From: Thermodesulfobacteriota bacterium
GTDB lineage: Bacteria; Desulfobacterota; WTBG01; JAGOGO01
Direction of reading: 5' to 3'
Assembly (NCBI GenBank): GCA_026625185.1
Contig: CP113000.1
Location: 1,035,622-1,067,621 of the forward strand
Length of the DNA stretch: 32,000 nt
Shown piece by piece: positions 1-32,000 of this stretch (position 1 is the first letter of the stretch; each line of letters starts with the position of its first letter). The notes below the pieces were generated by a model. The model saw only the letters and a program-made list of their open reading frames with translations, was not told the origin of the DNA and did not search any database. Made by a program: the position numbers and the translations under genes.

Positions 1-2
1 CT

Positions 3-698
3 TCACTTTTAACGGAGCAAGAAGCGCTGAAAAAGGAAACACCCTCAGGTGCTGCGAAGTCATCTGAAGCGCTATCTCCACAGCCACAGCGAAACACGGC
101 CGCGAGCAAAATCGCCGAGAAAAAGGATGAGAACGCTCAGCCAATGTCTTATGCGCAGGGTAGGGAGGATAAAAAGCCCGGTAATGTACCGGTCCCAGCT
201 GGGGAAAATGCTCCGGTAATGGCTGAGGCAACGCCGGAAGACAAAAGTAAAAAAGAAGCAGCAGGACTGGCAAACGTACCTGTGCAAACCGAGGCCTCCC
301 GACAACGATTCCCTGAAGGGCAGCCGGAAGACTCGGAAAAAGCTGCCGTTTTTGCTGATAAAAAAGGAGTGGAAGAAGAACCGGAAACAACGGTTCTCAA
401 GGATAAAATAACCAGGCAGCGTGCCTGCGCGCAACTCATGCCTTGTATTATCGTAAGCGTCTCCGATACTGCCGCGGCTAAAAAGGTGGCTGAGGATATG
501 GTAAAACAACTCGACGGAAAAGCGATCGAGACCATCACCCAGGGAACCAGGGAAATTATAATTGCCGAACTGCCTTCCGAAAATATCAACGAGCTCTCCG
601 AAAAACTTCAAACTCTGGGCGAGATAAAAACCAATCCAGAGCTTTCCAAACTCCCGGAAGAAACCGTTCGTGTCCATATAGAAATTACCCCCCGATAA
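3..698 (+). CDS. hypothetical protein, C-terminal part (ORF open to the left window edge); E/K/P/A-rich linker followed by a compact C-terminal domain
   Basis: Frame 3 is open from nt 3 to the stop at 696-698. The listed ORF 144..698 is only its Met-initiated tail. Upstream translation (SLLTEQEALKKETPSGAAKSSEALSPQPQ...) keeps the same composition. The last ~80 aa (IIVSVSDTAAAKKVAEDMVKQLDGK...VRVHIEITPR) look like a folded domain. No family recognised. Confidence 0.5.
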   Translation, partial: SLLTEQEALKKETPSGAAKSSEALSPQPQRNTAASKIAEKKDENAQPMSYAQGREDKKPGNVPVPAGENAPVMAEATPEDKSKKEAAGLANVPVQTEASRQRFPEGQPEDSEKAAVFADKKGVEEEPETTVLKDKITRQRACAQLMPCIIVSVSDTAAAKKVAEDMVKQLDGKAIETITQGTREIIIAELPSENINELSEKLQTLGEIKTNPELSKLPEETVRVHIEITPR

Positions 699-783
699 CC
701 GTCCCCGAATCCGGGAAATCAAAAATTCCTTTCCCGCATTCGTGTCGTTTTCCTCTCATCTTAACTTTCCCCACATGAAAAGT

Positions 784-941
784 GAAGTGTAAAACGTAAG
801 ATGTTAAAACACTTCGCGCTTCACGCGCTCACGTTTTACGAAATATAATCTTCGCTCCCTGCTCTAGGCTCGTCGTACCCAATTCAGAAAGTGAGAAGTT
901 AAGAAATTATGAGGTTAGGGAGCTCCCATTTTCTTAACTTC
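784..941. repeat. cluster of nested inverted repeats and palindromes in the intergenic region upstream of the VIT/VWA gene
   Basis: GAAGTGT 784-790 / ACACTTC 809-815. GTAAAACGT 789-797 / ACGTTTTAC 831-839 (9/9). GCGC 816-819 / GCGC 825-828. GAAGTTAAGAAA 895-906 / TTTCTTAACTTC 930-941 (12/12), enclosing the perfect palindrome GGGAGCTCCC 918-927. Confidence 0.5.
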
Positions 942-1183
942 GCATCTTCCTAACTTCCAATTTTTACGATGTCATCAATTTTTCGGGAACATTTTTAAAA
1001 CCTCCTGTGTCTCAAGGGACAGAAACCCTAATAATACCAAGTTGCATTCAAAAGCAGATCGAGGCGACGACGAGGAATCGACACAGGTGTACATTTTAGT
1101 GCGTCGAGGAGTGTGACGAGGAGATAACAAAGATATGCAAATGAAAAAGACTTGGTATAAACCCAAAACCAAGGAGGTAAGAC

Positions 1184-3484
1184 ATGAAACAACTAAAACG
1201 ATTCTTATTATCTTTAATCATTACGGCGTTTATTCTACCCTTCGGCGCTCTCGCCCGCGCCCAGGAAAACGAAAATTCCGATCGTACTCTTTCTCCCTAT
1301 TTCTTTGTCAAAAGTGACGACGCCGGTACGGACCAGCTTCCGCTCAAAGCCACTTCAGCGAAGGTAAATATCGCCGGGGTTATCGCTGACGTGCTGGTCA
1401 CGCAGGTTTATAAAAATGATGGGAAAAAATCTTTGGAGGCGATCTACATCTTTCCTGCGTCCACTAGGGCCGCGGTATACGGAATGACAATGACCATCGG
1501 TGAGCGGGTGATTGCGGCAAAAATCGATAAACGCGATGCCGCCCGCAAACAGTACGAACAGGCGCGGGATTCGGGCAGAAGCGCGTCTCTGCTGGAACAG
1601 CAACGGCCCAATGTCTTCCAGATGAACGTTGCCAACATCATGCCCGGCGATGAAATCAAAGTCGAGCTTACTTATACCGAATTACTTGTTCCCACTGACG
1701 GCATATATGAATTTGTTTATCCGATGGTGGTCGGGCCGCGCTACACGAATCAATCGAAGGATAACGCTCCCGCTTCGGAGCATTGGGTGCAAAACCCCTA
1801 CCAGCATCAGGGCAACGCCCCGAGCTATTTCTTTGATATCAACGCGACAGTCTCTGCCGGGCTTCCCATTCAGGAACTGACCTGCTCTTCCCACAAAATA
1901 AAAGCAAAATATGACGGTCTTTCAATCGCCCGCATCGCGCTGGACCCTGCGGAAACAAATGGCGGCAACCGCGACTATATTCTGCGGTACCGTCTTGCCG
2001 GAAACAAAATCCAGTCCGGTCTCCTTCTCTATGAAGGAGAAAAAGAAAACTTCTTTTTGCTCATGATGCAGCCGCCCAGGCGGATAAGCGCGGCGAACAT
2101 TCCCGGCCGGGAATATATCTTCATCGTTGATGTCTCCGGCTCCATGTATGGATTTCCTCTTGATATCTCCAAAAAACTTTTAAAAGACTTGATCAGTAAC
2201 CTGCGCGCTTCCGACCGCTTTAACGTCCTTCTTTTTGCCGGCGGATCATCTGTCCTGTCGGAGAAGTCGTTGCCCGCGACCGCGGATAACATTGCCAGCG
2301 CCATTACGTTTATCGAAAGCCAGCAGGGTGGAGGCGGCACCGAGCTTCTTCCCGCGCTCAAACGCGCGCTCGCGCTGAAACGCGCCGAGAACTTTTCCCG
2401 AACTGTGGTGATTGCCACTGACGGATACGTGACCGTTGAGGAACAAGCGTTTGACCTTATCCGTAACAACCTGCATGACGCCAACATGTTTGCCTTGGGC
2501 ATCGGCTCCAGTGTAAATCGCCACCTTATTGAAGGGATGGCCCATGTGGGCATGGGCGAGCCGTTTGTGGTCGCCAAGCCTGAAGAAGCTTCAGCAGTCG
2601 TGCAAAAATGCCGCGCCATGATTCAGTCCCCCGTTTTAACCCGGGGAAAAGTTGAATTTGAGGGATTCGACACCTACGATGTTGAACCGCCCTCTATCCC
2701 TGATGTGCTGGCGGAACGCCCGGTCATCGTGTTCGGAAAATGGCGTGGCCATGCCCAGGGCAAAATAAAATTAAGCGGCATTACCGGCGAAACCGCTTAC
2801 TCTGAAACCATCAAAGTAACTGACACGGCCCCTTCCAATAACAATGCCGCATTGCGTTATCTCTGGGCCCGGCACCGGATCACCCTGCTTTCGGACTACA
2901 ACATGCTTCGCGAAGATGACAAACGAGTTAAAGAGGTCACTGACTTTGGGCTTAAGTATAATCTTTTGACCGCCTACACCTCATTTGTTGCCATTGATAA
3001 TGAAGTGCGAAACAAGGACGGGAAGCCGACTACGGTCAAACAGCCCCTTCCGCTTCCTCAGGGTGTTTCCGACTATGCGGTGGGAGGCTGTATGGCAATG
3101 CAGAAAGTCGCGTCCGCGCCTTGTCTGGAAAGAGCAGTTTTGAAAGATGAACTCAAAGATAAAAAATCACAAGCACGGACCATCAGGGTGGAAGGCATCA
3201 CTGCTGTCAAAGGCATGACCGAAGCCGACATCAGGACCGTAGCGGAAAGTCACCTCGACGAACTCAAAGATTGCGTGATTGCTTTCGGAGGAAAGGAAAA
3301 GATCACGCTCTTCATCGCAATCAACCCCGATGGAACAGTGAAAACAGTATCAATCGCCACAGGCACAAAAACAAAAAATATTGATACGCAGTGTCTCATG
3401 AAAAAGATGAAAACGTGGCAATTCCCTGCCAACAAAAAAGGCAATGAAGTGTCAACGACCATCACCCTCGTGTTTGAGTCATAG
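1184..3484 (+). CDS. secreted VIT domain + von Willebrand factor A (VWA) domain protein with an AgmX/PglI-type (TonB-C-like) C-terminal domain
   Basis: SD AAGGAGG lies 7 nt upstream of ATG 1184. Signal peptide MKQLKRFLLSLIITAFILPFGALARAQE. VIT-like N-terminus (LPLKATSAKVNIAGVIADVLVTQVYKN...IYIFPASTRAAVYGMTMTIGERVI). VWA MIDAS motif in FIVDVSGSMYG. The C-terminal ~90 aa (CVIAFGG..ITLFIAINPDGTV..QCLMKKMKTWQFP) resemble the AgmX/PglI C-terminal domain. Confidence 0.9.
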   Translation: MKQLKRFLLSLIITAFILPFGALARAQENENSDRTLSPYFFVKSDDAGTDQLPLKATSAKVNIAGVIADVLVTQVYKNDGKKSLEAIYIFPASTRAAVYGMTMTIGERVIAAKIDKRDAARKQYEQARDSGRSASLLEQQRPNVFQMNVANIMPGDEIKVELTYTELLVPTDGIYEFVYPMVVGPRYTNQSKDNAPASEHWVQNPYQHQGNAPSYFFDINATVSAGLPIQELTCSSHKIKAKYDGLSIARIALDPAETNGGNRDYILRYRLAGNKIQSGLLLYEGEKENFFLLMMQPPRRISAANIPGREYIFIVDVSGSMYGFPLDISKKLLKDLISNLRASDRFNVLLFAGGSSVLSEKSLPATADNIASAITFIESQQGGGGTELLPALKRALALKRAENFSRTVVIATDGYVTVEEQAFDLIRNNLHDANMFALGIGSSVNRHLIEGMAHVGMGEPFVVAKPEEASAVVQKCRAMIQSPVLTRGKVEFEGFDTYDVEPPSIPDVLAERPVIVFGKWRGHAQGKIKLSGITGETAYSETIKVTDTAPSNNNAALRYLWARHRITLLSDYNMLREDDKRVKEVTDFGLKYNLLTAYTSFVAIDNEVRNKDGKPTTVKQPLPLPQGVSDYAVGGCMAMQKVASAPCLERAVLKDELKDKKSQARTIRVEGITAVKGMTEADIRTVAESHLDELKDCVIAFGGKEKITLFIAINPDGTVKTVSIATGTKTKNIDTQCLMKKMKTWQFPANKKGNEVSTTITLVFES

Positions 3485-3560
3485 AAATCCCTGGCCCGGT
3501 TGCGAAGAGTTGCGAATGCCTTTCTCCGCAATCGGGCTACCCATTTTCGATAACAATCGT

Positions 3561-3582
3561 AACCCCTTCGTCCGGGTTTTTT
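3561..3582 (+). terminator. weak intrinsic terminator after the VWA gene
   Basis: AACCC 3561-3565 / GGGTT 3574-3578 with an 8-nt loop, followed by a T-run to 3582. Confidence 0.4.
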
Positions 3583-3637
3583 ACCAACCCCCCCTTTCGC
3601 CATATCTGAACAACCAGCCAAAGATTACTATTTTTTA

Positions 3638-3804
3638 TTGACATTTCCCTTGGTTAGTCTTAAAAAGATAAAAAAATATCAAACCCCAAAAAAGTTAATC
3701 GCGGGACAGAAAAAAAAGAGTATCTCATGGGAATGGTTTTCACGATTGAGGAGAAAAAATAAGGCCGAATTGCCAGGTAAAAAACTGGTGGTCCTTTTTA
3801 TTTT
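3638..3804 (+). ncRNA. unit X1: sigma70-like promoter plus ~140-nt transcribed leader or sRNA ending in a conserved terminator-like hairpin, upstream of the GalT-family gene
   Basis: TTGACA 3638-3643, 17-nt spacer, TAAAAA 3661-3666. The 17-mer AATAAGGCCGAATTGCC 3758-3774 is identical to 22500-22516 and forms the 5' arm of a hairpin (..TTGCCAG / CTGGTGG..). A T-run follows at 3795-3804. Confidence 0.35.
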
Positions 3805-3943
3805 GCGAAGGGATTGACTGCAAAATCCTAATTTTTTCATAAAGCCCAGTAATGATATGATAGCAAATGAATAACCTTTTTTCGACCCCCATCATGGAGA
3901 GGGATCGGAAGATGGAACGCGATACATTTCGCAGGAGATAGCT

Positions 3944-4945
3944 ATGCCTCAATTAAGACAAGATCCCACAACGAAAGAGTGGGTTATCATTGCTGCAGAG
4001 CGTTCAAAGCGACCCCACGATTTTATAAAAGCGAAGACTTTGATCGAAAAACCCCCCTATAAAGAAGACTGCCCCTTCTGTCAGGGAAATGAGCATCTCA
4101 CACCTCATGAGTCTCTTGCCTATCGAAGCGGGGGTCTGGCAGACAGTAAAGGATGGTGGGTAAGGGTCATTCCTAATAAATTCCCCGCCCTCTCCCCAGA
4201 GGGGAGCTTGGAGAGAGAAGAGACGTGGTTTTTCAGGATGATGGATGGAGTGGGAATCCATGAAGTGGTGATCGAAAGCCCCATCCATAACCAACTCCTT
4301 CCCCTGATGGAGGATAAACAGGTGGAGGAGGTCCTTCTCGCCTATCGTGAAAGGTATCTCGCATTAAGAGAAGACCCCAGAATCAAATTGATCATCGTCT
4401 TTAAAAACCATGGGGAGGCCGCTGGGACATCACTGGACCACACCCATTCCCAACTCGTTGGAACTACGGTCGTCCCATCCAATATTCGAAAAAAATTAGA
4501 AGAGGCAGCTCGATATTATGATGACCACGGGAGGTGTGTCTATTGCGATTCAATTAAAGAGGAACTTAAGTTGGGGAAGAGGATCGTGATGGATACCGAG
4601 AGATTTATTGTCCTCCAATCCTTTGCATCCCGATCTCCCTTTGAGACCTGGATCATTCCCAAAGAGCATCAGGCCTCTTTCGGTTTAATCTCCATGGAGG
4701 ATTCAAAGAGGTTTGCAAAGGTCTTAAAGACAACCTTATTTAAACTCTATTCCAAGCTGAACAATCCCGATTACAACTATGTCATCCATACCGCCCCCAT
4801 TAAGGATGAGCAAGAAGATTACTACCATTGGCATCTTCAGATTATCCCAAGACTGACTACCCCCGCTGGATTTGAAATGGGATCCGGCATTTATATCAAC
4901 GTTTCCTTTCCCGAGGAGACGGCTCAATTCCTGAGGGAAGATTAA
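3944..4945 (+). CDS. galT: galactose-1-phosphate uridylyltransferase family enzyme (HIT superfamily, GalT-like nucleotidyltransferase)
   Basis: N-terminal zinc motif CPFCQGNE, HEVVIESP, and the HIT/GalT active-site H-x-H-x-Q in LDHTHSQL. At 333 aa it is typical of type-1 GalT. The substrate (UDP-hexose or ADP-glucose phosphorylase-like) cannot be decided from sequence. Confidence 0.8.
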   Translation: MPQLRQDPTTKEWVIIAAERSKRPHDFIKAKTLIEKPPYKEDCPFCQGNEHLTPHESLAYRSGGLADSKGWWVRVIPNKFPALSPEGSLEREETWFFRMMDGVGIHEVVIESPIHNQLLPLMEDKQVEEVLLAYRERYLALREDPRIKLIIVFKNHGEAAGTSLDHTHSQLVGTTVVPSNIRKKLEEAARYYDDHGRCVYCDSIKEELKLGKRIVMDTERFIVLQSFASRSPFETWIIPKEHQASFGLISMEDSKRFAKVLKTTLFKLYSKLNNPDYNYVIHTAPIKDEQEDYYHWHLQIIPRLTTPAGFEMGSGIYINVSFPEETAQFLRED

Positions 4946-5179
4946 TTGCAGAAGATTGTAGAAAAAGGAATGCGAATGCGATTTCGACAACGCAACGGAT
5001 TGAAAATCAAAGAGCTTTGTGTTTACCAGAAGCTGTCAAAATTGGGCTTGGATCACGGGTTTTTCAGGGTGCCCCGATGGATTAGGTCTGATTTGAATGT
5101 AAGCGAAGTCATTGGAGCCCCTGAGAAGAGTGAGAGGAAGTGAAGATGACATAGGAGCCTCCCTCCGAGGTTTTTTATT

Positions 5180-5917
5180 TTAAACTCCCAGCAATCTTGT
5201 GATCACAAAAATCAGCAGAAACCCCAAAAGTGTAAATGCAATGGAAACCAGCGGGTCGCTCTTTTCATGAGCTTGTGGAAGCAGATCTGAGGATCCCAAA
5301 TACAGGAATCCACCGGCAAAGAACGGCAGTAACAATATGAGATAATTCTCGGGAATTCTGATAACCAGGGTGAATAATACACCAAGAACGGGAGCAATGG
5401 CATCCACAAGGAGCATCTTAAGGGAAGACCTCAAAGAATTTCCTGAGCTTAGCATGACCGTTACCGTATTAAGGCCGTCTGAAAAATCATGTGCTATGAC
5501 TGCAAATGCCACTATTATTCCAACATGGAATTCCAACTGGAATCCTATTCCGATTGCCAATCCGTCCATAAAGCTGTGAGCAGAGAGCTCCGCAGCCCCG
5601 AAAAACCCTCCTCTCTGGTGATGCACATTGGTGCATGTCCCGTCGGGAATGCATACCTTGTGAACTGAAAAATATCGTTCGAGTATTAGGAGAAATATGA
5701 AACCGACAGCGGTTACATACATCACCTGCTCAAGTGGTATACCGGCAGTCGTAGCCAGTCTGAAGGCCTCTGGAAGCAGATCGAAAAGTGACACTGCTAT
5801 AAGAACCCCGGCTGCAAAGGCTGCAAGTATCCCAAATCTCTTCCAGCAGTGGACAGCAAACAACCCGCCAACCAGTGTGGAAACAAATGTGAGCGTGCCG
5901 AAAATGATTGGAAACAT
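5180..5917 (-). CDS. ZIP family divalent metal (Zn/Fe) transporter
   Basis: Polytopic hydrophobic profile and ZIP signature motifs HSFMDGLAIG and AHDFSDGL. I prefer ATG 5917 (MFPIIFGTL, TM1 starts at once) over the upstream TTG at 5962 used by the ORF track. Confidence 0.85.
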   Translation of the reverse strand: MFPIIFGTLTFVSTLVGGLFAVHCWKRFGILAAFAAGVLIAVSLFDLLPEAFRLATTAGIPLEQVMYVTAVGFIFLLILERYFSVHKVCIPDGTCTNVHHQRGGFFGAAELSAHSFMDGLAIGIGFQLEFHVGIIVAFAVIAHDFSDGLNTVTVMLSSGNSLRSSLKMLLVDAIAPVLGVLFTLVIRIPENYLILLLPFFAGGFLYLGSSDLLPQAHEKSDPLVSIAFTLLGFLLIFVITRLLGV

Positions 5918-6402
5918 ATTCCTCACTTCCTTTTGCTGGTGGCAATCAATATTTCGTTCCAACTGCTATAACGTTGGATAGCATTATAGTATATAAAAAG
6001 GTCCCCTGACAATATTGTTTATTACATTGGGAGCCGCTTAATCTGGAGTTGGGCCTGTTAGCGGAATCTACCCTTCAACGTGATCTGTAAATAAACCATG
6101 TGCTTCTCTTTATTCTACATATGTCCTTGCCTCCCCAAGCCGGAATCCCATCACCATGAAATTTTTTCGTCAGGAAAACACAACAGGTCATGTTTGAACT
6201 CATTTCCTTCCCAAATAGGAGGACAAAAAGCGAGGGGACGACTAACGAACTACTAACGGTACTCTATTGGGAACTTTAACTTTCAAATAATACCGGCTAA
6301 AAAGAGTTGATGAAACGTGCCATTTTTCAACAATGTTAACCTTTATCTTTCTTTTCCAGGGGATACCAGTGGGGGGGGGTTAAAGGAGTAAAACGAGCGT
6401 AT

Positions 6403-7125
6403 TCATTTTAAAGCTTCTACTCCTCTGAGGACATCCTCAAAGCGGTGTGCAACATAGTCGGGGGTTACATTCTCATGGTATTTTTCTCCCTGGTTAGAGT
6501 CGAAGAAGATGGTCTTGATGCCAAGCCGGCTTGCCCCAAAAATGTCCCGGTACATGTCGTTACCCACGCAGATCACCTCGGCCGGCATGAGCTTCATGTT
6601 CTCAAGAGCCTTTTCAATGAGCCTCCGGTCAGGTTTCCTGAATCCGTAATGAGCAGAAATGATGATGGGGTCGAAGTAGCCGGCCAGTCCTACGGCCTTT
6701 ATCTCCGGGAGGGCGTAACCGGGCTGGGCATCGGAAATGAGGGCCATGCAGTAGGCAGAGCGCAGCTCATCAAGCACCTTCTTCACATCAGGGTAAAGCT
6801 GGAGACGTTTTCGGGAGATGCCCCGGTAGATCTGGGCGAGGATCGTGGATAGTTTCCGCCTGGTGGGAGCGGCCTTTATGCCTTGCTGTCTGAGGAAGGT
6901 GTTCCAGATGGCCTCTACGTCTATTTCCGGGTATTCCTCACCGCGAATTTCTTTTTGCTGTTTCATGATCTGGTAGTAACGGTCCCGCACCTCCCATCGG
7001 TGCAGGTATATCCCCTGGTAGGTCAGATAATGGGCGATGCCGCGGTATATCTCTTCCATGGACTCATCGGTCTCGATATCGATTAAGGTTCCGTAGAGAT
7101 CAAACAGGATTGTTTTTATTGTCAT
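6403..7125 (-). CDS. HAD-superfamily hydrolase/phosphatase
   Basis: Motif I ILFDLYGTLIDIE at the N-terminus and distal motif VGNDMYRDI. It starts 7 nt downstream of the kinase gene on the same strand, so the two are probably an operon. Confidence 0.85.
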   Translation of the reverse strand: MTIKTILFDLYGTLIDIETDESMEEIYRGIAHYLTYQGIYLHRWEVRDRYYQIMKQQKEIRGEEYPEIDVEAIWNTFLRQQGIKAAPTRRKLSTILAQIYRGISRKRLQLYPDVKKVLDELRSAYCMALISDAQPGYALPEIKAVGLAGYFDPIIISAHYGFRKPDRRLIEKALENMKLMPAEVICVGNDMYRDIFGASRLGIKTIFFDSNQGEKYHENVTPDYVAHRFEDVLRGVEALK

Positions 7126-7132
7126 AGTACAT

Positions 7133-8164
7133 TTACCTCAACGTTTTCCTTGCTTCATCTAATAACTGGCGGCGGTAATTACCGGTAATCCACGAATTAC
7201 GCGCGATGCGCAGCAAAGTCATCCCCATGTGAAACGGAACGCGCCGTTTTATGGCCCGAAAGGCGCTGCTCCGGTCGGGGAAGTGGGTGGCATACTCCCA
7301 GAGGAAATGCCCGATAAAGGGTTCCGCCAACCATTTGTCGCCGGTGTACTGCATGAAGAAATGCTTGACCTCGGCGGCTACTCGTCCCACGTCGAAGACC
7401 CGGTCAGCCGCCTTCATGCGCTCTAGGTCGATGGCGATCACCCATGGGCCGTCACCGAAAAGGATATTGGTGGGGGTCACGTCGCCGTGGACGAGGACCC
7501 TGTTGTCCTCCCACATAAATCCCTTTTCCCGCCACCGTTCCTTCAGTCGGTGGAAATCCTCGGATTCATCCCATCCAATGTGTCCACAGTTTTTTAGCTG
7601 ATCCATAATCTTGTCGAAGTAGGAGCAGTCCCGGTTAAAATCTACCCGCTCTCCGGTGGAGGTTCGGTTGTGCATGGTGGCGAGAAAATAGGCGAGGGCA
7701 CTGAGTTTTTGAAAGAGGGCATCCCTCGCGCCTTCCCTGATCGCCTTAATGATGAAGGCGGTGAAAGGCGTACCGTAACAGAACTCCTCAACCAGAACAC
7801 AGTTTAAATCAGTATTGCGGCCGAGAGGGCGGGGGATGTAATGGGGAAAGCCGGCAAAACCGATCCTGCGCAACTGATGAAGATTGTTGAATTCCTGCTC
7901 CATGTGGTGAAAGGCAGCCTCCGGTGAGCGGTCTGAGATGCCAGAGAAAAACTTTCCGATGACAAGCGTTCGGCTGTTGCGGTCTTCGTAGAGGAAAACG
8001 TGGTTGGATGCTTTAATCGTATACACCCGGAAGTCGGGGGAGCTACCGTTGAGACCGAGTTGAGGGAGGATGTCGTAGCGCAGATACCCGTAAAACGGAT
8101 CTTTTTTGGAAAGGTGTCCAAGATATTTCATGAAAGCTCTATTCTTTTTTCGTGCTGTATCCAA
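7133..8164 (-). CDS. phosphotransferase-family kinase (aminoglycoside/choline-kinase-like fold), substrate unknown
   Basis: Catalytic loop HGDVTPTNILF and downstream metal-binding IDLE motif, typical of APH/ChoK-like kinases; 343 aa. Confidence 0.75.
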   Translation of the reverse strand: MDTARKKNRAFMKYLGHLSKKDPFYGYLRYDILPQLGLNGSSPDFRVYTIKASNHVFLYEDRNSRTLVIGKFFSGISDRSPEAAFHHMEQEFNNLHQLRRIGFAGFPHYIPRPLGRNTDLNCVLVEEFCYGTPFTAFIIKAIREGARDALFQKLSALAYFLATMHNRTSTGERVDFNRDCSYFDKIMDQLKNCGHIGWDESEDFHRLKERWREKGFMWEDNRVLVHGDVTPTNILFGDGPWVIAIDLERMKAADRVFDVGRVAAEVKHFFMQYTGDKWLAEPFIGHFLWEYATHFPDRSSAFRAIKRRVPFHMGMTLLRIARNSWITGNYRRQLLDEARKTLR

Positions 8165-8737
8165 TGATGAAGTCTTTTGGATAGGAGAAGTATAAAGAAA
8201 GTGGTCTTGTATGTCAACAATTTATGGGTAATATACAACATCAAGTGATAAACCATGAAAAAAATAGCCAGCACGAAATCCTTCTCGGGAAATCCGTGTC
8301 GGTCACTTGGGTGCCAAAATTTATATTTTAATACTCAAACGAGGTATCTCACCACAATAAATCAAGCACTTAGGGGAGGGGATGAAAGGCAATACAAAGA
8401 AAAGGAGCAATAATCAATTTGGGTACTAAAATATGTAAACCATTATCTCGAGACCCCGAAGAAAAAAACCGAAATCCCAACTACTACCAAAACAATATCA
8501 AGCTGGCTGAAGTCATAGAGGGGGTATCTGGACCAAAATAATTCTTTATTGAAAAAACTCCCAAGTTAATTTTTCGACCCGAGAGAAGTCCCTGAATGCC
8601 GTTTAGTATATAAAGAAAAATCAAAAACCAACTTACTTTTGGAATCTTTTTTGGCATGTTTTCGGCATGAGGACCTTAAGTTAAAAAGCTCCGATTATTT
8701 ACTCCCTATTTAAAGCCCTGGACAAATTCACTTCTGA

Positions 8738-9217
8738 TTACGGAAGCCCAGGCAATTTGGGTTTGCTTCCCTTCATCATTTCCTCGGCACCTTTTCCCAT
8801 CAGTTTTTCCTTCCCCTGTTCCATCACCCCCGGTTTATTCTCTGCTGCCGCAGGTCCATTCTTGATGGAAACCAAATTTAGTTCGCTACCAACTTGTTTA
8901 GCTACGACTGTTACATTCAAGGTACTATCTGATTTTTTTAAAAACTCGGCCACCTTAGCACTACTTTCCTTATCGAACTTCATGAGGAGCTTTTCATTCG
9001 TGTATATTGCATATCCACTGGCAGCGCAAGCGGGCATCATCGCACATTCCTTCTGGTGGGTCTTGATAAAAGTAGACAAGTTGGCTTTGTTGGCCTCAGC
9101 ACACTTATTGTCAATAACGGTACCTTTGAGAGTAATATTCTCTTGAGCAAAGATTGATAGGCTGAAAGATAGAACAAAAAATGTGGCGCACAAAATTGTC
9201 AAAATACTTTTTCTCAT
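8738..9217 (-). CDS. secreted hypothetical protein with a Cys motif
   Basis: ATG 9217 is preceded by AAAGGAG. Signal peptide MRKSILTILCATFFVLSFSLSIFAQE. Cys pattern NKCAE...HQKECAMMPACAASGY. No family recognised. Confidence 0.6.
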   Translation of the reverse strand: MRKSILTILCATFFVLSFSLSIFAQENITLKGTVIDNKCAEANKANLSTFIKTHQKECAMMPACAASGYAIYTNEKLLMKFDKESSAKVAEFLKKSDSTLNVTVVAKQVGSELNLVSIKNGPAAAENKPGVMEQGKEKLMGKGAEEMMKGSKPKLPGLP

Positions 9218-9385
9218 CGTAATCTCCTTTCTGATCCGGAATAAATGCATTGTGGATCAATTGGTTGTTAAAAACATTTGTTAAGAGGTAATCAATTTTT
9301 GCCTAATCTTTTTGTTTTTAAATATTTTCCCACTATTTACTTTAAGCCCTAAAAATCATTTATTTTTTAAAACTCAATCAGCCCC

Positions 9386-10000
9386 TTACTCTCTATGTCC
9401 TGAATCCCCTCCTTCATGTTTTTCATGAGACTGTTGGTGTTGTGATTCCCCATGGTGTTGCTGGCCCTGACCATGGTACTGTTGGTGGTACCGTTGTCTT
9501 TCATTTCTTATTTCCTGTCTTTGTTGTTCCGGTAGAGGTTGATAGCTCTGTACGCCCCAGGTTCTTTGCTTTTCCCAATGTCGATTATTATGCCAGCTGT
9601 TCCAGTTTTGCTGAAAATTTTGGTAAGGAATCCGTTCATAGTCCCACCGGTGTCCGTACCAATTATGGTTTCGGTAGTGTCCTCTCCAACCCGGGTCTAT
9701 ATCAAAATAAAAGCTTGGGATCTGGTCATAATAAGCCCATCCCCGGTCATAATATTGTGAGCGATACCAACGACCTTCCCAGGGGCGCCACCACCAACCG
9801 TTCCAGAAAAACATGTCTAGATTTATATCAGGAACAAAGTACACATCGTCCGTATCAGGCATCGCTACTACATCTGGAGGTCCATTAAATTCGATGGGTG
9901 GCAGAGAAATTCCAATACCGATATTGACCTCTGCCATTGTTGGAAAAGGAGCAATAATTACCAACGTCAAAACAATTGTCCCCAGAAGCAACTTTTTCAT
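9386..10000 (-). CDS. secreted Trp/Tyr/Arg-rich protein with a His/Gln-rich C-terminal tail
   Basis: ATG 10000 is preceded by AAAGGAG. Signal peptide MKKLLLGTIVLTLVIIAPFPTMAE. Aromatic-rich core FFWNGWWWRPWEGRWYRSQYYDRGWAYY. Tail HQQYHGQGQQHHGESQHQQSHEKHEGGDSGHRE. The 241-aa ORF-track version starts at an upstream TTG inside the conserved repeat and is probably too long. Confidence 0.6.
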   Translation of the reverse strand: MKKLLLGTIVLTLVIIAPFPTMAEVNIGIGISLPPIEFNGPPDVVAMPDTDDVYFVPDINLDMFFWNGWWWRPWEGRWYRSQYYDRGWAYYDQIPSFYFDIDPGWRGHYRNHNWYGHRWDYERIPYQNFQQNWNSWHNNRHWEKQRTWGVQSYQPLPEQQRQEIRNERQRYHQQYHGQGQQHHGESQHQQSHEKHEGGDSGHRE

Positions 10001-10013
10001 TAGCGGTTCTCCT

Positions 10014-10320
10014 TTGTTGATAAAATGGTTCATTACCAGACCTTTTCTACTGAAGGTATCGTAAGATTCGGCAAAATCTATCTGGGCCTGCCTGCCCACC
10101 TCCTTTCCCAATACCTCAACTTCTCCGAGAAGGGTCCAAATCCCTCCAATATCTTTCCTCCCTGAATAAATCGAAACCTAATACGATAATGCCCATAACC
10201 AGCAGGATATGAATGAATCCGCCCAACGTGTGCCCGCTCACTAATCCCGGCAGCCAAAAAAATACGATAATCACAAATACGGTCCAAAGCATGCTCGACT
10301 TCTTTCTGAGAACAGAATTC
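10014..10320. repeat. diverged 307-bp direct repeat, copy 1 (paralogue of 14347-14653)
   Basis: Alignable by eye over its whole length with 14347-14653. It is near-identical over TTTGTTG.TAAAATGGTTCATTAC...CTGAAGGTATCGTAAGATTCGGCAAAATCT and more diverged elsewhere. Confidence 0.75.
10116..10292 (-). CDS. lmo0937-family small membrane protein (copy 1, 58 aa)
   Basis: From ATG 10292: MLWTVFVIIVFFWLPGLVSGHTLGGFIHILLVMGIIVLGFDLF... This is the two-helix pattern with G-x-GG-x-IH-x-LL typical of the lmo0937 family. The ORF-track version (10340) starts further upstream. Confidence 0.6.
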   Translation of the reverse strand: MLWTVFVIIVFFWLPGLVSGHTLGGFIHILLVMGIIVLGFDLFREERYWRDLDPSRRS

Positions 10321-10409
10321 GTCCACCCATTTAAGTTCACTTTGGGGGGCCATTAAGACTTTGGTTTGATTACACCTAAAAAATATTAAAAATGGCAAAA
10401 AGGTAAATA

Positions 10410-10448
10410 GGGTGATTCCCGTATTTTCTTAAAAAAATAGTGTATTTT
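10410..10448 (+). promoter_or_regulatory. motif P copy 1: GGGTGATTCC + GTATTTT-N14-GTATTTT
   Basis: GGGTGATTCC 10410-10419; GTATTTT 10421-10427 and 10442-10448 (21-nt period). The same architecture occurs at 16936-16975 and, in degenerate form, at 10717-10755. Confidence 0.35.
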
Positions 10449-10525
10449 GAAAGTGGTTCCTGAGTTTTGATAATTTTTTCTTCTAACCCGTAGCGGGAAA
10501 AAATCAATAACAATGAAATATTCTT

Positions 10526-10650
10526 GCAATAAAAAACCCCAGCATTTCTGCGAGGGTTCAGGAAAAGGGGAATGGAGGATGTTCATCCTCTGTTTAAAGA
10601 CCCTGCTCTTTTCTAAAGGAAATGGCCGGACAAGTTTATGACCAGCCATT
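10526..10650 (-). ncRNA. candidate structured RNA element A (5' hairpin + conserved core + intrinsic terminator), paralogue of 22078-22196
   Basis: Minus-strand reading: hairpin AATGGCTGG/CCGGCCATT (10650-10621), then core TTTAAACAGAGGATGAACATCCTCC...GAACCCTCGCAGAAATGCTGGGG, then a T-run (10536-10529). Confidence 0.35.
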
Positions 10651-10716
10651 TAAGGAGGAGAAGAGAGGATATGAGTATGGTTTCAAAATAAGGCTCTACT
10701 CATAAAAAGAAAATAA

Positions 10717-10755
10717 GGTGAATTATTTATTTTCACGAAAAAAGGATAGTATTTT
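10717..10755 (+). promoter_or_regulatory. motif P copy 3 (degenerate)
   Basis: GGTGAATTA followed by TTATTTT 10727-10733 and GTATTTT 10749-10755 (22-nt period). Confidence 0.25.
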
Positions 10756-10834
10756 GGATGGAATTTTTTGAAGGGATAGTAGGCCAGCTAAAGATTATAT
10801 AGTTTTTGTAAAATAGCTTTTCTCCCCTCACGAA

Positions 10835-11428
10835 CTACCCGTTTTTCATTTTTCCATTTTTAATTCTTTTTCCCGCGTAAAATAACCTCAAATATAGAGA
10901 AAATAAGACTATCACTAATATACTCAACCCTAACCATACCCACCGGAACCAGCCCCGAAAGAAATACATAAGGGTTTGGCCTAAAAAGTATGCCGGAGCT
11001 AGGACAACCGCAGCCCACACCAGACAATTTAAGGCTTCATAACACATAAAACGAGAAAAGGGGAAACTTGTCATTCCAAAACCCAGGGCCCCGATGATTC
11101 GCATACCGTAAAGATACTGAAGGATAAAAATGGCGGTCTTTGGCCTTGTCAGAATTATTTTGTTAATCACTTCCAGCCGGCCTTTGATTTTTTCCTTTCT
11201 AGTCAAGAAACTTCTCATCCCGAAAATTCTACCAATGAAAAACCAGAATAAATGGCCTGACCATCCTCCAAAAGAGGCACTTAACCAGACCCCTAAAGGC
11301 TTCAACAGGCCAGCAGCACTTAAAATGCCTGCAGTTATTAGGACCGTCTCCCCCTCATAAAAAGTGCCCCCGAAGACAGCTAACAAGCCATATTTCCTAA
11401 GTATTGTTTGGAGGGTCGCAAATTCCAA
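10835..11428 (-). CDS. DedA family membrane protein
   Basis: YGLLAVFGGTFYEGETVLITAGILSAAG matches the DedA (SNARE-associated) N-terminal signature, and there are several TM segments. The start is the TTG called by the ORF track. Confidence 0.85.
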   Translation of the reverse strand: MEFATLQTILRKYGLLAVFGGTFYEGETVLITAGILSAAGLLKPLGVWLSASFGGWSGHLFWFFIGRIFGMRSFLTRKEKIKGRLEVINKIILTRPKTAIFILQYLYGMRIIGALGFGMTSFPFSRFMCYEALNCLVWAAVVLAPAYFLGQTLMYFFRGWFRWVWLGLSILVIVLFSLYLRLFYAGKRIKNGKMKNG

Positions 11429-11780
11429 TGGTTTATTTATTATAACAATTAGGTTTCAGGACACTAAAAGCCACTTCCACAGAGATAAAAATTTAGGTAA
11501 TTCTCAAGATTTTGCCAGCAAATTACAGATATACTGAGCGGGCATAATAAACAATGAGTGTTTTCTGTTATTATACCGAAACTGAGATGTTTAATGTGAA
11601 AGGTTTATTGCATTTTTCACAGCGGAATTCTTATGTAGGCATCGTATGTTTTCCTTTTTCAATTGAGCCTTTTAAACTCTTATACTGTAAAAACAAAATA
11701 ACTATCGGGTATCGATCCGAACTTGTACCCGTAGGTGAAAGTTATGGCCTTCCAGCCAGTTCGATAAGTTGTCAGGGCTG

Positions 11781-11898
11781 ACCAGCAGAATTTAGTTTTT
11801 ATGTTTCCGTAAAAACCAAATTCTGCTGGTTGCCTCCTTTAATCGTGAAGAATATAAAGAGTTATCCACAACTCAACCCTAAACGAAAAAGGAGGCAA
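11781..11898 (+). promoter_or_regulatory. structured transposase leader: long hairpin plus anti-Shine-Dalgarno pairing
   Basis: Hairpin ACCAGCAGAATTTAGTTTTT 11781-11800 / AAAAACCAAATTCTGCTGGT 11811-11830 (20-bp stem, one mismatch, 10-nt loop). TTGCCTCCTTT 11830-11840 is the perfect reverse complement of AAAGGAGGCAA 11888-11898, which contains the transposase SD. Confidence 0.5.
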
Positions 11899-11899
11899 A

Positions 11900-12943
11900 A
11901 TGAAATTTTACAACCAGCTACACCAATATTACTGCGGCATCGATCTGCATGCCAGAAAAATGTACGTCTGTATTCTCGATCAAAAAGGCAAAACAATGGT
12001 TCATGAAAACATCAAAACTGACCCTGAACTGTTTTTTCAACTGATTTCTCCCTATCTGGAGAATATCGTTGTGGGTGTTGAATGCGTATTCTGCTGGTAC
12101 TGGGTTTCAGATTTGTGCGCCAAGCATAAAATCCCTTTTGTTCTCGGTCATGCATTATATATGAAAGCCATCCACGGGGGAAAGACGAAAAATGATAAAA
12201 TTGATTCCTACAAAATTGCCTTATTGCTTAAAGGTGGAAATTTCCCGACAGCCTATCCGTATCCGGCTAAGTGGCGTGCTACCAGGGATCTATTAAGACG
12301 GAGGATGTATCTGGTCCACAGGTGCGGCGAATTGGTCGCCCATATCCAGAATACCAATACGCAATACAATCTGCCGGCTTTTAATAAAAAACTCTCTCGC
12401 AAATACAACCATGCCGGCGTGGCCGAACAGTTTGAGAATCCGGAAGTTCGCAAAAGCGTCGAGGTGGATCTTGCCATGATCGCATCCCTCAATCAAATCC
12501 TCAATCAGCTCGAATGGCATATCGAAAAAACCGCTGAACAGCATGATTACCACACTCTGTACTTACTCCGGTCGATCCCCGGTGTCGGCCTGATCCTGGC
12601 GCCGGTCATGCTTTACGAAATTAAAGATATCAAACGCTTTCCCTCAGTCCAGGATTTTTCTTCCTATGCCCGGTTGATTAAACCGGTCAAAACATCAGAC
12701 GGTAAATGGGCCGGTAAATCAAACGGCAAAATCGGAAACCACCATCTGAAATGGGCATGCAATGAGGCGGCGATCCTCATGCTCAGGGAATCCGAAAAAG
12801 CCAAACAATATGTGGCAAAACTCGAACGAAAATACAATAAAAGTAAAGCCCTGGGTATCTTCACCCACAAAATCGGCAGAGCGGTTTATTTTATTCTCAA
12901 AAACAAAGAGGCTTTTAATATGGAAAAATTCTTCAGCCAATGA
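11900..12943 (+). CDS. IS110 family transposase (DEDD/RuvC-like recombinase)
   Basis: N-terminus YYCGIDLHARKMYVCILDQKGK (the first catalytic Asp context of IS110-family enzymes). C-terminal Transposase_20-like region SIPGVGLILAPVMLYEIKDIKRFPSVQDFSSYARL...GNHHLKWACNEAA. SD AAAGGAGG upstream of the ATG. Confidence 0.95.
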   Translation: MKFYNQLHQYYCGIDLHARKMYVCILDQKGKTMVHENIKTDPELFFQLISPYLENIVVGVECVFCWYWVSDLCAKHKIPFVLGHALYMKAIHGGKTKNDKIDSYKIALLLKGGNFPTAYPYPAKWRATRDLLRRRMYLVHRCGELVAHIQNTNTQYNLPAFNKKLSRKYNHAGVAEQFENPEVRKSVEVDLAMIASLNQILNQLEWHIEKTAEQHDYHTLYLLRSIPGVGLILAPVMLYEIKDIKRFPSVQDFSSYARLIKPVKTSDGKWAGKSNGKIGNHHLKWACNEAAILMLRESEKAKQYVAKLERKYNKSKALGIFTHKIGRAVYFILKNKEAFNMEKFFSQ

Positions 12944-12953
12944 TCATGGGAAT

Positions 12954-13090
12954 AAGGATGCCAGCTTGTTGCCTAACTGAGATTCCATAGGCGGACCTGA
13001 TTCTCTTTATTTACTGCTTGCAGCTTGACTGCTAAAAAGAGTGGGCCAAATGCCTCTAAGCTCATGGCGCTTGATTGGCGGCATCCTTTT
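12954..13090 (+). ncRNA. candidate IS-encoded guide RNA domain (bridge/seek RNA-like), directly 3' of the transposase stop
   Basis: A 9-bp closing stem AAGGATGCC 12954-12962 / GGCATCCTT 13080-13088 encloses ~117 nt with several internal hairpins (for example CTCTTT 13002-13007 / AAAGAG 13036-13041, GCCAA 13045-13049 / TTGGC 13075-13079). It ends in a T-run to 13090. No covariance-model test was possible. Confidence 0.3.
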
Positions 13091-13494
13091 TCCCATTTAC
13101 CGATAAATGATGCTTGATCTGACGATCTCCGTGTTCTGCCCCTTGCCCGAGTGACAACCTAACTGGATGGATCTCTGATCCAAGCCGCTTTACTTTGACT
13201 GCGCCGGGATAAGGGTACCGAAATATATTCTGAAGCTGCCCAATGACAGCAAACTGATTGTCAAAGAGCTTCTTTGGTATTTCAGTAAATCTCTATAGAT
13301 GTTTGGTGCAGACGCGCTTTAGCGTTCTGACCCTCGCGACCGAAGACGCAAGTCCGAACCATAGGGTCGTTTGTCAAGGCTTCATTAACTTTTGGACGGA
13401 TAATATCTTTTTTATTTCTCTCTTTCCGATCTACAGGAGGAGTTTTCCCCTGACAACCGAAGGCCATATAGAGGTTGGGCTGACTCATGCGTTG

Positions 13495-14211
13495 CTAATC
13501 GTTTCTGAAGTCATCTAGTTCTTTCTTCTCTGCCTGCCTTTGCAGTATGTCTCGCACAGCCAAGGCCGCCCTGTCTTCTGCGGCCAGTCTGCTAGCAATG
13601 TCAGCAATTGCTGTCTCATAGTCTGCTTGAAACTTAACCGGAACTTTGCAGTGCACATCATGTGTGAATTCCGCCCAGGCGTCTTGAAGTTTCGTTCGAA
13701 TCTGGATTTCGCAGATCATTGTCTCCTCGACGACAGTGCGTCGCTTTCTGTAGGTCTTGACACGATCAAAAGAAACGTCTGCCAGAAGGTGTATCGCTCT
13801 GTATCCAGTGCGCTTCGGATCTCTGATGAAGTCTTCCAAAGACCGCGGTTTGATGCGGAACTGCTTAGTAGCCTGAATGTATTCGAGCATTCCGTAGCAA
13901 TCATCAACAAACCAGCAAATCACTCTGGCGCCAATAAGGTCTGTGATAACTTCGGTCGGATAGTGAAACATGGGCCAGTCCGTCTTCTCGAGTTTCCTGA
14001 GAAAACTCGTCAATGACTTAACCCTAGCGTCCACGTTAACAGCTTCACGAGGGAGCTCGTTTTCTACTGTGTAAGCCGAAGCCAGGCGACCGAGCCTGAT
14101 TTTGAGAACTTGGCTTATCGATTCCAATTCCTCGCCGTACCAATGGAAAAATCTAAGGGTTCTTTCGGTTAGGAAGTCTATCCGTTCCTTTCGGGTTCTG
14201 TACTTGGCCAT
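13495..14211 (-). CDS. RelA/SpoT-domain protein (stand-alone small alarmone synthetase homologue)
   Basis: Synthetase-domain motifs occur in the canonical order: RVKSLTSFLRKL, DLIGARVICWF, GYRAIHLL, CEIQIRTKLQDAWAEFTHD. There is no HD hydrolase, TGS or ACT domain; 238 aa. Confidence 0.85.
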   Translation of the reverse strand: MAKYRTRKERIDFLTERTLRFFHWYGEELESISQVLKIRLGRLASAYTVENELPREAVNVDARVKSLTSFLRKLEKTDWPMFHYPTEVITDLIGARVICWFVDDCYGMLEYIQATKQFRIKPRSLEDFIRDPKRTGYRAIHLLADVSFDRVKTYRKRRTVVEETMICEIQIRTKLQDAWAEFTHDVHCKVPVKFQADYETAIADIASRLAAEDRAALAVRDILQRQAEKKELDDFRND

Positions 14212-14346
14212 GTCTTATTCCCACCAGGTACTTGCGAATGTCTAACAAGGGATGACAGGAAGAAAAAATAGGAAATAAATCAATAGTTAACTTTCTCTTG
14301 TTGTCCCCTGTTATATCCTGTTATGGTAGCAAGACCTCTCTGTAAA

Positions 14347-14653
14347 TTTGTTGGTAAAATGGTTCATTACGAAACCTTTTTTCTGAAGGTATCGTAAGAT
14401 TCGGCAAAATCTTTCTTGACCTGCTGACCACCTCCTTTCCAAATACCCTCACCTTCTCCGGTAAGGGTCTAAAGTGCTACGATCCTTTTCGTCCCTGAAA
14501 AAGTCGGACAGCTAATACGATTATTGCGAGGGCCAGCAGGATATGAACGACTCCCCCCATCGAGTAGCCACTTAACATTCCCAGACCCCACAAAACTAAG
14601 AGAATCACACTTATGGTCCAAAGCATGGTCGACTCCTCTCTGAGGACAGAATC
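14347..14653. repeat. diverged 307-bp direct repeat, copy 2 (paralogue of 10014-10320)
   Basis: See copy 1. Same length, same orientation, and it contains the second lmo0937-family ORF. Confidence 0.75.
14477..14626 (-). CDS. lmo0937-family small membrane protein (copy 2, 49 aa)
   Basis: Absent from the ORF track because it is under 60 aa. ATG 14626 is preceded by the SD GAGGAG. Translation: MLWTISVILLVLWGLGMLSGYSMGGVVHILLALAIIVLAVRLFQGRKGS. Confidence 0.6.
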   Translation of the reverse strand: MLWTISVILLVLWGLGMLSGYSMGGVVHILLALAIIVLAVRLFQGRKGS

Positions 14654-14826
14654 CTTTTCTCACTTTAGATTTATTTTAGAGGCCATTTAAACAACGTTTT
14701 CGGCTACTGCTTCTTGCGAAAACTGTATCCACTATCGAACGAAGATTAGTTTAATTTTTCAAAAATTTTACTTAAGTAGTTTCAGCTATTAGTTTCAATA
14801 GCTCCGGAAGATTATTTTATTTCCAG

Positions 14827-16329
14827 CTACTTACTGGTTTTTGTTTTCATTGACTTTACCCAATCCTCCAGTTCTTTAGCCGCGGTTTCACGTCCGCCAA
14901 TGCCAAACGCTAAAGCCAGAGCAAGGGCGATTGCGCCAATGATCAGACCAAACGCCAGGCTAATAATCTCATTCGCCAGTCCCATTTGACGCAGCGCAAT
15001 AGCGCCGGCCAGAACCATGATTGCAATCCGTGCGGTCATGGCCAGGACTGATGCCTGCGCTGGAGCAGTGGACAAAATTGCTTTGGAAACCAGTTTGGCC
15101 AGAAGGAGGCCAACACCAAAAATAACCAGCCCCAGGATTACCTGACCTGCCAGGACCGTAAAGCCTGCAAGCATATCCGCCATTTTGGCAAATCCGAGCC
15201 GGTTGACCGCCTCGATAAACGCAAACAACATAATGCCAATGAGCACGATATTGCCGATCACGATTGCCGGTGTCCATTTTTTGTCAGCCGGAATCTCATC
15301 ACCGATGCCCAGCCGGGCCAGGACAGAATTAAACCCGGCTCCTTCGAGGATGCTGGCAACCAGGCCTGCTAACACACGGCCGATCATATAGGAGATAATA
15401 AGAATAAGCAGGGCAGCAAAAACGTTGGGGATCGCCATGAGGATCATTTCAAGCATCTTGCTGGCCGGCTGGGTAATCGCTTCCAAAGCAAGGGCATTCA
15501 GCGCTGCCACCAGGATGGGAATCAAGATCAGAATATAGACCAGCATCCCCAGAACGCTGGAAAGCTTTTTCTTTCCCATGGCTGAGGCCATGCCGACTTT
15601 CTCGCTTAACCGGTCAGTGCCGATGGCTTCAAAGAAATTGGTCACAATTCTCTGCACCATGCGGGCAAGAAGCCAGCCCAGCAAAACGATAACCACCGCG
15701 GTGAAGATGTTTGGTAAAAAAGCAAGAATTTTTTCTACCATCCCCTGGACCGGTTTAAGCAACCCTTCCACACCCAGCGTGCTCAGGATTGCCGGGAGAA
15801 AGAGCAGCAACACCAACCAGAAAATCCCGTTGGAAAGTGATTGGGCCAGAGGCTGTTTCCCAGCCTTGATCCCAGCCTTACCCTCGAGCTGTTCATCCAT
15901 CTTCAAAGCACCCAACCCTTTTGCTACAACGATCTGAAAAGCCTTGGCAACGATAAAGGCCACGATCGCCAGCAAAAGGGCACCGAGCAGTTGTGGAGCG
16001 AAGGCAAGTAATTCGTTCAGGAGAGTGTTTATGGGCTGGGTGATAAGGGTTATGCCGAGGGCTTCAAACGTGGCCACAATGACAAAAAGCATAATCACAT
16101 AGAACATAAGCTTGGCAATAAAACGGGCAGCGATCGGCTCTTCTTTCCCCCCTCCGCTTGTCCAGCGGGTGAGATGAGAGTCCAACTTGAAGTGAATTAA
16201 AACCTTTCGGATTGCTCCCGTAATAAGGATGGCGACGAGCCACCCGACAACCAGGATCACCAGGGCACCCAGAAGCCTGGGAATGTATGACCCGGTTAAC
16301 TGAGTAAATTGATTCATGATGGTTTCCAT
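14827..16329 (-). CDS. polytopic membrane protein built from 'conserved TM helix' repeats (MscS-N-terminal-like); no channel beta-domain seen
   Basis: SD AAGGAGGG upstream of ATG 16329. The 500 aa consist of repeated hydrophobic units (for example IPRLLGALVILVVGWLVAILITGAIRKVL; IFTAVVIVLLGWLLARMVQRIV), like the TM_helix repeats found at the N-termini of mechanosensitive channels. Confidence 0.75.
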   Translation of the reverse strand: METIMNQFTQLTGSYIPRLLGALVILVVGWLVAILITGAIRKVLIHFKLDSHLTRWTSGGGKEEPIAARFIAKLMFYVIMLFVIVATFEALGITLITQPINTLLNELLAFAPQLLGALLLAIVAFIVAKAFQIVVAKGLGALKMDEQLEGKAGIKAGKQPLAQSLSNGIFWLVLLLFLPAILSTLGVEGLLKPVQGMVEKILAFLPNIFTAVVIVLLGWLLARMVQRIVTNFFEAIGTDRLSEKVGMASAMGKKKLSSVLGMLVYILILIPILVAALNALALEAITQPASKMLEMILMAIPNVFAALLILIISYMIGRVLAGLVASILEGAGFNSVLARLGIGDEIPADKKWTPAIVIGNIVLIGIMLFAFIEAVNRLGFAKMADMLAGFTVLAGQVILGLVIFGVGLLLAKLVSKAILSTAPAQASVLAMTARIAIMVLAGAIALRQMGLANEIISLAFGLIIGAIALALALAFGIGGRETAAKELEDWVKSMKTKTSK

Positions 16330-16485
16330 AGCTTTTCCCTCCTTTTACATGATGTTAATGGAAAAAACCATACCAAACATAAGAATGTAACAAGAGCTTG
16401 GGGACAGCAATTTCCAGGATTTTCTTTTTTTTACTCCATTTCTATCAGCCCCTTTACCTTTACGTCCCTCAGGCATTTGCTTCTA

Positions 16486-16817
16486 TTACATATCCATAAG
16501 TCCCTTTCTCCATGAGCCGTAAACTCGAGTTTTTTTTGCAAAAGGTATCCAATTCGGAGCATAACAACCTGCATCATCTAAACCAAATCCCCTTGGGGCT
16601 TCTAAATACAGACATGTACTTCTTACCATCTTCAAAACTTTACCTTGAACTCCTCTGCTGATTCCGCCCGATTAAACCAAACCACACAATCACTTTTGGA
16701 TATCAATAAAGTCTCAGGTCCAATTTTTATTGGACTATGTATAACCATGCAAATGATGCCTACGACTTGGAACCCATGGGCGGAAATTTTTACCAGATTT
16801 GATAGGTAGATAATCAT
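16486..16817 (-). pseudogene. possible frameshifted gene remnant (two adjacent short ORFs in different frames)
   Basis: ORF 16632..16817 (61 aa) is followed immediately, in another frame, by ATG 16629..16486 (MVRSTCLYLEAPRGFGLDDAGCYAPNWIPFAKKTRVYGSWRKGLMDM). Neither has a good SD and no family was recognised. Confidence 0.2.
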
Positions 16818-16935
16818 AGTAAAGAAAACAATGAAACCTATTCCAATCAGAACCCCCTTATTTTATTCAAATTCTTTTTTTAAAGGGTAAGGAATAACTT
16901 TTTTATTAAATACCCCCAAAATAAACAACTGAAGT

Positions 16936-16975
16936 GGGTGATTCCGGTATTTTGAGGCAGAAAATCATGTATTTT
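16936..16975 (+). promoter_or_regulatory. motif P copy 2: GGGTGATTCC + GTATTTT-N15-GTATTTT
   Basis: GGGTGATTCC 16936-16945; GTATTTT 16947-16953 and 16969-16975 (22-nt period). Confidence 0.35.
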
Positions 16976-17341
16976 AAGGTCAGGCGGCCACCTCTCTAAA
17001 TTTCCAAGAAAAAGGGTCAATGAACAATAGAACTTCCAAACCATAAATTCATTGCCTGGACGTTCATTAAGACATTTTTTAGGATCACTTTTTTTGTATA
17101 GTAACTAGCTTCAAATAGACCAAATTTTTCCCCAGAATATATAGAGGAAGAGCTTGATAGATGTGTTGGACGCGAAAACGTTAACACCATTCCGCAGTGC
17201 CCAGACTGGCAAAAAGAGGAAAAAGGCTTCGCAAGGACTTGGTAAGCACAGATGCTCGTATAAAACTTGCACAGAGAACATAACACTGTCAGGCTGGACC
17301 GCGCGCTGAATTACAGGCCTCCGGCTCCGGTAACAAGGGGT

Positions 17342-17369
17342 TTGACTTTAACTTTACAACTGGTACAAT
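17342..17369 (+). promoter_or_regulatory. sigma70-type promoter for the P-type ATPase gene
   Basis: TTGACT 17342-17347, 16-nt spacer, TACAAT 17364-17369. It lies ~70 nt upstream of ATG 17442. Confidence 0.5.
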
Positions 17370-17441
17370 AAATGCGGGCTGGTAACTACTACCCATGCAT
17401 ATAAACCCTGTTAGGCGACATTTCTAAGAGAGCGATATAGA

Positions 17442-19964
17442 ATGAACCAACTCCCGCCGGCTTTTTGGAACATCTCGGTCGCAGAGATGCTCCAAAAACT
17501 TCAAACGGCAAAGGAAGGATTGACGAGCGTTGAAGCCAGACAGCGCCTCGCACGCTATGGCGCTAATCTATTAAAGCCCAAAAAGCGTTCGGGCGTGTTG
17601 GCGCTACTGCTCGCCCAATTCAAAAGTCCGATCATCCTAATCCTTTTATTCGCAACGGGGTTGTCTTTTTTTCTACGTGATCCGGTTGATGCATTTATTA
17701 TTCTTTCAATCGTTCTCGTTAGCGGCTTGCTCGGGTTTTGGCAGGAACGCGGTGCAAGCAACGCTGTGGAGAAACTGCTTTCCATCGTTCAGATTAAAGC
17801 GGCGGTGCTGCGTGATAGAAGCTCCAAAGAAATTCCAGTTGAAGAGATTGTGCCCGGCGATATCGTAATCCTGAACGCCGGCGACATTGTCCCCGGAGAC
17901 GGTCTGATTAAGGAATCCAACGATCTTTTCATTGATGAAGCCATGCTGACGGGGGAAACTTTCCCAATCGAAAAAGTAGTGGCGGTTTTGCCGGCAGAAA
18001 CTACACTAGGTCAGCGGACAAACGCGGTGTGGATGGGAACCCATGTGGTGAGCGGCAGCGCAAAGGCCCTGATTATTCGCACCGGCAGGGAAACCGAGTT
18101 CGGTAAGGTGTCCGAACGGTTAAAACTCAGGCCACAGGAGACGGACTTTGAGCGCGGCATACGGCGATTCGGTTTCTTTCTCATGGAAGTGACACTTGTC
18201 CTGGTAGTCGCCATCTTTGCCATCAATGTCTATTTAGCGCGACCAGTCCTGGATTCATTTCTGTTTTCCCTCGCACTTGCCGTTGGGCTAACCCCGCAAT
18301 TATTGCCGGCTATTATTAGCATCAACCTTGCGCACGGCGCAAAGCGAATGGCTCAACAAAAGGTCATCGTCAAACGACTCGCTTCGATTGAAAACTTTGG
18401 CAGCATGAACGTGATCTGCTCGGATAAAACCGGCACCCTGACCGAAGGCATCGTACATCTCCAATCGGCTCTGGATTTGGAGGGCACACCCAGCGATCGA
18501 GTCCTGCTCCATGCTTATCTTAATGCTTGTTACGAGACCGGCTTTACGAACCCGATTGACGAAGCCATTCGTACACATCGCCAGTTCGATTTGGCCGGCT
18601 ACCAGAAACAGGGCGAAATCCCGTACGATTTTCTGCGCAAGCGCTTGAGCATCCTGGTTTCACATGACGATACGAATCTGATGGTGACCAAAGGGGCGCT
18701 GATGAATGTGCTCGCCGTCTGTTCCTCGGCAGAAACTAAGGGTGGAAAAATTGTCGAGATCGCCGCTGTGGGGGATCTCATCCAGCAACACTTTGAGGAA
18801 TTCAGTAGCAAGGGCTTGCGTACGCTAGGCGTCGCTTACAAGAACATAGGATCTGAGTCACGCATAAGCAAAGAACACGAAGCCGGTATGACATTTTCAG
18901 GATTCCTGGTTCTCTTTGACCCACCCAAGCCCAATATCCTCGAGACGATTACGAGCCTCAAGAATCTGGGCGTTGGGCTGAAGATTATCACGGGCGACAA
19001 CCACCTCGTCGCTGCCAACGCAAGTCAACAGATGGGATTGTCGAAAACAAAAATTCTCACGGGTCCAGACCTCGGTCGGTTGAGCGATGCCGCGCTCCTC
19101 AAACGGGTGGCGGAGGTGGACGTCTTCGCCGAAATCGAACCCAATCAAAAAGAGCGCATCATCCTCGCTCTCAAAAAAGCTGGGAATGTCGTGGGGTATA
19201 TGGGCGACGGGATCAATGATGCCTCGGCGCTCCATGTTGCCGATGTCGGCATTTCCGTTGACAGCGCCGTGGATGTTGCCAAAGATGCGGCGGATATTGT
19301 TTTACTTGAGAAGAACTTGGGCGTTCTTGCACAGGGTGTCCGCGAAGGGCGGACAACTTTTGCGAACACACTGAAGTACGTGTTCATGGCGACGAGCGCC
19401 AATTTTGGAAATATGTTTAGCATGGCCGGCGTATCCCTCGTTCTGCCGTTTCTCCCCTTGCTGCCCAAGCAGGTTTTGTTGACCAATTTACTGACCGATT
19501 TCCCGGAGATGACAATCGCGACAGACCGGGTAGATAGTGAGATGGTTGACTATCCGCGGCGTTGGGACATTGGGGCAATTCGCAAGTTTATGATTACTTT
19601 CGGGCTCGTGAGCTCGGTATTTGACTACCTCACCTTTGGTGCACTTTTGTTCATCCTTCATGCGACCCAAGATCAATTTAGAACCGGCTGGTTTCTAGAG
19701 TCTGTTATTTCCGCGTCATTGATCGTTTTGGTGATTAGGAGTCGGAAACCTTTCTTTAAGAGTAAACCAGGGAAATATCTATTTATAGCAACTTTATCCA
19801 TTATTGTCGTGACGTTGATTTTACCTTTCATCCCACTGGCTGAGGTTTTTGGATTCAGCCCGCTCCCAATGTCGTTTTTTCTGCTAATCGGAATAATTGT
19901 ATTTTTTTACATTATCACAGCTGAAATGGCGAAAAGAGTTTTCTATAAGAAGGTAAAATTTTGA
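17442..19964 (+). CDS. mgtA: magnesium-importing P-type ATPase (MgtA/MgtB subfamily)
   Basis: Cation_ATPase_N (LTSVEARQRLARYGAN), LTGETFP, phosphorylation site ICSDKTGTLT, ITGDN and hinge MGDGINDASAL. The C-terminal segment TSANFGNMFSMAGVSLVLPFLPLLPKQVLLTNLLTDF is characteristic of the Mg2+ subfamily. Confidence 0.8.
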   Translation: MNQLPPAFWNISVAEMLQKLQTAKEGLTSVEARQRLARYGANLLKPKKRSGVLALLLAQFKSPIILILLFATGLSFFLRDPVDAFIILSIVLVSGLLGFWQERGASNAVEKLLSIVQIKAAVLRDRSSKEIPVEEIVPGDIVILNAGDIVPGDGLIKESNDLFIDEAMLTGETFPIEKVVAVLPAETTLGQRTNAVWMGTHVVSGSAKALIIRTGRETEFGKVSERLKLRPQETDFERGIRRFGFFLMEVTLVLVVAIFAINVYLARPVLDSFLFSLALAVGLTPQLLPAIISINLAHGAKRMAQQKVIVKRLASIENFGSMNVICSDKTGTLTEGIVHLQSALDLEGTPSDRVLLHAYLNACYETGFTNPIDEAIRTHRQFDLAGYQKQGEIPYDFLRKRLSILVSHDDTNLMVTKGALMNVLAVCSSAETKGGKIVEIAAVGDLIQQHFEEFSSKGLRTLGVAYKNIGSESRISKEHEAGMTFSGFLVLFDPPKPNILETITSLKNLGVGLKIITGDNHLVAANASQQMGLSKTKILTGPDLGRLSDAALLKRVAEVDVFAEIEPNQKERIILALKKAGNVVGYMGDGINDASALHVADVGISVDSAVDVAKDAADIVLLEKNLGVLAQGVREGRTTFANTLKYVFMATSANFGNMFSMAGVSLVLPFLPLLPKQVLLTNLLTDFPEMTIATDRVDSEMVDYPRRWDIGAIRKFMITFGLVSSVFDYLTFGALLFILHATQDQFRTGWFLESVISASLIVLVIRSRKPFFKSKPGKYLFIATLSIIVVTLILPFIPLAEVFGFSPLPMSFFLLIGIIVFFYIITAEMAKRVFYKKVKF

Positions 19965-20208
19965 AGGCGAAATATATGAGAGACTGGAAACGTCGCCTAA
20001 CATCAATATGACCTTCTTTTGTCAAGGGAAAAGAGTTCTGATAGGCGGAAGAAATAACATTTTTCCCCGTCAGGAGAAAATAAATTTATCCGATTAAAAA
20101 ATTGGTGGAATAGGCGTTTAATAATCTGCCCTTTGACGGAGTGTTCTTAATAACAGGTTCAAAGGCGGCCATAGGAAATTACTTTCTGAAAAATTTTCCA
20201 TGTCCGAA

Positions 20209-20333
20209 GTCGTAAGCAAATATATAAGTCTTGTATACTTCAATTCAAAGATAAATCAGTAGCCGCTTAATCATACATGATTTCGAAACTCTGCCCCGCT
20301 CCGTCTTCTCATGGATCGAGCGGTTTTTTATTT
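20209..20333 (+). ncRNA. candidate sRNA-like element C, copy A
   Basis: About 125 nt, roughly four-fifths identical by eye to 22248-22374. Internal hairpin AATCA/TGATT 20269-20282. Terminator CCGCTC 20296-20301 / GAGCGG 20318-20323 followed by a T-run to 20333. Confidence 0.4.
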
Positions 20334-20402
20334 GTGGGGATTGGATAAGGCACTCAATGAAAAAATCAACTATACAAAAAAACTATATAATTTTGAAAAT
20401 AC

Positions 20403-20432
20403 AAAAAGGGACTCAATTCGAGGCCCTTTTTT
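20403..20432. terminator. bidirectional intrinsic terminator (A-run, GGGaCTC/GAGgCCC stem, T-run)
   Basis: AAAAAGGGACTCAATTCGAGGCCCTTTTTT lies ~120 nt downstream of the minus-strand histidine kinase stop. Confidence 0.55.
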
Positions 20433-20550
20433 GTGGATTGAAAATAAAAACCAAGGAGGGAATCTTTAATTTTATGAAACTCTCTCCCATAATCTCTTCT
20501 CTTTACTTTTTTCAGTGCATGCGGGGAAAAAAGATTGAATAAACTCTAGA

Positions 20551-21819
20551 TTAAGTTACATCAGGCCACGTCGCCCGTATAACGGTTCCTTTCCCCTTAA
20601 GGGATTTGATTGAGAAGGTTCCTCCTGAATGTCGGATACGGTCTTTAATGCCGATAATTCCCAATCCTTGATTTTTCACGAGATCATGACTTCCCTTCAC
20701 CACCTCGAATCCCAGACCGTTATCCTCAACTAACAATTCTATCTCCGCTTTTATACGCTTAAGTGAAAGACGCAACTGGTTTGCTTGACTGTGTTTTGCA
20801 ATGTTATTCATCGCTTCCTGGATAATTCGGAAGATGATGATCTTTAAATGATCCGGGATATCCTCTTCTTCGATGTCGATTTCCTTTTCAATAGTAAGGT
20901 TTTCGTAGGTTTTTTGAAATTCCCGGCATTGCCAGTTGATGGTGGGCAAAAGGCCTAGATCATCGATCATGGCTGGCCGTAAGTTCACCATGATCCTCCG
21001 AATAGAGGTCATTGTATCCTTAAGTGTATTGATAAAATCTTCTAATTTTATCCTTTCTTGTTCACTTGGTTCAGGCGTTTGAATTAGTCTTTTTTCCATG
21101 GCAAATTTTAGGCCAGCCAATTTTGAACTAATTTCGTCATGCAGTTCCAGAGCGACCCGTTTTCTTTCCTCTTCCTGGGCAGTGGTAAGTCGGGATGAGA
21201 GCTGCAGAAGTTCCTGCTCGGACTCCCTGAGATGTTTCTCAACCAGCTTGTGTTCTTCGCTCTCAAGTTCCAATGCCTGGTTTGCGTTCATCAACTCTTG
21301 GGTTCGATTTTTAACCAGGTTTTCCAGCTCATTTTTTGCTTTACTTAGTGCATCCTCCGCCTGCTTGCGCTCAGTGATGTTGCGTATGTTGCATTGAATC
21401 ACCCTTGCATCGTTAACCGAATAGATGTTGCTCACAAACTCCACCGCAATTAATTGACCGTCGTGGGTTTCAAGGGGTAGATCTTCGTAACGAGCATACC
21501 CTTGTCTTTGCAACCCCTGAAAAACGGCTTTGCATTCCTCTCTGTCTTTGAAAGGACCGATCTCCCAGAGTTTCTTCCCAACAATCTCCGCGTAAGAATA
21601 GCCCAACATCTTTATCAAGAAAGGATTAACATCCGTTACTTCACCTGTGTCGGCATCGAGAATCAATATGCCGTCTTCAGCTGCTTCAAACAACCGTCGG
21701 TAGCGAGTTTCAGAAGCCTTAAGCGCCTCATCAGCATTCAAGATCGTTTGAACTTCCCGCTTTACCTCTTTGACCATATTCCCAAGGAATTCGGAGTTTG
21801 ATTTTTTTTCTTCCATCAC
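20551..21819 (-). CDS. cytoplasmic PAS-domain sensor histidine kinase (HisKA_3 / NarX-DegS type)
   Basis: PAS (YRRLFEAAEDGILILD...), coiled coil, HisKA_3 H-box ALELHDEISSKLAGL, and ATPase boxes QEAMNNIAKHS, VEDNGLGF, GLGIIGIKDR. No TM segment. Confidence 0.9.
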   Translation of the reverse strand: MMEEKKSNSEFLGNMVKEVKREVQTILNADEALKASETRYRRLFEAAEDGILILDADTGEVTDVNPFLIKMLGYSYAEIVGKKLWEIGPFKDREECKAVFQGLQRQGYARYEDLPLETHDGQLIAVEFVSNIYSVNDARVIQCNIRNITERKQAEDALSKAKNELENLVKNRTQELMNANQALELESEEHKLVEKHLRESEQELLQLSSRLTTAQEEERKRVALELHDEISSKLAGLKFAMEKRLIQTPEPSEQERIKLEDFINTLKDTMTSIRRIMVNLRPAMIDDLGLLPTINWQCREFQKTYENLTIEKEIDIEEEDIPDHLKIIIFRIIQEAMNNIAKHSQANQLRLSLKRIKAEIELLVEDNGLGFEVVKGSHDLVKNQGLGIIGIKDRIRHSGGTFSIKSLKGKGTVIRATWPDVT

Positions 21820-22077
21820 ATCCCTCTTTTTACACCCGGCATTTCGTGCCCCTCACGATAGACTACTTTACCTCCATAACGGCTCGTAGTGTTTGTTTTT
21901 AAAACCCGTCAATTCACTAATAAGGTACTTTTCTATCTTGATTTTCTTTTGCATATCTGGGCAGTTTTTAACTAAAGGACATCAAAGACAAAAAAACTAA
22001 AAGGGAGAAATATTTTTCAACCTATTTAATATTATTATAAATAATTATCATAATTTTTTTAAATATCAATACCAAAA

Positions 22078-22196
22078 CTGGGAACCTTTATCTGGTTCCC
22101 AGAAGCCTTGAAAATTTGGACGTTTTTTAAATAAAGGATAAACATCTTCCCTTTCTCCAAAGAACCCCTCGCAGAAATGCGGGTTTTATTTATTTC
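22078..22196 (+). ncRNA. candidate structured RNA element B (5' hairpin + conserved core + intrinsic terminator), paralogue of 10526-10650
   Basis: Hairpin CTGGGAACC 22078-22086 / GGTTCCCAG 22094-22102. Core TTTAAATAAAGGATAAACATCTTCC...GAACCCCTCGCAGAAATGCGGG. T-rich tail from 22084 to 22196. Confidence 0.35.
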
Positions 22197-22247
22197 TTTC
22201 TTTTCCTAAAGATGATGGTCATTTCGTGGCGATCCCTACCTCATCAA

Positions 22248-22374
22248 CTCGTAAGAAAATATATAGGTCTTATATACTCCAATTCAAAGTTAAATCAGTA
22301 GCCGCTTAACTAATTATTGGTAAGAAACTTAGCCCCGCTCCTTCTTATAGATCGAGTTGGTTTTTTTATTTTTC
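22248..22374 (+). ncRNA. candidate sRNA-like element C, copy B
   Basis: Paralogue of 20209-20333. The internal hairpin ACTAA/TTGGT at 22309-21 keeps the structure with a different sequence. It ends in a terminator-like CCGCTC...GAGTTGG plus T-run. Confidence 0.4.
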
Positions 22375-22390
22375 AAATAATTCCTTTTTG

Positions 22391-22550
22391 TTGACTTTTC
22401 CCGTTTGCGGATTAAAATAAAAATAAATGAAACATTGACTTAAAAAAGAAATGTTTTTGGAAGATGATTGCAAAAAAAGTTATTAATTGAACGAGTATCA
22501 ATAAGGCCGAATTGCCGAAAAGGTGGTTTGGCCTATTTGTTTGTTTTTTG
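22391..22550 (+). ncRNA. unit X2: sigma70-like promoter plus ~130-nt leader or sRNA ending in a conserved terminator hairpin, upstream of the radical SAM gene
   Basis: TTGACT 22391-22396, 16-nt spacer, TAAAAT 22413-22418. AATAAGGCCGAATTGCC 22500-22516. Stem GGCCGAATTGCC 22505-22516 / GGTGGTTTGGCC 22522-22533 (12 bp including 4 G-U), GAAAA loop, T-rich tail to 22550. Confidence 0.35.
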
Positions 22551-22925
22551 AAAAGCCTGAGGTCCATGAACCGGGAAAATAACTTTGCTTAGACGGGGTG
22601 GTCTATAAACAATAATAAAGCTCTTGACCAACCACAACCATACTTATTTTGAACCCCTAATTAATTCAAAAGGCCGCCACCCTGGGGTAAAAAAATCAAT
22701 GGCGCTATTGTGCGGGGAGGATGTTCTTATTCCGTGAGATGATATAGGCCATTTAAAGAAGATAGTTAAAAGGCGTAAGGAGGTAAAGGAGTAGATGAGC
22801 CGGTTGAAATGTAGACCCAAGGCATAAAAGGAAGATAGCCTACGCGGTTAACTAATATAGTAAATTAGCATTTCTTCTACAATAGAGAAAATTTTTTATG
22901 AATTCATCCGGCAAGAGGTGATTTT

Positions 22926-24581
22926 ATGTTTTCAAGAAAAGAAAAAAACGAGGAGGTAGGGCGATGGTTATTTAGAGTGATTGATCCCGCCTTTCCCAAA
23001 AACAATATCTACCGTGCCTCTGCCAAACAAATGGTTTCTCTGGGACCGGTGATGATAGCATCAACTGCCAAAGAATGGTGCATTGATAACGGTAAGTCGT
23101 GGTTGACAGCTGAAGTTATTAATGAAAACAATTATCGGTCGATTCGTCGTCGTGCTCCCATTAACCCAAAAAGCATGCCAGACCATTTAGTTTTGCAGCA
23201 AGAAAGATATGCTGCTTTTATTGGAATTTCCTGCAGCATGACCACAGGAGCGCCCCGCGCCATAGAATTAATCCGGCTCTATAAGGAATTCCCAGAAAGC
23301 TTGAAGCCGAAAGCCATTATTGTTGGCGGCTGGCACGCAATGGATAACCCTCAAGAAATGTTAGAGGCCGGGGCTGATGTTGTTGTTCATGGTGAAGCCG
23401 AATTAATTATCAAAGATATTTTAACCGCTTTACGTAATGATGATTCATTAAGTGGAATTCCCGGCATTTCTTATTGGTCGGGTGGCCAAATTAAACGAAA
23501 CGGACCCACTGAGATTTATGTTCCTCAGGAAATGATGGATAAGTTGCCTGATCCAGATTTTGGCCTTATTCGTTATTCGGTGATTAGAATTTTTCCGCTT
23601 GGCCGGACTCGAGGTTGTGACGGTAAGTGCCCTTTTTGTCGGGTTAAATGCCAGGCTCGTTCAATATCGCCGCCGCGCTTTTTAGAGCAAATTATAGTTT
23701 TAATTAGCAAGGGCGCCAACCATATTTTTATTACCGACGACCGCTCAGAACAAGACCTTGATGGTTTTATTTACTGGTTAAAAGGGTTGGGCGAGTTTAT
23801 GAGGGTGAGGAGGCCTCGCGTTAGTATTACCACTCAGAATAGACTGTCCTTAGCTGAACATCCAGAAGTGCTTCAGTTAATGCGTGATGCCGGAGTTAAG
23901 AATGTGGCAATCGGCTATGAATCGCCGATTGCTGAACAATTAGCAGCGATGCAGAAACCAATTAACCCCAGAGAACTTTTTAATTATACAAAGATTTGGA
24001 AAAGATATGATTTCGCAGTTCATATGATGTTGATTTTTGGCTACCCGCTTTCACCAAAGGCGAAAAACTACTTAATAAGGCAGGGCAAAAAATTAAGCTG
24101 GTCAGCTAAAGAGCTTGGAAAAATATTCTGGAAGTTTATCAAAAAGGCCAAGCCCCATACCCTTCAAGTTTTACTATACATTCCATTACCCGGCACTGAA
24201 GATCGAAAATTCCTGGAAGAAGAAGGACGAATTCTACCTTTGGGATGGGAATTTTACGATGGCACGTGGCTGGTATTTGAACCAGATGAAGGAATTGTTC
24301 CGAAAGAACTTCAGCAAGAGTATATCAAGTTAATGCGTAAGTTCTACGCATTCAACTTACTCTGGCCATTGAGGTTTGTTCCATTGCTGGTTCACTACTT
24401 AAATGTGGGCATGGTGACCATTTCTTATCCATTAATGAGACCAATTATTGGAGCCCGTTCCTGGAGCCGGATTTGGTGGAATTCTCTTCACCGTTTAGGT
24501 GGCCATCTTATTGTTTGGGATTGGCTCAAAAACTTCAGAAAATCCAGGTTTATTGAAAAACTAACTGAAAAAGTTAAATGA
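22926..24581 (+). CDS. B12-binding-domain radical SAM protein with a hydrophobic C-terminal region
   Basis: SD GAGGTG upstream of the ATG. N-terminal B12-binding-like Rossmann segment (IIVGGWHAMDNPQEMLEAGADVVVHGEAE). Radical SAM cluster motif GCDGKCPFC (CxxxCxxC). C-terminal LLWPLRFVPLLVHYLNVGMVTISYPLM looks membrane-associated. Confidence 0.85.
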   Translation: MFSRKEKNEEVGRWLFRVIDPAFPKNNIYRASAKQMVSLGPVMIASTAKEWCIDNGKSWLTAEVINENNYRSIRRRAPINPKSMPDHLVLQQERYAAFIGISCSMTTGAPRAIELIRLYKEFPESLKPKAIIVGGWHAMDNPQEMLEAGADVVVHGEAELIIKDILTALRNDDSLSGIPGISYWSGGQIKRNGPTEIYVPQEMMDKLPDPDFGLIRYSVIRIFPLGRTRGCDGKCPFCRVKCQARSISPPRFLEQIIVLISKGANHIFITDDRSEQDLDGFIYWLKGLGEFMRVRRPRVSITTQNRLSLAEHPEVLQLMRDAGVKNVAIGYESPIAEQLAAMQKPINPRELFNYTKIWKRYDFAVHMMLIFGYPLSPKAKNYLIRQGKKLSWSAKELGKIFWKFIKKAKPHTLQVLLYIPLPGTEDRKFLEEEGRILPLGWEFYDGTWLVFEPDEGIVPKELQQEYIKLMRKFYAFNLLWPLRFVPLLVHYLNVGMVTISYPLMRPIIGARSWSRIWWNSLHRLGGHLIVWDWLKNFRKSRFIEKLTEKVK

Positions 24582-24765
24582 ACAATATATAACCCAGCAT
24601 AAAAACAAAAGATGGGTTTTAAAAACTCAAAGCCAAGGAATTCAAGCAATTCTGCAATGCCCAGATCGTAAAACTGTGGTGGTATCAACTGACTCCTACT
24701 GTTTCCATAAATACGTACCACCCCCATAGAAAAAGCGGCCCATTATCAATTCTATTGTAAATTAC

Positions 24766-24794
24766 TTGACTTTAGTGAAAAACCAGTTTATATT
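24766..24794 (+). promoter_or_regulatory. sigma70-type promoter of the cold-shock gene, giving a ~120-nt 5' UTR
   Basis: TTGACT 24766-24771, 17-nt spacer, TATATT 24789-24794. A long structured 5' UTR is usual for cspA-type genes. Confidence 0.55.
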
Positions 24795-24918
24795 AAAAAC
24801 AATCATAAGGCTCGCCTGCATGGTGGGCTTTTTTCGTACTGAGGGTAATATCCATTTGTTAAAAGTGGCAACCTGAAGTTTGGAATCATGAAAATTTATT
24901 TGAAAGGAGGTTGTCACT

Positions 24919-25119
24919 ATGGCCAATGGAATAGTGAAGTGGTTTAATGATCACAAAGGCTTTGGCTTCATTGAACAAGAAGATGGCCCTGATGTTTTCG
25001 TTCATCATTCAGGAATCAATGCTACCGGTTTCAAGTCGCTTAATGAAGGCGACCGGGTTACCTTTGACTTAGTTCAAGGTAATAAAGGCGATGCTGCAGC
25101 AAATGTCACTGTAGTTTAG
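24919..25119 (+). CDS. cspA: cold-shock protein (CspA family)
   Basis: 66 aa with RNP1 KGFGFI and RNP2 VFVHH. SD AAGGAGG upstream. Confidence 0.95.
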
Positions 25120-25140
25120 CTTACTATGGTCTGAGCAGAA

Positions 25141-25180
25141 AAAGGGCATTCGATTGGTTTATGATCGAGCGCCCTTTTTT
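25141..25180 (+). terminator. intrinsic terminator of the csp gene
   Basis: AAAGGGC 25141-25147 / GCCCTTT 25171-25177 with an inner TCGAT/ATCGA extension, then a T-run. Confidence 0.7.
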
Positions 25181-25373
25181 CTATTTGGATTCAGATTAGG
25201 TGATTTTTGATGGTATCTGATATTCGAAAGGAGCAAATGAAATCGAGGAAAAACCAAAACTTTCCCCCCATTTTTTATCCTCTTTGGTTTTGTTATTGCA
25301 GCAAAAAAGACTTTTTTTCAAAAAGCTTCTGAGGGCTTTTCCAAACCGGAAAGAAATCCTGTTCAGGTGCATG

Positions 25374-25402
25374 TGTGAAAAGCCAAAAACATTATTTTTG
25401 GC
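25374..25402 (-). terminator. intrinsic terminator of the second histidine kinase gene
   Basis: GCCAAAAA 25382-25389 / TTTTTGGC 25395-25402 is a perfect 8-bp stem. On the minus strand it is followed by TTTTC. Confidence 0.6.
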
Positions 25403-25413
25403 AAATTAAGCTC

Positions 25414-26622
25414 TTAAAGACTATCACGGGGGAGGGTTAGAACAAAGTTGGAACCCCATTCTTTGGGTTCATACCACATGTTACCGCCATGCTTTTGGAT
25501 GATTTCTTTGGCCAGATACAGCCCCAGGCCCATACCTCCAGAAATCGATCCCCTTTCATCTGCATTACGTAGAAATTTTGCAAACAATTTATCACGAAAA
25601 TTTTCCGCAATCGCTTCTCCACTATTATAAACATTAAGTTTGTAGTATGACCCACAGTCTTCGCAACCAAAGGCAATCGTACACCCTTCGCCGCCATACT
25701 TGATGGCATTACTGAAAAGATTTCGGAATACAATTTTAAGCCAAACCTTATCCGCTTTGAGGTGGATTTTGGTAGCGGGAACAGCACCTAACCGGTTGTC
25801 GATTACTATGTGTTGTTCTTCCATCTCCTTTGAAAGCTCATGCAAGATTGGATCTATAATATCTTCCCTTAAATCCAGCATCTTCTTTGTAAAATCCACA
25901 TCACCTGCGACCGCCGATACCTTCCCCAGACAGTCTTCAGCAACTCCAAACAACCTCTCAATTCTGCCGTGCAAATCAATCACCGTATTTTTCACGCTGT
26001 TATCCATTTGTCCATAAATGCCACGGATAAGCAACTTAAGCGTTGCATCAATAGAGAAAAGGGGACTCCTTAAATCATGGGAAACAACCATCAACATGTT
26101 AAGAATCTCTTTATTTAGCACTCGAACACGGGTTTCAGACTCGCTTAATGCTTTCTCCGCCTGCCTGCGCTCGGTTACATTCTCAATAGCGAGGAGAATC
26201 ATTCGCGTCTCATCCTGCTCTGTATACAGCCGGCGGGCATTCAGCAGCATTATCTTGCGCCCGATGATCTCAAAATCGTGCTCAACCTCGAAATCATTGA
26301 AGCTGGCGTTCTTGGGGATAACCTCTTCGAGGAATTCACGCAGCCTCGGAATATCCCACTGGCGGTTACCAATTTCATAGATCAGTTTTCCCTCGGTCTC
26401 CTCAGGTGCCACTTTGAAAGTCTTAAAAAAGGAACGGTTTGCCGTTACAACTTTAAATTGATCGTCCAGTACTATTAAAGATTCCCTGACAGTTTCAACA
26501 ACATTCTCAGTAAATTTAGTGGCTTTCAGGGCAATTTGCTCTGTCTGTTTGAGCTTGGCTTCTATCGCTTGCAGTTCAGTAGTTTTCTGGTCCAGTTCTT
26601 CATGAGTCGGTTTCATGATCAT
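25414..26622 (-). CDS. PAS-domain sensor histidine kinase (HisKA type), cytoplasmic
   Basis: PAS region, H-box VSHDLRSPL, N-box NLFSNAIKYG, G-box GMGLGLYLAKE. The start is moved to ATG 26622 (AGGAAG SD) instead of the upstream TTG 26664. Confidence 0.9.
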   Translation of the reverse strand: MIMKPTHEELDQKTTELQAIEAKLKQTEQIALKATKFTENVVETVRESLIVLDDQFKVVTANRSFFKTFKVAPEETEGKLIYEIGNRQWDIPRLREFLEEVIPKNASFNDFEVEHDFEIIGRKIMLLNARRLYTEQDETRMILLAIENVTERRQAEKALSESETRVRVLNKEILNMLMVVSHDLRSPLFSIDATLKLLIRGIYGQMDNSVKNTVIDLHGRIERLFGVAEDCLGKVSAVAGDVDFTKKMLDLREDIIDPILHELSKEMEEQHIVIDNRLGAVPATKIHLKADKVWLKIVFRNLFSNAIKYGGEGCTIAFGCEDCGSYYKLNVYNSGEAIAENFRDKLFAKFLRNADERGSISGGMGLGLYLAKEIIQKHGGNMWYEPKEWGSNFVLTLPRDSL

Positions 26623-26890
26623 TAGAATATCTTCCTGTTGCCTTGAAATAACAACCCTCGCCAAGCCAATTTTCCCTAACGAGGGTTTAGTTTGCCATTT
26701 TGATTAAAGACCCGTTCCTCACTAAAGGCTTTAGAGGCCAAGGACTGTGCAACAAGTCTTTTATAACCATTAATAACAAAAATGGGAAGTTGTCAACATA
26801 TCATAATAAAAGTCAATTTTTCCCGGATATAAGTCCCAACAAAATTTTCCCCCATAGAATAGTGAAAATCTGCAAAAGCAAAAAAGTGTA

Positions 26891-26918
26891 TTGACAAATT
26901 TTATTTTTTTAGTATTTT
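26891..26918 (+). promoter_or_regulatory. possible promoter of comEA-like gene
   Basis: TTGACA 26891-26896, 16-nt spacer, TATTTT 26913-26918. Confidence 0.4.
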
Positions 26919-26964
26919 ACTTCTTCAATACAAATGACAAGTGAAATGGCGAAGGGAAGAGGAT

Positions 26965-27321
26965 ATGAAACACATAAAAGGAAATGGAGGTTATATAAAA
27001 AAATCAATAATTATTTCTATAATTTTGGGACTTTGTCTAATTTTTAGCACAGTCTCTTTTTTATTTTTAAATCCCAAGGCAGCGCCTGCTGCAGAAGCAA
27101 CAACCGCAACTAAACCAGTAGCGGTAAAATTAATAAATATCAATACGGCTTCAGCAGAGGACCTTACGAGCCTCAAGGGCATCGGAGAAAAAACCGCCCA
27201 GGCAATCGTTGAATATCGAGAGAAGAATGGTGCTTTTAAGGCCATTGAAGATATCAAAAACGTCAAAGGGATAGGTGACAAGAAGTTTGAAGTAATAAAG
27301 GGCAGTATCTGTGTGAAATAG
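26965..27321 (+). CDS. comEA: ComEA-family helix-hairpin-helix DNA-binding protein (membrane-anchored)
   Basis: N-terminal TM anchor (IIISIILGLCLIFSTVSFLFL). C-terminal tandem HhH INTASAEDLTSLKGIGEKTAQAIVEYREKNGAFKAIEDIKNVKGIGDKKFEVIK. Confidence 0.8.
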   Translation: MKHIKGNGGYIKKSIIISIILGLCLIFSTVSFLFLNPKAAPAAEATTATKPVAVKLININTASAEDLTSLKGIGEKTAQAIVEYREKNGAFKAIEDIKNVKGIGDKKFEVIKGSICVK

Positions 27322-27350
27322 AAACCTGTTCCCCTTCGCCAGGATCCCAA

Positions 27351-27382
27351 GAAAGGCCCGGGTTAAGGGCCTTTCTTTTTTT
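27351..27382 (+). terminator. intrinsic terminator of the comEA-like gene
   Basis: GAAAGGCCC 27351-27359 / GGGCCTTTC 27367-27375 (perfect 9-bp stem), then TTTTTTT. Confidence 0.85.
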
Positions 27383-27505
27383 GCATGTTGGGCGAAAAAT
27401 TTCAGCGCTTGGTATTACGCTATAAGAATCAATTACATTAAAATCAAAAAAATGTTACCAAAAAGAATAAGAAAATAGTAATATAAAAGCAATAAAATAA
27501 ACAAG

Positions 27506-27534
27506 TTGACACTTAATTAATGCGTTTGTATTAA
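27506..27534 (+). promoter_or_regulatory. sigma70-type promoter of the transglutaminase-like gene
   Basis: TTGACA 27506-27511, 17-nt spacer, TATTAA 27529-27534. Confidence 0.6.
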
Positions 27535-27619
27535 TACGTTGAGTCAAAATCCTCTCAGCGTTTATCTTGGGAAAAAAACAAAGTTATTAGTGAATTGGCT
27601 AGGAGTTGAATCTGACAAA

Positions 27620-28318
27620 ATGAGCAAACTAATTGAAAAAGGCATGGAAGTTTACCTAAAACCAACGTTTACCATAGATTCAAATCACAAAAAGATTATT
27701 GAAACAGCAAGGAATTTGACCAAAGACTGTTTGAGTAACAAAGATAAAGCGGTAAAACTGTTTTATTTTGTAAGGGATTCTATTCCTTATAACCTCTACA
27801 TGATCTCTGTGTTTGTTGAGGACTTCAAGGCATCAAGGATACTGGCATGGGGAAAGGGGTACTGCGTTCAGAAAGCTGTTCTTCTTACCGCCCTTGGGAG
27901 GGCCGCGAATATCCCAAGCCGGTTGATCTTTGCCACTATCAGAAATCATAGGTTGCCCGCGCAGATAGTTCAAATGATAGGGGGCAACGTTTTAACCAGA
28001 CATGGGTATAATCAATTCTTCTTGAGTGGAAAGTGGGTAAACGCTGTGGCAACTTTTGACAAAAATCTATGCGAGGAAAACGGATTCCCGTCGGTAGAAT
28101 TTGATGGGGAAGAGGATGCACTTTTACCGGCCAAGGATTTGGAGGGTAGACCCTATATAGAATATGTTGAAAAATTTTATCCCACAAATGACCTTCCCTT
28201 TGATTGGATTTACGAAAGGATTTCAAAGCGAGTAGGGCCGAATAAGCGATCTTGGCCGCAAAAAAATGACATAACCAATGAATTTTTTGGACACAAATTC
28301 GGGGAACACAATACTTGA
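27620..28318 (+). CDS. transglutaminase-like (papain-fold) superfamily protein
   Basis: Catalytic Cys motif GKGYCVQKAVLLTALGRAANIPSRL with downstream His (TRHGYN) and Asp (ATFD). ATG 27620 is preferred because the TTG at 27539 would lie at or before the predicted transcription start. Confidence 0.8.
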   Translation: MSKLIEKGMEVYLKPTFTIDSNHKKIIETARNLTKDCLSNKDKAVKLFYFVRDSIPYNLYMISVFVEDFKASRILAWGKGYCVQKAVLLTALGRAANIPSRLIFATIRNHRLPAQIVQMIGGNVLTRHGYNQFFLSGKWVNAVATFDKNLCEENGFPSVEFDGEEDALLPAKDLEGRPYIEYVEKFYPTNDLPFDWIYERISKRVGPNKRSWPQKNDITNEFFGHKFGEHNT

Positions 28319-28329
28319 TGAGTTTGTAA

Positions 28330-28712
28330 AAAGTAAAAATCCGTGGTTTTTGGCGCTGTGGAAGACCAGGGAAAGAGCTGACCATGACGCCCTGGTGTTA
28401 GGCGGAGGAAATTTTGTTGCAGTCATACTGTCGGAGGCGGGAAAAGGGTTCAAAAGGCAGATGAGAAATCGGAAAGATGGGGATACGATTGATGGGATCA
28501 TACGCAAGAGGTGCAAACGAAACAAAAATAAAGGAAGAAGAGCTGCGGGTAGTAGGCAAGCGTCGGGAAGTAACGAAAGTCCGAGGAGAAATTGCCTACC
28601 GCCTGAGCCGGGAGCTGGGATTATCGCTGGCGGAGATTGCGAGGCAGTGGGGGTCGGCACCTCGGCAATCGGGATGCCGATTGGGATGATGGAGACCCAA
28701 AAAGAAAAGTGA
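28330..28712 (+). pseudogene. frameshifted remnant encoding a DnaA-domain-IV-like HTH, as found at the C-terminus of REP/IS200-like Y1-transposase-related proteins
   Basis: Frame 3 (..ALVLGGGNFVAVILSEAGKG..) switches to frame 1 (EEELRVVGKRREVTKVRGEIAYRLSRELGLSLAEIARQ) and back to frame 3 (GVGTSAIGMPIGMMETQKEK*). Only the spliced reading resembles the ..RRxxxxxRxIAMYLxRELxGLSLxEIxxxxGVSxSAVS.. pattern. No N-terminal catalytic domain is present. Confidence 0.35.
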
Positions 28713-28763
28713 TAGAAATGGACGATGTCCCCAAAATCCAACTCAAAAGAGTCTGATTTAGGA

Positions 28764-31196
28764 TTAATCTTTTTCCGCGAGACGGGCTACGCCCACCACC
28801 TTTTCTTCTGACTCAAGCGTGATCAGGCGAACTCCCTTGGTGTTTCTGCCAATAATGGGGATACCGTTAGCACCAATGCGGATCATTCTTCCGCGGTTAT
28901 TTATCAAGATAAGGTCATCTTCATCAGTGACTTGTTTAACACCCACCACATCGCCATTCCGGGGAGGGGTTTGGATATTAATAATGCCGCTCCCGCCTCG
29001 CCCTTGGGCCCGGTATTCGGTAATGTTCGTTCGTTTCCCATACCCATGTTCCGTGACTGTAAGGATGGTAAATCCATCATTGCCCGAGGAGATGACCACC
29101 ATTCCCACCACCGAATCACCGGAAGCCAATTCAACCCCCTTGACCCCTCGGGTCACCCGTCCCAGGCTTCGTGCTTGATTTTCCGGAAAACGTATTGACT
29201 TTCCTTTCTCAGAGCAAAGGAGAATATCCTGTTTGCCATCCGTTAAGGCAGCAGCGATTAGTTCATCTCCCTCATCAAGATCAAGCCCGATAATCCCATC
29301 CCGTCGAGGCTTGCTGTAATCCATAAGAGAAGACTTTTTAATGACCCCTTTTTTCGTGGCCATAACGATAAACTTTCCTTCCTCGAATTCTTTCACGGAA
29401 AGAAAAGCAGAAATTTTTTCTCCGGAAGGAAGCTCAAGAAGATTTACTAGGGCTTTTCCCTTGGTGGCTCGTCCTGATTCCGGTAGTTGATGAACTTTAA
29501 GCCAGTATACCCGGCCAGAGGAAGTGAAAAAGAGGATATAGCTATGGGTTGAAGCCACAAAAATGTGTTCGACAAAATCATCCTCTTTGGTAACCATGCC
29601 CGAACTCCCCTTCCCCCCCCGCTGCTGGCTCCGATAAAGACTCACCGGGCTTCGTTTGATATACCCGGAATGGGTTATAGAAACCACCATGTCTTCCTCA
29701 ACAATCAGGTCCTCCACGTCGATTTCTGCGGCCTCTTCCACGATCTCGGTCCGGCGGGGGTCGCCGTATTTCTTCTTAATCTCGTTAAGCTCCTCAATAA
29801 TAATTTCCAGGAGCAATCTTTCGTTCGCCAAAATTTGTTTATACCGCTCAATCTGTTTGAGCAGTCCCTGGTATTCCTCAATGATTTTTCCCTGCTCCAT
29901 GGCGGTGAGCCTCTGGAGGCGCATGTCTAAGATTGCCTGGGCTTGAACTTCAGTAAAATCAAAGGTGGAGATAAGGTTGGCCCTGGCTTCGCTCGGACTG
30001 CCTGATTTTCGAATCAAAGAGATTACTGCATCCAAATTATCAAGCGCTTTTTTAAGACCCTCTAAAATATGGGCTCGCTCCTCAGCCTTGCGGAGCTCAA
30101 AAGCAGTCCTGCGATGAACCACTTCCTTTCGGTACCGGACAAATTGTTCCAGCATTTCTTTTAAGGTAAGAAGCTTTGGCTGACCCCGGACAATAGCAAG
30201 CATGATCACCCCAAAGGTGATCTGCATCTGGGTATGCTGATAAAGTTGATTGAACACTACCTGGGCAATCGCATCTTTTTTCAGTTCGATTACTACTCTG
30301 ACTCCGTGGCGATCCGATTCATCCCTGAGGTCTGCTATCCCGATAATCTTTTTATCCCGTATCAATTCGGCAATTTTTTCCAGAAGTCTGGCTTTGTTTA
30401 CTTGGTAGGGAAGCTCTGAGACCACAATGCTTTCGCGGTCTCCCCCCTTCCTTTCAATAAAGGCCCGGGCCCGAAGCCGGATGATGCCTTTGCCGGTGGA
30501 ATAAGCTGCCTTAATTCCTCCCCTCCCATAAATAAAGGCCCCGGAGGGAAAATCCGGCCCGATCACGTACTCCATTAGTCCGGCAATGGAAATATCCGGG
30601 TCTTTGATTAAGGCGATAAGGGCGTCAGTTACTTCAGAAAGGTTATGGGGTGGAATATTGGTAGCCATTCCGACCGCAATCCCTGATGAACCATTGATAA
30701 TGAGCTGGGGAATGCGGGTAGGAAGGACCATGGGTTCCAGCAAGGTTTCATCATAGTTTGGAGAAAATTCAACGGTCTCCTTGTCAAGGTCTTGGAGCAT
30801 CTCGCCCGCTAATGGCGTCATCCTTATTTCCGTGTACCTCATGGCAGCCGCAGAGTCTCCATCAATGGAGCCGAAGTTTCCCTGGCCGTCAACCAAAGGA
30901 TACCGCAGGGAAAAATCCTGGGCGAGCCGCACAATGCTATCATATGCCGCGGCATCACCATGAGGATGGTATTTTCCGATCACGTCGCCCACGATCCGAG
31001 CAGATTTTTTGTAGGGCTTATTCCAGGTATTTCCGGTATCGTGCATGGCAAAGAGAATTCTTCGGTGAACCGGCTTAAGGCCATCTCTAACATCAGGCAA
31101 AGCCCGCCCGATGATAACGCTCATGGCATAATCCATATAGGACCGCCTCATTTCATCTTCAATATTGACCGGGATTTTTCGTTGATCGACAAGCAT
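28764..31196 (-). CDS. gyrA: DNA gyrase subunit A
   Basis: [33 protein letters not shown], active-site Tyr context AAAMRYTE, and C-terminal beta-pinwheel repeats. ATG 31196 has AGGAGA 8 nt upstream and is preferred to 31259. Confidence 0.95.
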
Positions 31197-31398
31197 TGAA
31201 AATTTCTCCTTCATGAATGACAGCTTCGTAAACAGCTCATCTGCGGCGTTCCGCTGCATCCTCAGTCACTGCGGCGTACCGGTAAGTACGCCTCATTCCC
31301 TCGGATTTGCGCGCCTTGCATCTGGAGCTTTTTACTGTGCCGTCTGATTTACGAGATCATCATTTTTTCTTTCAGTACCAAACAATGCTCTTTTGCTT

Positions 31399-31998
31399 TC
31401 AAACATCTAAATTCTTCACCTCAAGAGCATTCTGGTAAATAAACTCCCGGCGGGGCTCAACCTCATCACCCATGAGCACGGTAAAAATAGCGTCTGCTTC
31501 CACCGCATCATCAATTTTTACCTGGATGATGGTTCTGGTTTTAGGATTCATGGTGGTTTCCCACAGTTGTTCCGGGTTCATTTCCCCCAATCCTTTATAC
31601 CGCTGGATTTCAAGCCCCTTCTTGCCGAGGGCAAACACTAAATTGATTAATTCCGAAAAATCCTTAACCTCCAAGCCGCTGCCATCTTCTTCTAATCGGA
31701 AGGGGGGTGAACCAAATACCCGAATCTCTTGTGCCAGTTTCTTCATTTCCTCAAATTCCGGGGAGCTGAGCAAATCAAAATCAATCTGGCTCATTTTTTC
31801 TCTACCCTGGTCACGTGAAATGATCCGGATATTAAAACAGTTGTGTTCGGAATCCATCTGGAGTTCAAACTCCACCGGAGAAATTTCCGGGTGATGAGAG
31901 TGAAGAACGGCCTTGATTTCATTGATAATCTCCTGAAGGGGTTTTTCTTCTCTCAAGGTGTTTTCGTTGAAACGCGGGTTTTGGATGAAAGGATCAAT
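31399..31998 (-). CDS. gyrB: DNA gyrase subunit B, C-terminal part (ORF open to the right window edge)
   Basis: [24 protein letters not shown]...[13 protein letters not shown] is the conserved GyrB C-terminus. The reading frame stays open from 31956 to the window end ([14 protein letters not shown]...). Confidence 0.95.
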
Positions 31999-32000
31999 CA

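What the first reader, a model, noticed from the sequence alone, without database searches (positions are those of the whole stretch)
11744..13467. IS110-family element with a ~500-nt structured non-coding right end: candidate bridge/seek guide RNA system
The DEDD recombinase ORF (11900..12943) sits between very asymmetric non-coding ends, ~120-155 nt on the left and ~500 nt on the right. Ten nt after the stop codon, a 9-bp stem (12954-12962 / 13080-13088) closes a ~117-nt multi-hairpin domain and is followed by a T-run, which looks like a discrete ~137-nt RNA. More hairpins follow, for example GACCCT 13329-13334 / AGGGTC 13363-13368. Work published in 2024 on IS621/IS110 bridge RNAs and IS1111 seekRNAs showed that these recombinases are programmed by an element-encoded two-loop ncRNA that base-pairs with both target and donor DNA. 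In IS1111-type elements that RNA lies 3' of the recombinase gene. This copy has the matching architecture, and its RNA, guide segments and target are uncharacterised. If intact, it would be a reprogrammable RNA-guided recombinase.
Basis: partly seen in the sequence, partly recalled or inferred. Interest (0 to 1): 0.75.

Follow-up and report, generated by a model that had tools for sequence, protein, structure and literature searches.

The report
IS1111-type insertion sequence with guide RNA
This is a single, probably immobilised copy of an IS110/IS1111-family insertion sequence whose 530-nt tail encodes a large, conserved two-domain RNA that comparative evidence says guides the recombinase to its DNA sites, so it is a new member of a system described in 2024, not a new kind.

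Summary
ORF 11900-12943 is an intact DEDD/IS110 recombinase, flanked by 156 nt on the left and 533 nt on the right, and the element runs to 13476, not 13467. The right end is conserved in more than 60 copies from relatives down to about 50% protein identity. It holds two RNA domains, 12945-13098 and 13128-13318, with strong compensatory covariation on the transposase strand only.

Three segments track DNA:
- 13295-13303 copies the right-end tip and co-varies with it across subfamilies.
- GCCUAA (12971-12976) is complementary to the right flank TT+RKGY (Fisher p=7e-6).
- A hypervariable triplet (13068-13070) just 5' of UUGAUUGG matches the left flank.

This fits an IS1111-type seekRNA/bridge RNA: target-reading 5' domain, right-end-reading 3' domain.

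Corrections:
- The "T-run" is the 3' arm of the closing stem, not a terminator. The 137-nt unit is one domain.
- This copy lacks the family's invariant left tip (GATAATAGTT). Its -35-like TTGACA reads CTGACA. It is single-copy, so probably immobile.
- It sits antisense in the 5' core of an attC-like site behind a cassette-like relA gene.

It is a new member of a known kind, of modest interest.

The parts
11740..11752 (+). Truncated left end. AGTT (11740-43) is the remnant of the left extension, followed by the left subterminal inverted repeat ATGGCCTTC (11744-52). The family-invariant tip (T)TGATAATAGTT is reduced to AGTT.
   Evidence: All other copies read (W)TTGATAMTAGTT-ATGGCC, including the 97%-identical P0001 copies. 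Homology of close relatives starts at 11740.
11780..11898 (+). Left-end leader structure. It has a 21-bp hairpin (11781-11801/11810-11830) and an anti-Shine-Dalgarno stem (TTGCCTCCTTT 11830-40 pairing with AAAGGAGGCAA 11888-98) that would hide the transposase ribosome-binding site.
   Evidence: Inverted repeats I1 and I17. The RNA fold of 11744-11910 scores z=-7.4, with 0 of 200 shuffles as good. The function is inferred.
11900..12943 (+). DEDD recombinase (transposase) gene, 347 aa, full length.
   Evidence: PF01548 plus PF02371. It is 97% identical to P0001, and thousands of 347-aa homologues exist. The catalytic-type residues are present: D15, E61, D99, D102 and S266 in KTSDG. S266 aligns with the SG serine of IS621.
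12945..13098 (+). RNA domain 1, the proposed target-binding module. A 17-bp closing stem (12946-62/13080-96) encloses an internal loop and distal helices.
   Evidence: Covariance model R2 scores 153.7 bits in the window and matches 23 relatives, E down to 4e-38, + strand only. On covariation, 36 of 47 pairs change on both sides, 0 of 500 shuffles reach the observed score, and slid controls score 4-6 times lower.
12968..12976 (+). 5' strand of the domain-1 loop, GUUGCCUAA. It is the proposed right-target guide and pairs with the top strand TT+RKGY. In the window, GCCUAA pairs with TTGGGC in 6 of 6 positions, one of them a G.U pair.
   Evidence: RNA position 3 (C or A) tracks flank position 4 (G or T): 30/11 against 5/23, Fisher p=7e-6 over 76 sites. 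Within-clade permutation gives p=0.0004-0.005.
13063..13078 (+). 3' strand of the domain-1 loop, CAUGGCGC-UU-GAUUGG. A hypervariable stretch is followed by the invariant UGAUUGG. It is the proposed left-target guide, reading the same sense as the top strand next to the TT core.
   Evidence: The 3 nt just 5' of UU (13068-13070 in the window) match the element's own left flanks at 0.56/0.46/0.56, against 0.28/0.29/0.41 for permuted pairs. Within-clade p=0.0003-0.002. The nucleotide before GAU follows the left junction (T or G) in 11 of 13 subfamilies by my reading.
13128..13318 (+). RNA domain 2, the proposed donor (right-end) binding module. Closing helices are 13130-33/13313-16 and 13135-39/13308-12, with three internal hairpins.
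   Evidence: Model R1 scores 203 bits in the window. Full-length matches occur in 26 further places, E down to 1e-4, + strand only. 46 of 61 pairs change on both sides and 0 of 500 shuffles reach the observed score.
13293..13306 (+). Donor-end guide block CUAUAGAUGUUUGG. It has the same sequence as the right-end tip plus flank (CATATAGAKGTT-RKG), so it would pair with the bottom strand.
   Evidence: The block is nearly invariant in the close family. It co-varies with the right-end tip across subfamilies:
- ATAGAT / ATAGAK
- ATAAAT / ATAAAT (L017)
- ATGAGT / ATGAGT (L055)
- ATATGT / ATATGT (L070, L050)
- ATAGGT / ATAGGG (L075)
- ATAGGT / ATAAGK (Holophagales; G.T wobble)
13327..13379 (+). Domain 3, a conserved hairpin (CUGAC..GUCAAG; GACCC 13329-33 / GGGUC 13364-68) of unknown role.
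   Evidence: It is conserved in alignment A1. The pairs mostly vary on one side only, so covariation is weak.
13450..13455 (+). -35-like hexamer of the right end. It reads CTGACA here but TTGAC(A/C/T) in almost every other copy.
   Evidence: Alignment A1 and the right-end tables. With the GATAMT at the left tip it could form a junction promoter in the circle, as in ISEc11 (PMC11187229). The spacing is 18-21 nt depending on the true junction, which was not observed.
13459..13476 (+). Right end. It consists of the subterminal inverted repeat GAAGGCCAT (13459-67), the extension ATAGAGG (13468-74) and the TT core (13475-76).
   Evidence: Homology to all full copies ends at 13476 +/- a few nt. Ends were fixed from identical copies in four genomes. 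The repeat co-varies with its left partner: TTC/GAA, TCC/GGA, GCG/CGC.
13474..13494 (.). Insertion site. GTT|GGGC is the complement of GCCCAAC, the 5' core of an attC-like site that follows the relA-type gene (13495-14211, - strand).
   Evidence: Uninterrupted sites in four metagenome contigs read ...GAATTGTT|GGGCTGACTCATG (three) or ...ATAACTT|GGGCTGACTCATG (L095), and homology to the window starts at 13474/5.

Best explanation
The region is one copy of an IS1111-type member of the IS110 family, spanning 11740-13476.

Shown:
- It encodes a DEDD/serine recombinase.
- The 533-nt 3' non-coding end holds two conserved, structured RNA domains on the same strand as the gene. No promoter-like or terminator-like site lies inside it on that strand.

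Inferred mechanism, by analogy with ISEc11/ISKpn4 seekRNAs and the IS621 bridge RNA:
- The domains are most likely cut from the transposase transcript, and the RNA stays bound to the recombinase.
- Domain 1 reads the target. Its 5' loop strand (G-Y-M-Y-A-A) pairs with the top strand of TT+RKGY to the right of the crossover. Its 3' loop strand (3-5 variable nt + UU) pairs with the bottom strand just left of the TT core. This is the order reported for IS1111 seekRNAs.
- Domain 2 reads the donor. Its 3' strand (AUAGAUGUU) pairs with the bottom strand of the right-end tip.
- The 9-bp subterminal repeats and the invariant GATAMT left tip complete the donor site.
- Excision would join the ends into a circle. 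Recombination at the shared TT then inserts the element without a duplication.

This particular copy:
- It inserted antisense into the 5' core of an attC-like site behind a cassette-like relA gene.
- It later lost 10 nt of its left tip. A slip between two AGTT repeats would account for this.
- It also carries a T-to-C change in the -35-like hexamer.
- The recombinase ORF and both RNA domains are intact, but the element itself is probably stuck.
For: - Protein: domains, catalytic-type residues, and a very large family of 347-aa homologues.
- Ends: fixed from identical multi-copy elements in four genomes. The subterminal repeats co-vary. The right non-coding end is longer than the left, 533 against 156 nt.
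- The whole right end is conserved at about the same level as the gene, with no conserved ORF.
- RNA structure: compensatory covariation in both domains, with shuffled and slid controls far lower. Many conserved G.U pairs would be A.C on the other strand.
- Covariance-model hits occur only on the + strand, immediately 3' of the gene, in all relatives tested.
- Guide-DNA links: right-end tip, right flank (Fisher p=7e-6) and left flank. The domain-2 5' strand shows no such link within the clade, which serves as an internal control.
- TT lies on both junctions: 33/43 and 43/43 for the two T positions on the left, 42/43 and 43/43 on the right.
- Defective left end.
- Single locus in all 6-8 contigs that carry the gene.
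- Empty sites.
- Published framework: PMC11187229, PMC11208160, PMC11208158.
Against: - No transcript, RNA-protein or recombination data exist for this family.
- Rfam has no match. That is weak evidence, because I do not know whether bridge or seek RNAs are in Rfam.
- Target complementarity is short. A search for a contiguous guide-target duplex of 7-11 nt was no better than chance, and the left-flank signal adds only about 0.6 of 10 positions.
- No guide for the left end (GATAMTAGTT) was found, and position M does not co-vary with any RNA column.
- The window's own left flank (GAAAG) does not match its proposed left guide (CGC).
- No circle junction or tandem copy was found in metagenome contigs. 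The crossover dinucleotide (TT, or KG two bases upstream) and the junction promoter are therefore not settled.
- The RNA region is 2-3 times longer than any characterised seekRNA or bridge RNA, and domain 3 has no assigned role.
Confidence: 0.75

Rival explanations
1. The conserved 3' region works as DNA, not RNA. It would be a set of recombinase-binding sites that includes an internal right-end-like site (13294-13303). The element would then be modular, as in ISPpu9 with its MITE-like ssr9 module: tnp plus domains 1-2 as one unit and the last ~170 nt as another. The co-variation between the internal block and the true right end would arise because both are ends read by the same protein or guide.
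For: - The internal block has the sequence of the right-end tip.
- ISPpu9 shows that internal end-like boxes and several kinds of circle exist in this family (PMC12288879).
- L028 carries a tandem duplication of the last ~200 nt.
- L064 duplicates domain 2.
- L044 diverges inside the block.
Against: - No copy among more than 60 ends at the internal block.
- No left-end-like sequence or inverted repeat follows the block.
- The block sits just 5' of the 3' strand of a co-varying closing helix, inside a structure with 46 of 61 pairs changed on both sides. A DNA-site model does not predict that.
- Conserved G.U pairs give the structure a strand polarity.
- No solo copies of the last 170 nt were seen in the loci.
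Confidence: 0.1
2. The structured RNA is real but regulatory, not a guide. It could be a 3'-UTR element that stabilises the mRNA, controls translation or serves as an antisense target, with site choice made by the protein and by DNA hairpins or attC-like structure.
For: - Target complementarity is short and the target logo is weak.
- Many insertions lie just 3' of GC-rich hairpins.
- The left end already carries an obvious translational control structure.
Against: - Three independent RNA segments track the DNA of the element's own ends and flanks.
- The architecture matches published IS1111 seekRNAs: two loop strands, top-strand match 5' of bottom-strand match, located 3' of tnp (PMC11187229).
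Confidence: 0.08
3. This copy is still mobile. On this view the short left end (AGTT-ATGGCC) is a tolerated variant and not a lesion.
For: - The ORF, both RNA domains, both subterminal repeats and the right tip are intact, and the RNA models score at the top of the family.
- The observed left junction GAAAG-TT-ATGG still has TT next to the repeat.
Against: - Every other copy keeps GATAMT at the tip, including those with 97% identical protein and relatives at 50% identity.
- The exact protein occurs at only this one locus in all 6-8 contigs that carry it, from several samples.
- The -35-like hexamer is also mutated.
Confidence: 0.1
4. The 3' region encodes a small protein, for example the 68-aa ORF 13282-13488 (-) that gene callers annotate.
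For: Gene callers list a 68-aa product there in several contigs.
Against: - The ORF is absent from the closest relatives.
- The longest ORFs differ in strand, frame and position from one homologue to the next.
- Indels are not in multiples of three.
Confidence: 0.01

Closest known systems
IS1111-family elements with a 3' seekRNA (ISEc11, ISKpn4, ISPst6, ISPa11; Siddiquee et al. 2024, PMC11187229)
   Same: - A DEDD transposase of 330-350 aa.
- Subterminal inverted repeats with short extensions.
- The long non-coding region lies downstream of tnp.
- No target duplication.
- RNA loop strands match the top strand (5') and the bottom strand (3') of a short target and overlap at the crossover.
- -35-like and -10-like hexamers sit on opposite ends.
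   Different: - The conserved RNA region here is about 375 nt for domains 1 and 2, or about 430-530 nt with domain 3. Their RNAs are 82-154 nt.
- The target and right-end reading segments sit in two separately closed domains.
- The serine motif reads L-xx-P-xxx-S-D-G rather than GL-P----S(t)G.
- None of this has been tested experimentally.
- The relationship of this protein to theirs was not measured.
IS621 / ISCro4 bridge RNA (IS110 group; PMC11208160, PMC11208158)
   Same: - A two-loop guide logic, with one module for the target and one for the donor.
- Each loop strand carries or abuts the core.
- The segments continue into the partner's sequence in a way that resembles handshake guides. 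The domain-2 block continues as UUUGG, like the right flank. The domain-1 3' strand continues as GAU, like the left tip.
   Different: - The RNA is 3' of the gene, not 5'.
- Strand polarity is reversed.
- The subterminal repeats are long.
- Only the C-terminal domain is detectably similar (E=1.8e-5).
- The core is TT (or KG), not CT.
- No left-end guide was identified.
IS1111-attC group (ISPa21, ISPst6, ISKpn4; Tetu & Holmes 2008, as summarised in PMC3001079)
   Same: This copy lies near the 5' end of an attC-like site and antisense to the cassette gene. That is the position and orientation described for the group.
   Different: - Family-wide, the flanks show no enrichment for the inverse attC core.
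- No integron integrase lies in the window.
- The best plasmid-borne relatives are at most 56% identical and come from marine gammaproteobacteria and Ca. Manganitrophus, not the clinical integron elements.
- Common ancestry with the group was not tested.
ISPpu9 with MITEPpu9/ssr9 (PMC12288879)
   Same: It is an IS110-family element with extra RNA-coding sequence 3' of tnp and internal end-like boxes.
   Different: - In ISPpu9 the module is dispensable and occurs solo.
- Here the whole 3' end is conserved in every intact copy and no solo modules were seen.

Membership tests
IS110 family (DEDD recombinase insertion sequences) | N-terminal RuvC-like DEDD domain and C-terminal Tnp domain with a catalytic serine | tested here: met
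   PF01548 at 3.4e-16 and PF02371 at 1.5e-14. D15, E61, D99, D102 and S266 are present. The C-terminal domain aligns to IS621 with the serine matched.
IS110 family (DEDD recombinase insertion sequences) | Site-specific insertion with a short core shared by both junctions and no target duplication | tested here: met
   TT lies at both junctions in 43 sites each, and the flanks are otherwise unrelated. The empty site GTT|GGGC matches the right junction. It is unresolved whether the crossover is at TT or at KG.
IS1111 group | Subterminal inverted repeats of 7-17 bp with short terminal extensions | tested here: met
   ATGGCCTTC (11744-52) pairs with GAAGGCCAT (13459-67). The repeats co-vary in relatives. 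The extensions are about 12 nt on the left (family consensus) and 9 nt on the right.
IS1111 group | Longer non-coding region downstream of tnp, and a transposase of 330-350 aa | tested here: met
   533 nt against 156 nt, and 347 aa.
IS1111 group | GL-P----S(t)G motif, and placement in the IS1111 clade of the transposase tree | tested here: inconclusive
   The motif here is ARLIKPVKTSDG, with different spacing. No tree with ISfinder references could be built.
seekRNA / bridge RNA | Conserved structured RNA in the long non-coding end, on the transposase strand | tested here: met
   Covariation in both domains. Model hits are + strand only.
seekRNA / bridge RNA | Loop segments complementary to both strands of the target | tested here: met
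   Right flank: Fisher p=7e-6, within-clade p=0.0004-0.005. Left flank: p=0.0003-0.002, a small effect confined to 3 nt next to TT. No long duplex was found.
seekRNA / bridge RNA | Loop segments complementary to both halves of the donor (bridge RNA definition) | tested here: inconclusive
   A guide for the right-end half was found and co-varies. No guide for the left-end half was found (and inspection).
seekRNA / bridge RNA | RNA is expressed, binds the recombinase and is required for transposition | not testable with these tools
   No expression or biochemical data are available.
seekRNA / bridge RNA | Match to a curated covariance model | tested here: not met
   An Rfam 15 E-value scan of 11000-14500 found only chance microRNA-like hits to the left-end hairpin. 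I do not know whether any bridge or seek RNA family is in Rfam.
IS1111-attC group | Insertion near the 5' end of attC sites, antisense to the cassette | tested here: inconclusive
   Met for this copy. Not supported family-wide by the inverse-core test: mean best mismatch 2.02 against 2.08 for controls.

The most novel reading that the evidence does not exclude
The family may use a distinct guide-RNA architecture. The conserved RNA region is about 400-500 nt and has three modules. The target-reading loop and the right-end-reading loop sit in separately closed domains, and a third conserved hairpin has no counterpart in the characterised RNAs. Site choice would rest on only about 3 + 2 + 4-7 nt around a TT core, placed next to DNA hairpins or attC-like sites. 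The left end would be recognised by protein and the inverted repeat, not by RNA. In addition, this fixed, end-damaged copy still has an intact recombinase and RNA. It could be retained by the host as a trans-acting RNA-guided recombinase that acts on attC-like sites.
Probability: 0.2. Interest if true: 0.55.

Novelty: new member of a known kind. Interest (0 to 1): 0.35.

Why it matters
RNA-guided IS110/IS1111 recombinases are being developed as programmable tools for inserting DNA. Only a handful of their RNAs have been dissected, mostly from Proteobacteria.

This family is very abundant in Desulfobacterota, Acidobacteriota, Spirochaetia and other anaerobes. Its guide region is unusually large and is cleanly split into two domains. 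Natural variation already points to specific nucleotides that read the right flank, the left flank and the right end.

That gives a ready set of reprogramming experiments in a culturable host with eight identical copies, Desulfosarcina alkanivorans PL12.

The window copy itself matters less. It is a fixed, probably immobile insertion, and it marks a cassette-like relA gene and its attC-like site.

Tried and rejected
- Rfam scan at E<=10 gave nothing relevant.
- Mutual information between the A/C position of the left tip and every RNA column returned only phylogenetic signal.
- A search for a perfect 9-nt duplex between the RNA and 35 reconstructed targets found nothing recurrent.
- A position-weighted scan of the consensus RNA against the target logo, with windows of 7-11 nt and both polarities, was no better than column-shuffled targets. 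The guides therefore had to be sought as element-specific co-variation.
- The domain-2 5' strand was tested against the right flank. It was significant overall but not within clades, so I treat it as a composition artefact.
- I looked for a left-end guide in CCUAACUG, CUUUGAYUG and UGGUGC. The partial matches do not hold in distant relatives.
- A circle junction or tandem copy was sought in metagenome contigs with GGCCATATAGA-N2-8-ATAMTAGTTATGGCC. There were no hits.
- The attC hypothesis for the whole family was tested with the inverse core 35-140 nt upstream. It was no better than shuffled cores.
- An internal sigma-70 promoter or an intrinsic terminator for a separate RNA gene was sought. 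None was found on the + strand.
- A coding reading of the 3' end was rejected.
- A junction promoter TTGACA-N17-GATAMT would fit only if the four bases KGTT were absent from the circle. With a TT core the spacing is 21 nt, so this is left open.
Full report
**What is there.** ORF 11900-12943 (+) is 347 aa and carries the two Pfam domains of IS110-family recombinases. Catalytic-type residues D15, E61, D99, D102 and S266 are present. The serine aligns with the SG serine of the solved IS621 protein, although only the C-terminal domain is detectably similar. The protein belongs to a very large family of 347-aa homologues from metagenomes and from Desulfobacterota MAGs.

**Limits of the element.** I fetched 80 related loci and aligned them to the window. 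Close relatives (85-90% DNA identity) align from 11740 to 13476. Relatives at about 70-75% DNA identity align from the start codon to 13476. The 533 nt after the stop codon are therefore part of the element and are conserved about as well as the gene.

Identical copies within single genomes fix the ends. These are Desulfosarcina alkanivorans (8 copies), Desulfopila (3), a Holophagales MAG (6) and a Spirochaetia MAG (6).
- The left end reads (W)T-GATAMTAGTT-ATGGCCTTC.
- The right end reads CTTGACAACC-GAAGGCCAT-ATAGAKG-TT, followed by a flank that begins RKG.
- The 9-bp subterminal repeats co-vary: TTC/GAA, TCC/GGA, GCG/CGC.
- TT lies on both junctions.

Subterminal repeats, a short left end, a long right end and a 347-aa protein are the published hallmarks of the IS1111 group (PMC11187229; PMC11208160).

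**The 3' end is a structured RNA, not a gene.**
- No ORF is conserved. The 68-aa ORF called on the minus strand is missing from the closest relatives, and the longest ORFs change strand and frame from one homologue to the next.
- A 29-sequence alignment has many invariant blocks, and RNAalifold finds 78 pairs, 35 of them with compensatory changes.
- Realigned by domain, domain 1 (12945-13098) has 28 of 47 pairs changed on both sides. Domain 2 (13128-13318) has 24 of 61. In both, 0 of 500 shuffles reach the observed values, and slid controls score 3-8 times lower.
- Covariance models built from these alignments find full-length matches immediately 3' of the gene, on the gene strand only, in every relative tested with an intact 3' end down to about 50% protein identity. 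The degenerate P0047 copies keep only part of domain 1.
- On those wider alignments, 46 of 61 and 36 of 47 pairs change on both sides.
- Many conserved G.U pairs give the structure a strand polarity.
- No promoter-like or terminator-like site lies inside the element on that strand. This fits processing from the transposase transcript, as proposed for ISEc11.

- The stem is real but is 17 bp (12946-62/13080-96).
- The 'T-run' is its 3' arm. Relatives have CUUCCAG pairing with CUGGAAG at that place.
- The 137-nt unit is therefore a domain, not a terminated transcript.
- The hairpin at 13329-34/13363-68 belongs to a third conserved region with weak covariation.

**Guide segments.** Three RNA segments track DNA.

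1. The nearly invariant block CUAUAGAUGUUUGG (13293-13306) lies just 5' of the 3' strand of the domain-2 closing helix. It has the sequence of the right-end tip plus flank. Where the tip differs, the block differs in the same way. The pairs are AAAT in L017, GAGT in L055, ATGT in the Spirochaetia element and L050, and AGGT/AGGG in L075. A G.T-compatible difference occurs in the Holophagales and Acidobacteriota elements.
2. The 5' strand of the domain-1 loop, G-Y-M-Y-A-A (GCCUAA, 12971-76), is complementary to the right flank TT+RKGY.
   - Elements with GCAUAA sit next to TTAT.
   - Elements with GCCUAA, GUCUAA or GCCCAA sit next to TT(A/G)G.
   - The counts are 30/11 against 5/23, Fisher p=7e-6 over 76 sites.
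   - Permutation within the Desulfobacterota-type clade gives p=0.0004-0.005.
3. The 3' strand of the same loop has a hypervariable stretch just 5' of the invariant UU-GAUUGG. The three nucleotides next to UU match the element's own left flanks about twice as often as permuted pairs (0.56/0.46/0.56 against 0.28/0.29/0.41). Within-clade p=0.0003-0.002.

The equivalent 5' strand of domain 2 shows no link to the flank within clades. This argues against a general composition artefact.

The order, a top-strand match 5' of a bottom-strand match with overlap at the crossover, is the one reported for IS1111 seekRNAs. Both same-sense segments run on into the partner's sequence. The first continues as UUUGG, like the right flank. 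The second continues as GAU, like the left tip. This resembles the handshake guides of IS621.

What I could not find is a guide for the left end. I also found no contiguous guide-target duplex of 7 nt or more that holds family-wide.

**State of this copy.**
- Every other copy keeps GATAMT at the left tip, including those encoding a 97%-identical protein and relatives at 50% identity.
- The window reads GGTGAAAGTT-ATGGCC, which is exactly 10 nt (GATAATAGTT) short.
- If the target was ...GAAAG-TT-GGGC, a normal insertion would create two AGTT repeats 10 bp apart. A slip between them gives the observed sequence. This is an inference.
- The conserved TTGACA of the right end reads CTGACA here (13450-55).
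- The exact protein is found at this one locus only, in 6 contigs from several samples. All 8 contigs that carry the neighbouring relA-type gene also carry the insertion.
- The RNA domains score at the top of their models.

The copy is best seen as a fixed insertion with working parts but a damaged left end.

**Insertion site.**
- Four metagenome contigs carry the neighbouring relA-type gene (88-91% identical) without the element.
- Three of them read ...GAATTGTT|GGGCTGACTCATG and the fourth ...ATAACTT|GGGCTGACTCATG.
- In the gene's orientation the stop codon is followed by GCCCAAC.
- In two contigs about 45 nt of imperfect dyad and then GTTAGGC follow. In a third the distal core reads ATAACCT, and the fourth differs. 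The MFE pairs the cores only in the first type and is not significant. The third contig has a significant internal hairpin (z=-2.5).
- A GTTRRRY-like heptamer lies about 30 nt before the start codon in three of the four contigs and in the window. It departs from the consensus in L094.
- The neighbours differ in every contig.

This is the layout of a gene cassette with an attC-like site. The element sits inside the 5' core and antisense to the gene, which is the position and orientation described for the IS1111-attC group (PMC3001079).

I do not extend this to the whole family. A test for the inverse core upstream of 51 sites was no better than shuffled cores. The window has no integron integrase. 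The left flanks share only a loose YCSGSTNRA-N5-TT logo, often 3' of a GC-rich hairpin.

**Comparison and verdict.** In working principle this looks like an IS1111-type seekRNA/bridge RNA system.

Membership:
- The features of the IS110 family and of the IS1111 group are met, apart from an atypical serine motif and an untested phylogeny.
- For the guide RNA, structure, target matches and a right-end match are supported in silico.
- Expression, binding and requirement for transposition cannot be tested here.

Differences from characterised examples:
- The conserved RNA region is larger, about 375-530 nt against 82-177 nt.
- The two reading functions sit in separately closed domains.
- The target contacts are short.
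- No left-end guide is recognisable.

I rate it a new member of a known kind, of modest interest. The most novel reading still open is a distinct three-module architecture, or host retention of the damaged copy, and it deserves perhaps a one-in-five chance.

Noticed in passing
window 13495-14249 (- strand); loci L093-L096: The RelA_SpoT small alarmone synthetase gene looks like a mobile gene cassette. The same gene (88-91% nt identity) lies between unrelated neighbours in four other contigs. A GTTRRRY-like heptamer sits about 30 nt before the start in three of them and in the window (GTTAGAC there). An attC-like site of about 58 nt (GCCCAAC...GTTAGGC) follows the stop in two, with a third lacking the distal core. 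No integron integrase lies in the window.
   Followed up: partly
window 10013-10318 and 14347-14652: A direct repeat of about 309 nt (79% identity) brackets the DedA/VTT gene, the insertion sequence and the relA gene. Each copy carries a small DUF5670-type ORF (10116-10340 and 14477-14626, both on the - strand).
   Followed up: no
window 11780-11898: The left-end leader folds very stably (z=-7.4). It has a 21-bp hairpin and a stem that pairs TTGCCTCCTTT with the Shine-Dalgarno AAAGGAGGCAA. This is a likely block on translation from read-through transcripts. The long hairpin is specific to this subfamily.
   Followed up: partly
L070-L076 (Spirochaetia MAG OY764868.1, 1.057-1.096 Mb): Five of the six identical copies lie within about 40 kb. 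Four sit next to the same ~40-nt repeat (GCAAGAACCGTGACAAAAGTCAAATCTGCTCCAACT). This suggests an array of repeated target sites, possibly a cassette array.
   Followed up: no
L066 2900-2927 and 4709-4740: One Holophagales copy is flanked on both sides by the same 24-25 nt (CGTTGACTGTCCGGTGGAAGCCCA). On the right this is followed by GGTTGGGC. It is either a duplicated target or an insertion beside a repeated site.
   Followed up: no
L064 4242-4444 and 4957-5159; L028 4374-4767: There are tandem duplications inside the 3' non-coding end. In L064 domain 2 is duplicated. In L028 the last ~200 nt, including the right end, are duplicated.
   Followed up: no
L117-L121 (elements encoding P0047): These copies keep only part of RNA domain 1 (model positions 22-133, 32 bits) and lack domain 2. 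Two called ORFs of 148 and 134 aa follow the transposase gene instead. This is a degenerate or rearranged derivative found at the same locus in five samples.
   Followed up: partly
L044 vs L045, near position 4410: Two 98.6%-identical Desulfatitalea copies diverge exactly inside the donor-guide block (CGATA|ACGT... against CGATA|GATGTTTGG). This could be a rearrangement at the end-like sequence or an assembly chimera.
   Followed up: no

Follow-up and report, generated by a model that had tools for sequence, protein, structure and literature searches.

The borders of an insertion sequence (IS) beside a RelA/SpoT gene in a Thermodesulfobacteriota bacterium (GCA_026625185.1, contig CP113000.1, positions 1,035,622 to 1,067,621) carry what reads as a palindrome split in two, with near-copies of both halves in the long non-coding right end of the element, and the question raised by this locus is what these repeats are and what directs the element to its site. 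A preliminary description of the window (the whole 32,000-nucleotide stretch that was analysed, to whose first letter the coordinates refer) had offered two readings, sub-terminal inverted repeats (IRs) as in the IS1111 subgroup or a pre-existing host palindrome interrupted by the IS, and had taken the short internal matches as possible guide segments of a non-coding RNA; all ten strings that it quoted were found where it had placed them. The overall best explanation, which we hold with considerable confidence, is that the segment 11740-13472 represents an IS110-family element with the layout of IS1111, truncated at its left end; it is a member of the clade of ISGsu4 and ISMahy12, is predicted to be RNA-guided and inserts into the attC sites of integron cassettes (Table 1).

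Table 1. Positions in the window of the element, its predicted guide RNA and the adjoining host sequences.
Feature	Position	Strand	Basis
3' remnant of DnaJ-domain gene, about 15 codons + TAG, fused to IS left end	11702..11747	-	
8-bp homology AGTTATGG common to dnaJ gene and IS left end; deletion joint	11740..11747	+	
Left sub-terminal IR, 10 bp	11743..11752	+	Inverted-repeat search, relatives
Left 'inner half': subclade motif in leader, no family IR	11768..11777	+	Relatives
Leader hairpin (11781-830) and anti-Shine-Dalgarno (11830-40) pairing with ribosome-binding site (RBS; 11888-98)	11781..11898	+	Predicted fold
IS110-family DEDD recombinase, 347 aa	11900..12943	+	Open frame; serine aligns with IS621 catalytic serine
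Domain A of guide RNA: rod with covarying pairs, contains target loop 1	12946..13096	+	Predicted fold
Target loop 1, 5' guide GCCTAAC-T, reads attC R'' (RYYYAAC)	12971..12978	+	Covariation with sites
Target loop 1, 3' guide, reads core + attC spacer bases	13064..13073	+	Covariation with sites
Domain B of guide RNA: donor multiloop, arm of loop 2 (13140-215) and basal stem	13106..13387	+	Predicted fold
Loop 2, 5' guide-like ACCTAAC, paralogue of loop 1	13157..13163	+	73-RNA alignment
Loop 2, 3' guide-like CTTTACTTTG	13188..13197	+	73-RNA alignment
Donor guide for left end, partial discontinuous match	13221..13231	+	Covariation with ends
Donor guide ATAGATG for right end + core	13295..13301	+	Covariation with ends
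-35 box (CTGACA for family TTGACA) of promoter predicted at circle junction; forms core of right 'inner half'	13450..13455	+	Relatives
Right sub-terminal IR (13459-68); element end TAGA at 13472	13459..13472	+	Relatives
attC R'' GCCCAAC + one base, sole remnant of cassette's attC	13473..13480	-	Comparison with L231-L234
RelA/SpoT gene cassette, ORF 14211-13495, core site GTTAGAC 14246-14240	13495..14246	-	

The recombinase scored above the cut-off of PF01548, PF02371 and NF033542 (a DEDD RuvC-like domain plus a C-terminal domain), and the right non-coding end of 532 nt, compared with about 167 nt on the left, gives the long region 3' of the gene that is typical of IS1111 elements. For comparison we assembled 160 related loci and then 40 more. 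Relatives at 64-96% identity start TGATA(A/C)TAGTTATGGCC and finish GGCCATATAGA, which defines the full element boundaries, and identical copies within one genome have flanks that are unrelated beyond these same boundaries. Ends were counted as anchored patterns with one mismatch allowed, flank divergence providing independent evidence for the boundaries, and the related elements in the counts given here and below share descent and are not independent of one another. The terminal extensions of relatives are 10 bp on the left (8 without the core) and 4 bp on the right, of which the left extension is deleted in the window copy. The genome holds this one copy of the element plus one 57% paralogue with different ends. 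A search against Rfam returned only weak miRNA-like matches, on the leader hairpin. In relatives with a short leader, the left repeat itself (GGCCTTCC) stands opposite an RBS ending GGAGGCC, at least 8 of 9 positions being complementary in 47 of 119. Among single relatives, one (L016) has a right end without the -35 box and is otherwise complete, and another (L040:4058-4270) has about 195 bp of its right end duplicated in tandem, donor guide included.

Both pairs of border repeats are reverse complements, as the preliminary description had reported, and both extend to 10/10, but only the outer pair proved to be a feature of the family. The outer halves (11743-52 and 13459-68) were common to more than 100 relatives with unrelated flanks, lying 10 bp in from the left terminus and 4 bp in from the right one. 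Of 96 complete elements, 94 had an outer IR of 7-11 bp, and in 63 it was 10 bp long, such that the proposed likeness to IS1111 sub-terminal IRs was borne out for these halves and not for the inner ones. The inner pair was at least 8/10 complementary in only 9 of the 96 complete elements. Its left half (TTGTC) occurred in 18 of 123 left ends, 17 of these belonging to a subclade of at least 86% identity, and its right half is the TTGAC box that was found in 104 of 106 right ends; in the window copy, a T-to-C change at 13450 and an A-to-G change at 11777 perfect the match between them. The inner pair was also considered as a symmetric binding site and rejected on its spacing (15 versus 1 nt) and poor conservation, and the left TTGTCA was rejected as an outward -35 because, by eye, no -10 lay at the correct distance.

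The flanks of the relatives indicated the nature of the target. Right flanks started T/G-GTT in 96 of 103 cases, with T (63) or G (33) as the base adjoining the right end among GTT flanks, and the first base of the left end was always T, identical copies included. The variable T/G at the right end together with the constant left-end T would put the cut on the attC top strand, immediately 3' of a core of two bases. Of 71 loci, 50 had an antisense ORF whose end lay no more than 70 nt from the joint, and 9 had a sense ORF starting there. When sites were rebuilt, the attC hairpin carried its extra base on the IS-side arm in 12 of the 12 that scored best; ORF orientation and extra-base arm together place the entry in the R'' arm, one base after RYYYAAC and antisense to the cassette. 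The relatives' genomes yielded no empty allele, and close homologues of the cassette gene supplied one. Homologues of the adjoining RelA/SpoT gene at 87-95% identity share the same 14 bases after the stop, followed by GCCCAAC and an intact 58-bp attC (L231-L234), and the uninterrupted palindrome that the preliminary description had proposed to look for in an empty site was absent. Wherever a contig with the exact cassette protein extended that far, the IS was present. Comparison of flanks and empty alleles thus showed a sequence-specific insertion without target duplication, one base after the RYYYAAC of attC sites and antisense to the cassette.

Several further observations concern these sites and their surroundings. 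In two relatives (L047 and L153) the right flank begins one base off (T-GGTT), which suggests occasional shifted insertion. A 94% allele of the same cassette (L229:1976-2038) reads GCCCAACC, then ATCA, then the remaining attC; on that strand the IS left end finishes with the same four bases, ATCA, which may be a footprint of imprecise loss, seen in one study only. Upstream of the cassette gene, a long imperfect hairpin ending GTTAGAC (window 14240-14318, minus strand), also present in L229, looks like a degenerate attC of a preceding cassette. A diverged direct repeat carrying a small DUF5670 membrane-protein gene (window 10014-10340 and 14350-14653) flanks the stretch holding DedA, the IS and RelA/SpoT. 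The second clade element of the genome (57%; G000:C1:2868574-2870220; L007, L214) has both ends present, lies inside an attC, and has two loops and matching donor-guide changes; integron-integrase-like pieces lie about 3 kb from it (2873332-2874634), and an integron-integrase-like gene in two frames, below the family cut-off, was found at G000:C1:2992856-2993438. Plasmid matches H16, H48 and H50 were by annotation unrelated to attC.

An alignment of 73 right ends gave a two-domain fold with many compensatory changes, 80-95% of cells being paired compared to 18-49% in slid controls, a comparison biased towards the structure, which had been derived from this very alignment. In domain A, 89% of cells were paired and 30 of 49 pairs showed double changes (slid controls 36-47% and 11-17). 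The 3' side of loop 1 is variable and ends TG, and the guides of this loop co-varied with 78 insertion sites (match score 381 compared to 318 +/- 8 permuted, above all 5000 permutations), with a median z of 4.9 when one site was taken per sequence cluster (22 clusters). In the window copy the 3' guide fits the probable target poorly, with only the -1 base plus a possible G-T wobble. For the ends of the element, ATAGATG is identical to the final five bases together with the core in 91 of the 100 loci, which include six variants of the end, and 7 of the 9 loci that depart from this allow a G-T pair. The donor guide for the left end makes the weaker case: the candidate segment agrees with the left end in 7 of its 11 positions. 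In L043, L057 and the paralogue of this genome the two change together, but the RNA does not track the variation seen most often in left ends, A/C at position 6. Comparison across loci assigns target matching to loop 1 of the predicted RNA and end matching to the donor guides of its multiloop.

Loop 2, in domain B, stands in the same frame as loop 1, is equally conserved and is recognisable in relatives near 55% identity. It tracks insertion sites weakly (cluster z about 2), and where the two loops differ at -3, the flanks follow loop 1 in 33 of 59 cases and loop 2 in 9 of 59. The possibility that loop 2 reads the R' arm of attC was discarded, the 12 best-scoring sites all being in the R'' arm.

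The left joint of the window copy is unusual. Unlike 123 other left ends it lacks the outer 7 bp, TGATAAT, and it is fused to the remnant of a DnaJ-domain gene, which translates as GHNFHLRVQVRIDTR and a stop, compared to GIHNFHLLVHVRIDA in the intact gene of a same-genus genome (L012). An assembly artefact was ruled out by a contig of a second study, which spans the joint without differences. The 8-mer AGTTATGG occurs both in the left end and in a dnaJ-type gene, and once the element had entered the RelA/SpoT cassette, a deletion between these two occurrences took away the outer 7 bp, what remained of the attC and the greater part of the dnaJ-type gene; slippage would explain it most simply. 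Since the copy lacks the left donor site and the -10 and has a mutated -35, it is probably without a working donor site and junction promoter, and immobile. An intact DnaJ-domain paralogue (64% to the L012 gene) of the gene whose remnant flanks the IS lies at G000:C1:928072-928755.

For intact members of the clade, a route of movement can be proposed from what is described for IS621, ISEc11 and ISKpn4. The ends would join into a circle, creating a TTGACA-18-GATAAT promoter, the recombinase would bind the RNA, and the attC-reading strand would be cut just 3' of the two-base core, where strand exchange would take place. Joined on paper, the ends do give TTGACA-18-GATAAT, the type of junction promoter known for IS1111 elements, and the circle junction had no match in 238 loci or in viral contigs. 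A cut 3' of the core fits the T/G base beside the right end being target-derived, as against the constant left-end T. Target-only RNAs and top-strand insertion have been reported (PMC11187229; 10.1101/2025.10.25.684509).

Other origins of the border sequences were weighed against this account. That a REP or terminator-like host palindrome was split by an IS of 1670 bp, with 13152-59 and 13371-81 as the guides, now seems extremely improbable: the strings do exist and lie about 25 nt from the RelA/SpoT stop, but the halves travel with the element, a promoter and terminator scan of the locus gave scores below shuffle level and no terminator-like site, and the empty alleles already refute it, the empty site being the 58-bp attC with no repeated host palindrome. 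The flanks are also not repeated in the genome, unlike the sites of REP-targeting elements of the ISPa11 or IS621 type. The two internal segments fared no better as guides in any of the three checks that had been suggested for them, conservation, loop position and shuffling. TGACAACC at 13152-59 was present in 2 of 73 relatives and mostly paired, and 13371-81 lies within the basal stem of the predicted fold; when the right end was shuffled with dinucleotides preserved, it had one or more exact 8-mers in common with the borders with P = 0.57 and one or more 11-mers with one mismatch with P = 0.29, which upholds the caution, voiced from the start, that each match could be chance. The GGGCTGAC repeat (11775-11782 and 13477-13484) was less expected (shuffle P = 0.035); its left copy arises from the single A-to-G at 11777, close relatives having GGACTGAC, and the right one belongs to the host cassette. 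What does hold is the broader proposal of a guide RNA, encoded in the right end, that matches flanks and ends; its true guides lie elsewhere than in the segments proposed. As to the left joint, an enzymatic origin is unlikely, whether through an integron integrase crossing over at G/TT or through the element's own recombinase joining two target-like sites by means of two target loops. The 8-bp homology does contain GTT, on the other strand it reads CCATAACT, which is 6/8 like the loop guide and ends exactly at the family cut position, and the genome has integron-integrase-like pieces, albeit below the family cut-off; however, this is a single case compared to 123 canonical left ends, the 3' guides fit neither partner, and an ordinary microhomology deletion yields the same joint.

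The role of loop 2 is the part of the account on which we are most tentative. The reading that we place first, itself no better than plausible, is that loop 2 is the target loop of a complete bridge RNA formed by domain B, with relaxed pairing at junctions during copy-out, and that domain A is a separate target-only RNA that chooses new sites. We put this ahead of a second-address role, in which one RNA with two target loops would give wider cover of variable attC, loop 1 being used more; this is rather doubtful. In its favour, loop 2 keeps TAACTGGA and TTGA across the 73 RNAs, AAC-TG is kept in most relatives near 55% identity, the number of sites agreeing with loop 2 in at least 6 of 8 positions is 8 where 4.2 were expected (p = 0.026), and five sites fit loop 2 better by at least 2 (cluster z about 2.0). 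Yet the best-of-two score was not raised by loop 2 (396 compared to 393 +/- 2.7, p = 0.17), there was no excess at sites matched poorly by loop 1 (p = 0.10), 5' and 3' preferences were uncorrelated (rho 0.11, p = 0.34), and the guides of the two loops are correlated by descent. It is similarly doubtful that loop 2 is a vestige or a protein-binding scaffold only, pairing with no DNA: its upstream guide bases drift in distant relatives, where loop 1 stays G(C/T)CTAAC, and its covariation with flanks is weak, but the bases complementary to the invariant GTT and core are retained exactly over large distances. A more far-reaching possibility is that the clade hard-wires two working target loops per transcript, one in a stand-alone target module for new attC sites and one in a full bridge RNA with its own target loop, a proposal that we regard as speculative. 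If it is true, one recombinase could read two addresses or join two target-like sites, and the window copy may owe its left-end deletion to such joining or reading.

Among named elements, the transposase comes closest to that of ISGsu4, which falls in the same clade (60% identity across the 77 residues compared at its N terminus), and to that of ISMahy12, which looks similar by eye only (both PMC11187229 supplement). Literature searches, with most subscription journals outside their scope, found nothing on the target or RNA of these two elements and nothing relevant on a two-target-loop RNA or the target of the clade. The IS1111-attC group (ISKpn4, ISPst6, ISPa21, ISPa25; PMC11187229, PMC3001079) likewise has sub-terminal IRs and a 3' non-coding guide region and likewise inserts close to the attC 5' end, in antisense orientation relative to the cassette. 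The ISKpn4 transposase, however, aligned with the window recombinase only over 82 aa at 26%, whereas IS1111-attC members share 46-90%, and on such pairwise comparison the element is placed outside the ISPa21/ISPst6/ISKpn4 transposase clade, though it appears to work like IS1111-attC elements. Insertion is 1 nt after AAC here and about 6 nt after it for ISKpn4 (about 5 nt apart, by eye), and the right end is about 530 nt with two target-like loops, compared to about 260 nt and an 82-nt seekRNA in the IS1111-attC group. The 10-bp IR of the window copy fits the 7-17 bp sub-terminal IRs of the IS1111 group, whose terminal extensions are 7 (or 6) bp on the left and 3 bp on the right, as against 10 and 4 bp in the relatives here. 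With the IS621 bridge RNA (PMC11208160) the predicted RNA shares four guide segments overlapping at a two-base core, with the long guide 5' of the short one; unlike IS621, the RNA lies 3' of the gene, the core is CA/CM with a tolerated second base, and a further target-like loop is present. Donor guides fall in a multiloop, as reported for IS1111 orthologues. A possible functional likeness is that to the two-RNA pathway of CazIS110-1 (10.1101/2025.10.25.684509), in which a target-only RNA stands beside a full bridge RNA and insertion is mostly into the top strand; there both RNAs come from one loop, whereas here two diverged loops are encoded in tandem.

The split palindrome is itself ordinary, consisting of end repeats and chance matches, and it is the clade that matters. 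At least 8000 database proteins belong to it, and its attC targeting is apparently separate from that of the clinical IS1111-attC group, with another position and a guide for the sole well-conserved part of attC. The conserved loop 2 offers a natural system for asking whether target-only and full bridge RNAs have different jobs, for which an intact relative is a better test object than the damaged window copy. Insertions of this kind break cassette recombination sites, and may freeze cassette arrays in anaerobic environmental bacteria.
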